DNA of 64,000 nt from Candidatus Woesearchaeota archaeon (GTDB taxonomy: Archaea > Nanobdellota > Nanobdellia > Woesearchaeales > ARS49). Every line of letters starts with the position of its first letter. The first letter of the stretch is position 1. Below are positions 1 to 64,000 of this stretch, one piece after another. The stretch spans positions 15,137 through 79,136 of the forward strand of contig JBBILB010000002.1 of assembly GCA_037445145.1 (NCBI GenBank), in the 5' to 3' direction. The position numbers were made by a program, and so were the translations under genes. The notes under the pieces are model-generated. The model searched no databases and was not told where the DNA came from. It worked only from the letters and a program-made list of their open reading frames with translations.

Positions 1-1
1 C

Positions 2-1951
2 CTCATTACAGAAAAGGCAGTCAAGCCCGTGGAGGAGGAAATAATAGTGCCAGAGGACGTGCGCCCAGTGTATGATTTCGTGCAGGGCTGCATTGATGAA
101 ATCGCGCGCGAAGGAATAGGGCTTTTGGGCCTGCAGGGCGGATTTATCGAACTGCCAGGCATAATCGAGAGGACGCCGACAGCATACATTCCTATTGACA
201 CGTTCAACCAGTTCAAAGTGCCATTGTGGTATTACGAAGGAGAGGACAGGACACCAAGCCTTGGCTTCATGGAGCGCGAAATCTCCAGGCACATCAACAA
301 CCGCTTAAAAGACTGCACCGGTGATTTTGAAGCATTCAAGGAAAGATTCAGGATTGCAGAGCAGGGCAACATAAGCACAAAAACAATAATCGGCGACAAC
401 GAGGTAATCATAAGGGTTTCCTGGCCAATCGCGCTCACTTCAGGGGACAGGACAACAACAATTCATGACTTTGTGATGAGGACCCCTGTAAGGCTCAAGC
501 AGATGTGGGAGCTTGCGAACGCAACAATGGCAAAGGAAAACGAACTTGCAATGTTTGAAAACCTGACAATAGACCTCATGGCTGCTGACAGCGAAAACAT
601 CCCGCTTGACGGCTTCACGCTGGAATGCGGGATAAAAAGATGGAGGATTCCAGAAATACAGGAAAGATTGCAAAAAATAATTTATTACAACATCCCGCTC
701 ACGCGAATCAAAAACACAGACTTCTTCCCGTTCACAGCAAGCAAAGGCACCTACGAGGCTCTGCAAAAGGAGTATGCGCGCATGACAAAAGAGCTCGAGC
801 AGGGAAGGGAAATGAAAGAGCCAAAGACAGCAGCGCCTGATGACGCGTTCGCATACTTCCACCAGTTCTATGACGTGGGCACAAGGCAGACAGACCTCAA
901 AATCGGGTTTGAATACCAGCCTGCGTGGGGAATGCAGTTGAATGCCCAGCCAAGCGAGGGTCCTATGCTCAAGTCAAACGCGGCAAAAGGCGCAGGCAAA
1001 TACCTTGGGTTTTTGTGCATAAACCAATGGCATTTCGCATATGACATAATCTATTACGTCAAGGCATCAATACGCGACGACACTGCATTCAACGGACAGG
1101 GCTTTGTGTTCCAGTTCGCATTCCCAGTCCTGATAAACCAGAATGCACCTGAGCGCGTTGCATTCGGGCTCAGGAGGTTCCAGTCCGTTGACTTTGGGGC
1201 TCCGGAATTCTGCACAACACTCGGAGATAAACTTTCTGAAATCCGCGCAGTCGGCGCAGTGCCAGGAATGCCTGTTCTTATGGAACTGCCAGATGTCCAA
1301 ATCACATACAGGTGCTTTGACCAGGAATGCGAGCTCGGCACGACAACAGCAGAAGGAGGAATTTACAGGCTCTCAACATACCTGCCAAGAGGATGCACAA
1401 ACCCGTTCATAACAGCATCAAAGGAAGGATACCTCACCACAACAACACAAATGAAGGGCGACAGGCTTGACATTGAGCTCAAGAAACTCCAGCCTATGAA
1501 GGTGAAGTTTGTTGTGCACCCATACCACGCACAGACAAAAACATGGGGAACCCCAAGACCCCTTGAAAAGAACGAGCGGGTTTCACTGCACGTAAGCCTT
1601 GTGAACAGGACATTTGACCAATATATAGGCTTCCCGACCACATCTCGCCAAACGGAGTTTGGCGACGAACTTGGGAAGCAACGCTTCCCAAGTAACGAAA
1701 CCCTTGAGCTTGTGCTTGATGACGCGCACTACGACATTGATGCAATACTCTTCCTGCGAGACACACAGACAGGAGGGTATAATGCACAAACACTCAAAAT
1801 ACCTTATGACGCAGTCGCAGGCAAGGAAACAGCAGTAATCCACCTCGTGCAATACTTGCCTACACCACTCACGGATGAACAAAAATTCAATATGGTCTCA
1901 TACATAATGGAGGGAGAATACCGCGATGCATTACAGCCGGAATTTGAATAA
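2..1951 (+). CDS. Large uncharacterised protein, N-terminus lies outside the window
   Basis: The frame is open from nt 2; the listed ORF 29..1951 begins at an internal GTG. It has 640+ codons with the codon usage of the neighbours and scattered Cys. I can name no motif. The 3' end overlaps the next ORF by 26 nt. Confidence 0.6.
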   Translation, partial: LITEKAVKPVEEEIIVPEDVRPVYDFVQGCIDEIAREGIGLLGLQGGFIELPGIIERTPTAYIPIDTFNQFKVPLWYYEGEDRTPSLGFMEREISRHINNRLKDCTGDFEAFKERFRIAEQGNISTKTIIGDNEVIIRVSWPIALTSGDRTTTIHDFVMRTPVRLKQMWELANATMAKENELAMFENLTIDLMAADSENIPLDGFTLECGIKRWRIPEIQERLQKIIYYNIPLTRIKNTDFFPFTASKGTYEALQKEYARMTKELEQGREMKEPKTAAPDDAFAYFHQFYDVGTRQTDLKIGFEYQPAWGMQLNAQPSEGPMLKSNAAKGAGKYLGFLCINQWHFAYDIIYYVKASIRDDTAFNGQGFVFQFAFPVLINQNAPERVAFGLRRFQSVDFGAPEFCTTLGDKLSEIRAVGAVPGMPVLMELPDVQITYRCFDQECELGTTTAEGGIYRLSTYLPRGCTNPFITASKEGYLTTTTQMKGDRLDIELKKLQPMKVKFVVHPYHAQTKTWGTPRPLEKNERVSLHVSLVNRTFDQYIGFPTTSRQTEFGDELGKQRFPSNETLELVLDDAHYDIDAILFLRDTQTGGYNAQTLKIPYDAVAGKETAVIHLVQYLPTPLTDEQKFNMVSYIMEGEYRDALQPEFE

Positions 1952-4900
1952 GCTCGTATCAGCAGCGCTGGCAGTGCTAATAATTATGCTGCCCTTTGCC
2001 AGCGCTGACTTCATGATAACAAGCAGTGCAACAGGCGAAACCACGCTGTCAACACTTGAAATACAGGCAAGCCTGCCCCAGCAGTCACGCACAGGAACAA
2101 TAACAATTGAGGGAACAACAAAGCCGTCAGCGGCAGTGCACGTGTTTGTCAATGACGCGCGCCAAAGGGTCGGCACGGCAAGTGCAGAAGGCACGTTCAA
2201 GTTCGCAGGAATCGTGCTGAAGAAAGGCACCAACACAATCAGGCTTGAGTCGCGCGAAGGGGAAACAACAGCAACAAAGGAATTCACAACAATATTTGAC
2301 CCCGACCCGCCGGTTGTAAAGCTAGACAAGGAACTGCCTGCAGCAACAACCCAGAACAGCATAACAGTTTCTGGCGATGTCAATGAAAAAGTCCGGATAT
2401 TTTGGCGCGCAATCAACCGCCAGGAAAGGAACCCGCCGGAAATCATTGGAGGGCTCAGGGCAAACAAGGTTGAGCCGAACGCAATAGAGCTTGCATGGGA
2501 CCCAAGCACAGACGCAGACACAAAAGAATACCTTATTTTACGCAACGGAAAACGCATAGCCACAACAACTCTGCCAAGCTACCGCGACGAGGCACTGCTG
2601 ACAGGAAAGGAATACGCATACAGCGTTTCAGCGGTTGATGCAAGCTGCAATATCGGTCCTTCAGCAGAAATAACTCTTGCAACAAAGACAGGCGGCTCAA
2701 CAACACCCCTGCCTGCACTTCCAGAAGTAAACCTTTCCTGTGAGCCAGCATACCAAACCATAATTGCAGGAAGCCCATTCTCTCTCACAATTCCGCTTAC
2801 TGCAGGACAAAATGACATTGAAATAATCTTTGAAGACGAAGCAGGAAACAAGGAAGTCATAGAAAAAACAGTTATAATGGACAATGCAGGCCCGAAATTC
2901 CTTGAAACAAACCTTGAGGAACTAAGCCCCTCATACTCCCCTGACATAAGGATAAAGGGCAGGCTTGACGAGCAGGCAACAGTGTTTGTTTACATCAATG
3001 ACGAAAAAACACCAAGCGAGTACGAAGTCACGCTCCCTGACGGCTCGTTTGAAATCAAGACAACGCTAAGGACAGACATACGCATCAAGAAAGGCGCAAC
3101 AAAAACAACAATTGAGGCAGGAGAGGGCTGGGCAAACAAGATACGCCTTGAGGCAGTTGACCTTGCAGGAAACAAGGCAAGCTATGGCCCTGTTGACGTT
3201 GACTTCCTGCTATGTGGAACAGGAACGTGGTGGCAGGCAAACATAGGCGAGGCAATGCCAAACATCCTCTTGCCAAGAATGATGCTGCAAGGCATCCAGC
3301 AGATAGGAATACCATTCAACATAACTTATGTCGGGAATTACAATGTGAAGCTAAGCAGGGTTGACGTGCGCCCAATACCACTCGCAAAACAAGCAGAAGA
3401 CGAGTATGACCACAACTGGGTGCAAGTGCAGGAATACACGCGCGCAAAAGGACCCAAAGACCTGATAGGCTACGTGCAAATACAGTTTGAAAACGTTGAC
3501 CCACTGCCTGACAAGCCAGAAGCAGGACCAAACGAGAAAGAAAGAGCTCTCTCAGGACACCGCAGAGGAGAATGCATTGTCCCCGGAACCGGCTGCATCA
3601 AGCTCTTTTTGCAAATAGAAATCCAGTTCCAGGAAATAGTTGAGCTCAAACCTGCTGACCCGCGAATGCCTGTTGTCACGCCACGCATTGAGCCCAGAGT
3701 CCAGCGCATTTGCATACCCGTAGAGGTCGCGATAGACCAGACAATACCCACGGACATAATACCAAAAGGGCTGATGAAGAACGCTGTCAAGGCAACAGAA
3801 GCGGCAATAAAACTGATTGACAGAATCCTGAAGCCGCTCACAACCATCAGCGAGTACGTGCTTTACGGCTGCATGGCAAGCACAGTCTGGCTATACGTTG
3901 ACTGGGTGCAGGAAAAACTTGCGTGTGAGATAAGCAGCATTGCAAACAAGTTCAGCAAGCCAATAGCAGAAGCAGGGCTTTGCGACGCAGCATACGGAAA
4001 ACAGCAGACAGAAGAACCAGCAGGCGCACTGCAGGCATGCAAGAAGTGCGAAAAGGCAATAGAAGCCAGCAGGAAGTTTGAAACAGAAATAATGCATGGC
4101 ATCTGCGACAGAGTCACGTGCCCAAGCGCTCCAACATTCCAGTCATACATCAAGTCCAAGTGGGGCGATGCAGAACCCCTTGACCTTGACCCCACGCTCG
4201 CGCCAGAATGGGCTGTTGGCAGAAGCGCAGGAGGCGTGGACGGCAAATTGTACGCAGGAAATGACTGCGCATTCACTTACAAAACAACAGACCCCAAAAA
4301 GCCCACAATGGACTACATCAGCACAACATACAAAAGCCCGGCAGGCATGCAGAGCTCTGCAAAAATAAGCATACTTGACCTTTACAAATTCACGAAAGGA
4401 GAAAAGCAGCTTCCAGGACCAACTCTTGAAGACTGCAAAAAAATACTGCGCCCGGCACACCCGAACTGTTGCGGAGTCCAGTACCAGCGCGACTGGAGCT
4501 CTGCCTGCGGCGTGGGAACAACAGTCGGCGGCGAGCTTGACCTGTTTGACGAACTAAAGGAAAGCACGTGCCTTGCAGCACAGCAGGCAAACGCTGACGC
4601 AACAGCCCTCAACTGCAACAGGCTGTGGAATGCAGTTGCGGGCTTCTGCGAAAAAGGGACAGGACAGCCAGGCGGACAGCCAGTAAGCCTTGAAGCAATC
4701 TGGCAGGGACCACTTCCTGCAAGACCGGGCGCAGATGACAACGCAGCATACCTCTTCGTAATACCCGCAGGACAAGTCCAGCCACAAAGCTTTATGGGGC
4801 TCCTGCCAATGGGCGCCACGTCAGCACAATACCGTGTGTTCGCGGGCTATGCAGCAAAAACACCCCAGTTTGAAAAAATGCCTGAAGACGAAATTGGCTT

Positions 4901-7592
4901 CCCAAAAACACAGCAGTTCAGGCTTAATGCAGTAATGACCGCTGCACTTGAAAAAGACGTTTCAGAATGCTTTGGGCTCAAGCCTGCTGTGCGCGCAGAA
5001 GGCTCAAAACAGCCTGAAACACAAACAGAAAAAGAACAGGTTGACTGCCTGTACAAAGCCCTTTGCAAGGAATACCCGGGCCAGTACAAAATACACCCGT
5101 GCGAAAGAGGAAACATACAGAAAGCATATGACGCAGTAAACAACATTGTTGGAACGCCAGAAGACCAATATATTGTAAGACCATACTCAGGACTGCTGAG
5201 GAGCATACAATGCATCTGCCTGCCTGCAGTAATAAGCTACGTGCAAATGTGGCGCAGCATCCTCGGGGCATTCCACGGCTGCTTCACAAAGATACTGCTC
5301 ACAGGCGAGGGAAGCACTGGCTTCTGCTCAGCAGCACTCTCAAGAGTAGTGTGCGATTTGTTCTTTGAAGTCATTTCGTGCTTCACTGAAAAATTCAACT
5401 GGCAAGGCGCTGGCACGCGCATAAGCGGGCTTGGAGAATTCGGAGACATACTTGGCGCAATGACAGGCGCAGGAAGAGAAGTAAGCAAGAGGGTCACAGA
5501 AAGGTATGGTGAAACGTCAATTTACAAGTCATTGTTCAGCGAGCGCAAGCTCGTGCACGCAATATGCACGTGGGCATTCACAGGCACATGGGACCTTAAC
5601 GTACAAGGATTGTTCCAGCAGCAAGTAATGGAAATACCTGTTGACACAATGGGCGCACTAACGACCTGCCAGCGCACTTTCATCTCCTACGACCCCACAA
5701 CATCACCAAGCGGGCTCACCACATGGGCATACCGCATTGCAGGAGGAATGGTTGCAGGCGCTGACGTCAGGTACAGGCTAAAGCTCAAGTGCAGTTCAGG
5801 ATACGCCTGCGACCCAACAGAATATCCTGACGGCAAGTGCGACTGCACAGCACAGGAAAGAATAATCACGGTTTCCCCACCAGAGCTTGGACGCGGGCTT
5901 GCAAGAAAGTTTGAGGTTGTCGACTTTGACGCGCCATTCGCAATAAGCGCCCAAAGCCAGCCTGACAGCGACGTAAGGTATGATACCGCAATCCTTGAAT
6001 GGGAATGGACAGACCCGCAAACAAAAACAGTGCGCGTTGACAAGGCAGAATGCACAATCCGCGAAACACAAGGCGGCAATGCGCCAGCATTCTGCGGGCT
6101 TGACCTGTTCAGCGGAAAGTTCAGATGCCTCTTTGGGGAGCAGGACAGCGCAATAAGCATCAACACAATAACACCATTGTACCCAGAAGGTCAGACAGTG
6201 TTCGCGCTTGGAGACAAGCTCAGCTTCGCCCTAGACATCAAGCAAAGATATCCAGAAGAAAGAAAATACCAGAACCAAGGCAAGAAATTCCTTACTTACG
6301 AGGTCAAGGACGCCTCAGGAAATGTCATTCAGGCACTAATGTCAGACCAAAGCCTAAAGCCGCTAAAGACAAGCATTGACGACGTCACAACACTGCCATA
6401 CACGCTTAGCACGAACGGGGCTTACAGGCAAACTGTCCCACAGGCAGAAAATGACGGCACGCCAATAGCCAGATTCCTGCTCAACCAGGACACGATTACG
6501 CGCCATTCTGCAACAGGGCCCGGAGCAGTACAGATACCGCAGGACATCTGGGGAGTCACCCAAATCAGGAAATACGTACGCTCAATAAGGGTGGATGACA
6601 CGCAAGGAAATGCATCACCAGATACAATGTGGTTCTCAATATACTTCCCAACATACTCCACTGACACGCAAGAGGAGGAAAGCTTCACAATACACCGCAT
6701 AAACCCGCCAAAAGCAGACACAATGCCGCCAAAAGACAGTATTAACGGCTGGAAGCAATACAGGTCAGGACCCCTCACAAAAAACCCTCTCAAGCAAAGC
6801 ATTAACAAGCCGGTGAACACAGTAAGGGTTGATTTGCCAGCAGCAAGGGCCGGCGACAAAAACTATGTGCTGAACATTGAGTTTGATCACATACCAAGGC
6901 TCGCGAACGTAAAAGAACTTGAAATCCTTGCGGGATACAAGCCGACTACACAAGCAGCAGGAGGGGGCGGGGCATGCAATCCGGCAACGCCTGTCTCGTG
7001 GACAATAGCATTTAGTGTCTATGACGCAGACAGGCAGGGCAACCCGACAGAACAAATAAGCACAGACGACCAGGGAGTGCCGCAGCAAAAAACACTCACT
7101 TTCAGCGTGCAGTGCGCAACAAAAGACCAGCTCAAGGCAATGGCTCCGCCAACAGCGCCACAGGCGCTTGTTGAGTCAGTACAGCTCAAACAACTCATTG
7201 AAAACGCAATCACAAAAGAAAACACGTGGAAAACACAAATTGCAGCAGTCAAGCCAGAAACATGGACAAACGACAAGCTTGCTGGTTCTGTCTCAGCGCT
7301 AAAGCAGCAGCTTACACAACTGCTTGCAGACGAAAACGCATTCAAAACACAGCTTGAAAGCCTCATAAAATCAACAGGACGGACAGACATAATGCCAGCG
7401 CGTGAAAACCTGTTTGAAAACCTGAGCAACGACACCCAGAGATGCCTGAATGAGCTTAATAGGGAAAAAATAAATCCCGAACCAATAGGGAAGGACATAT
7501 CCCTCATTAAAGCAGACCTTACTGAACTCATTAAACTCAAGACAGCAACCCTCACAAAGCTCGCGGCGCCTACTGCAGCAGCTGGAACATAA
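1926..7592 (+). CDS. Giant (1,888 aa) secreted/cell-surface protein with signal-anchor, Ig/FN3-like modules, Cys-rich core and C-terminal coiled coil
   Basis: Uninterrupted 5.7-kb ORF. The N-terminus ...KLVSAALAVLIIMLPFASA is hydrophobic. There is an FN3-like stretch (IELAWDPSTDADTKEYLILRNG...YAYSVSAVDASCN). The middle third has many Cys. The tail is Q/K/L-rich and heptad-like (LKQLIENAITKENTWKTQIAAVK...LKQQLTQLLADENAFKTQLESLI). Confidence 0.8.
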   Translation: MHYSRNLNKLVSAALAVLIIMLPFASADFMITSSATGETTLSTLEIQASLPQQSRTGTITIEGTTKPSAAVHVFVNDARQRVGTASAEGTFKFAGIVLKKGTNTIRLESREGETTATKEFTTIFDPDPPVVKLDKELPAATTQNSITVSGDVNEKVRIFWRAINRQERNPPEIIGGLRANKVEPNAIELAWDPSTDADTKEYLILRNGKRIATTTLPSYRDEALLTGKEYAYSVSAVDASCNIGPSAEITLATKTGGSTTPLPALPEVNLSCEPAYQTIIAGSPFSLTIPLTAGQNDIEIIFEDEAGNKEVIEKTVIMDNAGPKFLETNLEELSPSYSPDIRIKGRLDEQATVFVYINDEKTPSEYEVTLPDGSFEIKTTLRTDIRIKKGATKTTIEAGEGWANKIRLEAVDLAGNKASYGPVDVDFLLCGTGTWWQANIGEAMPNILLPRMMLQGIQQIGIPFNITYVGNYNVKLSRVDVRPIPLAKQAEDEYDHNWVQVQEYTRAKGPKDLIGYVQIQFENVDPLPDKPEAGPNEKERALSGHRRGECIVPGTGCIKLFLQIEIQFQEIVELKPADPRMPVVTPRIEPRVQRICIPVEVAIDQTIPTDIIPKGLMKNAVKATEAAIKLIDRILKPLTTISEYVLYGCMASTVWLYVDWVQEKLACEISSIANKFSKPIAEAGLCDAAYGKQQTEEPAGALQACKKCEKAIEASRKFETEIMHGICDRVTCPSAPTFQSYIKSKWGDAEPLDLDPTLAPEWAVGRSAGGVDGKLYAGNDCAFTYKTTDPKKPTMDYISTTYKSPAGMQSSAKISILDLYKFTKGEKQLPGPTLEDCKKILRPAHPNCCGVQYQRDWSSACGVGTTVGGELDLFDELKESTCLAAQQANADATALNCNRLWNAVAGFCEKGTGQPGGQPVSLEAIWQGPLPARPGADDNAAYLFVIPAGQVQPQSFMGLLPMGATSAQYRVFAGYAAKTPQFEKMPEDEIGFPKTQQFRLNAVMTAALEKDVSECFGLKPAVRAEGSKQPETQTEKEQVDCLYKALCKEYPGQYKIHPCERGNIQKAYDAVNNIVGTPEDQYIVRPYSGLLRSIQCICLPAVISYVQMWRSILGAFHGCFTKILLTGEGSTGFCSAALSRVVCDLFFEVISCFTEKFNWQGAGTRISGLGEFGDILGAMTGAGREVSKRVTERYGETSIYKSLFSERKLVHAICTWAFTGTWDLNVQGLFQQQVMEIPVDTMGALTTCQRTFISYDPTTSPSGLTTWAYRIAGGMVAGADVRYRLKLKCSSGYACDPTEYPDGKCDCTAQERIITVSPPELGRGLARKFEVVDFDAPFAISAQSQPDSDVRYDTAILEWEWTDPQTKTVRVDKAECTIRETQGGNAPAFCGLDLFSGKFRCLFGEQDSAISINTITPLYPEGQTVFALGDKLSFALDIKQRYPEERKYQNQGKKFLTYEVKDASGNVIQALMSDQSLKPLKTSIDDVTTLPYTLSTNGAYRQTVPQAENDGTPIARFLLNQDTITRHSATGPGAVQIPQDIWGVTQIRKYVRSIRVDDTQGNASPDTMWFSIYFPTYSTDTQEEESFTIHRINPPKADTMPPKDSINGWKQYRSGPLTKNPLKQSINKPVNTVRVDLPAARAGDKNYVLNIEFDHIPRLANVKELEILAGYKPTTQAAGGGGACNPATPVSWTIAFSVYDADRQGNPTEQISTDDQGVPQQKTLTFSVQCATKDQLKAMAPPTAPQALVESVQLKQLIENAITKENTWKTQIAAVKPETWTNDKLAGSVSALKQQLTQLLADENAFKTQLESLIKSTGRTDIMPARENLFENLSNDTQRCLNELNREKINPEPIGKDISLIKADLTELIKLKTATLTKLAAPTAAAGT

Positions 7593-7919
7593 TGCAAAAG
7601 CGTTGGTGGAGAATGCAGAGCGATTTGCCCGGATGAGGACTATGGACCACTGGACTGCCCAGAAGGACAGCGCTGCTGTGAAACAACAACACCAACAGTA
7701 GCCGAACTTGATGCAAAACCCGCAGGACAACTCCTGATAATCACCAAACCAGACGGTTCTCAGGGCAAATTCAAGAAAATAAACCAAAAATGGGAACAAA
7801 TTGAAGTAAAACCAGCAAACGAAACCGCATTTATCACACCTCCAACAAAATTGACGTTGAGCTCAGCAGAACTAATTGGAATACTAGACTTTGGCTGGAC
7901 ATTACAATTAATTCAGTGA
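7593..7919 (+). other. Start-less 108-codon open frame in phase with the giant ORF, directly after its TAA
   Basis: Hand translation gives CKSVGGECRAICPDEDYGPLDCPEGQRCCETTTPTVAELDAKPAGQLLIITKPDGSQGKFKKINQKWEQIEVKPANETAFITPPTKLTLSSAELIGILDFGWTLQLIQ*. There is no ATG or GTG in frame, and the only TTGs are in the last 22 codons. Codon usage is genome-typical. Confidence 0.4.
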
Positions 7920-7926
7920 TTCAAAA

Positions 7927-8538
7927 ATGGACAAGTGGGAAATAATACTGCTCGGCATTGTGAGCATTGCAGCACTGGTATTAATGATATTTACAGGCTA
8001 CAACTCAATAACAGGCAAATACGTTGAGGACTATGAATATTTTGACGTTGGCTCTGACGTGCTCAAAATGGCACCAAGGAATTACCCGCCACTGCCTGCA
8101 ATAATGCTCTCAAGGGCAAACACCACGCTTGAGCCCCAGCCACCAAAAGAATCCCTGATTCCAAAATTCGTTGAGTTCAGCGTTAACAGGATACAAATAC
8201 CCGAAATCAGCTATTACAACTACCTCACCCTGGACAGGAATAACATTCACACTTATTCAGGAAGGGCAGGATATTATGCGCAAGACCCAACACCATACCT
8301 TCAGGCATACCTGTGCAGTTATGCATACAAAATAATGGGAGCGCCACTGGCATGCGAAAAAGTGGAGCTTTCTTACAAGGACGGCATTGTCAGCTTTGCG
8401 CGCGGATACACCCCTGACACGTACATTGCGGCGCAGGCAGTCGGCACTGCCTTTGCAGCACTCTACGTGCTCGCCAACCCTGAATACGGCATAATAGCCG
8501 CAAGCCCAATTGCATACCTCCGATGGGGTTACGGCTGA
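7927..8538 (+). CDS. Membrane-anchored protein of unknown function
   Basis: 203-aa ORF starting 8 nt after the preceding TGA, with an N-terminal TM helix (WEIILLGIVSIAALVLMIFTG). Confidence 0.6.
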   Translation: MDKWEIILLGIVSIAALVLMIFTGYNSITGKYVEDYEYFDVGSDVLKMAPRNYPPLPAIMLSRANTTLEPQPPKESLIPKFVEFSVNRIQIPEISYYNYLTLDRNNIHTYSGRAGYYAQDPTPYLQAYLCSYAYKIMGAPLACEKVELSYKDGIVSFARGYTPDTYIAAQAVGTAFAALYVLANPEYGIIAASPIAYLRWGYG

Positions 8539-8691
8539 ACCGAAAAATTTCCGCACAAAACGCTTTTTCCGAAAAGAAGTATATCCAAACCGGAAATTCT
8601 TCCAGCCTAAGCGGAAAAAAACACGTTTTTTTAACAAAAAACAATTTAATACAGACCTCTTATTATAATTTATCCCTTGGAAAAAGGGAAT

Positions 8692-8728
8692 GCCCCCTTG
8701 CAGCCCGGGAGGCTCGGGGGCTTTTTTT
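8692..8728 (+). terminator. GC-rich hairpin followed by T7 run
   Basis: GCCCCC (8692-8697) pairs with GGGGGC (8716-8721). An inner stem AGCC/GGCT is present, followed by TTTTTTT at 8722-8728. A second small hairpin TCCCTT-GGAAA-AAGGGA lies just upstream. Confidence 0.4.
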
Positions 8729-8739
8729 GGGCAAAAAAA

Positions 8740-9564
8740 ATGACACAACTCCTCGAACAAATTGTAAGGGAATTGGCAAGACAAAGTCCAGAAGCATCAG
8801 CAATGCAAAAGGCAAAAGCAATCTGCGACTGGATAGTGGAAAACATAGTTTATGATCATGACCGCATAAGAGAAATTGAGGAAAGAAAGGATGATGGCAT
8901 ACCACACCACCCAGAAGTCACGCTTGAAAAAAGAATGGGCGTCTGCAGCGACATGGCAGTGCTATATGTCTCAATAGCAAGAAAAATGGGGCTTAAAGCG
9001 TATTATGCACACGTGACCGTAGACCACAAAGGCAACAATTGCAGCCACGCCTGCGCTGTTGTTGACCTGCCAACAGGAAGAAAGCTTGCAGACCCTGCCT
9101 ATGGCAAGTTTGACATACACCACAAAAAATACACCATATACGAGCCTAAAATGAAGTGGTACGACGGCAGAATTGTGGAGGCAAGCATTCCAATAATGCA
9201 GGCACTAAAGCCTGTTTGGAAGTACGTTGCGTCATTACTTCTGGCTGGAAGCGCTTTCAGCGGGATTGCAAGCCTTGTATCCTGCGACATTGACGATAAA
9301 GGCATCAAGCGGCTTGAGCATGAATGCGGATCAAAATTCATCAGCCAGAACGGCGTCCTGGAGTTCAATTACGACAGAGAAACAGCAAAAATACTAAGGG
9401 AATACATTTTCTTCTGCGAAGCAATGGAAGGAACGCTTAGTGACAAGAGAATTCTCGAGAAGTATCTTGAAGCTGACAAAGACAGAGACAGCCACATCTC
9501 AACATATGAAGCAAACAGCACTCTTCAACTGGCACGAAACGAGTATTACAAGAGAAAGCTTTAG
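8740..9564 (+). CDS. Transglutaminase-like cysteine protease-fold protein with TM segment and an EF-hand-like loop
   Basis: The Cys-His-Asp core context (RMGVCSDMAVLYVSIARKMGLKAYYAHV...CSHACAVVDL...ADPAYG) is typical of transglutaminase-like domains. TM helix VWKYVASLLLAGSAFSGIASLV. DKDRDSHISTYE fits the 12-residue EF-hand loop pattern. I prefer the ATG at 8740 over the listed 8677 start, which would run through the hairpin/T-run. Confidence 0.65.
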   Translation: MTQLLEQIVRELARQSPEASAMQKAKAICDWIVENIVYDHDRIREIEERKDDGIPHHPEVTLEKRMGVCSDMAVLYVSIARKMGLKAYYAHVTVDHKGNNCSHACAVVDLPTGRKLADPAYGKFDIHHKKYTIYEPKMKWYDGRIVEASIPIMQALKPVWKYVASLLLAGSAFSGIASLVSCDIDDKGIKRLEHECGSKFISQNGVLEFNYDRETAKILREYIFFCEAMEGTLSDKRILEKYLEADKDRDSHISTYEANSTLQLARNEYYKRKL

Positions 9565-10439
9565 TCCCTGAGCTGTTGAGCGAGAACTTCAGGAAGTTCA
9601 TCAACAGAGCTTGAATTTGCCTGCACAACAATCGCTGCAGGAATAACTTCTCCAACAACCAACCCATCAGGCATTTCAACAAGCTCTGCAGGCTCAGGCG
9701 GCAGCTGCTCAGGCAGCTCAATAATCTCAGGCGTTTCCGAAGAAATCACAGGCACCTCAGAATCCTGCACTGGAAACAAAGTGGTGTTTGCAGGCACAAA
9801 AGCATCAGAAGGCTCGAACTGTAATCCCCTGGCCAAAGGTTCAGGCAATACCAGCTTCCACGCAAGGAAAACGCCTGCAACAAGCGCCACAAAAACAAAA
9901 ATAAGCAGTGATTTGCGCTCAAGCAGGCACTCAAAAATGCTTTTCCCGGGGTGCAGTACAGGAACTTCCTTTGTGATTATTGCATTCACATCCTCCTCAA
10001 CAGGGTCACAAGGGCGTTGAGGCTCTGCAGGAGCAACATCCTCCATTTTTTCCCAGCCGGACTCATCAGAAAGGTCTGCAGACCTTACCTCAATACGTGG
10101 CTCCTCAGAATGTTCCTGCTTCTGTTCAGGTACGGATTCCTTTGCAGTGTTTGATGCCTCAGAAAATTTCTGCTCTTCCTCTTGTTCAGCAGGCGATTCA
10201 TTCTGCTTTTCCTCTTTTTCCTGCATTGGGTCTTCCTTTGTTTCCGACTCTGGGGCTGGCTCTTCTTTTTTTTCCTGCCTTTCCTTGTTTTCTTCCTGCT
10301 GTTCTTCAGAGGCTTTTGGCCTTATTTTCGGGCTGCAAAAGCAGGGCAATGGCTGCTGTTCGCCCTTTTTTTCCTCTTCCTTTTCCCTTTCAAGCTCCTC
10401 GCCAATGTCAAGGCTGTGGCTGTACCGCTCCCCCGCCAT
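9561..10439 (-). CDS. Highly acidic (E/K/Q/P-rich) single-pass membrane protein
   Basis: ORF trimmed to MAGERY... because the longer listed start would overlap the divergent epimerase start. It has a low-complexity acidic N-terminal half and the TM helix LLIFVFVALVAGVFLAWKLV. Confidence 0.55.
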   Translation of the reverse strand: MAGERYSHSLDIGEELEREKEEEKKGEQQPLPCFCSPKIRPKASEEQQEENKERQEKKEEPAPESETKEDPMQEKEEKQNESPAEQEEEQKFSEASNTAKESVPEQKQEHSEEPRIEVRSADLSDESGWEKMEDVAPAEPQRPCDPVEEDVNAIITKEVPVLHPGKSIFECLLERKSLLIFVFVALVAGVFLAWKLVLPEPLARGLQFEPSDAFVPANTTLFPVQDSEVPVISSETPEIIELPEQLPPEPAELVEMPDGLVVGEVIPAAIVVQANSSSVDELPEVLAQQLRD

Positions 10440-10512
10440 ACTGCCTGCAGAATAATACGGTCTATATAAAGAAAGCGCAACTTTTTTATTAAACGACAAA
10501 ACAAAAGCGCGA

Positions 10513-11505
10513 ATGCACGTTTTGATAACAGGGGGTGCGGGGTTCATAGGAAGCAACCTTATCCCAAGACTTTTGGAAAAAAACCACGAGATTCATTATG
10601 TTGTTGACAACCTCTCCGCAGGGGAGGCGTCAAAACTCCGGGCAAAACAAATAGAGCGCACTTACAAGCAAATAGAAGTTGCAGAATATAACGTGCTCTA
10701 CATAAGAAGCATCCTCCGTGACATAAAAAAAGGATTCATCCCGGGAACAACAAAGCCTGCAAACAAGATTGACGCAATCGTGCATCTTGCATCACCGGTT
10801 TCAGTGGCCGAATCAATTGAGAACCCTGATAAGTACCGCGATGAAATCAACAAGGGGACAGCGCGCGTACTTGAAGGCGCAAAAGAATGCGGCATAAATC
10901 GCGTAATAATTGCGTCAACAGCCGCGGTTTACGGAAATCCTGAAAAAACACCATTATCTGAGGACTCAAGAATTGACCCGGTCTCCCCCTACGGGTACGA
11001 GAAGTTTGCAGCTGAAGCACTCTCAAGAATATATTCCAGAGAGCACGGAATGGAAACAATAATCCTCAGGCTTTTCAACGTCTACGGGCCTGGCCAGGAC
11101 CACTCATCGCCGTATGCAGGAGCAATCTCCAATGTCATGCGGCGCCTCAAAGAAGGAAAAGCACCCCTGATATTCGGCGATGGCAAGCAGACAAGGGACT
11201 TTGTCAACATAACAGACGTGTGCGATGCAATAATCCTCGCGCTTGAGCTTGAAAAGCCAGAGCCCGGGCTAACATTGAACATTGGCAGCGGGAATGCTGC
11301 CACGCTGAATTCTGTCGTGGAATCCTGCATTGCCCTGTCAGGCAACAATGTCCAGCCAGTTTATCAACCGCAAAGGGCAGGGGACATAAGGAACTCGCAG
11401 GCAGACATCAGCAAAGCCCGAAAATGTCTTGGCTACGCGCCAAAAATAACCCTTGAGGAAGGATTAAAGGCAACATGGAACTGGCTCAACAACACGAAAA
11501 CATGA
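10513..11505 (+). CDS. NAD-dependent epimerase/dehydratase (UDP-sugar 4-epimerase-like SDR)
   Basis: N-terminal Rossmann motif ITGGAGFIGSNL and catalytic YxxxK (YGYEKFAAE). Length of 330 aa is typical. Confidence 0.85.
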   Translation: MHVLITGGAGFIGSNLIPRLLEKNHEIHYVVDNLSAGEASKLRAKQIERTYKQIEVAEYNVLYIRSILRDIKKGFIPGTTKPANKIDAIVHLASPVSVAESIENPDKYRDEINKGTARVLEGAKECGINRVIIASTAAVYGNPEKTPLSEDSRIDPVSPYGYEKFAAEALSRIYSREHGMETIILRLFNVYGPGQDHSSPYAGAISNVMRRLKEGKAPLIFGDGKQTRDFVNITDVCDAIILALELEKPEPGLTLNIGSGNAATLNSVVESCIALSGNNVQPVYQPQRAGDIRNSQADISKARKCLGYAPKITLEEGLKATWNWLNNTKT

Positions 11506-11508
11506 TTC

Positions 11509-12081
11509 TCAGCGCGTCCTGAAAATGCGTGCGCGCGGACCAAAAAACTTCCTAATACACGACGTGATTGCGTGCTCTCGCTCAATCCTGCCTGCAAAAT
11601 AAACCAGCACAAACCCTATTATTATGTATCCTGCAATGAAAACCCAAAGGTTTGGCAGGGCGCGCTCAAGATACGCATTCAGTGCCGGCTCTATCTTTCC
11701 AAAACCGACAACAAGCCCTGAAAGCAGGCCAAAAACCTGCTCGCGCCTGAAAATCATAAAAAACACAGCGCCAAGGCCCGGCAAGAGAGTCATCCAGCCA
11801 AGGGAGGCAAGCGTACGGGCAAAATTCCTGTGATAGCACAAAAGTATCAGTGCGCTCACGCCAAGCATGGCAAGCGCCGTCAGTGGAATGTGGCCAAGCT
11901 CAACAGCAATCTGCTCAGGCGCAGTGGTTATGAGCAAAGCTCCGAAAGGAATCAATGAAGCCAGCGAGGCAAGATAAACCAGCTTGGCAACCCCGCTCAC
12001 CACCCACCCCAGCAGTGTGGACTTGTATTTTGCCATAATGCGCGCTGAGACCAAAAGGTATAAATAACCTTCTTTCTGCAA
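11509..12081 (-). CDS. Multi-pass membrane protein, unknown function
   Basis: 190-aa hydrophobic ORF with about 5 predicted helices, convergent with the epimerase gene. Confidence 0.5.
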   Translation of the reverse strand: MQKEGYLYLLVSARIMAKYKSTLLGWVVSGVAKLVYLASLASLIPFGALLITTAPEQIAVELGHIPLTALAMLGVSALILLCYHRNFARTLASLGWMTLLPGLGAVFFMIFRREQVFGLLSGLVVGFGKIEPALNAYLERALPNLWVFIAGYIIIGFVLVYFAGRIEREHAITSCIRKFFGPRARIFRTR

Positions 12082-12096
12082 TGACGCTGAAAAAAG

Positions 12097-13053
12097 ATGG
12101 TGCTAGCAACTATAGCGCTGTTCCTTGGAGCATGCATACTGCTCGTGCTCTCAGGCTGGCTTCTTGTAAAAAGCCTGTCAAAAATTGCTGCATTCCTGCG
12201 GATAAATGAGTTCGTTGCAGCATTCATACTCATGGCATTCTGCACCTCGCTTCCCGAGCTTTTTGTCGGAATAAGCTCTGCCCTTGCAGGAAAGCCTACA
12301 ATCTCGCTTGGAAACGTGATCGGCTCAAACATAGTTGACCTGACTTTGATTGCCGGAATAGCAATAATATTGGCAAAAGGAATCAAGATAGAGCGCAAGA
12401 TCATTCCCCGCGAGGTTTTCGGAATGGTCTTCCTCACAGCCCTGCCAATGGTCCTGATGTATTTCGGCAAGGAATTGTCAAGGCTTGACGGCCTCATACT
12501 CCTCGGCGCATTCGCAGTATACATGTACGAAATGATAACCTCAAAGCACGCACAATACCGCGAGGAGCTTAGGGACCACATAACGCACTGGAAAGCACTC
12601 CTTGTCTTTGCAATTTTCATTGTTTGCGGCATAACACTCTATTTCAGCTCAAAAATGGTTGTGCATTACGGCTCAGAGCTCGCAACAATGCTTGGTTTGC
12701 CGCCAATAATCATCGGCCTGTTCTTTGTCGCAATCGGCACATCACTGCCTGACCTGACATTCAGCGCAAGGGCAGTAATTGCAGGGCACGCACCGCTCGC
12801 AATAGGCGACCTTGTCGGCGCAGTGGTGGTAAACTCAACAATAGTCCTTGCAATAACTGCACTTATCAACCCAATAACAAATTCGTTCTTGCTCTTTGTA
12901 ACGAGCGCGGCATTCATGATAGCAATAACATTCCTGTTCGCAACATTCATTGAAAGCGGCGACAAGCTCACGTGGAAGGAAGGAATATCACTTATCCTCT
13001 TTTACATCGTCTTTGTAATAATTGAGCTAAACCTCCAGCAGTATTTTGGCTGA
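12097..13053 (+). CDS. Ca2+/cation antiporter (CaCA family, YrbG/NCX_Mj-like)
   Basis: Two alpha-repeat signatures, GNVIGSNIVDLTLIAG and GDLVGAVVVNSTIVLA, in a roughly 10-TM protein of 318 aa. Confidence 0.8.
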   Translation: MVLATIALFLGACILLVLSGWLLVKSLSKIAAFLRINEFVAAFILMAFCTSLPELFVGISSALAGKPTISLGNVIGSNIVDLTLIAGIAIILAKGIKIERKIIPREVFGMVFLTALPMVLMYFGKELSRLDGLILLGAFAVYMYEMITSKHAQYREELRDHITHWKALLVFAIFIVCGITLYFSSKMVVHYGSELATMLGLPPIIIGLFFVAIGTSLPDLTFSARAVIAGHAPLAIGDLVGAVVVNSTIVLAITALINPITNSFLLFVTSAAFMIAITFLFATFIESGDKLTWKEGISLILFYIVFVIIELNLQQYFG

Positions 13054-13091
13054 GGAAAAGTATTTAATACTACTCCAAATGCCGGCAAATA

Positions 13092-14381
13092 ATGCGCATT
13101 ATTGCGGATTTACACATTCACAGCAGGTTCTCAAGAGCGTGCTCAAGGCAGACAAGCATAGAGAATCTTGACAAGTATGCACGGCTCAAAGGACTAAGCT
13201 TGCTGGGCACAGGGGATTTTCAGCATCCAAAATGGAATTCCGAACTCAAGCAGGAGCTTACAGAGATTCCAGGAACAGGGATTTACCAGACAAAAACAGG
13301 ATACCCTTTCATATACCAGACAGAAATCTCACTGGTTTACACCGACGGCGGGAAAGGGAGAAGAGTGCACCACGTTGTCCTTGCGCCATCACGCGAAGTG
13401 GCAGACCAGATTGCAGAAGCACTTGGCAAAAAAGGAAGGCTTGACTATGACGGAAGACCCATATTCAACATCACATCTGCTGGCTTTGTTGCAATGATGC
13501 AGTCAATCTCGCCAGACATAGAAGTGATTCCTGCGCACGCATGGACGCCCTGGTTTGGCGTCTTTGGCGACAAAAGCGGGTATGACCGCTTAAAGGACTG
13601 CTTCCACGACCAGACCAAACACATACACGCAATAGAAACAGGCCTGAGCAGCGACCCCCCGATGAACTGGCGGCTTTCAGAGCTTGACAGCACCAACCTT
13701 GTCTCTTTTTCTGACCTGCACTCATTCTGGCCCTGGAGGATTGGCAGGGAAGCAACAATATTTGACGTGAAAGAGCTCACCTACAAGAACATCCTCAAAG
13801 CAATAAGGACAGGAGAGGGGCTTGCAGAAACAATCGAGTTCTTCCCAGAAGAAGGCAAGTACCACTATGACGGACACAGGAATTGCGGAATCGTGATGAG
13901 CCCAAAAGAATCAATCGCAGTAAAAAAAATCTGCCCCAAGTGCGGGCAGCCTCTGACAATCGGAGTCGCGCACAGGGTTGAACAGCTCGCAGACAGGCCA
14001 GAAGGAAGCAGGGCGCCCAACGCAAAGCCGTACAGGAACCTGATTCCGCTCTCAGAGCTGATCTCAGCAGCAATCGGCAGTCCTGTTGCATCAAAGAACA
14101 CGTTCAAGGTGTTTTATGACCTTGTTGGAAAGTTCGGCAATGAATTTGCTGTTTTGCTTGACGCGCCAGAAGAAGAGCTCCTCAAGGCTGCTGATGCAAA
14201 AATTGTTGACCTGATAATGCGCAACCGAGACCAAAAAATAAAGTTCCACCCAGGATACGACGGAGAATACGGGCATCCAATATTCGGCGAAACGGAGACG
14301 CGGAAACCGGCGATTAATGCAGAGCTGCCAAAAACTGTTGAGCAGCCAAAAAACCCGCAGAAATCACTGGGTGAATTCTGA
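13092..14381 (+). CDS. endoQ: PHP-domain endonuclease, Endonuclease Q-like
   Basis: N-terminal DLHIHSRFSRA (PHP), GTGDFQHPKW, RVHHVV, PAHAWTPW, SFSDLHS..RIGRE, EEGKYHYDGH, Zn-ribbon CPKCGQPLTIGVAHRVEQL and C-terminal GYDGEYG. The order and spacing match what I recall of archaeal EndoQ. Confidence 0.65.
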   Translation: MRIIADLHIHSRFSRACSRQTSIENLDKYARLKGLSLLGTGDFQHPKWNSELKQELTEIPGTGIYQTKTGYPFIYQTEISLVYTDGGKGRRVHHVVLAPSREVADQIAEALGKKGRLDYDGRPIFNITSAGFVAMMQSISPDIEVIPAHAWTPWFGVFGDKSGYDRLKDCFHDQTKHIHAIETGLSSDPPMNWRLSELDSTNLVSFSDLHSFWPWRIGREATIFDVKELTYKNILKAIRTGEGLAETIEFFPEEGKYHYDGHRNCGIVMSPKESIAVKKICPKCGQPLTIGVAHRVEQLADRPEGSRAPNAKPYRNLIPLSELISAAIGSPVASKNTFKVFYDLVGKFGNEFAVLLDAPEEELLKAADAKIVDLIMRNRDQKIKFHPGYDGEYGHPIFGETETRKPAINAELPKTVEQPKNPQKSLGEF

Positions 14382-14406
14382 AGGATAAGACAGGGTTCTC
14401 AAACAA

Positions 14407-15115
14407 TCAAGAAGGCAAGTAGGTTCTAACAGACTCGAGAACCATTTCATCTTCCTTGCAAACCAACCAATTTCTTTCATTTGCAATAGTTTCTAATTTT
14501 TTGTTGGGCTTTACTGCTACAGGATAACAAACACATTCTAAAAATGCCAGATCGTGATGGCTATCTCCAAATCCTATAGACATATCCAGATTGACGTTAT
14601 TCCTTTGCAAGAATTCTTTTAAAACCCTCCTTTTTGTTTCGTCGACGGCGCAATTCTGAACAACTTTGCCCGTAAACATTCCTTTATCGATTTCGTAAGT
14701 GGTGGCAAATACATCAGGTATTCCAATGCTGTTGGCAAAAGGAACTATGATGTCATCCGGTGAGCCGCTAATAACCACAGGAGTGTATCCTTTTTGTATT
14801 ACCATTCCAACAAGTCCTTCCGTAAACTTAAACTTTTCTTCTTGATGTAAGCGCACATATCTTTCGCCCAAAGCCCTAACCTCTTTTTGATTTCTGCCTT
14901 TTACACCCCCTTCCAAACGCATTTACCAAATCCCATGCAAACTGTTCGTACTGATAGTTTGCATCCTTTTTATATCTGGAAAAACAAGCATTTATCATTC
15001 TTAATTCATCTTGCACAAACAACCCTTCTTCGTGCAAAGCCGCTGCAAATTTAATTATGTAAAACCCTTCGGATAACGTCCCATCAACATCAAATATGCT
15101 GATTTTTTTATTCAT
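14407..15115 (-). pseudogene. HAD-IB (phosphoserine-phosphatase-like) hydrolase, frame broken at a G5/C5 run
   Basis: The N-terminal fragment (14876..15115) carries motif I, IFDVDGTL. The C-terminal fragment (14407..14922) carries GSPDD and GDSHHDL. Removing one C from 14906-14910 fuses ...LVNAFGRG to VKGRNQKEVRALG. Confidence 0.7.
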
Positions 15116-15241
15116 CTTAATTGCTAGGAATCAGCATTTTATAAACCATTGCCAAAATTCACAGTTTCAATAGAACGCAAAAATGAGAAGTCTATTTCCC
15201 TTTCTGAAAATGTATATAAATAACCGCCAAAAAACAATGCT

Positions 15242-15748
15242 TTGAGGCGAGTGAATTTGGCAAACACAATTGTTTATCCGTATATTCCTGAAGGAAGGAC
15301 AATATCCTACGTTCCTGCAAACCACAAATACATGAAAGCATTAAAGGAATACGCAAGAATAATGTCCCTTGACAGGCAGCACCCAACAGCAGCATTCATT
15401 GTCAGGAACGGCGAAATACTTGGCAGGGGCGCAAACGGAAGCAAATACCACGAACTCCACGGCTGCGAAAGAAAAAGGCTAAACGTACCGACAGGGCAGG
15501 GGTATGAGCTTTGCGAGGGCTGCCACCCGAAAAACCACAGCGAGCCAAGGGCAATAAGCCACGCAAAAGAATCAGGGCATGACACAAGCGGCGCCAACCT
15601 TTACATGTGGGGGCACTGGTGGATATGCGAGCCCTGTTGGGGCTTAATCCTTGAAGCAAAAATCAATGATGTTTACCTTATGGAAGGAAGTGAAATCCTT
15701 TTCAACGAAAATCACCCCGACAACATTATTGGAAAGTTTGACATATGA
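15242..15748 (+). CDS. Cytidine/deoxycytidylate deaminase family protein (dCMP deaminase-like)
   Basis: Zinc motifs HSEPRAI (H[AS]E) and CEPCWGLI (PCxxC). The start is uncertain because the listed start is TTG. Confidence 0.7.
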   Translation: MRRVNLANTIVYPYIPEGRTISYVPANHKYMKALKEYARIMSLDRQHPTAAFIVRNGEILGRGANGSKYHELHGCERKRLNVPTGQGYELCEGCHPKNHSEPRAISHAKESGHDTSGANLYMWGHWWICEPCWGLILEAKINDVYLMEGSEILFNENHPDNIIGKFDI

Positions 15749-15831
15749 CTTTTTTGTCCCAATATATTTATATCTGTGATTCACGTAATATGCTTCAGTG
15801 TGACTTTATTGTCATACTGGGAGGTTTATTT

Positions 15832-16050
15832 ATGGCAAAGAAAACAGAAAGTTCACCAGAACAAATCGGATTCCACAAGGGCGCATTGACAACCCTTGCA
15901 AAGGAAAGGCAGGAGCTCGGAAGGCTTCTCGCAATAGTCGAGCAATTGATGCAGATGCACGTCAAGGCATTGAAAGACCTTGGAGTTGACCTTGCTGCAG
16001 AAGCAAAAAAGGCAGCTGCAAAAAAGCCACTAGAGGAGAAGGTAAAGTAA
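15832..16050 (+). CDS. Small (72 aa) helical/coiled-coil protein
   Basis: ATG preceded by GGGAGG 9 nt upstream. Charged helical sequence with no TM. The stop lies 1 nt before the next start. Confidence 0.5.
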   Translation: MAKKTESSPEQIGFHKGALTTLAKERQELGRLLAIVEQLMQMHVKALKDLGVDLAAEAKKAAAKKPLEEKVK

Positions 16051-16051
16051 G

Positions 16052-16882
16052 ATGAGCTATTGCGGCTCCTCGTGCGGATATGGAAGTTCTGGCAGCAGCT
16101 ATTGCCAGAGCGCTGCTTCTTATGGGGGCAGCAGCTATTCAGGCGCACAACAGTCATACTTCCCGAAAGAGCACCTGTATGCGCATTCCTCAATTGACAG
16201 CGTGGTGAGCCACGCTTCGGTTGAAAAGCCCTCAAAGGCACTGCTGCAATATGTCCCAAGCTCTGCAAAAGGGGCTTACTTGTCATTAAGGACACCGCAG
16301 GAATACTTTATTGCAGACAGGTTCCTTAAGCCAGGGAGCACTGCACACTTTGTCGGCAATGCAACAGAGATACAGGAAGACATCAAGGAGGCCTTCAAGG
16401 CAACAACAGGCGAGGAACTCCCCCAGGACATCAGAATCACAGTGCTTAATGACAGGGAATTCAGGAAGGCGCACATTGAAAGCACAAGCAGGTGGAATGA
16501 GGGGATAATGGGCTTCAGCCTCAATGCAAACGGCAAGGGGGCAAGCGAGGTCTTTGCCAGGGCAGACCAGCTTGACAGATTAATGCTTACAATAGGTCAC
16601 GAAATTGGGCACGTGCTCACACCAACCCTGAAGTCGCCGCACGACGAGGAGGCAAAGGCATTTGCGTTCTCTCTCGCATGGATGAACGCGATAAGGGAGA
16701 ACAACATTGCAGGAATCGGAAGCCAAATACTGCCAAACCCCGCCAATAACGACCTGCACGACAGAGCATACAGTTTTGTCCAGCGCGCAATAATGGCAGG
16801 AGCAAGCGCGTGGGAAACATTCCTGCAGATTGCAAAAGGAATGCTCACAATAAATGAACAACCAATACTCATGGAGGCATGA
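16052..16882 (+). CDS. Putative zinc metallopeptidase (HExxH) with Cys/Gly/Ser/Tyr low-complexity N-terminus
   Basis: HEIGH motif (TIGHEIGHVLTP) followed by DEEAKAFAFSLAW. The N-terminal 40 aa read MSYCGSSCGYGSSGSSYCQSAASYGGSSYSGAQQSY. Confidence 0.55.
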   Translation: MSYCGSSCGYGSSGSSYCQSAASYGGSSYSGAQQSYFPKEHLYAHSSIDSVVSHASVEKPSKALLQYVPSSAKGAYLSLRTPQEYFIADRFLKPGSTAHFVGNATEIQEDIKEAFKATTGEELPQDIRITVLNDREFRKAHIESTSRWNEGIMGFSLNANGKGASEVFARADQLDRLMLTIGHEIGHVLTPTLKSPHDEEAKAFAFSLAWMNAIRENNIAGIGSQILPNPANNDLHDRAYSFVQRAIMAGASAWETFLQIAKGMLTINEQPILMEA

Positions 16883-18750
16883 TTTTTATGGCAAAAAAAG
16901 ACAAAAAGGAAGAAAAAAAGGCACCGCCTGCGCCGCAGGATGAGAGCCTGCCGCCGCAAGTGCGCGAAAAGCTTGCACAATTGAAGGCAAAGCTTGAAAA
17001 GTTCCAGAAAGCAGTAACAGAAAAGTTTGACAAGTATGTAGTCGGCGTTGCCCTGATGCCTCCGCCAAAAGCGCCTCCAGCAACACTGCCGCCTGAAATC
17101 CTTGCAGAAGAGCAGAAGCGCTTTGAGCAAATAAAAGACAAGCACCACGTCCTCGTGCTCATTGACGACACAGAGCCGTCAAAAATGTCAAAGCAGGAAT
17201 TAAAGGACAAGCTCACCGCAATAATGGACACTACCGCAGGCGAGATTGACAAGTCAATAGTCCCCCAAACCCTGCTCCTGACAGAGCTCTGGCAGAACTG
17301 TTATGACGGAAAGTACGACTGGCTCCAGCTCATAGCGCTCTCGGCGCCGGTCTATGACACAGGAATGCTCGGCGCAATCAAGATTGCAGAAGTACACAAG
17401 GGCATGGTCCTGAAAAAGTTTGAGAAATACATTGTCGCATACGTGCTCGCAGGAAGCATAGTCACAGGAAGGGCAACAAAGGAAAGCGACATTGACGTCT
17501 TCATAGTGATAGACGACACAGACGTCAAGAAAATGACGCGCGCAGAGCTCAAGGACAAGCTCCGCGCAATCATAATCAACATGGGGCTTGACGCGGGAGA
17601 CATAACAGGAATCAAGAACAAGATAAACATACAAACATACATCCTGACAGACTTCTGGGACGCGATAAGGGAGGCAAACCCTGTGATGTTCACATTCCTG
17701 CGCGACGGAGTGCCGTTCTTTGACCGCGGCATCTTCATGCCCTGGAAGCAACTGCTCAAGATGGGAAAGATAAAGCCATCGCCAGAGGCAATTGACATGT
17801 ACATGAGCACAGGCGAGCAGGGGCTTGAAAGGATAAAGTTCAAGCTCAAGGACATAGCGACAGAGGACTTCTTCTGGAGCATCCTCACGCCAACACAGGC
17901 AGCACTGATGCTTTACGGCGTGCCGCCTCCTGCGCCAAAGGAAACCTGTGAAGTACTCCGCGAGCTTTTCGTGAAAAAGGAAAAGCTCCTTGAGGACGAA
18001 TACGTCAAAATACTCGAGAACGTCATCCAAACGAGGAAGGACATTGAGCACGGAATAAAGAAAGACGTAACAGGAAAGGAACTTGACAAGCTCCTTGAGG
18101 ACTCTGAAAAGTACATGAAGCGCCTCAAAAAGCTTTTTGCCCAGATAGAAAAGACAAAAGAAGAGGAAATGATAGTCAACCTGCACGAAACACTCCTCAC
18201 CGTCATAAGGGACGTGCTAAAGGCAGAAGGCGAGGAAAAAGTCCTTGAAGAGGAACTAATCAGCACCTTTGAGGACAAGCTTATCTCAACAGGGAAGATT
18301 CCTGCAAAATTCCTCAGGCTCCTGAACGAATTCCTTGAAGCAAAAAAAGCATACGACGCAGGAAAGCTGACAAAAACAGACATTGAGAAGACCCGCAAGA
18401 ACTCATCAGAGCTCATCAAGTTCCTTGTTGAACACCTGCAGCGCAAGCGCGGAAGGGAGCTTGAGCAGGCAAAGGTCAGAGTCAAGTACGGAGAAAAGTT
18501 CGGCGAAATAACCCTGCTCGGAAGCATTGCATTTGTCGTCAGAAACCTTGACGCTCCTGAAAAAATGATTGAGAAAGCAGTCATCAACAGGGACGGCTCT
18601 CTCGGCTCACTGGAACCAAGCTCTTGGGACGAGTTTGAGAAAGCGCTGGCAAAAACAGCAATCCCGCCAAAGGTCTTCATAAGGGAGCCAGTGTTTGAGT
18701 CCCTCAAGAGGATTTTCGGCAAAGATGTTGAAGTGCTCCTGACGCAGTAA
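16879..18750 (+). CDS. Tandem Pol-beta-type nucleotidyltransferase domains (first degenerate) plus HEPN-like helical region
   Basis: Active-type motif LAGSIVTGRATKESDIDVFIVIDD. An upstream paralogous segment (HHVLVLIDD..MSKQELKDKLTAIM) lacks the GS motif. Rx4H (TRKDIEHG) lies in the helical C-terminal half. The start overlaps the previous stop (ATGA). Confidence 0.65.
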   Translation: MIFMAKKDKKEEKKAPPAPQDESLPPQVREKLAQLKAKLEKFQKAVTEKFDKYVVGVALMPPPKAPPATLPPEILAEEQKRFEQIKDKHHVLVLIDDTEPSKMSKQELKDKLTAIMDTTAGEIDKSIVPQTLLLTELWQNCYDGKYDWLQLIALSAPVYDTGMLGAIKIAEVHKGMVLKKFEKYIVAYVLAGSIVTGRATKESDIDVFIVIDDTDVKKMTRAELKDKLRAIIINMGLDAGDITGIKNKINIQTYILTDFWDAIREANPVMFTFLRDGVPFFDRGIFMPWKQLLKMGKIKPSPEAIDMYMSTGEQGLERIKFKLKDIATEDFFWSILTPTQAALMLYGVPPPAPKETCEVLRELFVKKEKLLEDEYVKILENVIQTRKDIEHGIKKDVTGKELDKLLEDSEKYMKRLKKLFAQIEKTKEEEMIVNLHETLLTVIRDVLKAEGEEKVLEEELISTFEDKLISTGKIPAKFLRLLNEFLEAKKAYDAGKLTKTDIEKTRKNSSELIKFLVEHLQRKRGRELEQAKVRVKYGEKFGEITLLGSIAFVVRNLDAPEKMIEKAVINRDGSLGSLEPSSWDEFEKALAKTAIPPKVFIREPVFESLKRIFGKDVEVLLTQ

Positions 18751-18754
18751 AAAA

Positions 18755-19363
18755 ATGCTGTATTCGGAAGAGCTCGGCATAAAATTAAAGGGAGGAAAAG
18801 AAGCAGAAGTATTCAAGTGGTTTCTTGCCTCACTGCTCTTCGGAAAGCCAATACAGGAAGTAGTTGCGAAAAAGACATACCAGCTTTTCGCCCTGAAAAG
18901 AATCACAACCCCTGACGCAATCCTGAGAACAGGGTGGGACAGACTTGTTGAAATCCTTGACCTTGGCGGGTACGTGCGCTATGATTTCTCAACAGCAACA
19001 AAGCTGCTCAACATAATGAACCAGTTGAAGGAAAAATATGGCGGGAAAATAACAAATGTCCACAAGACTGCAAAAGACGCCAAAGACCTTGAGAAGCGCC
19101 TTGCGGAATTTTACGGCGTCGGGCCAGTGACTGCAAACATATTCCTGCGCGAACTCAGAACAGTTTGGAAAAAAGCAAACCCAGAGCCCTTGCCGGCGGT
19201 AAAGGCTGCTGCAAAAAAGCTCGGCATCAGGCTCCCAAGGAACAGGAAGACAATGCGCTTTGTCAGGATAGAGGCAATGATGGTAAGGAAGCGCAAAGCC
19301 CAACCAGCGAAAGACGGCAAAAAGTTACTTTTATATACCTGTTCCTCTCGGTCAGAGGCATGA
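18755..19363 (+). CDS. Helix-hairpin-helix DNA-binding / glycosylase-like protein
   Basis: HhH motif LAEFYGVGPVTANIFLRELR and a basic C-terminal tail. Family assignment is uncertain. Confidence 0.45.
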   Translation: MLYSEELGIKLKGGKEAEVFKWFLASLLFGKPIQEVVAKKTYQLFALKRITTPDAILRTGWDRLVEILDLGGYVRYDFSTATKLLNIMNQLKEKYGGKITNVHKTAKDAKDLEKRLAEFYGVGPVTANIFLRELRTVWKKANPEPLPAVKAAAKKLGIRLPRNRKTMRFVRIEAMMVRKRKAQPAKDGKKLLLYTCSSRSEA

Positions 19364-19725
19364 CTGGCAGCACAGAAAGGTTTCACGCACTAAGCCATTT
19401 TGTCCTCTTCCTGATGCTGTTCGCAATCACCCTTGCAGTGATGAAGTTCAGCACACCCACAGGGTTTGCAACAGGAAACTACACAATAGGCACAGACCGC
19501 ATTGGAGACCTCAAGCCGTTCCTGACAGCAGTCGGCCTCCTGATGGGCTTGTTCGTGGCAGCAGTTGCTGTTTTCGGAATGAAACGGCTTGAAAAAGCAC
19601 CCCAGCCAGCACAACATCCTGAAGAAGGAAAGTCTCCTAAGCTTAAGCCAGCAGAGGCAGATCCTGAAAAAAGCATTGCTGAAATCAACCGCGACCTGGC
19701 AAGAATACGCAGAATGCTAAGGTAA
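19360..19725 (+). CDS. Small two-TM membrane protein
   Basis: ATGA overlap with the upstream stop. Two hydrophobic helices (FVLFLMLFAITLAVM and LTAVGLLMGLFVAAVAVFG). A T6 run follows the stop. Confidence 0.5.
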   Translation: MTGSTERFHALSHFVLFLMLFAITLAVMKFSTPTGFATGNYTIGTDRIGDLKPFLTAVGLLMGLFVAAVAVFGMKRLEKAPQPAQHPEEGKSPKLKPAEADPEKSIAEINRDLARIRRMLR

Positions 19726-19733
19726 AGCGCATC

Positions 19734-19743
19734 TTTTTTAAAG
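19734..19743 (+). promoter_or_regulatory. TATA-box-like element for tRNA-Leu
   Basis: TTTTTTAAAG centred about 26 nt upstream of tRNA position 1. Confidence 0.45.
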
Positions 19744-19764
19744 CAAGATATTCTTTTCTTTATT

Positions 19765-19894
19765 GCCCGGGTAGCGAAGTGGCCAAACGCGCTGGACTTA
19801 AGACGCCCGCAACCCTTCCAAAGCGATCAAGGATTGTTTGCTGGAGAAATCCAGTCCCGCAAGGGGTTCGCCGGTTCGAATCCGGCCCCGGGCA
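19765..19894 (+). tRNA. tRNA-Leu(UAA) with a 46-nt intron after position 37
   Basis: Acceptor GCCCGGG/CCCGGGC plus A73. Anticodon stem CTGGA/TCCAG, loop CTTAAGA, anticodon TAA at 19799-19801. Intron at about 19803-19848. Long variable arm and T-arm GCCGG-TTCGAAT-CCGGC. Confidence 0.85.
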
Positions 19895-19930
19895 CTAAAT
19901 TTTAAAAATAACCCTCAAATAAGCAGGCAA

Positions 19931-20444
19931 ATGACATCTTACAAGTTCAGCAACAATTTCCTGATAACAACCATTGGCGCATTGGGGCTGGCCGCCCTTG
20001 CGACAACAGGAGTTCACATGCTTCCAAAAAGTGCAAAAAAAACAGCCAGAAGCACTTGTCCAGCAAGAAAAAAAGCCCGTCTTTTACAACGACGTTGTGG
20101 TCCACAATACAGACGGAATAAGGCTTGAAATGCTTGCCTCTGACAAGGTTCCCCAAACGTGGAGCGGAATAAGCCTAAAGATTGACCCTTCAGTAAGCCA
20201 GCAATGGGCGCAGTACAGGCCTGTCAGCATCACAATACCAGAACTAAATTACACAGCACCATTTCCTGCAGAAGATGGCGCAACAGGCGCAAAAGTCACA
20301 TTTGCAAAGCCACAAACCCTTGAGGAAAGAATAACATTCATGGTAACAGGCAACATGAGCGTGCCCGGCGAAAAGCACCACGTACCCAAAATCCTTTTCA
20401 ACAAGTACGTGCAGGTAAAAAACATTGAGCAACCCACTTATTAA
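19931..20444 (+). CDS. Signal-anchored secreted protein, apparent frameshift in an A8 run
   Basis: ATG at 19931 encodes MTSYKFSNNFLITTIGALGLAALATTGVHMLPKSAKK. The long ORF 19974..20444 is in another frame. Deleting one A from 20044-20051 joins them as ...SAKKQPEALVQQEKKPVFYND... Confidence 0.5.
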
Positions 20445-20461
20445 GAAAATTCAGCCGCAAA

Positions 20462-20469
20462 CATAACAA
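20462..20469 (+). promoter_or_regulatory. TATA box for tRNA-Thr
   Basis: TTTAAATA centred about 29 nt upstream of tRNA position 1. Confidence 0.45.
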
Positions 20470-20494
20470 TCTTTAAATAAGATATGCCTGACTT

Positions 20495-20582
20495 CTTGAG
20501 CATCGCCTCCGTGGCTTAGTAGCTATAGCACCACCTTGGTATGCAATGCAGCAAAAAGGTGGGGGTCGCGAGTGCAACTCTC
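20495..20582 (+). tRNA. tRNA-Thr(GGU) with 15-nt intron; atypical D/T loops
   Basis: Acceptor GCCTCCG/CGGAGGC plus T73. Anticodon stem CCACC/GGTGG, GGT at 20528-20530. Intron 20532-20546. The T-arm is GCGAG-TGCAACT-CTCGC, with G where U55 is expected. Confidence 0.7.
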
Positions 20583-20649
20583 GCCGGAGGCTTATCATTG
20601 CGCGCCACAGCAATGTTTATATACCTTGTTTTGTCTGTTTTTGCACAGA

Positions 20650-21450
20650 ATGAAGCGGCTTTTGTTAATATTCCTGTTGCTTTCAGCGTGCACCACCCTG
20701 CCAGCACAGAAGCAGGCAGTTCCTGAATGCAAATGGCCTGAAATCCCCTATGATGGCGGGTGCTGCAGGGACCTCAATGAGAATAACATTTGCGACACGA
20801 TAGACCTTGCCGCGCAATTGGAGGCCGAAAAGCAGAAAGAATACGAATTGGCGGCACAAAAAGCCCGCGAAACAGCAGAACGCTCGGGAAAATACAAGCC
20901 AACAATCGTGAATGAGCTTTACGCAAACGCAACAAGCGTGAAAAATTACAGGTTTATTTACAAGGGCGATGAAATTGTTGCGGCAAACAACACAATCATG
21001 CGCAGGCTGGTGTCCGAGTATCCTGTCGGCGACAGGGATGTTGGCGGAAGAAGGATGAAGGTCGTGGTTAACACGATCTATCTCGACATTATCGGCAAAA
21101 AGGCTGTTGCAGAATGCATCCCCCCTCCTGCGCTTGTTGAGGCAAAGCAGGACACTGTGTGCGACAAGTTTATCGGCTACAAGTTTGACGTGCCTTATGA
21201 TGTTTTCGCCTTGAAGATGCCTGAGAAATGGCTTGAGGAATTCCTCTACCGCACGCCAATAACGACACTGCCGGGCAGCCACATTGCCAAGCGCACTGCA
21301 ACGCTTTACAAATTCAGCGACTTAAAGGACGCAAACAGGAAAACACACATCTGGGCTGATGATCAGACAGGAATGCCGTTGCGCGTTGAGGTCTGGCAGG
21401 GAGATGTCCTTGAACAAAGAGAAGACTACATTGATTTCTACGTGATTTGA
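20650..21450 (+). CDS. Lipobox-bearing secreted protein (possible LolA-like fold, weak)
   Basis: Starts MKRLLLIFLLLSAC (lipobox LSAC). The listed longer ORF would overlap the tRNA. The C-terminus THIWADDQTGMPLRVEVWQGD is reminiscent of lipoprotein-sorting folds; this is a low-confidence impression. Confidence 0.6.
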   Translation: MKRLLLIFLLLSACTTLPAQKQAVPECKWPEIPYDGGCCRDLNENNICDTIDLAAQLEAEKQKEYELAAQKARETAERSGKYKPTIVNELYANATSVKNYRFIYKGDEIVAANNTIMRRLVSEYPVGDRDVGGRRMKVVVNTIYLDIIGKKAVAECIPPPALVEAKQDTVCDKFIGYKFDVPYDVFALKMPEKWLEEFLYRTPITTLPGSHIAKRTATLYKFSDLKDANRKTHIWADDQTGMPLRVEVWQGDVLEQREDYIDFYVI

Positions 21451-21489
21451 CCAAAATGTTTTTATCCTCTGAATAGCAACAAGCACAGC

Positions 21490-21705
21490 ATGGAGAAAAA
21501 AAGAGGGTTCCTAAGCACACTCTGGCACAAGAAATACAGCTATTTGGACTTCATCGAGCCATTGCTTGCACTTCCTTTCGGGTATGCTGTCCTGAGGATT
21601 CTTGAAGGACAGTACAACACGCTCTCATTCATGATTGTTTTCGTGCTCGTTCTCATTTATTTGCCGGCAATAGTTGTGTTCAGCGAGAGCAGGAGGAAGA
21701 AATGA
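21490..21705 (+). CDS. Small two-TM membrane protein
   Basis: 71-aa ORF whose stop overlaps the next start (ATGA). Confidence 0.45.
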   Translation: MEKKRGFLSTLWHKKYSYLDFIEPLLALPFGYAVLRILEGQYNTLSFMIVFVLVLIYLPAIVVFSESRRKK

Positions 21706-22541
21706 AGCCGTTGCTCATTGTTATTGCACTGCTGGCCCTTGCCCCTGGCGTGGTTGCAGAATGCGAGGCGGCATTTGACCTGATGCAGGTAACAAAAGAC
21801 ACAACGCTCTGCAACAAGGCATATGACATCCCAAGCGGCATAACAATCAGGACAGACAATGTCACGCTTGACTGCAACGGCGCAATAATCCGCGGCACTG
21901 CAGTCCAGGACGGCCAGGGAATCATAATTGACAACGCAGACGGCGTCACAGTAAAGAACTGCAACATACTGAATTATGATGTCGGCATTTACGTGAAGGA
22001 TGCAAACAGGAACACAATAATCCAGAATGCCCTGCTGAAGAACAAAATTGGGGTCAGGATGCTCAACGCGCACGAAAACCGCTTTGAGAGCAATGCTGAC
22101 AAGAGCCTGCTCAAGCCTGTCAGCGCACTTGCATCAAAATTCAACTCTTTTTACATCACGAACAAGGACCTTGACAAGGACTTCTGCGAGACAAACCTGT
22201 GCAACCAGCCAGGGCAAATGAATCCCTGCGAGAACGATGACAATTACTGCAGCCCTGACTGCAGTTACGAGAGCGACAATGACTGCCCAAAGCCGAATGC
22301 AGAGCCAGAATCACTGCCATGGCTGGCTGTCCAGCCAAGCCAGCCGGCAGCCCTGCCTCCAGAAAGGCCTGCTGAAACACAAAAGCAAGCGCAAAAGACC
22401 GTTCCAAAGGCAACAACAAGCATAATCAGCAAACTGTCTCCAAAAGCACAGTTCTGGACAACTGCATTATTGTTCATAATAGCATACCTCGCCGGATTTC
22501 TCTGCTTCCAGCACGTAAAATACAAGCGTTCTAGAAACTAA
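21702..22541 (+). CDS. Secreted right-handed beta-helix (PbH1) repeat protein with C-terminal TM anchor
   Basis: Signal peptide MKPLLIVIALLALAPGVVA. Repeats ITIRTDNVTLDCNGAIIRG/GIIIDNADGVTVKNCNILNYDVGIYV/NTIIQNALLKNKIGVRM. Cys-rich linker, P-rich stalk and terminal TM. Confidence 0.7.
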   Translation: MKPLLIVIALLALAPGVVAECEAAFDLMQVTKDTTLCNKAYDIPSGITIRTDNVTLDCNGAIIRGTAVQDGQGIIIDNADGVTVKNCNILNYDVGIYVKDANRNTIIQNALLKNKIGVRMLNAHENRFESNADKSLLKPVSALASKFNSFYITNKDLDKDFCETNLCNQPGQMNPCENDDNYCSPDCSYESDNDCPKPNAEPESLPWLAVQPSQPAALPPERPAETQKQAQKTVPKATTSIISKLSPKAQFWTTALLFIIAYLAGFLCFQHVKYKRSRN

Positions 22542-22591
22542 TATATACTAGTGGCAGTCTTGGAAGGCAGTTCAAAAAAAAGGTGGTCGGT

Positions 22592-23248
22592 ATGAATTGC
22601 AGGGTTTTTGCCTTCATAGCAGTGCTTATCCTAATTGTACCTGCAGCATTAGCAGCCAGCAGGACCTGCACGCGCATCATTGACCCTCCAAGGATTGACC
22701 AAAACACAGTGCTCTGCGCTGACAATTATTACCCCCACAACTACCCGCAGGGCTTGAAGATAACAAAAGACAACATTGTCCTTGATTGCGGCACAAGCGT
22801 TCTGCACGGGCAGTTCACGAATGCAGGAATAGTCATTGCCAACCGCAAAAATGTCACAATAAAAAACTGCCAAATAGCCAACTACAACACAGGAATACTC
22901 ATAAGAAACTCGGAAAAAATACAAATACTAAACGGAAACCTAATCAGGAACATCATCGGAATAAAACTGGTGAATTCAAAACAGGTTGTTGTTGAAAACA
23001 GCCATGACATAAGCATTTCAAGCCCTATCCAGCTGGTAAACGCCTCAGGCAACACATTCCATTACCTCAACAAAAACATAAAAGACGACAACTGCAGGCT
23101 CAACCAGTGCAACACACCGGCAGGAATTGCAGCAAATGAAAATATGCATGCAAAGAAAAGTGTCACTGAAAAATCGCTTGCCAGAACGCTCAGGGACAAT
23201 CTACGCGCCTGGCTTTACCCAAACAGTTCTGTATTCAGCAAGGCCTGA
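22592..23248 (+). CDS. Secreted beta-helix repeat protein, paralogue of the preceding gene
   Basis: Same repeat grammar (KITKDNIVLDCGTSVLHG/GIVIANRKNVTIKNCQIANYNTGILI/IQILNGNLIRNIIGIKL). ATG at 22592 follows AGGTGG. Confidence 0.7.
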   Translation: MNCRVFAFIAVLILIVPAALAASRTCTRIIDPPRIDQNTVLCADNYYPHNYPQGLKITKDNIVLDCGTSVLHGQFTNAGIVIANRKNVTIKNCQIANYNTGILIRNSEKIQILNGNLIRNIIGIKLVNSKQVVVENSHDISISSPIQLVNASGNTFHYLNKNIKDDNCRLNQCNTPAGIAANENMHAKKSVTEKSLARTLRDNLRAWLYPNSSVFSKA

Positions 23249-23711
23249 TGTTCTCAACAACAATTGCCTGCTTGCTACACACAACAGTTTTGCCGGCAAT
23301 CACCACCCTTGGAGTAAATTTTATCTGGCTGACATTACCTGGAACATTGAATTCAATCTGGGCAGCACTTCCCCTTGCCAAGGGCTTGTCAAGGACATTC
23401 TCGACCACGCCAACACCCGCGTCTGACACGATGCGCGCGTGGATTCCCGCAATGTTCATGTCAGGACCGTTGTCAATAAGCCCCTTCACAGTGCCGTCTG
23501 CAGTACAAAGCTGGTCAACACCACCTATCCTGATGATGCTAAAAGAGACCATGTCGCAGCTTGTCATTGTTTCCTGAACCCCCTGCACGAACTCTGCCCT
23601 TTCCTCAATATAATCCTCCCCCCAGCTCATCACCGCAATACCCATCCCGACAGAAAGCGCAATAAGCAGGATTGTTGCAAAAAGCGGCGAAATTCCTCTC
23701 TTGTTTGTCAT
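23235..23711 (-). CDS. Archaeal type IV pilin-like protein (class III signal peptide)
   Basis: MTNKRG/ISPLFATILLIALSVGMGIAV matches the KRG-ISP...hydrophobic class III signal. Trimmed from the listed 23828 start. Confidence 0.75.
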   Translation of the reverse strand: MTNKRGISPLFATILLIALSVGMGIAVMSWGEDYIEERAEFVQGVQETMTSCDMVSFSIIRIGGVDQLCTADGTVKGLIDNGPDMNIAGIHARIVSDAGVGVVENVLDKPLARGSAAQIEFNVPGNVSQIKFTPRVVIAGKTVVCSKQAIVVENIRPC

Positions 23712-23813
23712 CAGCAATTCCTCTTTTTGCACCCGCTTGGGCAAAACCCATTTATAAATATAGCGGGTTTTATGAGCAAAGATTATAAACAACCCAACTG
23801 TGAGGAAAAGAAC

Positions 23814-24473
23814 ATGGCAGAGGAACAACAGCTTTCACCGGAAGAAATGGTTGCAATGTCAAGGCAACAGTGTATTTTCTGCCACATTGCAGCAGGCAGG
23901 GTTGCCTCAAGGAAAATATACGAGGACGACAAGGTAGTTGCAGTGCTTGACATCAATCCAGCAAACCCAGGGCACGTGCTCATCGTACCAAAAGAGCACT
24001 ACGTAATAATGCCCCAGATACCAGAAGACGTGCTGGAGCACATCGGCATGATCGCAAAAGGAATCTCCCACGCCCAGCTCAAGGCATTCAAGGCGCAGGG
24101 AACAAACATTTTCGTCGCAAACGGAGTCGCTGCAGGCCAAAGGGCGCAGCACTTCATGATGCACGTGATTCCGCGAATGGAAAGGGACGACGTCGGGCTA
24201 ATCCTTCCGGAAAGGTCGATGGCGTCTGCTGATGCAAAAAAAGCCCAGCAAGTCCTGAAAAAGGCATTGTCAAAGGCGTTGGGGCTCAAGATAGAAGGCG
24301 AGCCGGAAACAGCAAAGGAATCGCAGGCGCCAAAAGAAGAGGAGCGCGTGGAAAAAGAAGAGCCAGAGAAACCCGCAAAAAAAGCAGAAAAGACGGCTGA
24401 CAAGAAAAAGCCAGCGGTGCCGGCAAAAGGCGCAAACCTTGACGAAATAGCAAGCCTGCTAACAAAAGGGTGA
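23814..24473 (+). CDS. HIT-superfamily protein, divergent triad (H-F-M-M-H), K/E/P-rich tail
   Basis: CIFCHI Zn-motif, NPANPGHVLIVPKEH and AQHFMMHVIPR where HxHxH is expected. Confidence 0.7.
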   Translation: MAEEQQLSPEEMVAMSRQQCIFCHIAAGRVASRKIYEDDKVVAVLDINPANPGHVLIVPKEHYVIMPQIPEDVLEHIGMIAKGISHAQLKAFKAQGTNIFVANGVAAGQRAQHFMMHVIPRMERDDVGLILPERSMASADAKKAQQVLKKALSKALGLKIEGEPETAKESQAPKEEERVEKEEPEKPAKKAEKTADKKKPAVPAKGANLDEIASLLTKG

Positions 24474-24476
24474 ACA

Positions 24477-24998
24477 ATGCAGTGTGAAACCTGTAATTTG
24501 ATAAGGGAGAAAAAAGGGCTGCTGTATGAAGACGAGCAGATTGCAATACTTCTTGCCCCAAAGCCCACTGCAGCAGGCCATATCGTACTCGCGCCAAAAA
24601 AGCACGCCGCAATACTTGAGCAAGTCCCTGACTTCATTGTCGGCAAGATGTTTAACAAGGCAAACAAGGCATCAATCGCTGTATTTGAGACTCTTGGAGC
24701 AGAAGGAACAAACATAATCGTGAACAACGGCCTTGCAGCAGGGCAGACAACCAACCACTTCTTGCTCAACGTGATTCCAAGAAGGGAAAATGACGGGCTT
24801 AACCTCACCTGGCAGCCAAAGCAGCTTTCTGAAGAGGAAATGAGCACAATAGAACTAAAGCTAAAGGACGAATCAAAAAACATAGGCGTGTTTGAAAAAG
24901 AGGAGGAAAAACCAAAGGAAATCAAGAAGCCGGAAGAAATAAAGGAAGAGCACGAGGAAGAAAACTACCTTCTCAAACAACTTGAAAGACTGCCGTAA
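24477..24998 (+). CDS. HIT-superfamily paralogue with degenerate triad (H-F-L-L-N)
   Basis: CETC, AAGHIVLAPKKH and TNHFLLNVIPR, with an acidic/lysine tail. Lies 3 nt after the previous stop. Confidence 0.65.
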   Translation: MQCETCNLIREKKGLLYEDEQIAILLAPKPTAAGHIVLAPKKHAAILEQVPDFIVGKMFNKANKASIAVFETLGAEGTNIIVNNGLAAGQTTNHFLLNVIPRRENDGLNLTWQPKQLSEEEMSTIELKLKDESKNIGVFEKEEEKPKEIKKPEEIKEEHEEENYLLKQLERLP

Positions 24999-25005
24999 AA
25001 AAAAA

Positions 25006-25848
25006 TCAGAAAAACCAGGCAAGCGGGCTTCCAAAAACAAGGAATAATACAAAAGCCGCAAGGAGCGACGGCACAAAAGGAATGCCCTCCTTGACAAGAA
25101 CCTCTTTGACCCGGAGGCGCTTCAGTTGCTCAATTTTTTCCTTTGTGATGCCGAGGTCTTTAGGACCGCAGATGTATTTTCCCCTGACCCTGACAGGCTT
25201 TGCAATCCAGTCGCCCTCTATCAGCTTTCCAACAGGCAGGAACTTGTACATGCAACACCTCTCAACAGCCTTGACCATCAGCCCTGTATAAAAAAGCAGG
25301 GGGGCAACAAGGGCAACAACAAGCATCAGAATCCGCATCAAATTTTCATCCGTCGCAATAGCAAAGGCAACGCCAAGCACAAAAACAACCCACACAGGAA
25401 AATGCACCCATTTCACAGAGCGCGATAACAAGGCACAGCTTTTTGCAAATGCATTCCAGTTCCTTATTGCGAGAAAAATGCTCCAAACAAGACCGTAGGC
25501 AGCCCCTGCAAGCAAAGCCCACAGGACAAAACCAAGCCAAGGGCTTTCCAGCGAGAAACCAAACCCAAGCAATGCCCCCATTGCCATCAACAGCTTGCTG
25601 TCACCGCCACCCCACTGCCTGGAATAATACATTATTGTTGCAAGCGCAAAGAACACCACAAACCCAAGCACACCCCAGCCAAAGGCAGTCCAGCCATTGC
25701 CGGCAATGCCCCACAACAACCTTATGCCAAGACCTGCAACAATGCCTGCAAAATTAACCCAGTCAGGAACCTCCCGCGTGCGGATGTCAGAGTATGCTCC
25801 TGCAACAAGCAGGACTAACGCAACTGAAAACAACAAGGCATCAAGCAT
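25006..25848 (-). CDS. A24-family prepilin/preflagellin peptidase (PibD/FlaK-like)
   Basis: Two catalytic Asp contexts: AGAYSDIRTREVPDW and WGGGDSKLLMAMG. Polytopic membrane protein, trimmed to MLDALLF... Confidence 0.8.
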   Translation of the reverse strand: MLDALLFSVALVLLVAGAYSDIRTREVPDWVNFAGIVAGLGIRLLWGIAGNGWTAFGWGVLGFVVFFALATIMYYSRQWGGGDSKLLMAMGALLGFGFSLESPWLGFVLWALLAGAAYGLVWSIFLAIRNWNAFAKSCALLSRSVKWVHFPVWVVFVLGVAFAIATDENLMRILMLVVALVAPLLFYTGLMVKAVERCCMYKFLPVGKLIEGDWIAKPVRVRGKYICGPKDLGITKEKIEQLKRLRVKEVLVKEGIPFVPSLLAAFVLFLVFGSPLAWFF

Positions 25849-25901
25849 AACCCCCTTTCCGTTCAGAACATATATAAATACTTGCCCATTGAAAACCCAT
25901 C

Positions 25902-26579
25902 GTGAATCCGACGGCAAACACAGAAGAGGGGTTTCCGCTGAGCCCGCAGCCCCTGCCAACGCACGTTGCAATAGCGATTTTCTCGCAGGAGCATGTACAG
26001 CCCGAGACAACACTCCGCAACATAATGGAACTGATGACGCTGGCAGTAAACCTCAGGATTCCAATGCTGACCATCCACTTCCCCTCAAGCGCGACAGAAA
26101 GCGAGATCAACATGATAACAACGATATTCACCGCACTAATGCACGAGCAGTTCCTTGACAGAAACCAGGTAAAAATCTCGGTGCTGGGCAAGTGGTACGA
26201 GCTTCCCGAGCGAGCGCTTGAGCCGATAAAGCACGTAATCTCCTCAACAAGCGAATACGACCGGTGCTTCGTGAACTTCTGCGTGCGGTACGAAGGGCAG
26301 GATGACATTGTTGACGGCGCAAAACTGCTTGCAAAGAATGTCCAGCTGGGAAAGCTCGCGCCAGAACAAATAACAAAAGCAAAACTTAAGGAGGCAATGC
26401 TCACGTCCACGCTGCTGCCGCCAAGCCTGATAATATACCCTGCACCTGCGCGAAAAACAGGAGGGGTGCTTTTGTGGGATTCTGCACACGCGCTTATCCA
26501 CTTTTCCGACTTTGCGTGGAAGGACTTCGGCAAGGAAGCATTTTTAAACAGCCTCTCGTTCTTCCAGCGCCATAGTTAA
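25902..26579 (+). CDS. Undecaprenyl-diphosphate-synthase-fold protein with degenerate catalytic motifs
   Basis: Collinear with UppS throughout (THVAIAI.., RIPMLTIHFPSS, KISVLGKWYELP, NFCVRYEGQDDIVDGAKLL, LIIYPAPARKTGGVLLWDSAHALIHFSDFAWKDF). However, DGNxRWA is IFSQEHV and RTSGExR is YPAPARK. Confidence 0.65.
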   Translation: MNPTANTEEGFPLSPQPLPTHVAIAIFSQEHVQPETTLRNIMELMTLAVNLRIPMLTIHFPSSATESEINMITTIFTALMHEQFLDRNQVKISVLGKWYELPERALEPIKHVISSTSEYDRCFVNFCVRYEGQDDIVDGAKLLAKNVQLGKLAPEQITKAKLKEAMLTSTLLPPSLIIYPAPARKTGGVLLWDSAHALIHFSDFAWKDFGKEAFLNSLSFFQRHS

Positions 26580-26591
26580 GACTAAATTCTA

Positions 26592-27124
26592 CCGGCTCTG
26601 GTGAAAATCTCGCAAAATTAAAATAACCCATGTGCCGTGTGAGCGACAACACCGGGAGTGGGGAGAGTCTCCTGCCACGAGCAAAGAAGCAAAACTAATA
26701 CGTAAAGTTAAGCGTTTGTTGCGGCAGGCGCGGACGCCTCGCTGGCTGCACCACTTTAAACCAAAGAAGTGCGAGTTCTGGCAGCACGCAATTGCCCTGC
26801 TTGCGAGGGCAATCTGCCAACTAAGTTATCGTCGAGTATACTAGCTGTTGCGCCAGCCCGGGCAGGACGTGCCGATGTGTTCTGCGCAGCGAAGCAGTGC
26901 ATGAACACTGCTTCGATATGGAAATTGCCAGCACGATTCCGAAAAGAACAGCCTCAAAACAAATCATTGCAGAGAAATGGCAGAATGCAAGTTCAGCAGC
27001 ATAAAAAGGCAGTTCGGCAGCACAACCATTGCCGCCGCACGAAAACAACCCGCGCAGAATTGTCCGCGCAGTGTATTGTGAGCAATATGTTCTCGCGCCT
27101 GATCAGACTTTTTCACCAGAGCCG
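26592..27124. mobile_element. MITE-like non-coding element (alternatively a ~530-nt structured RNA)
   Basis: 15-bp perfect inverted termini (26593-26607 CGGCTCTGGTGAAAA and 27110-27124 TTTTCACCAGAGCCG). ATTCTA lies on both outer flanks (26586-26591 and 27125-27130). No credible ORF. The interior has many perfect hairpins. Confidence 0.5.
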
Positions 27125-27137
27125 ATTCTATCGTAAG

Positions 27138-27146
27138 TTTTATAAA
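27138..27146 (+). promoter_or_regulatory. TATA box for the rpl7ae operon
   Basis: TTTTATAAA about 100 nt upstream of the rpl7ae ATG, which implies a roughly 75-nt 5' UTR. Confidence 0.4.
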
Positions 27147-27182
27147 CAAACCATAGATTTTGCAATTAAACCGATGAAACAA

Positions 27183-27202
27183 TGATGCCCGCAAAGGGCA
27201 GA
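27183..27202 (+). promoter_or_regulatory. Box C'/D'-like K-loop candidate in the rpl7ae leader
   Basis: UGAUG-CCC-GCAAA-GGG-CAGA. The GA/GA positions fit tandem sheared pairs closing a 3-bp GC stem. It is followed by hairpin GTGAGG-N12-CCTCAC and the RBS GGAAGGAGG. Confidence 0.3.
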
Positions 27203-27246
27203 GTGAGGTGTGATTCTTATCCTCACAGTATCGGAAGGAGGCTAAC

Positions 27247-27573
27247 ATGACAGACAAAGGACCTGCGGAAAAAGCTCTCGAGGCAGTTGAGCTTGCGAGA
27301 AGCACAGGCAAGATAAAGAAAGGCACCAACGAAACAACAAAAGCTTTGGAAAGGGGGACCGCAAAGCTCGTCGTCTACGCAAAAGACGTCCAGCCTGCAG
27401 AGGTTGTGATGCACATTCCCCTCCTCGCAAAGGAAAAAGGAGTGCCCTGCATTGAAGTGCCGAGCAAGGAAGAACTTGGCGCAGCAGCAGGAATAAAGGT
27501 GCCAACAGGAGCAATAGCAATCATCACAGAAGGGGAAGCAAAAGCAATAATAAAAGACATTAAAGGAGCCTGA
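27247..27573 (+). CDS. rpl7ae: 50S ribosomal protein L7Ae
   Basis: [30 protein letters not shown]...[25 protein letters not shown] is the canonical L7Ae sequence pattern. Confidence 0.95.
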
Positions 27574-27578
27574 ACAAT

Positions 27579-27893
27579 ATGGGGGACCCGAAAAGAAAGC
27601 TGGTGGATATGACACAGCCGGAACCCGCTCAAAAGGCGGCAAAAGCCCATGCAGTAGAAGGCGTCAGGTTCACGATGGCAACGCCTGCGCGCGTTGAGGA
27701 AGTCATTGGGCGCACAGGAATGAGAGGAGAAGCAATACAGGTGCGCGTCAGGGTGCTTGAAGGCAGGGACAAAGACAAGATAATGAGGCGCAACGTGAAA
27801 GGGCCTGTCCAAAAGGACGACATACTCATGCTAAGAGAAACAGAAATAGAAGCAAGACCGCTGAACAAAGGCGGCAGGGCAGGAGGCGCATAA
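27579..27893 (+). CDS. rps28e: 30S ribosomal protein S28e (with N-terminal extension or later start at 27675)
   Basis: [26 protein letters not shown]....[25 protein letters not shown]. Confidence 0.9.
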
Positions 27894-27895
27894 AA

Positions 27896-28105
27896 ATGGC
27901 GCGCTGCTCATTCTGCAGGAAAGTCATAGAGCCAGGCACAGGAATAATGTTCGTGAAGACAGACGGCAGGATATTCCTGTTCTGCTCGGGCAAGTGCGAA
28001 AAGCACCTCCTCAAGCTCGACCATAAGCCACGAACCACAAAATGGACCCTTGAGTATGCACGCGAGAAAAAGCATCTCAAGACCGCAAAGGAGGAGAAGA
28101 AGTGA
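27896..28105 (+). CDS. rpl24e: 50S ribosomal protein L24e
   Basis: [36 protein letters not shown] zinc-ribbon pattern. Confidence 0.9.
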
Positions 28106-28608
28106 TTGAGCGCACCCTTGTGCTGCTGAAGCCGGACGCGGTGCAAAGATGCATTATAGGAGAAATAATTACGCGCTTTGAGCGCGCAGGACTGAAAATT
28201 GTAGGCGCAAAAATGGTGTGGGTAACAGAAGAGCACGCAAAACAGCATTATACAGAAGACGTTGCCAAAAGAAGGGGTGAGCATGTGAGGGAAAAACTCA
28301 TCAGGTTCATCAAAGGAGGCCCCATCATAGCAATGTGCGTGGAAGGAAGCAGCGCGATAGAGGTCACGCGCAAACTTGTAGGCGACACTGAGCCAAAAAA
28401 GGCAATGCCAGGCACAATCCGCGGAGACTTTGCCCATCACAGCTACCACTGTGCAGACATCCGCGACGTATCAGTAAGGAACCTTATCCATGCATCAAGC
28501 GACAAAAGCGAGGCAGAGCGCGAAATCAAGCTATGGTTCCGGCCTGAAGAACTTTATTCGTACAAGACAGTTCATGACGCTTACACCCAATGTGATGCAA
28601 AATGGTAG
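28102..28608 (+). CDS. ndk: Nucleoside diphosphate kinase
   Basis: [41 protein letters not shown] and NLIHASSD. The GTG start overlaps the rpl24e stop. Confidence 0.9.
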
Positions 28609-30806
28609 AAAAAGAAACACAATTGGAAAAGATGAAGCGACTTGCTGACAAGCAGGAAAACATCCGCAACATCTGCACAAGCGCACACATACACCACGGA
28701 AAGACCGCACTCACTGACAACCTTCTTGCTGCAGCAGGGCTCATGTCAGAGGCTGCTGCGGGCTCGCTTGAAAAAGGAATGGCGACCTGGCAGCACGCAG
28801 ACGAGCAGGAGCGCCTCCTGACCGTTGACGCCGCAAACGTTTCAATGGTCCACAAGTTTGAGGGGCAGGAATACCTTATCAACCTCATCGACACCCCCGG
28901 CCACGTTGACTTTGGCGGGAACGTTACAAGGGCAATGCGCGCAATTGACGGCACCGTCGTTCTTGTCTGCGCCTCAGAGGGAATAATGCCCCAGACAGAA
29001 ACAGTCATCAAGCAGGCACTAAGGGAGCGAGTCAAGCCCGTATTGTTCATCAACAAGGTTGACAGGCTAATAACAGAGCTCCAGTTCACGCCGGAGCAGA
29101 TGCAGCAACGATTCCTAAAAATAGTGACTGAATTCAACAAGCTCATTGAAAGCATTGCCGAGCCAGAGTTCAAGAAAAAATGGCAGGTTGACATAATGAA
29201 TGGCAGCGTCGCATTCGGCTCTGCCAGGGAAAACTGGGCAACATCAGTGCCGTTCATGAAGAAAAAGAACGTCAACTTCAAGGACTTAATCGGCATTTAC
29301 AGGAGCGGAATGACAGAGCAGCAAAGACAGGAATGGGTGTGGAAGAATGCACCACTTTATGAAGTGCTGCTGGACATGGTAATCAAGCACCTGCCAAGCC
29401 CCTTGGAAGCGCAGAAATACAGGATTCCGAGAATATGGCACGGAGAGCTTGAATCAGAATTCGGCAAGGATTTGCTCAGCTGCAACCGCAATGGAAAACT
29501 TGCGTTCTGTGTCACGCGCATCACCATAGACCCAAGGTCTGGAAGGGAAATCGCGGCAGGCAGGCTTTATTCCGGCACAATAAAAGAAGGAATGCAAGTC
29601 TACCTCAATATGGCAAAGCAGACCCAGCGCGTTGCCCAAGTACTAATGTACCAAGGGGTCAAGCCAGAACTCATCGGCGAGGTGCCTGCAGGAAACGTCC
29701 TCGCGATCGCAGGCCTTAACACATTTGCGGGAGAGACCATCACGCTCGAGCCAGAACAACCGTTTGAGGAGCTCAGGCACATCTTTGAGCCAGTCATCAC
29801 AAAGGCAATAGAGCCTGTAAAACCACAGGACCTGAGTAAACTTGTTGATGTCTTAAGAAAAGTCGCCAAGGAAGACCCATCAATCAAGATTGAAATCAAC
29901 CCCGAGACAGGCGAGAACCTGATGCACGGAATGGGCGAACTCCACCTGGAAATAATAGAAAACCGCATAATAACAGAGAAGAACGTGCAGGTCAAGACCT
30001 CACCGCCAATCGTTGTTTACAGGGAAACTGTCACCAAGAAAGGATCCGAAGCAGAAGGCAAGTCGCCAAACAAGCACAACAAGGTATACATGTATGTTGA
30101 ACCACTTGAGCCGCACGTCCGCGAACTAATAAAAAACGGGGATCTGCCAGAAGGACGCATCAAGAAAAAGGACTTAGCAATCAGGGACACCCTTGTTGAC
30201 GTCGGGTATGACAACGACACAGCCCTTTCAGTAAAAGACATATACAAAGGCAACCTGTTCATAGACAAGACAAAGGGAATAGTGCAGATAGGCGAAGTGA
30301 TGGAACTCCTGCTTGACGGGTTTGAGCAGGTCATGGACGGCGGACCCCTTGCAAGGGAGCCATGCTTTGGCGTAAAAGTCGTAATGTCAGACATCAAACT
30401 GCACGAGGACGCAATCCACCGCGGACCGGCACAAATGTACCCTGCAGTAAGGGAATCAATCAAGACCTCAATGATGGGCGCAGGACCCGCACTCTTTGAG
30501 CCGATGCAGACTCACCTCATAGAAGCGCCAATAGAATATACAGGAGATGTCACAAAACTCGTGATGAACAAGCGCGGACAAGTGCTTGAGCTTGTGCAGG
30601 AAGGCGCGCTTTCAATAATCAAGGCAAAGCTTCCTGTTGCTGAAATGCTCGGCTGGAGCTCGGACTTAAGGTCCGCAACAGGAGGCAGGGGGACAAGCTC
30701 GCTTGTTGACCAAGTATTTGAGCGCCTGCCATCAGAACTGCAAGACAAGGTAATCAAGCAGATTGTCCAGCGCAAGGGGCTCACCGCAGGAATGCTCGGC
30801 GCGTAA
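28602..30806 (+). CDS. fusA: Translation elongation factor 2 (aEF-2)
   Basis: G1 AHIHHGKTALTDNLL, DTPGHVDF and NKVDR, with full-length collinearity over 734 aa. Confidence 0.95.
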   Translation: MVEKETQLEKMKRLADKQENIRNICTSAHIHHGKTALTDNLLAAAGLMSEAAAGSLEKGMATWQHADEQERLLTVDAANVSMVHKFEGQEYLINLIDTPGHVDFGGNVTRAMRAIDGTVVLVCASEGIMPQTETVIKQALRERVKPVLFINKVDRLITELQFTPEQMQQRFLKIVTEFNKLIESIAEPEFKKKWQVDIMNGSVAFGSARENWATSVPFMKKKNVNFKDLIGIYRSGMTEQQRQEWVWKNAPLYEVLLDMVIKHLPSPLEAQKYRIPRIWHGELESEFGKDLLSCNRNGKLAFCVTRITIDPRSGREIAAGRLYSGTIKEGMQVYLNMAKQTQRVAQVLMYQGVKPELIGEVPAGNVLAIAGLNTFAGETITLEPEQPFEELRHIFEPVITKAIEPVKPQDLSKLVDVLRKVAKEDPSIKIEINPETGENLMHGMGELHLEIIENRIITEKNVQVKTSPPIVVYRETVTKKGSEAEGKSPNKHNKVYMYVEPLEPHVRELIKNGDLPEGRIKKKDLAIRDTLVDVGYDNDTALSVKDIYKGNLFIDKTKGIVQIGEVMELLLDGFEQVMDGGPLAREPCFGVKVVMSDIKLHEDAIHRGPAQMYPAVRESIKTSMMGAGPALFEPMQTHLIEAPIEYTGDVTKLVMNKRGQVLELVQEGALSIIKAKLPVAEMLGWSSDLRSATGGRGTSSLVDQVFERLPSELQDKVIKQIVQRKGLTAGMLGA

Positions 30807-30847
30807 CCATATAAACACCCTTCAGTTTACTGCACAAGGGGAATGCA

Positions 30848-31534
30848 ATGGCAGAAAAACAGGTTGAACTCACAGTCATCATACCATGCTACAACGAAAA
30901 GGAAAGCATCAAGGGCTGCGTAATGGCTGTTCCCAAGATGCCGTGGTCAACAGAAATACTTGTTGTTGACGGCGGAAGTAAGGACAACACGCTCAAGGTG
31001 GCAAAATCCATCAAGAAAGAAGGGTTGCGCGTTATTGGGTACAAGCCATCGCGAACAAAAGGATACGCGTGCGCATTTGGCCTGAAGCACGCGCGCGGCA
31101 AAGTCACAGTAATACAGGACGTTGACATGAACCCCGCAGACATCCCGCAAATCGTGCGCCCAATATTTGAGGGCTGGGCTGACTTCGTGAACGGCACAAG
31201 GTTCATTATTCCAATGGAATCAGGAGCAATGTCAAGGCTCAACAGGTTCGGAAACAAGATTTTCTCAACACTTGTTTCGCTCGTAATAGGGCAGAAGCTT
31301 ACTGACTCGCTCTGCGGATACAAGGCATTCCACACAAACATTTTGCGCGGAAAACTCAAAGAGGACAACTGGCCTGACTTTGAAATGCTCATCAAAGCAA
31401 AAAGGGCAGGAGCGCGCATAGTTGAGATTCCAATACGCTATGTGGCGCGAAAGGGCGGAACGCCAAAGATGAGGCCGTTCAGGGACGGCTTCAGCATGCT
31501 CAAGATGCTCGTCAGGCTCGCAGTGAAACGCTAA
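30848..31534 (+). CDS. Family 2 glycosyltransferase (dolichyl-phosphate sugar transferase-like)
   Basis: LTVIIPCYNEKESI and DGGSKDNT.. DVDM (DxD), 228 aa. Confidence 0.75.
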   Translation: MAEKQVELTVIIPCYNEKESIKGCVMAVPKMPWSTEILVVDGGSKDNTLKVAKSIKKEGLRVIGYKPSRTKGYACAFGLKHARGKVTVIQDVDMNPADIPQIVRPIFEGWADFVNGTRFIIPMESGAMSRLNRFGNKIFSTLVSLVIGQKLTDSLCGYKAFHTNILRGKLKEDNWPDFEMLIKAKRAGARIVEIPIRYVARKGGTPKMRPFRDGFSMLKMLVRLAVKR

Positions 31535-32262
31535 TGACACAAACAGTGAACAAAATATCAGTGGTAATCCCTGTGCACAACGAGGCAGAAAACCTTGAAC
31601 GCCTCGTTCCAGGACTAAAGACCGCCCTAAAGGACTGGCTTCACGAAGTCATTGCAGTAAATGCAGAAAGCACAGACAACACTGCAGAAGTGTGTAGGCA
31701 GCTTGAAAAGAAACACTCATTCTTCAGGACAGTTGAGTGCAAGTCAGGAGTCGGCAATGCATTAAGGGCAGGCTGCAAGGCAGCAACAGGAAACTGGGTT
31801 CTCCTGATAGACTGCGACTTCCTCAAAAACATGGAGCACTTCCCATTGCTCGTGCACAAGGCAAACGAAGGCTATGACATGGTCACAGGCTCAAGATACA
31901 TACCCGGCGGAAAACTGATAGGCTACCCACCGTTCAAAAAATTCGCAAACAGGGTGTTTCATTTCATTGTGTGCAACACACTCAACATCACTTCAAAGGA
32001 CTTGACAAACAATTTCAAGCTCATGAGGCGCGAAATAGCACTAAGAATTCCCTCCGTAGAACCGCACTTTGCGGCAAACGCAGAAACAGGCATTTACCCC
32101 ACTTTGCTCGGATACAGGGTTGGCGAGGTACCTGTGCCATGGATACAGCGCGACTTCGGCGGAAGCAAGTTCTCAACAATAAAGCTCTCAGGCAGCTACG
32201 CAAGGGTTTTCCTAAGAGCACTATGGCTCAAGGCAACAGGCAAAATAAGGAGAAAACGCTAA
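31534..32262 (+). CDS. Family 2 glycosyltransferase, second copy
   Basis: ISVVIPVHNEAENL and LLIDCDF (DxD), 242 aa, abutting the previous gene. Confidence 0.75.
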   Translation: MTQTVNKISVVIPVHNEAENLERLVPGLKTALKDWLHEVIAVNAESTDNTAEVCRQLEKKHSFFRTVECKSGVGNALRAGCKAATGNWVLLIDCDFLKNMEHFPLLVHKANEGYDMVTGSRYIPGGKLIGYPPFKKFANRVFHFIVCNTLNITSKDLTNNFKLMRREIALRIPSVEPHFAANAETGIYPTLLGYRVGEVPVPWIQRDFGGSKFSTIKLSGSYARVFLRALWLKATGKIRRKR

Positions 32263-32281
32263 TCTGCATTATTCCGCAAGC

Positions 32282-32293
32282 TTTATAAATAAA
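32282..32293 (+). promoter_or_regulatory. TATA box upstream of tuf
   Basis: TTTATAAATAAA about 55 nt upstream of the ATG. RBS GGAGGGG at 32331-32337. Confidence 0.4.
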
Positions 32294-32345
32294 TGCACTT
32301 CCCATCGTCTATAGTCAAATTTTCAAATATGGAGGGGTAATTAGC

Positions 32346-33626
32346 ATGGCAAAAGGAAAACCACACGTAAACATCGTGTTCGTTGGTCATGTTGACCACG
32401 GCAAGTCCACAACAGTCGGAAGGCTGCTCTTTGACTCTGGAAACATCGAAGAACAGACACTTAGGAAACTCAAGGAAGAGGCAGAACGCCTTGGAAAGGG
32501 CGGATTCGAGTTCGCATTCGTCATGGACCAGCTCAAGGAGGAGCGCGAGCGCGGGCTCACAATCGACCTAAGCCACAAAAAATTCACAACATTAAAGTAT
32601 GACTTTACAATAATTGACGCACCAGGCCACAGAGACTTCATCAAGAACATGATTACAGGAGCATCGCAGGCAGACGCTGCAGTGCTCGTGGTCGGCTCAG
32701 AAGGAGTCCAGGCGCAGACAAAGGAACACGCATTCCTGTGCAAGACACTTGGTGTCGGGCAGATAATCGTGGCGTGCAACAAGCAGGACCTCAACAAGTA
32801 CGACCAGAAGAAGTTTGAGGCAACAAAGACAGACGCCCTTAACCTCCTGAAGAGCGTCGGCTACAAGCCAGAAACAATCCAAGTAATACCAATAGCATCA
32901 TACCCGGGAGACAATGTCGTCAAGAAGAGCGCAAACATGCCATGGTACACAGGCCCAACCCTGATTGAGGCGCTTGACAAACTCGCACCGCCTGAAAAGC
33001 CGATAAACCTGCCGTTGCGCCTGCCATTGCAGGATGTTTACAACATCAAGGGAATCGGCGTCGTGCCGGTCGGCCGCGTCGAGACAGGCGTCATGAAGGT
33101 TGGAGACAAGGTCATCATAATGCCAGCCCGCGAAGGAAAGGGAGTCACGGGAGAAGTCAAGAGCATTGAGATGCACCACGAAGCAATACCCGAAGCAGAA
33201 CCGGGAGACAATGTCGGATTCAACGTCCGCGGAATAGAACAGAAGGACATTGCCCGCGGAGATGTCTTAGGCAAAATTGACAACCCGCCGACAGTCGCAA
33301 CAGAATTCACAGCGCAGCTTGTGGTTCTGAACCATCCGACAGTCATCACGGCAGGATACACGCCAGTATTCCACATCCACACAGCACAAGTTGCATGCCA
33401 GTTTGTGGAGCTCGTGAAGAAGGTCAACCCTGCAACAGGAGAAACCCTTGCAGAGAAGCCTGACTTCATCAAGAGCGGCGATGTTGCAGTTGTGAGAATA
33501 AAGCCAATGCAGCCTCTCGTGATAGAGAAGCAGAAAGATATTCCAAAGCTTGCGAAGTTTGCGGTCAGAGATATGGGAATCACGGTTGCTGCAGGAATGT
33601 GCATCGACCTGGTCAAGAAGGCCTAA
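32346..33626 (+). CDS. tuf: Translation elongation factor 1-alpha (aEF-1a)
   Basis: [23 protein letters not shown] and NKQDL, 426 aa. Confidence 0.95.
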
Positions 33627-33667
33627 ACAGCTTTCCATTTTTTATTTTATATGGGTAAACCAGCATT

Positions 33668-33979
33668 ATGCAAAAAGCACGCATCAAGTTGGCGAGCATT
33701 GACATAGACAAGCTCAATCAGACATGCGCTTACATTAAAGATATTGCCGACAAGACAGGCGTGGATATTCGCGGACCCATTCCTCTTCCTACGAAAAAAA
33801 TGAGAGTGACCACGAAAAGGTCTCCCTGCGGCCGCGGAACAGCCACGTGGGAGCGCTTTGAGATGCGCGTGCACAAGCGCCTCATAGACCTTGGCCTAGA
33901 CGAAAGGGCGCTAAGGCTCGTAATGAGGGTCCCAATCCCTGAAGGTTTGAACATCGAAATAGAAATGGTAGATGTCTGA
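33668..33979 (+). CDS. rps10: 30S ribosomal protein S10
   Basis: ARIKLAS.D...L......I.......GVDIRGPIPLPTKKMRVTTKRSPCG.GTATWERFEMRVHKRLIDL. Confidence 0.9.
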   Translation: MQKARIKLASIDIDKLNQTCAYIKDIADKTGVDIRGPIPLPTKKMRVTTKRSPCGRGTATWERFEMRVHKRLIDLGLDERALRLVMRVPIPEGLNIEIEMVDV

Positions 33980-34027
33980 TTCTTTCCCGCAGAATTTATA
34001 AATGCAGCCTGCTCGTTTTGCAACACA

Positions 34028-34516
34028 ATGGAAATGCTTGACATCGTCAACGAAAAGAACAAGGTTGTGGGAAAGGCAGAAAGAGCAGAATGCCACAAAA
34101 AACTCCTTGCCCACAGGCTGATTCAAGTATTTGTCTTTGATAGGAAAGGAAAGGTTTTTGTTGCGAAAAGAAGCAAAAGAAAAGCAGTCTATCCCGGGCT
34201 CCTTGACGTCTCAGTCGCAGGGCACGTTGATGCAGGGGAAACATACAAGCAGGCGGCAATGCGGGAAGTCCGCGAGGAACTGGGAGTCAGGCCCAAAAAA
34301 CTCAGGAAGCTGTTCACGTTCAGGCTCAAATCAAGGCCAGAAAACGTGCTTGTCACCCAGTATTCTGCAGAAATCAAGCGTGCTGGAAAAATAAACAAGT
34401 ACGAGATTGAAAGCGGCAAATTCATGGAATGGAAGGAAATGCGCAGGATGACAAGGCAAAACCCCAAGAAATTCGCGCCAACATCAATTACCGCGCTGAA
34501 GATTTACGGCAAATAA
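34028..34516 (+). CDS. Nudix hydrolase (IDI/Nudix-like)
   Basis: Nudix box GHVDAGETYKQAAMREVREELGV. Confidence 0.8.
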   Translation: MEMLDIVNEKNKVVGKAERAECHKKLLAHRLIQVFVFDRKGKVFVAKRSKRKAVYPGLLDVSVAGHVDAGETYKQAAMREVREELGVRPKKLRKLFTFRLKSRPENVLVTQYSAEIKRAGKINKYEIESGKFMEWKEMRRMTRQNPKKFAPTSITALKIYGK

Positions 34517-34689
34517 GCTCTTATTTCTGGTCGTCATCAAAGAATTCGTAGTAAGACAAGGACCCCATTGCGCCCAGCATAATCCAGAACAAAAACTCTT
34601 CAAACGGGAACCTGACCCCAAGGAAAGACACCCAGCCAATGAACTGGCTGCCGGGAAACTCCCACCAGCCAAGCTTCAGCGCAGTGATT

Positions 34690-35301
34690 TCATAAAGGAA
34701 TGTCAGGAAAAAAAAAGTATGCCGTTGCCTTCAAAAGCTTTGAAAACAGCCGTGGGAAATTAAGGAGCACAAGCAATATCGGCAGCAAGACAAGCACCAG
34801 CCCGAATACAAGATAAAAATAGGGTATGTTAAGGTATGCAGGGCTTATCAGGAAAACAGAAAAGAACAAGGCAAGCAGGAGAAGCACAAACAAAACAAGC
34901 AGCCTCATGTTCTTGCCGTACTTCGGTATGGAAACATGCCTGTCAAGGAAATATTCGTAAAACATAACAATGTAGTAGCAATAAAGCACAGCCCAAACAA
35001 GGACTTCAATGGTGACATAGCCCAAAAACCTGAAATTAATGATCGAAAAAGGAATCAGCCACGTCCGGGTTATGTGGGCAATGTAATCAATTACGAACAT
35101 CAGCGGCAGGCCGATAACAAGGGAGAACACCAATGACCTGCTGATGAATTTTTTCGCCCTGAAAGACAAGTAAAGCGAAGGAATGCCGAAAAAAACCAGT
35201 ATCGAAGTGAAAGTGCCTGCTTTCAATGCAAGGCACAACAGCGAGGCAGCTATCGGATACGCAAGCAAAACTGCCAAATCAAACTTCTCTCTTTTTTGCA
35301 T
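34690..35301 (-). CDS. Polytopic membrane protein (lycopene-cyclase-domain-like), C-terminus apparently truncated by a frameshift in an A9/T9 run
   Basis: 203-aa hydrophobic ORF. With one T fewer at 34708-34716 the frame continues as ...YFFFLTFLYEITALKLGWWEFPGSQFIGWVSFLGVRFPFEEFLFWIMLGAMGSLSYYEFFDDDQK* to 34521. Confidence 0.6.
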   Translation of the reverse strand: MQKREKFDLAVLLAYPIAASLLCLALKAGTFTSILVFFGIPSLYLSFRAKKFISRSLVFSLVIGLPLMFVIDYIAHITRTWLIPFSIINFRFLGYVTIEVLVWAVLYCYYIVMFYEYFLDRHVSIPKYGKNMRLLVLFVLLLLALFFSVFLISPAYLNIPYFYLVFGLVLVLLPILLVLLNFPRLFSKLLKATAYFFFPDIPL

Positions 35302-35302
35302 A

Positions 35303-35385
35303 CGCCGGCGGCAGGATTTGAACCTGCAATTCCTTGCGGAACCCGCTCTCGAGGCGGGCGCACTACCGGGTTATGCGACGCCGGC
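35303..35385 (-). tRNA. tRNA-Ser(CGA)
   Basis: Acceptor GCCGGCG/CGCCGGC plus G73. Anticodon loop CTCGAGA. Long variable arm TTCCGCAAGGAAT. T-arm GCAGG-TTCAAAT-CCTGC. TTTAAAAAT about 30 nt upstream. Confidence 0.85.
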
Positions 35386-35441
35386 AACAAATGTTGCATT
35401 CGTAAGTAGCATTTTTAAACCTTGCCTTAATCGCTCAAAAT

Positions 35442-35828
35442 ATGGTGCGCGTCTGGCTCGTTCCGCCCAAGTATCTTGACAATCAGCGCCTGCTTGGAGA
35501 GCATCTTGAAATTCACATAATCATCGGCGCAATCGCAAAAAGGCACAAGGGAAGAAAAGGCGGGTGGACAAGCCATCCTGAAACAATAAGGTATGAGAAC
35601 AGGGTAAAAGCGCTTATCAAAAGACATCAGAAACTGGTTGAAGAAATGAAAAAGCGCGGCTGGAATGCAGGAAAAATCCACAAAACACAGCTTCCAATCA
35701 AAGGAATCCCAAAAACTGCTTTCAAAGACTTCAGGCCGACAAGGAAAATGGTCCTCAAGGACATCCGCGACCTGAAAAAGCGCTGGAAAAAAGAGGGAAA
35801 AACAGGCGGAAGAATGCAACTGCCCTAA
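35442..35828 (+). CDS. Pyrimidine-dimer DNA glycosylase (T4 endonuclease V / DenV family)
   Basis: MVRVWLVPPKYLDNQRLLGEHLEIH....HPE..R matches the family's N-terminal signature (M.IW...P..LD...L..E). Confidence 0.7.
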   Translation: MVRVWLVPPKYLDNQRLLGEHLEIHIIIGAIAKRHKGRKGGWTSHPETIRYENRVKALIKRHQKLVEEMKKRGWNAGKIHKTQLPIKGIPKTAFKDFRPTRKMVLKDIRDLKKRWKKEGKTGGRMQLP

Positions 35829-36118
35829 TAACACCGCCTTTTCTTGGTCCATTCGCCAATTTCTTTTACGAGGAATGCCGCGTCACGAAAGCCATCATAC
35901 CGTGCAATCTCCTCAGAGCAAATAAATAGGACTGTTGTCGGAGTCTTTTTTATATCCCAGTCTTTTGAAATGGACGGGTTTTCAGTCGCGTTTATCCAGT
36001 AAAACTCAACATAGTCAGGCAGTTGCGCAGCAGCAGTTTCATACTCCTTAAGAAAGCACTTGTCATATTCCCCACCTGCTTGCAGGAACGTAACGCACAC
36101 AAAAGTATTTGACTCCAT
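35825..36118 (-). CDS. Thioredoxin-fold-like small protein without CxxC
   Basis: 97 aa trimmed to MESNTF... because the longer ORF overlaps tRNA-Glu. ...KTPTTVLF... beta-alpha-beta pattern. Weak call. Confidence 0.4.
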   Translation of the reverse strand: MESNTFVCVTFLQAGGEYDKCFLKEYETAAAQLPDYVEFYWINATENPSISKDWDIKKTPTTVLFICSEEIARYDGFRDAAFLVKEIGEWTKKRRCY

Positions 36119-36160
36119 AATCCTGTCTTCAAGCGCCTGGTCTGTTATCTGGGTTACCAA

Positions 36161-36233
36161 CGCCCCCGACGGGATTTGAACCCGTGTCAAAGCCGCGAGA
36201 GGGCTTTATCCTTGGCCGCTAGACGACAGGGGC
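36161..36233 (-). tRNA. tRNA-Glu(CUC)
   Basis: Acceptor GCCCCTG/CGGGGGC. Anticodon stem AAGCC/GGCTT, loop CTCTCGC. T-arm ACGGG-TTCAAAT-CCCGT. CTTTAAAAAC about 30 nt upstream. Confidence 0.85.
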
Positions 36234-36271
36234 AGTATTACGACGGAAAACCAACCGCATGTTTTTAAAGT

Positions 36272-43406: not shown

Positions 43407-46025
43407 TTAAACATATCTCTTCAGCAGCTTCACGATTTCGCCGAACACAAGCACGCTTGCTGATACGCCGATTGCAATGAGCCAGTCCTTTGCTGCAAGG
43501 TGAACTGTGCCGAACAAGTGCTGTAGGAACGGAATCTCAATAACAGCAAACTGCAGGCCGATTGAGACTATTATTGCGGCCCAGAGCCATATGTTTTTGA
43601 ACATGCCAACAGCAAACAATGACGCATGTTCAGAGCGCTGGTTTAGGACGTTGAACATCTGGAACAGCATTAATGTCGTGAATGCCATTGTCTGCGCCTT
43701 TGCAAGCTGCGTGCCAGGGTCATAAAGGTCAAACACGAACAATGTGCCAAGCATCATTATCAGCCCTATCAATAATATCATTGTTCCTCTTGACTTGTTG
43801 ACTATGTTTTCCTCAATCTTTCTCGGACGCCTCTTCATCACGCCAGGCTCAGGAGGGTCTATGCCAAGGGCAAGCGCAGGGGCTCCGTCAGTAACAAGGT
43901 TGATCCAGAGAATCATGAGGGCGGTCACTGGCAAAGGCCAGCCAAGGATTATTCCTGTGAAAAGCGTGAGAACCTCGCCCATGTTGCTTGACAGGAGGTA
44001 CTCAACAAACTTCTTGATGTTGTCAAAAATCACGCGGCCTTCCTCAATAGCCCTGACAATTGTTGCAAAGTTGTCATCAGCAAGCACCATTGCGCTGGCT
44101 TCCTTTGCAACATCAGTGCCTGTGATTCCCATTGCAATGCCAAGGTCTGCTTTCTTCAATGCAGGCGCGTCATTCACGCCGTCGCCTGTCACGGCAACCA
44201 CGTGCCCTTTTTTCTGCAATGCCTCAACAATCCGCAACTTGTGGCAGGGATTAATTCTTGCATAAATGCCGATTTCCTCAACAACAGGCTCAAGGTCAGT
44301 GATGTGGTCAAGCTCAACGCCAGTGATTGCCTTGCCGGTTATTCCAAGCTCCTTTGAAATTGCCTTGGCTGTTGTCAGGTGGTCTCCGGTAATCATTACA
44401 ACCTTTATTCCTGCGCTCCTGCACTTTTCTATTGCTTCTTTAACCTCGCACCTTGGCGGGTCAATCATTGCCTGCAGCCCGACAAAAATAAGGTCTGACT
44501 CGAGCTTTTCCTTTGAGCCGGGCGTTATCTCCTTGAACGCAAACCCAAGCACCCTTAATGCCCTGTTAGCATACGCCTCATTCATCGCGAGCACTCTCTC
44601 AGCGTCAGCCCTTGAGAACCTCACGATTTTGCCGTGCAACAACTGCCTTGTGCATAACCTGACTATCACTTCAGGGGCGCCTTTTGTGCACACAAGCAGT
44701 TTTGCGCCCTTCCTGTGCACAGTTGTCATTATCTTCCGCTCGCTCGTGAATTCAATCTCGCGCAGTCTAGGGTAGCTTATGTTCAGCCGCTCCACATTTA
44801 TTCCTGCCTTTCTCGCGCTGACAATCAGCGCTGCCTCTGTCGGGTCTCCAATTGCCTTCCAGTCATGGTTTTCCTGCTCGACTTTTGCGTTGTTGTTCAG
44901 CGCGCCGATTTTCAGGAGGAGCGAGAACTGGTCAGGGTTTCTTGCAAACTTTCCTTCAGGACTGTAGCCAGAGCCGGACACTGCGACTGACTCATGGTTT
45001 GCATAAATATGCTTTACTGTCATCTGGTTGTGTGTCATTGTGCCTGTCTTGTCAGCACAGATGACTGAACACGCACCAAGGGTTTCAACGCTTGGCAGCT
45101 TCCTGACAAGCGCATTTCGCTTTGCCATCCTTTGCACGCCAAGCGCCAGAGCAACAGTTACAACAGCAGGAAGACCTTCAGGGATTGCAGCGACTGCCAG
45201 GGCGATTGCTGCAAGGAACATCTCAAACACAGGAAGCCCATAAAGCACCCCTGCGCCAAAAACTATAAGCGCGATCAGAATAACAAGCACACCCAGCATC
45301 TTGCTGAGGCTTGAAAGCTTGTTCTGCAACGGCGTCGGCTCTGCCTTTGTTTCCTTGATTAATTTGGCAATCCTGCCTATTTCTGTGGCCATTCCCGTGC
45401 TTACAACAACCGCCTTTCCCCTGCCATTTGTCACTATTGTGCCTGAAAAGACCATATTGCGCTGGTCTGCAACAGCCACGTGATCATGCAGGGTTTCCGT
45501 GCTTTTCAGGACAGGGGTTGATTCTCCGGTCAGTGCGGCTTCCTGCGTTGCAAGGTTCACTGCCTCAACAAGCCTTGCGTCTGCAGGAACCTTGTCGCCG
45601 GTTTCGAGAAGGACAATGTCGCCAGGCACGATTTGGGAGGCATCAAGCTCAACAACCTTGCCGTCTCTGAGGACTTTTGCCTTGAGGCTGACCATTTTTT
45701 TCAATGCCTCAATGGCCTCCTCTGCGCGGTATTCCTGCACGCACCCAAGGACTGCATTAAGGATTACTATTGCCGCTATAACCCAGAAGTCTGTCCATTC
45801 CCTTGCAAGGATGCTGATAATCATTGCCGCGATCAAAACCCACACAATAGGGCTCGCGAACTGGCTCATGAAAATCCTGAGCAATGAAACCTTGTGCGCC
45901 TCCTCAATGCTGTTGGCGCCGTAATGCAAAAGCCTCTGCCCTGCCTCTGCCGAAGAAAGCCCGTGCTCTGCAGAGGTTTTCAGCTCCCTTAGAACGGCAG
46001 GCACAGACTGGTCAAACCAAGGCAT
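43407..46025 (-). CDS. P-type cation-transporting ATPase (P2, Ca2+-ATPase-like)
   Basis: TGES, ICADKTGTMT, MITGDH and VTGDGVNDAPALKKADLGIAMG, 872 aa. Confidence 0.9.
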   Translation of the reverse strand: MPWFDQSVPAVLRELKTSAEHGLSSAEAGQRLLHYGANSIEEAHKVSLLRIFMSQFASPIVWVLIAAMIISILAREWTDFWVIAAIVILNAVLGCVQEYRAEEAIEALKKMVSLKAKVLRDGKVVELDASQIVPGDIVLLETGDKVPADARLVEAVNLATQEAALTGESTPVLKSTETLHDHVAVADQRNMVFSGTIVTNGRGKAVVVSTGMATEIGRIAKLIKETKAEPTPLQNKLSSLSKMLGVLVILIALIVFGAGVLYGLPVFEMFLAAIALAVAAIPEGLPAVVTVALALGVQRMAKRNALVRKLPSVETLGACSVICADKTGTMTHNQMTVKHIYANHESVAVSGSGYSPEGKFARNPDQFSLLLKIGALNNNAKVEQENHDWKAIGDPTEAALIVSARKAGINVERLNISYPRLREIEFTSERKIMTTVHRKGAKLLVCTKGAPEVIVRLCTRQLLHGKIVRFSRADAERVLAMNEAYANRALRVLGFAFKEITPGSKEKLESDLIFVGLQAMIDPPRCEVKEAIEKCRSAGIKVVMITGDHLTTAKAISKELGITGKAITGVELDHITDLEPVVEEIGIYARINPCHKLRIVEALQKKGHVVAVTGDGVNDAPALKKADLGIAMGITGTDVAKEASAMVLADDNFATIVRAIEEGRVIFDNIKKFVEYLLSSNMGEVLTLFTGIILGWPLPVTALMILWINLVTDGAPALALGIDPPEPGVMKRRPRKIEENIVNKSRGTMILLIGLIMMLGTLFVFDLYDPGTQLAKAQTMAFTTLMLFQMFNVLNQRSEHASLFAVGMFKNIWLWAAIIVSIGLQFAVIEIPFLQHLFGTVHLAAKDWLIAIGVSASVLVFGEIVKLLKRYV

Positions 46026-46094
46026 GGCACGCAGACTTGATTATTTAGTATATAAACTTTGATGGTGGTATCTACGCTGCAGGCGTCCATAATG

Positions 46095-46103
46095 TTTATA
46101 TAA
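46095..46103 (+). promoter_or_regulatory. TATA box; predicts a leaderless CBS-protein mRNA
   Basis: TTTATATAA centred 27 nt upstream of the ATG at 46126. Confidence 0.4.
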
Positions 46104-46125
46104 TCGGTTGAAGCCATGCAGGAAT

Positions 46126-46992
46126 ATGGTTGCAGCATCTGACCTGCTGAAAACGGATTTCATCATTGCCACTGTTGATGACCCAGTCTCTTCACTTATT
46201 GGGCAGATGGAAAGGCACGGCGAATGCTATGCGGTTGTGTTTGAGAAAGACAATTACAAGGGAATTGTGGCAAAGAAATGGCTTTTGTCCTCAAGAATTG
46301 ACCCCACGAGAATGCGGCTAAAGAACCTGCTTAAGCACCGCTCAAAAAGCAAAACGCAGTTCTTTGTCCCAAAGCTCTCGCCTGACACAGAACTCAAGGA
46401 GATTGCGCGGCTCATGGCAACAGCAGATGTTCATGCCCTTCCTGTCATCATTACAGAGCACAAGAAGGAAAAGGTATTGGGGATGGTGCATTCAAGGGAT
46501 GTCATTGCAAACCTGAAAACATTTTATTCCAGGATAAGGGCTGATGAGCTCGCAAGCATGAAGCTAATTACAGTGCACCAAAACGACGAGGTCGGCAAAG
46601 CAATGAGCCTAATGAGCAGGCAGGGAATCAGCAAGGTGGTTGTGGTTGACAGCCAGAACAAGCTCATAGGCGTACTCGGGCTCACTGACGTCCTCATTAA
46701 CGTCTCTGTGTTTCCGCGCTCAAGGATCCGCATCCCAAAAGCCGCAAGCCACCAGAAAGGCAAGCACACAGGCTTTGGCGTCGGTGAAAAAACAGATCTG
46801 CTCAAACTGCCTGTGCACAATGTCCTCACCCACTTGCCAAACTGCATAACAGCACCACCTGAGGAATCAATGGCAAACATCATTGACCTCATGGTTGGAA
46901 ACGGCGTAAGCTCTGTTGTGCTCGTAAAGAAGGACATTCCAGTCGGCATAATAACAATCAAGGACATTCTGGAAGATTTTGCAAAGGAATAA
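46126..46992 (+). CDS. CBS-domain protein (two CBS pairs)
   Basis: Repeated CBS pattern (..VHALPVI..KVLGMVHSRDVI.., ..ISKVVVVDSQNKLIGVLGLTDVL.., ..VSSVVLVKKDIPVGIITIKDIL). Confidence 0.75.
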   Translation: MVAASDLLKTDFIIATVDDPVSSLIGQMERHGECYAVVFEKDNYKGIVAKKWLLSSRIDPTRMRLKNLLKHRSKSKTQFFVPKLSPDTELKEIARLMATADVHALPVIITEHKKEKVLGMVHSRDVIANLKTFYSRIRADELASMKLITVHQNDEVGKAMSLMSRQGISKVVVVDSQNKLIGVLGLTDVLINVSVFPRSRIRIPKAASHQKGKHTGFGVGEKTDLLKLPVHNVLTHLPNCITAPPEESMANIIDLMVGNGVSSVVLVKKDIPVGIITIKDILEDFAKE

Positions 46993-47119
46993 CTAAATTT
47001 CTGCAGGAAAGCAGCATTACAGCCAGAACTTCACCAGAAATAACTACAAACCCAACGCTCAGTTTTTTTAAACAGGAACCTCTCTTTGAAAAAAGAAATG
47101 TTTAAATACAACTTATTAG

Positions 47120-47145
47120 ACTAGTATACAAAAACCACCACTAGT
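47120..47145 (+). promoter_or_regulatory. Paired palindromic ACTAGT hexamers between the TATA box and the wHTH-regulator gene
   Basis: ACTAGT at 47120-47125 and 47140-47145 (20-bp spacing), downstream of TTTAAATA (47101-47108) and upstream of the ATG at 47159. Confidence 0.3.
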
Positions 47146-47158
47146 GATGCGGAATTAG

Positions 47159-47419
47159 ATGCTATCGCCGAAATACAGAAACCCCAAGCGGACATTTAGG
47201 GAACTCAGGAATGACATTCTGACTGACTTACTAAAAGGGCGAAAGACCGTCAACCAGCTGTCAAAAGACACAGGAATAAACTGGAAGACTGTTGACAACC
47301 ACCTTATCTGGCTCAAGGGCCGCGGATTTGTCAGGGAAGTCTTTGCCAGCTCTTATGTCAAGATTTACGAGCTCAGCGGGGAAGGAAGGAAATTCCTCGG
47401 TGTGGAGGCTGAACAATGA
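47159..47419 (+). CDS. Small winged-helix transcription regulator
   Basis: ILTDLLKGRKTVNQLSKDTGINWKTVDNHLIWLKGRGFV. Overlaps the glycosyltransferase start by 4 nt. Confidence 0.65.
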   Translation: MLSPKYRNPKRTFRELRNDILTDLLKGRKTVNQLSKDTGINWKTVDNHLIWLKGRGFVREVFASSYVKIYELSGEGRKFLGVEAEQ

Positions 47420-48630
47420 AGCCAACACGCGTGCTCATGTTCGGATGGGAATTCCCACCGTTCAAGACAGGAGGGCTTGGCACAGCCTGCTACGGGCTCA
47501 CAAAAGGGCTTGCAATAAACGGCGTGCACGTGACTTTCGTAATGCCGGTAGCCCCGGAAGGCGCAAAGGCAGAATTTGTCAGGCTCATCGGCGCAAACCA
47601 GTTCGCAAATAACATCAAGGCAATCGCTGTTCCGTCAATGCTCGCGCCATACCAGACAGCAGAACAATACGCAGAAGACTATGCACCACTGAGCACAAAA
47701 GGATTCTATGGCAAAAACATTTACGCAGAGGCAAAAAGGTTTGCAAGGATTGGAAAGGCAATCGCGAAGAAAGAGCACCACGACATCATCCACGCGCACG
47801 ACTGGATGACGTACGAAGCAGGAATTGAGGCAAGGAAAGTCTCAGGAAAACCATTAGTCATGCATATCCACGCAACAGAATTTGACCGCACAGGAGACAA
47901 CCCGAACCATTACATTGCGCACAAGGAATACGAAGGCCTTAAGGCAGCTGACATCATCATAGCAAACAGCAATTTCACAAAAAACAATGTCATAAAGCAT
48001 TACAAAATTCCCGAAGAAAAAATCCGCGTTGTCCACTGGGGGATTGAAGAGGACAACCCTGACTACCACCTCAACTACCGCTCGACCCTGAACAAGAAAG
48101 GAAAGGTTGTCCTGTTCCTCGGCAGGATAACAATACAAAAAGGGCCGGACTATTTCATCGAGGTCGCGAAAAAAGTCAGCGAATTCGAGCCAAACACAAT
48201 ATTCATTATCGCAGGAGACGGCGACATGATGCCGAGAATAATAAACAGGGCGCACGAGCTCGGCATGGCTGACAAGGTAATATTCACAGGATTCCTGCAG
48301 GGAACTGAAGTGCACAAGGCATTCCAGATGGCAGATGTTTACGTGATGCCCAGCATTTCAGAGCCGTTCGGCCTTGTCGCGCTTGAAAGCCTGAAGAACA
48401 AAACGCCGGTAATAGTGAGCAGGCAGAGCGGTGTGTCAGAAGTCCTCAGCCACTGCCTCAAGACAGACTTCTGGGACATAAACAAAATGACAGACATGAT
48501 AATCAGCGTACTCCGCCACCCAGAACTCAGGGAAGAGCTCAGGGAAAAAGGCCACGCAGAATCAAACAGGTTCAACCTTGACGAGCCGGCAAAAAAAGTC
48601 AGGGCAATTTACGAAGAGGTGACAAAATGA
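47416..48630 (+). CDS. glgA: Glycogen synthase-like glycosyltransferase (GT-B)
   Basis: N-terminus VLMFGWEFPPFKTGGLGTACYGLTKGLA and C-terminus YVMPSISEPFGLVALESL (E-x7-E). Confidence 0.75.
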   Translation: MKPTRVLMFGWEFPPFKTGGLGTACYGLTKGLAINGVHVTFVMPVAPEGAKAEFVRLIGANQFANNIKAIAVPSMLAPYQTAEQYAEDYAPLSTKGFYGKNIYAEAKRFARIGKAIAKKEHHDIIHAHDWMTYEAGIEARKVSGKPLVMHIHATEFDRTGDNPNHYIAHKEYEGLKAADIIIANSNFTKNNVIKHYKIPEEKIRVVHWGIEEDNPDYHLNYRSTLNKKGKVVLFLGRITIQKGPDYFIEVAKKVSEFEPNTIFIIAGDGDMMPRIINRAHELGMADKVIFTGFLQGTEVHKAFQMADVYVMPSISEPFGLVALESLKNKTPVIVSRQSGVSEVLSHCLKTDFWDINKMTDMIISVLRHPELREELREKGHAESNRFNLDEPAKKVRAIYEEVTK

Positions 48631-49841
48631 CAAACGTATGCCTGTACTTTCAGGTGCACCAGCCATTCAGGATGAGAAAATACACTGTGTTTGACATAGG
48701 GCACAACACAAACTATTTTGATGACAACAAGAACAAGGAAGTAATGCAGAAAGTTGCGAAAAAATGCTACATTCCTGCAAACAGGATACTTAGGAACTTG
48801 ATCGCAAAGCACGATGACTTCAAGTGCGCATTCAGCATCACAGGCACTGCGTTTGAGCAGTTCCAAAAATACGCACCCGCAGTACTAGACAGCTTTGAGG
48901 ACATTGCAGCAACAGGCGCGGTGGAATTCCTCAACGAAACATACCACCACTCACTCGCATTCCTGCACGACAAGGACGAATTCATCAACCAGGTCAGGAT
49001 GCACCAAAAACTCGTTAAAGACAACTTCAAACAAAAGCCAATTGTTTTCAGGAACACAGAGCTTGTCTTCAACAACCACCTCGCAAAAACAGCAGAGGAG
49101 CTTGGCTACAAGGCAATACTTGCAGAAGGCGCAGACCACGTACTTGGCTGGAAGTCGCCAAACTATGTCTACAGGCCAAAAACAACAAAGCGCATAAGGC
49201 TCCTGCTGAAAAACTACAGGCTCTCTGACGATATCGCATTCAGGTTCGGAGACAAAAGCTGGGCAGGCCACCCCCTCACGGCATCAAAGTACGCAGAGTG
49301 GATTGCGCCAATACTCGGCGACAGCATAAACCTCTTTATGGACTACGAGACATTTGGCGAGCACCAGTGGGAGGACACAGGCATTTTCAAGTTCCTCGAG
49401 CACCTGCCTTCGGAATTAAAGAAAAAAGGAATTTCATTCCACTGGCCATCGGAGCTTGCAAAAGTCGAGCCAAAGGATGAGCTTGACATCCACAACCCTG
49501 TGAGCTGGGCTGACATTGAGCGTGACACATCAGCATGGCTCGGCAACAGGATGCAGAACTCTGCAGCGCAAAGACTGTACTCATTGAGAAAGGAAGTGCT
49601 CGCAAGCAGGGACGGGCAACTGATTGACGCGTGGAGAAAGCTCAGCACAAGCGACCACTTCTACTACATGTGCACCAAATGGTTCAATGACGGAGACGTC
49701 CACAAGTACTTCAACCCGTACGACAGCCCGTACGAGGCATTCATAGCATACATGAACATACTCAACGACATCATCCTTCGCATAAAAGGCGATGAGCAAA
49801 GAGGTGTCGGAGCAGCGCTTAAGCGCTGGATTTCAGTCTAA
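48627..49841 (+). CDS. Glycoside hydrolase family 57 protein
   Basis: LYFQVHQPFR..., ETYHHSL and LFMDYETFGEHQW, typical of the GH57 catalytic domain. Confidence 0.7.
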   Translation: MTNVCLYFQVHQPFRMRKYTVFDIGHNTNYFDDNKNKEVMQKVAKKCYIPANRILRNLIAKHDDFKCAFSITGTAFEQFQKYAPAVLDSFEDIAATGAVEFLNETYHHSLAFLHDKDEFINQVRMHQKLVKDNFKQKPIVFRNTELVFNNHLAKTAEELGYKAILAEGADHVLGWKSPNYVYRPKTTKRIRLLLKNYRLSDDIAFRFGDKSWAGHPLTASKYAEWIAPILGDSINLFMDYETFGEHQWEDTGIFKFLEHLPSELKKKGISFHWPSELAKVEPKDELDIHNPVSWADIERDTSAWLGNRMQNSAAQRLYSLRKEVLASRDGQLIDAWRKLSTSDHFYYMCTKWFNDGDVHKYFNPYDSPYEAFIAYMNILNDIILRIKGDEQRGVGAALKRWISV

Positions 49842-49857
49842 AACGAGGTGAAAACAA

Positions 49858-50127
49858 ATGGCAAAGAAAAAAATTATGAAATGCGATGCGGAAAAGAGCT
49901 TTTACGTAAGCGACGGAAGCGTGTACTCAACACTCGCCCAGCTCGCAAAGGGGCTCAGGAAAATGCACCCTGACACGTACGAATACCACGCGAATGAGCA
50001 GAAGAACGACTTCCACAACTGGGTGAAGGACGTGTTTGGCGAGCAAAAGCTTGCGCAAAAGCTCCTCGCTGCAAAGGACAAGCTGCAAAGCGCAAAGGTA
50101 GTCGAGGCGTTCCTGAAAAGAAAGTAA
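49858..50127 (+). CDS. Small protein carrying the HxxN-x3-NDFxNW domain (copy A)
   Basis: KSFYVSDGSVYSTLAQLAKGLRKMHPDTYEYHANEQKNDFHNWVKDVFGEQKLAQKL. Confidence 0.65.
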   Translation: MAKKKIMKCDAEKSFYVSDGSVYSTLAQLAKGLRKMHPDTYEYHANEQKNDFHNWVKDVFGEQKLAQKLLAAKDKLQSAKVVEAFLKRK

Positions 50128-50188
50128 GCCTTTTCAGGACGCAATATTTAAAAACAAGGCAGCACTCTGCAAACTCCAGAGGTGGGTT

Positions 50189-50644
50189 ATGGCAAAAAAG
50201 AGGAAAACAAAAAGGCACGCAGCACGCAGGCCTGCAAAAGTCGTGAAGGCAGAGCCAAAGGCAAGGCTCGAGGTCTTCTACAGGAAAAAGGAGTTCGGAA
50301 AGGCGCCAGTTGAGAAACACTTTGTCCTCCAAGACGGCAGGAAGCTGGAAAGTCTGTTCCAGCTGATTGACGAGCTTGAAACAATGAGCGAGGATGTCTT
50401 CAGGCACCACGTGAACGAGCTCAGGAACGATTTTGCAAATTGGGTAAGGGATGTGTTTGAGTTGCCTTCCCTTGCAGAAGAGATGCAACGAATCAGGGAC
50501 CGCATAGAAACGCAAAGGGCAGTGATGAAGCACATTCTCAGGGAAGTCGCGCACATAGCAAGCAAGGAGCACAGATCGGAAGAGAGAAAAGAAGTTGAGA
50601 AGGGGAAAAAAGAACCCAGGGCCGTGAAGTGCGTGATACACTGA
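50189..50644 (+). CDS. Protein with basic N-tail plus HHVN-NDF-NW domain (copy B)
   Basis: KHFVLQDGRKLESLFQLIDELETMSEDVFRHHVNELRNDFANWVRDVFELPSLAEEM. Confidence 0.65.
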   Translation: MAKKRKTKRHAARRPAKVVKAEPKARLEVFYRKKEFGKAPVEKHFVLQDGRKLESLFQLIDELETMSEDVFRHHVNELRNDFANWVRDVFELPSLAEEMQRIRDRIETQRAVMKHILREVAHIASKEHRSEERKEVEKGKKEPRAVKCVIH

Positions 50645-50645
50645 A

Positions 50646-51020
50646 ATGAGCTTTTTAAAAGACGTCCATCCAGACCACGTGTTCCATTTAAAGAGCGGAA
50701 GCACCATAAAAAACCTTTACGAGCTTGCTAATGAGCTCGCAACGATGGACGAGGAAACATTCAGGCACCACGTCAACGAGGAAAAGAACGACTTCCACAA
50801 CTGGATACTGCACATAATCCGCGATGAGCACCTCGCAAGCGTTTTCGGCGAGATAAAGGACAGGCGCCTCATGCTTGCTGCTGTCGAGAAAAGAATACAG
50901 GACCTTGAAAACCCCCCAGAGCCAAAACACCGCCTGCCATTCCACTTCACGGCAAGAGACTACCTCCTCGGCATCCTGATAGGCGCTGTCGCGATGCTGA
51001 TGATAACAAAGCTCCTTTGA
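50646..51020 (+). CDS. HHVN-NDF-NW domain protein with C-terminal TM helix (copy C)
   Basis: HVFHLKSGSTIKNLYELANELATMDEETFRHHVNEEKNDFHNWILHIIRDEHLASVF, followed by the TM helix YLLGILIGAVAMLMITKLL. Confidence 0.65.
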   Translation: MSFLKDVHPDHVFHLKSGSTIKNLYELANELATMDEETFRHHVNEEKNDFHNWILHIIRDEHLASVFGEIKDRRLMLAAVEKRIQDLENPPEPKHRLPFHFTARDYLLGILIGAVAMLMITKLL

Positions 51021-51105
51021 GTATTTTCCCAAACATATGTTTTAACACAGATTTCTTTATATTAAACTGAAAACATCCAGCCAAAAATCACACAGGGGTG
51101 GGAAA

Positions 51106-52065
51106 ATGGCAGAAACAAAAATACCATTTCTAAACGTGCAGGCAAAATCAGTGCCAGAAGCGTATTACAAGGCATTGGAAGCAGTGCACAACCACGGAAT
51201 GAGCATAAGGACCCAGTATGACAGAAAAAACCCGGACGGCACATTCATAGACCCGCCAAGCAAAGACGCAAAAGTCGCAATCATGATTGAAGACCCTTTT
51301 GCACAGCCAAGATTTCCAGCCCTCAGCTATTGCGAAAGGGGAAAATACATTGCAGAATTCCTTGGCTCAAAAGACCACATGGTCGTGCCGTACCAAAAGC
51401 TTGTTGAAATGGTCAAAGGAGGAAAGGAATTTGAGGCAACGCAATGGCCATACTGCTACCACCAAAGGCTTACCGCATACCCGCGGGCTGACGGCACAAC
51501 AATAAACCAGCTGGAACTGATGCTGGACAAGCTTGCAAAAGACCCAATTTCAAGAAGAGCAGTTGCAATAACATGCGTGCCTGAAATTGACCTTTACATG
51601 GCTGCTGACGCGCCCTGCCTGAGGGAAATCCAGCTCAGGGCGCCTGAAAACGAAAAAGGCCAGCTTGTGCTGAACATGCACGCGCACTGGAGAAGCCGCG
51701 ACCTCTACAAGGCATGGGGGGACAATGTGATAGGAATCACAAACCTGCAGGCAATGCTTGCGGCAAGACTCGCTGAAAAAACAGGCAGGGAAGTAATCGT
51801 CGGACCTTACACAGAAACAAACGGCTCACTGCACATTTATGGTCAGGATTATTTGCAGAAAAAAGCAGGGGAATTCTTCACAAAATTCCCGACAGCTGAG
51901 TCATTTGTTGCAAAAGCATGGACAAGCGAAAAGGCACTGGAAGCTGAAATACTGCCGCAGCTCGAAGAGCACCTTAACGAAACAACCTGGAACTTCCCGC
52001 CCGAAGCCATCGCGCTCATCAAGGGGCTGATTGAGGGCTACAAGAGCAGAAAATTTGTCCCTTAA
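51106..52065 (+). CDS. Thymidylate synthase (ThyA) superfamily protein
   Basis: SRRAVAITCVPE, DAPCLREIQLR, LNMHAHWRSRDLYKAWGDNVIGITNLQ and GSLHIYGQDY parallel the ThyA blocks (RR..., PCH..QF, QRS.D..LG.PFNI and HiY). Confidence 0.6.
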   Translation: MAETKIPFLNVQAKSVPEAYYKALEAVHNHGMSIRTQYDRKNPDGTFIDPPSKDAKVAIMIEDPFAQPRFPALSYCERGKYIAEFLGSKDHMVVPYQKLVEMVKGGKEFEATQWPYCYHQRLTAYPRADGTTINQLELMLDKLAKDPISRRAVAITCVPEIDLYMAADAPCLREIQLRAPENEKGQLVLNMHAHWRSRDLYKAWGDNVIGITNLQAMLAARLAEKTGREVIVGPYTETNGSLHIYGQDYLQKKAGEFFTKFPTAESFVAKAWTSEKALEAEILPQLEEHLNETTWNFPPEAIALIKGLIEGYKSRKFVP

Positions 52066-52120
52066 ACCAGCAATATTTATATACGCTGACGGCTCGTTCT
52101 TTCACAAAAAGAGGCAAACC

Positions 52121-53086
52121 ATGTACGACGTAATTACTCTTGGTTCTGGAACTATTGACGTATTCGTAAAAACAAAAAAACCGGAAATACTAAGACACAA
52201 AGGACATAATGACGTCTGCTACGCAATCGGCGAGAAAATACTTGTTGAGGACCTGCACGTTGACACAGGCGGAGGAGGCACAAACACAGCCGTCGCATTC
52301 TCACGGCTTGGCCTGAGGACAGCATGGATCGGCGAAGTCGGTACAGACCTGCACGCAAAAGCAGTCCTTGACGAGATGAAGCGCGAAAAAGTGGACTTCC
52401 TCGGCGGAAAGGGAAGGGGAGTGACAGGCTACAGCGTCATCCTCACGGGGCTTGAGCATGACAGGAGCATACTGACATTCAAAGGGGTCAATGACAAGCT
52501 CGCGGATTATGAAGTGCCGTGGAAAAAGCTCAGTACAAAATGGTTTTATTTCAGCGCAATGATGAACCAGAGCTTCGAAACCCTCAAGAAAGCGGTGCTG
52601 TTCGCAAAGAAAAAAGGAATCAGGTACGCATTCAACCCAAGCATGTACATTGCAAAAATGAGAGTCAAGGCGCTCAAGCCAATAATTGATGACTGCGACC
52701 TCCTCATAATGAACAAGGAAGAAGCCCAAGCACTCACGGGAAAGAAAACGGCAGGATGCAGGGAACTGCTTGCCGAACTGCAAAAACACGCAAAGATAGC
52801 AGTAATTACAGATGGTCCAAGAACTGTACACGCACATAACGGAATCAAGCTTTACGAGCTTATCCCTCCGCGCATAAAAGTCGTTGAAACAACAGGGGCA
52901 GGAGATGCATTCGCAGCAGGCATGCTGGCAGGAATAATCATCAAGAAGGACATAAAAGAAGCAATGCAGTGGGGAATGGCAGAGGCAGCAGCAGTCATCC
53001 AGCAAATCGGGGCAAAGCAGAACCTCCTGACAAGAAGGCAAATTGAGAAGGCGCCAAAGGCAAGAGTAATTATTACGAGGCTCTAA
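52121..53086 (+). CDS. PfkB-family carbohydrate kinase
   Basis: GGGGTNTAVAFSRLG and TTGAGDAFAAGMLAG. ATG at 52121 is preferred over the listed upstream start. Confidence 0.8.
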   Translation: MYDVITLGSGTIDVFVKTKKPEILRHKGHNDVCYAIGEKILVEDLHVDTGGGGTNTAVAFSRLGLRTAWIGEVGTDLHAKAVLDEMKREKVDFLGGKGRGVTGYSVILTGLEHDRSILTFKGVNDKLADYEVPWKKLSTKWFYFSAMMNQSFETLKKAVLFAKKKGIRYAFNPSMYIAKMRVKALKPIIDDCDLLIMNKEEAQALTGKKTAGCRELLAELQKHAKIAVITDGPRTVHAHNGIKLYELIPPRIKVVETTGAGDAFAAGMLAGIIIKKDIKEAMQWGMAEAAAVIQQIGAKQNLLTRRQIEKAPKARVIITRL

Positions 53087-53091
53087 AAAAA

Positions 53092-54009
53092 ATGCTCGCC
53101 ACGCTCAAGCAAGTCCTTGCAAAAGCTCAAAAAGGCAAGTACGCAGTCGGCGCATTCAACACAAACAACCTTGAAATAATGCAGGCAATCGTCAGGGCAG
53201 CTGCAAAACTCAAGTCGCCAGTAATTCTTCAGACCAGCGAGGGCGCCATTGCGTATGCAGGAATGAATTACCTCAAATGCCTTGTTTCAGAGGCAGCACG
53301 CGAATACAAGATACCAATCGTCCTTCACCTTGACCACGGAAGAGACCCTGAAATCATAAAACAGGCAATAAAAACAGGCTACACAGGCATAATGATTGAC
53401 GCATCACACATGCCATTTGACGAAAATATTGCAATCACGAAAAAAGTTGTGGGCTGGGCGCACCCAAAAGGAATCTCTGTTGAAGGAGAGCTTGGAACAA
53501 TCGGTGGTGCAGAAGAAAAAATAGTTGCCCGCAGAATAAAACTTACAGATCCTGAATCAGCAAAAGAGTTTGTTGAAAAGACAGGGGTTGATGCTCTTGC
53601 AGTTGCAATTGGAACATCGCACGGAGCTTACAAGTTCGCAGGAGCTGCGCGGCTGGACATTGCAAGACTGAAGGAGATAAGGCAGAAAGTCAAGATCCCC
53701 CTTGTCCTGCACGGCGCAAGCGGGGTGCCTGACTGGATTGTGGCAGCAGCAGAGCACTACGGCGCAAGGCTTGGAAAGCCAGAAGGCGTGCCTGACGAAC
53801 AAATCAGGGAAGCAGTCAGGAACGGAATCTGCAAGATAAACACAGACACAGACCTGCGGCTTGCGTTTGACGCAGGAGTCCGCGAAGTTCTCTCAACATC
53901 GCCAGGCGACTTTGACCCAAGGCACGTACTCGGCAGGGCTCGCGACCTGATGCAGGAAGTTGTTGAGCAGAGAATAAAACTGCTTGGAAGCGCAGGAAAG
54001 GCACGATGA
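53092..54009 (+). CDS. fba: Class II fructose/tagatose-bisphosphate aldolase
   Basis: GAFNTNNLE, HLDHG, VEGELGTIGGAEE, GTSHGAYKF and LVLHGASG. Confidence 0.85.
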   Translation: MLATLKQVLAKAQKGKYAVGAFNTNNLEIMQAIVRAAAKLKSPVILQTSEGAIAYAGMNYLKCLVSEAAREYKIPIVLHLDHGRDPEIIKQAIKTGYTGIMIDASHMPFDENIAITKKVVGWAHPKGISVEGELGTIGGAEEKIVARRIKLTDPESAKEFVEKTGVDALAVAIGTSHGAYKFAGAARLDIARLKEIRQKVKIPLVLHGASGVPDWIVAAAEHYGARLGKPEGVPDEQIREAVRNGICKINTDTDLRLAFDAGVREVLSTSPGDFDPRHVLGRARDLMQEVVEQRIKLLGSAGKAR

Positions 54010-54461
54010 AAACAGTCTACATAGGAGCAGACCACGCAGGATTCAAGCTCAAGCAAGAACTCAAAAAATTCCTTAACCAGCAGGGCTACAAAATAATTGA
54101 TGTGGGCGCATTTGAGCTTGACCCTGCTGATGATTACCCTGTTTATGCCTACAAAACTGCAAAAGCGGTTTCAAAAAGCAAGGCAATGGGAATACTCGTG
54201 TGTGGAAGCGCAGAAGGAGTATGCATAGCGGCAAACAAGGTCAAAGGAATCCGTGCAGCCGCAGTGTGGACTCTCCGCAATGCCCGCCTGAGCCGCGAGC
54301 ACAATGACGCAAACATCCTCTGCCTTTCAGGATGGGACTTATCCCTGAACAACGCAAAGAAAATAGTGAAAACCTGGCTGGAAACATCATTCTCGGGACA
54401 GGAAAGGCACAAAAGAAGGCTTGAAGAAATAAAGAGGATAGAAAATGGCAAAGCAATTTGA
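54006..54461 (+). CDS. rpiB: Ribose-5-phosphate isomerase B
   Basis: IGADHAGFKLK and GILVCGSAEGVCIAANKVKGIRAA. Confidence 0.85.
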   Translation: MKTVYIGADHAGFKLKQELKKFLNQQGYKIIDVGAFELDPADDYPVYAYKTAKAVSKSKAMGILVCGSAEGVCIAANKVKGIRAAAVWTLRNARLSREHNDANILCLSGWDLSLNNAKKIVKTWLETSFSGQERHKRRLEEIKRIENGKAI

Positions 54462-55092
54462 GATTGTCCCCTCATTACTGTGCAAGACAAAAGAAGAGCT
54501 CCTTGCAAAGCTCAGGCGCATAGAACCATTCGTGAAAAGAACACAGTTTGACATAATGGACGGCAAATTCGTGCAAAACAAAACAGTCCAGCCAAAAGAA
54601 CTTAAGGGGCTGAAAACAAAACTCGCAGTTGAATGCCAGCTGATGGTCAAGGAGCCTGCAGATTACCTTTCAGACTGCTGCAGGATGAATGCAAAAATAA
54701 TAATCTTCCATTACGAATCATACAAGAATGCAAAAAGAATCAGGGAATTCATCAAAAAGATACGCGCGCACCACCTGAAGGCAGGAATTGCAATCAATCC
54801 AAGAACACCCGCAGCAAAAATCAAGCCGTTCATTAAACTTGTTGACCTTGTTCTCGTGATGACTGTCAATCCCGGCTTTGGAGGGCAAAAACTAATCCCT
54901 GCAACACTCAAAAAAGTCAGCCAGGTAAGGAAATGGGCTCCAAAAATAGACATAGAGGTTGACGGCGGAATAAACAAAAACACAGCACATCTTGCAGTCA
55001 AGGCAGGGGCAAACATTCTCGTCGCAGGAAACGCAATACACAAGGCAAAAACCGTGCCCGAGGGGCTGGCAGCATTAAGAAGCAAGATTTAA
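54445..55092 (+). CDS. rpe: Ribulose-phosphate 3-epimerase
   Basis: PSLLC, FDIMDGKFV, MTVNPGFGGQK and IEVDGGI. Confidence 0.85.
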   Translation: MAKQFEIVPSLLCKTKEELLAKLRRIEPFVKRTQFDIMDGKFVQNKTVQPKELKGLKTKLAVECQLMVKEPADYLSDCCRMNAKIIIFHYESYKNAKRIREFIKKIRAHHLKAGIAINPRTPAAKIKPFIKLVDLVLVMTVNPGFGGQKLIPATLKKVSQVRKWAPKIDIEVDGGINKNTAHLAVKAGANILVAGNAIHKAKTVPEGLAALRSKI

Positions 55093-55133
55093 ATAATCTG
55101 CAAACACAGTTTCTCGAACAAAAAGAGGGGACA

Positions 55134-55994
55134 ATGCAATTCAGGAAAATAAAGGATATCAAAAAGCTAAACCTTATCGCAAACAAAATCAGGCAGGACA
55201 TCATCAGAATGATCAGCGCAGCAGGCTCCGGCCACCCTGCCGGCTCGCTCGGAATGGCAGACGTCTTCACAGCATTATACTTCAACATCCTCAAGCACGA
55301 CCCTAAAAAGCCAGACTGGAAAGAAAGGGACATCCTCGTGCTGAGCAACGGCCACATCTGCCCTGCAAGGTATGCAGCAATGGCAGAAGCAGGATATTTC
55401 CCGCCAAAAGAACTCATGACATTGCGAAAGCTCGGCTCAAGGCTTCAGGGACACCCGCACAGGCCGTCACTGCCTGGACTTGAAACAACATCAGGACCTC
55501 TCGGGTGCGGAATCTCGCAAGCAGCAGGAATTGCCATAGCGCTGAGAATGGACGGAAAAAACAACCACGTTTACTGCATCACGAGCGACGGAGAGCACGA
55601 CGAAGGCAACACGTGGGAAGGAATAATGTTTGCGAACAAGATGGAACTGAAAAATCTCACAGTAATAATTGACCGCAACAACATACAAATAGACGGCTTT
55701 ACTGAGGAAGTAATGCCGCTGGAGCCGCTCAGGGAAAAGTATGAAGCATTCGGATGGCACGTTATTGACGTTGACGGGCATGACATCCAGGCAGTCATTG
55801 AGGCTATTGAAGAAAGCAAAAAGAACGGCAGGCTGACCTGCATAATCGCTCACACAACTCCCGGAAAGGGAGTCTCATTCATGGAAAACAATCCCAAATG
55901 GCATGGAAAGGCACCAAATGCTGAACAAGCAGAAAAAGCGCTTGCTGAACTGCAGGAATTGCGCAAAAGAATTGAGCAAGGGAAAGGCAAATGA
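55134..55994 (+). CDS. tktA: Transketolase, N-terminal subunit
   Basis: SGHPAGSLGMADV, LSNGH, GHP, GPLGCGISQAAG and ITSDGEHDEGNTWE. Confidence 0.9.
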   Translation: MQFRKIKDIKKLNLIANKIRQDIIRMISAAGSGHPAGSLGMADVFTALYFNILKHDPKKPDWKERDILVLSNGHICPARYAAMAEAGYFPPKELMTLRKLGSRLQGHPHRPSLPGLETTSGPLGCGISQAAGIAIALRMDGKNNHVYCITSDGEHDEGNTWEGIMFANKMELKNLTVIIDRNNIQIDGFTEEVMPLEPLREKYEAFGWHVIDVDGHDIQAVIEAIEESKKNGRLTCIIAHTTPGKGVSFMENNPKWHGKAPNAEQAEKALAELQELRKRIEQGKGK

Positions 55995-57247
55995 CAACTC
56001 TGAAGGCAACAAGGGACGGGTTCGGAGAGGGAATGCTTGAGCTTGGCGGAAAAAACAAAAATGTTGTTGCGCTGTGCGGAGACCTTGCAGAAAGCACGCG
56101 GCTGGCAGAATTCAAGCAGAAATTCCCAGAGAGATTCATTGAGGTGGGCGTTGCAGAGCAGAACCTTGCATCAATCGCGGCAGGAATGGCATTAATGGGC
56201 AAAATACCATACATTGCCTCTTTTGCAGTATTCAGCCCGGGAAGGAACTGGGAGCAGATAAGGACAACCATTTGCTACAATGACGTCCCTGTGAAAATCA
56301 TCGGCGCGCACGCAGGAATAGCAACCGGCGAGGACGGCGCAACACACCAAGGAACAGAAGACATTGCACTAATGCGCGCAATGCCTAATATGACAGTGAT
56401 TGTTCCCTGCGACGCAACAGAAGCAAGAAAGGCAACAATTGCCGCTGCAACCCACAAGGGACCTGTTTATATCAGACTTGCGCGCAACAAGACACCCTAT
56501 ATAACGCACGAGCATTCGCGCTTTGAGATTGGAAAGGCAGACATCCTGAAGGAAGGCACGGATGTCACAATAGTCGCCTGCGGACCCCTCGTCAGCCAAG
56601 CATTGCAGTCTGCAGAAATTCTTGGAAAGGAGGGAATAAGCGCCCAGGTCATCAACTGCCATACCATAAAGCCAATTGATGCAAAGACTCTTGCTGTTGC
56701 GGCAAGAAAAACCAATGCATTCGTGACTGTTGAGGACCACCAAATCAACGGCGGGCTTGGAAGCGCAGTGGCAGAATCGCTTTCTGAAATCTTTCCCGTA
56801 CCAGTAAGGCGCGTCGGGCTGAATGACGCATTCGGCGAAAGCGGCACAACAGAAGAACTATTTGTGAAATACAAAATGACCGCAGCAGACATCGCAAGAG
56901 CCGCAAGGGAAGCAATTGCACTGAAGCAGGTGTGCAGAGGAATGCACCCACCCATCCCAGAGCCAGGCGCTGAGCCAGGCAGGCTTTTGTCAGAACTCGC
57001 GCCTGACCAGTACTTCCACCTCTGGGGCGGCGAAACCATCAAGACAGTGCCTGAGCTTGAGGCAGCGCTCAAAAAAATGGATGACGCAACATTCCGCCAT
57101 CACGTTAACAGCCGCAAAAATGACTTCAGCAACTGGATCCAAGATTGCTTTGGCGACAAAATTCTTGCGGAAGCGCTGAGAAGAAATCCTGACAAGAAAA
57201 CAATGGCGGTTCTCTTGGCGCAAAGGCTGAGAAAACCCAAAAAATGA
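55991..57247 (+). CDS. tktB: Transketolase, C-terminal subunit, with ~100-aa C-terminal extension carrying the HHVN-NDF-NW domain (copy D)
   Basis: FIEVGVAEQNLASIAAG, THQGTEDIALMRAMPNM and then, after the normal end, QYFHLWGGETIKTVPELEAALKKMDDATFRHHVNSRKNDFSNWIQDCFGDKILAEAL. Confidence 0.85.
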   Translation: MTTLKATRDGFGEGMLELGGKNKNVVALCGDLAESTRLAEFKQKFPERFIEVGVAEQNLASIAAGMALMGKIPYIASFAVFSPGRNWEQIRTTICYNDVPVKIIGAHAGIATGEDGATHQGTEDIALMRAMPNMTVIVPCDATEARKATIAAATHKGPVYIRLARNKTPYITHEHSRFEIGKADILKEGTDVTIVACGPLVSQALQSAEILGKEGISAQVINCHTIKPIDAKTLAVAARKTNAFVTVEDHQINGGLGSAVAESLSEIFPVPVRRVGLNDAFGESGTTEELFVKYKMTAADIARAAREAIALKQVCRGMHPPIPEPGAEPGRLLSELAPDQYFHLWGGETIKTVPELEAALKKMDDATFRHHVNSRKNDFSNWIQDCFGDKILAEALRRNPDKKTMAVLLAQRLRKPKK

Positions 57248-57307
57248 AATGTTTATTTCAGCGTTCCTTCCCTTGACTCCCCCCAACACTTTTTGTTCCA
57301 AAACTTC

Positions 57308-58033
57308 TTAGACAGTCACGCCAAGCACTACGCCTATCGCGTACCCCACAATGGCCGCAGCCATTCCTATGGCCGCAAGCTCAATGCCTGACTTCCACCA
57401 CGTTCCAATCGTGATTTTTGCCTTGACCGAGCCTATTATGAAAAGCGAAAAAGTGCATATTGCCAGCGAGAGCCAGATTGCAACCAGCACCGGCAGGAAA
57501 AAGAAGGGCAGGAGCGGTATGAGCGAGCCCGCAATGCTTGACACGCCCACAATAACCGCCGCGCGCATCGGGTCGCGGTATTCTCCAGGAAAAACACTTA
57601 ATTCCTCTGCCATCATCGTGTCAAGCCATACTTTTTTTGATGAAGTGATTTTTTTCACGACATTCTCAAGCAGTTTCCCCCTAAACCCCTTATGCCAATA
57701 TATATCCATGATTTCCTTGCGCTCCCTTCCCGGGACATTCCTGATTTCCTCAAGCTCCTGTTTCTTAAGGCTAAGATAATATTCCTTTGCCGCCTTTGTG
57801 CTCGTGTAAGCCACAGCACCCATTGAGATGCTTTCTGCACAAGTGGCTGCAAGGCCCGCAATTATGACCATGCGCGTCTCAAACGTGGCAGCAGCAACAC
57901 CAAGGACTATGCCAAGGACGTTCACCAGCCCATCCTGCCCGCCAAGGATTATTTCGCGAAGCTTTGAGGCAAAGCCGTTGTGCTGCTCTTCTATTTCCAG
58001 CACGTGTTCGTGACCCGCCATCTTTTTTCTCAT
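57308..58033 (-). CDS. VIT1/CCC1-family iron/manganese transporter
   Basis: LREIILGGQDGLVNVLGIVLGVAAAT plus C-terminal TM helices. Confidence 0.75.
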   Translation of the reverse strand: MRKKMAGHEHVLEIEEQHNGFASKLREIILGGQDGLVNVLGIVLGVAAATFETRMVIIAGLAATCAESISMGAVAYTSTKAAKEYYLSLKKQELEEIRNVPGRERKEIMDIYWHKGFRGKLLENVVKKITSSKKVWLDTMMAEELSVFPGEYRDPMRAAVIVGVSSIAGSLIPLLPFFFLPVLVAIWLSLAICTFSLFIIGSVKAKITIGTWWKSGIELAAIGMAAAIVGYAIGVVLGVTV

Positions 58034-58130
58034 TCAGACATAACTGCCAACATTATATAAATATTGCCTTCTGCAAAACCGCAGGGTTTTTATACCCATT
58101 TTTACACCTCCTGCAAAAAAGAGGAATAAT

Positions 58131-58694
58131 ATGAAAAGGTTTGCAGTGCTGTTGCTGGCGTTGTTTGTAGTTCCCTGTGCTCTTGCCGATGTCGTGAAGG
58201 AGTCGCATACTGTTGCAATGCAGAGCACGCTCATAACCCAAGGATACCAGTATGCAGTAGTCACTGGTGTGAACCGCCTTGACAGGCAGATAGAGGTTAA
58301 CCAATGGAACATGAAGGCAGTCCTCGGCCCCTCATACGCGTTCTGCGAATTACAGCCAATAATATTGCCACCGGGGGCTTTCGCACTGGATGTGGCAGCC
58401 CAGTGCCAGACAAGGTCAGGATTCACCACAATGTACACGAAAGGCACAATGGTTGCCATTGAAACATACGTCCCTGACAATGTTCCTGCAAACTCGTTCA
58501 GCATTGATTCCATAACCATCGTGACAAAGCCCAGACTACTAACAGTTGCATTCCCTATGACAGCAGTAACAGGCACTTATGTCAGCGAAGCGCAGGCAGG
58601 CAATGCAGGCTCATTCATGTTCTTTGCAGGAATCGGCGCAATAATTGTGCTGGCAATAACAATAATTCTTGCAGCCCTTCGGCAACGGGAATAA
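58131..58694 (+). CDS. Secreted protein with C-terminal TM anchor, unknown function
   Basis: Signal peptide MKRFAVLLLALFVVPCALA and C-terminal FFAGIGAIIVLAITIILAAL plus basic residues. Confidence 0.55.
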   Translation: MKRFAVLLLALFVVPCALADVVKESHTVAMQSTLITQGYQYAVVTGVNRLDRQIEVNQWNMKAVLGPSYAFCELQPIILPPGAFALDVAAQCQTRSGFTTMYTKGTMVAIETYVPDNVPANSFSIDSITIVTKPRLLTVAFPMTAVTGTYVSEAQAGNAGSFMFFAGIGAIIVLAITIILAALRQRE

Positions 58695-58849
58695 AACACC
58701 CCTGCATTAAACAACTAATAAAACAAGCTCCTTACAATTTCAGATACAAAATAATAATAGAAAATTTTCTTCAACGTCTTTATTGCGCATCAGCGCCTTT
58801 AAGGAGTTCTCATTTGCGTAATCAGCCCACATAAACCTTAATGAAGAAA

Positions 58850-59461
58850 TTACTGCCTTTCGTACGAGTAGCCAGCCATCTGTTTCTCGCCAAGAATTGG
58901 CGAAGGCACATAATAGTCCTTCTTCACAAAATTGCCAATAAGCACAACATCATCAGAAGGCCTTGGGTCCTCATCATCTCGTGGCTCCCTCGTGACAACA
59001 ACAAAGTCAAACGGGTCAAAATACTTCTGCATATTGAACTGCATGCTGGCAACACCGCCGCCAATCGTGTCAAACACGCCAAGGTTCAGGTAATATCCTG
59101 ATTCCGCATCAAGAAGCCACGCCTGATAATACGAATTGTCATAGTCAGACGGGCGCAAGTCCTTCACTTTCAGCAGGATGTTACCATGTGGAATATAAGG
59201 GCTGCGCTGGCTCTGGACCCTTGCAGTGCCGCGCGGATAATACTGCGGCTGCCCTGTTGCGAAAACAGGCGGTTCAGGCGGCTCAAGATAAACCCACGTG
59301 TCCTGCTTGAATGTCTGGACGCGCGGGTCATAAAAGTACTCGTTAAACCTCTGCACGCCTCCCTCGCGGAACTTGATGTCCTCTGGCTTGATGTAAACAT
59401 AGCCAATCACCAGCGGAGCCAGCAGGAGGAATGCAAGACCAAGGGCGGCAAGCTTTTTCAC
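58850..59461 (-). CDS. Signal-anchored protein with anti-sigma-K RskA-like extracytoplasmic domain
   Basis: YYQAWLLDAESGYYLNLGVFDT...FDFVVVTREP resembles the RskA C-terminal domain pattern (Y.lWl.....p.s.G.f). Confidence 0.5.
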   Translation of the reverse strand: MKKLAALGLAFLLLAPLVIGYVYIKPEDIKFREGGVQRFNEYFYDPRVQTFKQDTWVYLEPPEPPVFATGQPQYYPRGTARVQSQRSPYIPHGNILLKVKDLRPSDYDNSYYQAWLLDAESGYYLNLGVFDTIGGGVASMQFNMQKYFDPFDFVVVTREPRDDEDPRPSDDVVLIGNFVKKDYYVPSPILGEKQMAGYSYERQ

Positions 59462-60192
59462 GCCAGCCTCACCCCCTCCTTAAGCAGTCCTGACAGGATT
59501 ACCTGCCCTGGCATCGGGTTTTCATCAGGAAAAGGCTCAATAGTGACAATCATTGAGTCAAAAGGCCAGACCGGCACAACAGACTCGTAATCAAGCGAAA
59601 CAACCCTGCCAATTTGGGCAGGCTGGAAAAGACCCAGGCTCATAGAATACCCTGTGTCCTCATCAACAAGCCACAATTCATAAAGGTATTCAGGAGCCAA
59701 TGGTGGCAAGTCCTTTGTCCTGAAAAAGACAGTTGCAACAGGGAACCCGACGCCATTATCCTTTATGTTAACGACACGGGCATAGCCCTTTGGAGTGCCA
59801 TTGATTTGCGGCCTTGAAACAAGCCCCAGCTCAACTGGCTCAAGCTCAACATACTTGTTGACAATGGGGTATCCGCGCACGCTCGCATAATAATTGCTTA
59901 TCGCAGACGGGTCACTTCCGCGAGGTATGAAGTCATTGTAAGGCAGGTTTGAGGCGCCCTCTTCCTCCCCCTTCATCCCAAAACTGCCCCTGCTCGCACC
60001 CTTTGCGCCATAGCCGCCATAAGGCTTGACATAATCCATCCAGTACCTGTTTGACGAAAACACAATATCCCTTGGCACAATAGTTGACTGGTACCAAGAA
60101 TACCGCGTCTCTGAAGTGTAGCCTGTCTGGGTCGCAATAACAACTGCACTCATTACAACAAGGATAACAATGCCCAAAACAAGCTTCTGCAT
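59458..60192 (-). CDS. Paralogous RskA-like-domain protein
   Basis: LYELWLVDEDTGYSMSLGLFQP...FDSMIVTIEP. 4-nt overlap with the downstream paralogue. Confidence 0.5.
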   Translation of the reverse strand: MQKLVLGIVILVVMSAVVIATQTGYTSETRYSWYQSTIVPRDIVFSSNRYWMDYVKPYGGYGAKGASRGSFGMKGEEEGASNLPYNDFIPRGSDPSAISNYYASVRGYPIVNKYVELEPVELGLVSRPQINGTPKGYARVVNIKDNGVGFPVATVFFRTKDLPPLAPEYLYELWLVDEDTGYSMSLGLFQPAQIGRVVSLDYESVVPVWPFDSMIVTIEPFPDENPMPGQVILSGLLKEGVRLA

Positions 60193-60304
60193 TTTAAGTA
60201 ATCACCTTTTTGTCACAAAACAGGGCGATACGGGTTTATAAACTTTGTGCTTGCGCCGAGATCAGCTCGAGATTAAGCAGTCCTTTGCATGATGCCAGGC
60301 AGGC

Positions 60305-61255
60305 TTAAATCCTTGCCCAAGGCAACGGTTTCTCAAGGTTTGCTTCGCCCGGAAAAAAATTCTGGCCAGTGCACCTTCCTGCAATGCATGCGCACCTTCC
60401 GCCGCAGTCCAAAGTCCCCGGCCTGCAGTCCATTGTACACATAATCCTGCTACAGTCAGGCGCCTTCTCCTTGATTACGCAGTCAGCTGCATGGCAGCAC
60501 TGCGCAGGAACGCAGTCAGAATCCTCATCGCACTCAGGGGGCAAAAGCTCGGGAATCACCACCACAACAGCAGGCGATGACGCAACACCGCCTATAGTGA
60601 GAATAACGTTGTAAGTCCCCGGCCTCTCAAACCTGTGCATTGTTGCGTACCGCGTGGGCACGCTTGCCCCAGGAAACCAAGGCGCACAGCTCGGCGATGA
60701 AACCTCCTCGGTTCCATCCCCAAAATTCCAGTGCATTGGAGCGCAGTAAAACCTCTTGTCATTAGGCTCTGCATTCCGCAAAATTGCAGTCAAGTTAACC
60801 AACAAAGGTATCTCGCCAATCCTCGGGCTTGCAACAACCTCAACAAAAGGACCCACTGCAATTGGCGTTTCCAGTTTCACAATCGAACACTTATTATCAA
60901 TACACTTAACACCCCTGTCGCCTGCAATGCCTGTGCAGAAGTCAGGGCAGTCCCTTTGCTTGTCAACAAAAACATCATAATACTGCCTGTTGCCCACAAA
61001 GCACTGCTCTGTCATCGGGTCAAAGCCATCGCAAATGCAATCGCCATCAACCTCGCAATAATCGCTTGCCCACCCGGGGCACGGCGCAAACTCGCAGTCC
61101 GGCCCTGTCCTTCCCACAACACTGCCGTCAGGACAAATCTTGACATCATCAGTGCATACAGCCGGCTTCGGAAGCACTTTTTCAGACGGAACAACAGCAC
61201 AGGAACCCAGAAAGACAACCAAAAAAAGAAAAACAATAAACTTACTCAATCTCAA
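60305..61255 (-). CDS. Cys-rich lipobox protein with PKD-like domain
   Basis: MRLSKFIVFLFLVVFLGSC (L-G-S-C). WNFGDGTEE...HRFERPGTYNVILTIG is PKD-like. Both flanks have many CxxC/CxC clusters. Confidence 0.6.
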   Translation of the reverse strand: MRLSKFIVFLFLVVFLGSCAVVPSEKVLPKPAVCTDDVKICPDGSVVGRTGPDCEFAPCPGWASDYCEVDGDCICDGFDPMTEQCFVGNRQYYDVFVDKQRDCPDFCTGIAGDRGVKCIDNKCSIVKLETPIAVGPFVEVVASPRIGEIPLLVNLTAILRNAEPNDKRFYCAPMHWNFGDGTEEVSSPSCAPWFPGASVPTRYATMHRFERPGTYNVILTIGGVASSPAVVVVIPELLPPECDEDSDCVPAQCCHAADCVIKEKAPDCSRIMCTMDCRPGTLDCGGRCACIAGRCTGQNFFPGEANLEKPLPWARI

Positions 61256-61970
61256 ACACCACCTGCACGCTTGCGCTCACGTCAAGCTCCTGCGGCGCAA
61301 TTGGAGGCGGAACTGCCTTGTCCATCCATTCTGCCATTGCAACAGCGCCGCGCATGACAGGGTATGCGTAATACTCGTTTATTGATACGCTCACAACCTT
61401 GCCAAGGCGCTTGTCAATCCCTTCTGCCAGCGCCTCTGCCTTGCTCTTTGCGTCCTGCACAGCGCGCTTCAATGCCTCATTTTTGGCGTCCTTTTCCGCA
61501 GTCTTGCTCAGTTCAAAGCTGATGCTGTTCACGCCAGTGGCTCCTGCATCAACACCAACCTGTATGTACGTACCAACCTTTTTGATTTCATCAGTCGTTA
61601 TCTTGAGCGAATGGGAAACCTTGTAGCCAGCCTCAATTTGGCGCTGCCTTTCATAATCCCAGTAAGTATTGGGATAAACATTGTAATACACTGTTTCCAT
61701 GTTGCGCGAATCAAGCCCTGCGCGCAATAAAGCGTTCTGCACTGCACCCATTATAATGCTGTTTTTGTCCTGCGCTTCCTTTACTGTAGAAGCGTTTGTC
61801 TCAACCTGCAAATAAACAGTCGCCTGGTCAGGAGCCACCTTGAACTGACTGGTCCCTGTCACACTAATTACGTTTTCCCTCTCAGCAGATGGCTGCTGGA
61901 CAGTAATCGTGCAAGCAGCCAGGACAGTTGCCAAAAAAATAATTCCAACAATCATTGAAATCTTGTTCAT
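61242..61970 (-). CDS. SIMPL/DUF541-family lipobox protein
   Basis: Lipobox VLAAC, then ISVTGTSQFKVAPDQATVYLQVETNASTVKEAQDKN, typical of SIMPL. Confidence 0.65.
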   Translation of the reverse strand: MNKISMIVGIIFLATVLAACTITVQQPSAERENVISVTGTSQFKVAPDQATVYLQVETNASTVKEAQDKNSIIMGAVQNALLRAGLDSRNMETVYYNVYPNTYWDYERQRQIEAGYKVSHSLKITTDEIKKVGTYIQVGVDAGATGVNSISFELSKTAEKDAKNEALKRAVQDAKSKAEALAEGIDKRLGKVVSVSINEYYAYPVMRGAVAMAEWMDKAVPPPIAPQELDVSASVQVVFEIE

Positions 61971-62006
61971 TTTTGCATCACCACATTCCCAATAGGAGAA
62001 CCTTGC

Positions 62007-62570
62007 TTATATATTCTTTTTGTTGGTAAGGCTTTTGCCTAACCAGCCATGCCGTTTCAGCACCACAACCAGTGCGACCAGCAATACCAGTGTGGCAATG
62101 CCGAACGTGGTGAGCCACACAGGCGAAGCAGCAGGGGGTGCTTCTGTGGCCATTGGCGCTGCCTCTGCCAATAATTGTTCTGCAGCACTTCTTGCCACAA
62201 GCTTTGGTGCTACTGCTCCATAAGCAGCACCAGCGCCAAAGAACCTTATTGCGCTAATCACTGTTGCCGCAGCACTGAAAAGGAACAACCCAAGCAAAAA
62301 CCAAATTGTCGTTGTGTTGGGGTGCAAAAGCATCCTTGACTTTTGTGTCAGGGAATAATATTTCCACTTTCTTGTTGTTTCCTCCTTTTCAACAAGCCCT
62401 GCATCAACCAATGCCCTCAAGTGCTCTCCGACTGTAGGCAGACTCATATGAAGCTCGTAAGCAATATCTGAAGGAGTCATCTGCATTTTATCCAAGAGCT
62501 TCAAAATCCTTACCCTTGTTTCGCCGGCCAAAGCCTTAAGGGTGGGCTGGTCAAGCCCGATGCGTTCCAT
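62007..62570 (-). CDS. ArsR-type winged-helix regulator tethered by two C-terminal TM helices
   Basis: LKALAGETRVRILKLLDKMQMTPSDIAYELHMSLPTVGEHLRALVDAGLV, then TM helices IWFLLGLFLFSAAATVISAI and LTTFGIATLVLLVALVVVL. Confidence 0.7.
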   Translation of the reverse strand: MERIGLDQPTLKALAGETRVRILKLLDKMQMTPSDIAYELHMSLPTVGEHLRALVDAGLVEKEETTRKWKYYSLTQKSRMLLHPNTTTIWFLLGLFLFSAAATVISAIRFFGAGAAYGAVAPKLVARSAAEQLLAEAAPMATEAPPAASPVWLTTFGIATLVLLVALVVVLKRHGWLGKSLTNKKNI

Positions 62571-62603
62571 AACCGCAGAAAAAACTCAAGAAGTTTATAA
62601 TGA

Positions 62604-63017
62604 TTACTGGAACAGATTGTTCTTCTCGCGCTCCCTGCGCCTCTCCTTGTAATAATGCGAGTTAAAGTATTCGCACATTGACCTGAGTTTTGCGCGCAAC
62701 GGCTCAGGCACATTGACAAACTCTATTCCTGCATAAATCAGTCCGTCTTTCCTGCTCTCAAAGCACCTGCGCACAATTCCGCCAAGGGAAATCTCCTCAT
62801 CATAGCGAGGGATTACAATGGTCATCCTGATGTTTTTGCCCCACTTGACGCGCTCAGGAATCTGCATCAACAGCCCGCCTTCAGAAAGGTCAACAACAGG
62901 ATACTCCCTCTTTTGCCCAAACAAAGGCAGCCCCATCCTGTAAGAAACATACGCGTTTTCAGGAATGCACCGCTCAAACCGCCTCTTCTCACCACGCACA
63001 CGGGTATCAATAGTCAT
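62604..63017 (-). CDS. PilZ-domain protein
   Basis: RRFER (RxxxR) followed 27 residues later by DLSEGG ([D/N]xSxxG), 137 aa. Confidence 0.7.
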   Translation of the reverse strand: MTIDTRVRGEKRRFERCIPENAYVSYRMGLPLFGQKREYPVVDLSEGGLLMQIPERVKWGKNIRMTIVIPRYDEEISLGGIVRRCFESRKDGLIYAGIEFVNVPEPLRAKLRSMCEYFNSHYYKERRREREKNNLFQ

Positions 63018-63056
63018 ATGCGCAGAAAAAATAAAGGAATTATAAAAAGTTTCGTT

Positions 63057-64000
63057 TCAGAACAACTCATTGCACAATTCAATGAACATTGCAGAACTCC
63101 ACGCCTGTGAGATGCATCCGTGGCTTGACAATGCCCTTGCCGAGCTCAGTTCTGCGTGATGCCCGACTGCGCCGAGCTCAAGGATTTCGTGAGAGCTTGC
63201 CTCAATAATCTGCTCAATGTATTTCTTGTACTTTGCCGCGTTTGAGCGGTAAAGCACGAGCGCTGCAAGATTGTTGAGCCAGAACCAGCTGTCCCCCCTG
63301 TGATAGCTTACGTTGTCCTGACCAGTGTAATGGTCAGTAAATAATTCGTGGGAAGTATCAATGCTTGAAAGCCCGCCCCAAGGAAGCCAAAGCCGTGGCA
63401 AAACAGTATCAAAGCACTTCTCCCACTCAGCCCTTGACAATAATTCAGGATACGCATAAGCCGCAATGAAAACATTCGGCCTTATTGTTGGGTCATTAAG
63501 CCCGTCATAAAGCAAGCGTCCATCCCAGAAAGTTTCGCGCACGCGCTGGACAAGGTCTTTCTCAAATTCCTTTTCGCCAAGCACGCGCGCAAGCACAAGC
63601 ACCAAAGCCTGAATCTCAATCCTTGCACCCTCGCGCGTGTCCTTGTCATCAACAGAAGTGTCCATCCACGTCTCAAGGGGACCATTGTGAACAAGCCCGT
63701 TCTGCATTCTCGCCTTCAGCACATTGAAAACGCTGCGCAACTTTTTTTCTGCCATTGCCTGCTCCTTTTTTGAGAACAAGCCAGCGTTCTGCTGGTAACG
63801 CAGTGCAAGCCAGCCAGGACCATCAATCGTGTCAAGACCATAACCGGAGAATGCGCTCGGCAGGCGCCTGCCTGTCAGGGAGCCAATATGCCTCTTCAGG
63901 ATGTTTTTGGCAAGCTTGTCCCTCCCAATAATCCTTAATGCATTGCAGCTCACGGCCTCATCACGAATCCAAAACTGGTAAAACCAGGGAATGCCGGCAT
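63057..64000 (-). CDS. Glycogen-debranching-enzyme-like (amylo-alpha-1,6-glucosidase, GDE_C) protein, N-terminus outside the window
   Basis: The frame stays open upstream of the listed GTG to the window edge (...PGFYQFWIRDEAVSCNAL...). HRGDSWFWLNNLAALVLY and SQAWSSAMF are typical of the (alpha/alpha)6 GDE fold. Confidence 0.65.
   Translation of the reverse strand, partial: AGIPWFYQFWIRDEAVSCNALRIIGRDKLAKNILKRHIGSLTGRRLPSAFSGYGLDTIDGPGWLALRYQQNAGLFSKKEQAMAEKKLRSVFNVLKARMQNGLVHNGPLETWMDTSVDDKDTREGARIEIQALVLVLARVLGEKEFEKDLVQRVRETFWDGRLLYDGLNDPTIRPNVFIAAYAYPELLSRAEWEKCFDTVLPRLWLPWGGLSSIDTSHELFTDHYTGQDNVSYHRGDSWFWLNNLAALVLYRSNAAKYKKYIEQIIEASSHEILELGAVGHHAELSSARALSSHGCISQAWSSAMFIELCNELF

What the first reader, a model, noticed from the sequence alone, without database searches (positions are those of the whole stretch)
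26586..27130. 533-bp ORF-less element with perfect 15-bp inverted termini and flanking ATTCTA repeats, upstream of rpl7ae
This is the only long non-coding stretch in the window, about 670 bp where most gaps without a tRNA are well under 200 bp. Nt 26593-26607 (CGGCTCTGGTGAAAA) are the exact reverse complement of 27110-27124. The hexamer ATTCTA lies just outside both arms: at 26586-26591, one nt from the left arm, and at 27125-27130, abutting the right arm.

TIRs plus a short direct repeat plus no ORF is MITE architecture. Deleting the element and one ATTCTA would leave a normal ~130-bp intergenic region with the rpl7ae TATA box intact.

The interior is much more structured than I would expect for a decayed transposon:
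- a 10-bp perfect hairpin at 26890-26915 (loop CATGAA)
- a 6+8-bp hairpin with a 6-nt bulge at 26779-26819
- GCAC-CA-CTTT/AAAG-AA-GTGC at 26748-26772
- GCG..AGGCG-CGGA-CGCCT-CGC at 26721-26742
- an internal repeat GGCAGCAC-N-ATTGCC (26780-26797 and 27016-27034)
- three copies of GCGCAG

A ~530-nt structured RNA closed by a 15-bp stem is therefore an equally live reading. No transposase is present in the window.
Basis: seen in the sequence. Interest (0 to 1): 0.7.

Follow-up and report, generated by a model that had tools for sequence, protein, structure and literature searches.

The report
Dead, internally deleted IS5-family insertion sequence
The 530-bp "element" upstream of rpl7ae is the decayed, internally deleted remnant of an ordinary IS5-family insertion sequence common in Woesearchaeota (DPANN archaea); it is not a new structured RNA, and there is no sign that it is an amplified MITE family.

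Summary
In detail: there is a perfect 15-bp inverted repeat, flanking ATTCTA, and no Rfam match.

The interior is not anonymous. It is a transposase pseudogene. It aligns end to end (73-83% nt identity) with ~890-905-bp insertion sequences on eight metagenome contigs. It differs from them by two internal deletions (~318 bp and ~46 bp), a lost start codon, a premature stop and frameshifts. The deletions remove two of the three catalytic motifs.

A repaired relative's transposase passes the NCBIfam IS5-family cut-off (153.7 bits against 140). Sixty-one related loci were found, most in MAGs labelled Woesearchaeota or other Nanoarchaeota. Of 35 copies examined, 21 have perfect 9-bp target duplications flanking GGC...GCC termini.

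Delimited the same way, the window element is 26594-27123. Its flanks are AATTCTACC and GATTCTATC, matching 7/9 in register.

Syntenic relatives carry the uninterrupted target (C)ATTCTATCG, which is an empty site. They also carry a 302-aa gene that the window has lost.

The interior alone folds no better than shuffles (z = -1.0).

No second copy of the deleted form was found. Verdict: a non-autonomous IS relic. The MITE reading is partly right and the RNA reading is wrong. Low interest.

The parts
25902..26579 (+). uppS-like gene (undecaprenyl diphosphate synthase family), the upstream neighbour. Its stop codon lies 14 nt before the IS end.
   Evidence: Pfam Prenyltransf E=4e-25. 80-91% identical homologues occur in Woesearchaeota MAGs.
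26585..26593 (.). Left copy of the 9-bp target-site duplication (AATTCTACC).
   Evidence: Matches the right flank 7/9 in register when the IS is delimited at GGC...GCC, as in 21/35 family copies with perfect 9-bp duplications.
26594..26607 (+). Left terminal inverted repeat (GGCTCTGGTGAAAA).
Evidence: The first 13 nt are identical in L001, L065 and L069. Most family copies begin GGCTCTG.
26594..27123 (+). The whole IS relic (530 bp), an internally deleted, non-autonomous IS5-family insertion sequence.
   Evidence: End-to-end alignment to ~890-905-bp elements in L001-L003, L065, L068 and L069 at 73-83% nt identity, with two gaps in the window copy.
26608..26676 (+). Degraded leader of the transposase gene. 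Relatives carry two tandem hairpins here. The window copy has a 5-nt deletion in hairpin 2.
   Evidence: window leader z=-0.9, against -2.0 to -7.7 in 26 of the 27 other copies. Alignment.
26677..26886 (+). Transposase pseudogene, N-terminal codons 1-70. The start codon ATG has become ACG (26677-26679). There is an in-frame TAG at 26842-26844.
   Evidence: tblastn with the repaired relative: aa 2-70, 74% identity, E=4e-28. BLASTP to P0001: 74% over 62 aa. Alignment.
26886..26887 (.). Junction of the ~318-bp internal deletion. It removes roughly codons 71-176, including the conserved D(S/A)T and ADKGYD motifs.
   Evidence: (the blocks break at 26887) and the protein alignment.
26887..26944 (+). 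Middle transposase remnant (codons SEAVHEHCFD...) in a different frame. It contains the 10-bp hairpin at 26890-26915.
26944..26956 (.). Site of the second internal deletion (~46 bp missing relative to L068/L069).
   Evidence: window 26944->26956 corresponds to L069 771->829. Alignment.
26956..27109 (+). C-terminal transposase remnant (…REMAECKFSSIKRQFGS…AELSAQCIVSNMFSRL…), carrying a frameshift.
   Evidence: NCBIfam NF033579 profile positions 246-288 of 289, E=3.5e-4, on a peptide in which I repaired one frameshift by hand. tblastn aa 210-238, 59% identity, E=9e-5.
27110..27123 (-). Right terminal inverted repeat (TTTTCACCAGAGCC).
27124..27132 (.). Right copy of the target-site duplication (GATTCTATC). 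This is native sequence: relatives have a single CATTCTATC(G) here.
27139..27146 (+). rpl7ae TATA-like box (TTTATAAA), untouched by the insertion. It is identical in L071.
   Evidence: The promoter role is inferred from position and conservation, not tested.
27247..27573 (+). rpl7ae, the downstream neighbour.
   Evidence: Pfam Ribosomal_L7Ae E=2e-28.

Best explanation
The element is a relic of an IS5-family insertion sequence. The parent was about 895 bp long, with 14-bp GGC-terminated inverted repeats and one DDE transposase of about 275 aa.

Proposed history:
1. A transposase cut the target NATTCTAYC with a 9-bp stagger. The target lay about 6 nt downstream of an ancestral 302-aa gene and 15 nt upstream of the rpl7ae TATA box. 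The IS was pasted in, duplicating the 9 bp.
2. The copy later decayed. It lost its start codon, gained a premature stop and frameshifts, and suffered internal deletions of ~318 bp and ~46 bp. These removed the first two catalytic acidic motifs.
3. In the same lineage the neighbouring 302-aa gene was deleted.

What remains is 530 bp with intact ends but no enzyme. It cannot move on its own. It could move only if a cognate transposase were supplied in trans.

Shown: homology, deletions, termini, the family's duplication length, the empty site in relatives.
Inferred: the order of events, and that the relic is currently inert.
For: - Transposase remnants. A pseudo-peptide from the element retrieves three DDE_Tnp_1 proteins at 67-74% identity.
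- DNA homology. Their contigs (L001-L003) and five more (L065-L069) match the element at 73-83% nt identity. L001, L002, L065, L068 and L069 align with it TIR to TIR, with two gaps in the window copy only. L003, L066 and L067 cover only its left part.
- Family assignment. A relative's transposase with one stop repaired scores 153.7 bits against the 140-bit cut-off of NCBIfam NF033579 (IS5 family), covering profile positions 4-288 of 289. It hits Pfam DDE_Tnp_1 at 1e-17.
- Family properties. There are 61 related loci, most of them in MAGs labelled Woesearchaeota or other Nanoarchaeota. The 34 family copies examined besides the window are 877-924 bp. Of the 35 copies including the window, 21 have perfect 9/9 target duplications.
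- Window flanks. Delimited the same way, they match 7/9.
- Empty site. L071 is syntenic at ~84% nt identity and L074 at 72-82%. Both carry a single uninterrupted (C)ATTCTATCGTAAG... upstream of the rpl7ae TATA box.
- No RNA signal. The interior folding z is -1.0 and Rfam is negative.
Against: - The duplication is imperfect (7/9) while the 14-bp TIRs are perfect. This is slightly odd for an old relic, though the numbers are small.
- No copy closer than ~83% nt identity was found, so the actual parent is unknown.
- The rest of the genome is unavailable, so I cannot say whether a cognate active IS or further deleted copies exist there.
- One frameshift was repaired by hand for the weak C-terminal NCBIfam hit. 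The N-terminal match needed no repair.
Confidence: 0.93

Rival explanations
1. It is a member of an active, amplified MITE family: a short non-autonomous element repeatedly mobilised in trans by a full-length IS elsewhere in the same genome.
For: It has intact perfect 14-bp TIRs, is small (530 bp) and has no functional transposase. Related full-length IS copies are actively expanding in some Woesearchaeota genomes; for example, 12 of the copies examined from MFD03726.bin.1.7 have perfect duplications.
Against: There is only one copy in the 64-kb window. None of the five metagenome loci found with conserved-block patterns shares its deletions. The 138-aa ORF spanning both deletion junctions has no homologue among 5.8 billion proteins. 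The element carries many private substitutions, a degraded leader and a 7/9 duplication, which suggests an old, static copy.
Confidence: 0.07
2. It is a ~530-nt structured non-coding RNA closed by a 15-bp stem.
For: The whole element folds better than shuffles (z -3.8 and -4.5). Two internal hairpins show compensatory changes among six related IS copies.
Against: The stability excess disappears when the terminal repeat is removed (z -1.0). There is no Rfam match. The sequence is homologous throughout to a transposase gene and its ends. The locus is empty in syntenic relatives. The covarying hairpins are properties of the parent transposase gene, not of this locus.
Confidence: 0.02
3. The relic has been co-opted as a regulatory spacer or insulator that affects rpl7ae (or uppS) expression.
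For: It lies 15 nt upstream of the rpl7ae TATA-like box and 14 nt downstream of the uppS stop. The TIRs are retained perfectly.
Against: The native TATA box and the conserved leader are the same as in relatives that lack the insertion. Nothing indicates selection on the relic, which has accumulated stops, frameshifts and deletions. It is absent from all six syntenic relatives examined.
Confidence: 0.04

Closest known systems
IS5-family insertion sequences (NCBIfam NF033579 'IS5 family transposase'; Pfam DDE_Tnp_1 PF01609)
   Same: The relatives' transposase passes the family cut-off over the whole profile. They have a single ORF, short TIRs, a size of about 0.9 kb and a fixed-length target duplication.
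   Different: The window copy is a pseudogene lacking about 40% of the element, including two catalytic motifs. Its own peptide scores only ~20-22 bits.
IS903 group of the IS5 family (from memory of the ISfinder classification: 9-bp duplications, GGC termini)
   Same: 9-bp duplications and GGC...GCC termini are seen in 21/35 copies.
   Different: Subgroup membership was not tested phylogenetically. The family here is roughly 0.9 kb, is found mostly in DPANN archaeal MAGs, and is far from bacterial IS903 in sequence. I could not retrieve the ISfinder table to verify the group definition.
Haloarchaeal and methanogen IS5-family elements (ISH19-like and ISHma10-like, as annotated on plasmids)
   Same: These are the best annotated tblastn matches of the repaired transposase. 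They cover 70-92% of the protein and are archaeal.
   Different: Identity is only 27-35% at the amino-acid level. The termini and duplication length of those elements were not compared here.
Prokaryotic MITEs (for example the Sulfolobus SM1-SM4 families)
   Same: Short, TIR-bounded, flanked by a duplication, with no working transposase, and derived from an IS.
   Different: MITEs are by description multicopy and mobilised in trans (review PMC10969869). Only one copy of this deleted form is known, and it still carries long recognisable coding remnants.

Membership tests
IS5-family insertion sequence | Encodes, or derives from, a DDE transposase of the IS5 / DDE_Tnp_1 type | tested here: met
   Remnants are 74% identical to the N-terminus of relatives' transposase. 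A repaired relative scores 153.7 bits against a cut-off of 140 on NF033579. The window copy itself is a pseudogene (20-22 bits).
IS5-family insertion sequence | Terminal inverted repeats shared with family members | tested here: met
   14-bp perfect TIRs, GGCTCTGGTGAAAA. Most family copies begin GGCTCTG.
IS5-family insertion sequence | Target-site duplication of the family's characteristic length | tested here: met
   The family makes 9-bp duplications (21/35 perfect). The window flanks match 7/9 in register.
IS5-family insertion sequence | Insertion polymorphism (empty site in relatives) | tested here: met
   L071 and L074 carry a single uninterrupted ATTCTATCG / GTTCTATCA at the homologous position.
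IS5-family insertion sequence | Intact catalytic DDE triad (autonomy) | tested here: not met
   The ~318-bp deletion removes the D(S/A)T and ADKGYD regions. The start codon is lost and there are stops and frameshifts.
MITE | Short, TIR-bounded, flanked by a duplication, no functional transposase | tested here: met
   530 bp.
MITE | Multicopy: several copies of the same short form at different sites | tested here: inconclusive
   There is no second copy in the window, in the metagenome pattern scan, or by the junction-ORF protein search. The rest of the source genome could not be searched.
MITE | Mobilised in trans by a cognate transposase in the same genome | not testable with these tools
   There is no full-length copy in the window, and the source genome is not in the collections.
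Known structured RNAs (Rfam: RNase P, SRP RNA and others) | Covariance-model match at or near the gathering score | tested here: not met
   Only tRNAs pass gathering thresholds in the window. In the region the best hits have E=3.9-7.5, far below gathering.
IS903 group of the IS5 family | 9-bp duplication and GGC termini (definition from memory) | tested here: met
IS903 group of the IS5 family | Transposase clusters phylogenetically with IS903-group transposases | not tested
   No reference set of IS903-group proteins was available. The nearest annotated hits are haloarchaeal IS5-family elements at 27-35% identity.

The most novel reading that the evidence does not exclude
This DPANN IS5 subfamily may carry an undescribed post-transcriptional control of its transposase. 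Two features point to it:
- Two tandem leader hairpins. The second pairs the Shine-Dalgarno-like GGTGG/GGAGG with the bases abutting the ATG.
- Two intragenic mRNA hairpins that keep pairing through compensatory changes.

The window relic, with perfect TIRs, might then be a still-mobilisable MITE precursor in a reduced Woesearchaeote genome.
Probability: 0.15. Interest if true: 0.3.

Novelty: new member of a known kind. Interest (0 to 1): 0.12.

Why it matters
It matters little beyond annotation. The stretch should be labelled as an IS5-family pseudo-element, not as a candidate ncRNA or a novel MITE.

There are minor points of value:
- It documents an IS5-family lineage that is widespread, and in places actively expanding, in small DPANN genomes.
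- It fixes that lineage's termini (GGC...GCC) and its 9-bp duplication.
- It marks a locus where an insertion and the loss of a conserved 302-aa gene occurred side by side in one Woesearchaeote lineage.

Tried and rejected
- Rfam at gathering and at E<=10 found nothing relevant.
- Pfam on the raw ORFs of the element gave no hit. Homology appeared only after I read the frames by eye and searched the large protein collection.
- An exact look-up of the window's L7Ae protein, to find the source contig, found nothing on record.
- IS-end-mediated adjacent deletion was considered as the cause of the orf302 loss. Such deletions are common for IS903 according to PMC11708052. I rejected it because the 11 nt left of the IS do not continue the relatives' sequence after uppS (my count: 3/11 matches). 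Instead they resemble the relatives' sequence just after the orf302 stop plus the target site. A left duplication copy therefore survives.
- Recombination between two IS copies was rejected for the same reason.
- A second long inverted repeat at 52131-53072 (19 nt, 84% complementary) simply brackets a 351-aa ORF that looks like a sugar kinase to my eye. I treated it as chance.
- I tried by eye to fit a canonical K-turn to the rpl7ae leader and could not. This is left open.
- Literature searches for the ISfinder subgroup table did not retrieve it, so the subgroup definitions are quoted from memory.

Full report
**Observation**

Arms 26593-26607 and 27110-27124 are 15 nt and perfectly complementary. 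ATTCTA sits at 26586-26591 and 27125-27130. This is the only perfect inverted repeat of 14 nt or more with arms within 2 kb in the window.

The flanking genes are an undecaprenyl-diphosphate-synthase-family gene (25902-26579) and rpl7ae (27247-27573). Rfam finds only tRNAs in the window at gathering thresholds. In the region itself it finds nothing better than E=3.9.

**What the interior is**

I translated the element in six frames. The + strand carries pieces that look like the N- and C-termini of an IS5-type DDE transposase.
- A hand-joined C-terminal peptide hits the very end of NCBIfam NF033579 (IS5 family transposase, profile positions 246-288 of 289, E=3.5e-4).
- A search of the 5.8-billion-protein collection with the joined remnants returned three DDE_Tnp_1 proteins. 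They are 67-74% identical over the N-terminal ~60 residues.
- The contigs that encode them (L001-L003) match the element at 73-78% nt identity. L001 and L002 align with it from one inverted repeat to the other.
- In that alignment the window copy has two gaps, of ~318 bp after 26886 and ~46 bp near 26944-26956.
- It has also lost the start codon (ATG to ACG at 26677-26679), has an in-frame TAG at 26842-26844, and changes frame twice.
- The large deletion removes the regions carrying the first two conserved acidic motifs (D(S/A)T and ADKGYD).
- A metagenome pattern scan added five closer relatives at 80-83% identity. Three are full length and two are interrupted by another insertion. None shares the window's deletions.

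**The family**

A relative's transposase with one in-frame stop repaired scores 153.7 bits on NF033579 (cut-off 140) across the whole profile. It also hits Pfam DDE_Tnp_1 at 1e-17.

A scan of one genome per prokaryotic species found 61 loci. Most are in MAGs labelled Woesearchaeota or other Nanoarchaeota, and some are in bins labelled Methanosarcinales. One MAG has 13 of the loci.

Of the 35 copies delimited at their GGC...GCC termini, the 34 other than the window are 877-924 bp. Twenty-one of the 35 have perfect 9-bp direct repeats immediately outside the termini. The family therefore makes 9-bp target duplications.

Delimited the same way, the window element is 26594-27123, with 14-bp perfect TIRs. 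Its 9-bp flanks, AATTCTACC and GATTCTATC, match 7/9 in register. My binomial estimate of the chance of that is about 1.3e-3. The C at 26593 and the G at 27124 belong to the duplication, not to the repeat.

**Empty site and neighbourhood**

Homologues of the upstream UppS-like protein at 70-91% identity are labelled Woesearchaeota. Their contigs are syntenic with the window. L070 and L071 match at about 84% nt identity and L074 at 72-82%.
- Homology to L071 stops at window 26581 and resumes at 27125.
- In L071 and L074 the sequence (C)ATTCTATCG/GTTCTATCA occurs once, uninterrupted. In L071 it runs straight into the same TAAGTTTTATAAAC and conserved leader as in the window. L074 has about 50 extra nt before its own TATA-like box, followed by the same leader. 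This is a classical empty site.
- Five of six relatives also carry a 302-303-aa gene of unknown function between uppS and rpl7ae. The window has no trace of it.
- The 11 nt between the uppS stop region and the IS (TAAATTCTACC) do not continue the relatives' sequence after uppS. They resemble the relatives' orf302 stop, spacer and target (TAAAAACGCATTCTATC).

I therefore infer two separate events: an insertion into the target just downstream of orf302, and a deletion of orf302 that spared the left duplication copy. An IS-end adjacent deletion, or recombination between two IS copies, would not leave that copy.

**The RNA reading**

The whole element folds better than shuffles (z -3.8 and -4.5). 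Without the terminal repeat the interior is ordinary (z -1.0; 15 of 100 shuffles fold at least as well).

The listed hairpins fall in coding remnants. The hairpin at 26890-26915 encodes SEAVHEHCFD and the one at 26779-26819 encodes FWQHAIALLxxAICQ.

These two hairpins are shared by the close relatives and keep pairing through compensatory changes. Three pairs, or five cells, change on both sides. Overall 96.7% of cells are paired, and the covariation score exceeds all but 3 of 500 shuffles (six sequences). They seem to be a property of the parent transposase gene in this subfamily, not of a new RNA at this locus. In the wider family, by eye, they are not consistently present.

**Is it a MITE?**

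Architecturally yes: it is short, TIR-bounded, flanked by a duplication and has no enzyme. As a family there is no evidence:
- It is single-copy in the window.
- No relative shares its junctions.
- The 138-aa ORF spanning both junctions has no homologue in the protein collection.
- MITEs are described as multicopy and trans-mobilised (PMC10969869).

The rest of the genome could not be searched. The window's L7Ae is not on record.

**Comparison with known elements**

The element belongs to the IS5 family by the transposase model. The 9-bp duplications and GGC ends match what I recall for the IS903 group. I could not retrieve the ISfinder table to confirm that definition.

The nearest annotated relatives on plasmids are haloarchaeal and methanogen IS5-family transposases (ISH19-like and ISHma10-like) at 27-35% identity.

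**Verdict**

This is an ordinary, decayed, non-autonomous IS5-family relic in a Woesearchaeote genome. The structured-RNA alternative is not supported. It is a new member of a known kind, and interest is low.

Noticed in passing
window 26580-26593; L071:4671-5579, L074:4671-5582, L076:3162-4073, L078:3165-4076: A conserved 302-303-aa gene of unknown function lies between uppS and rpl7ae in five of six syntenic relatives. It overlaps the uppS stop and has no significant Pfam hit. It is completely missing from the window, right next to the IS relic. L077 has only a 131-aa ORF at that position.
   Followed up: partly
leaders of full-length family copies, e.g. L001:423-478, L014:2953-3000, L036:2953-3000: Almost all full-length copies have two tandem hairpins between the left TIR and the transposase ATG. 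Hairpin 1 is about 8-13 bp and its sequence differs between members. Hairpin 2 is about 6-12 bp, usually GGTGG...CCACC, and abuts the ATG. Leader folding z is -2.0 to -7.7 in 26 of the 27 copies other than the window. This is probably translational control by sequestering the ribosome-binding site. It is degraded in the window relic.
   Followed up: partly
window 26779-26819 and 26890-26915 (and the homologous positions in L001-L003, L065, L068): Two hairpins inside the transposase coding sequence keep pairing among six related copies through compensatory changes. One position shows C-G, U-G and U-A; others show G-C and A-U. Three covarying pairs.
   Followed up: yes
window 27171-27246: The rpl7ae 5' leader is conserved in six genomes. 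It has an outer helix, a variable hairpin with compensatory changes, a fixed GUGAGG/CCUCAC hairpin and a box-C-like AUGAUG. It could be an L7Ae autoregulatory leader, which from memory is known in other archaea. I could not fit a canonical K-turn by eye.
   Followed up: partly
L070:5595-5686: L070 is the closest relative (91% UppS identity). Its sequence diverges from all the others immediately after ATTCTATCG, and its contig ends 92 nt later. A different repeat may be inserted at the same target site.
   Followed up: partly
L066:~2280-2665 and L067:~600-990: A copy of the same IS subfamily is interrupted after codon ~73 by what reads like an IS200/IS605-type tnpA (MKHYAHKVGVNVHHLEWCTKYRYKMF...). 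This is an element nested within an element.
   Followed up: no
L015-L018, L020, L022, L024-L027, L053 (MAG MFD03726.bin.1.7, contigs CAWIGF010000001/3): A single Woesearchaeota MAG carries 13 of the loci found. The 12 examined are 890 bp, have the same 14-bp ends, and each has a perfect 9-bp duplication. This points to a recent burst of transposition in a small DPANN genome.
   Followed up: partly
L019, L045, L055 (bins labelled Kosmotogaceae, Bacteroidetes, Gammaproteobacteria) and L008, L012, L014, L023, L036 (bins labelled Methanosarcinales): Family members occur on contigs of bins assigned to taxa outside DPANN. The contigs in the bacterial bins are short. This could be mis-binning or horizontal transfer.
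   Followed up: no
window 19765-19894: A tRNA match spans 130 nt, which implies an intron-containing tRNA gene.
   Followed up: no
window 52131-52149 / 53054-53072: A 19-nt inverted repeat (84% complementary) brackets a 351-aa ORF that looks like a sugar kinase. I judged it a chance match.
   Followed up: partly
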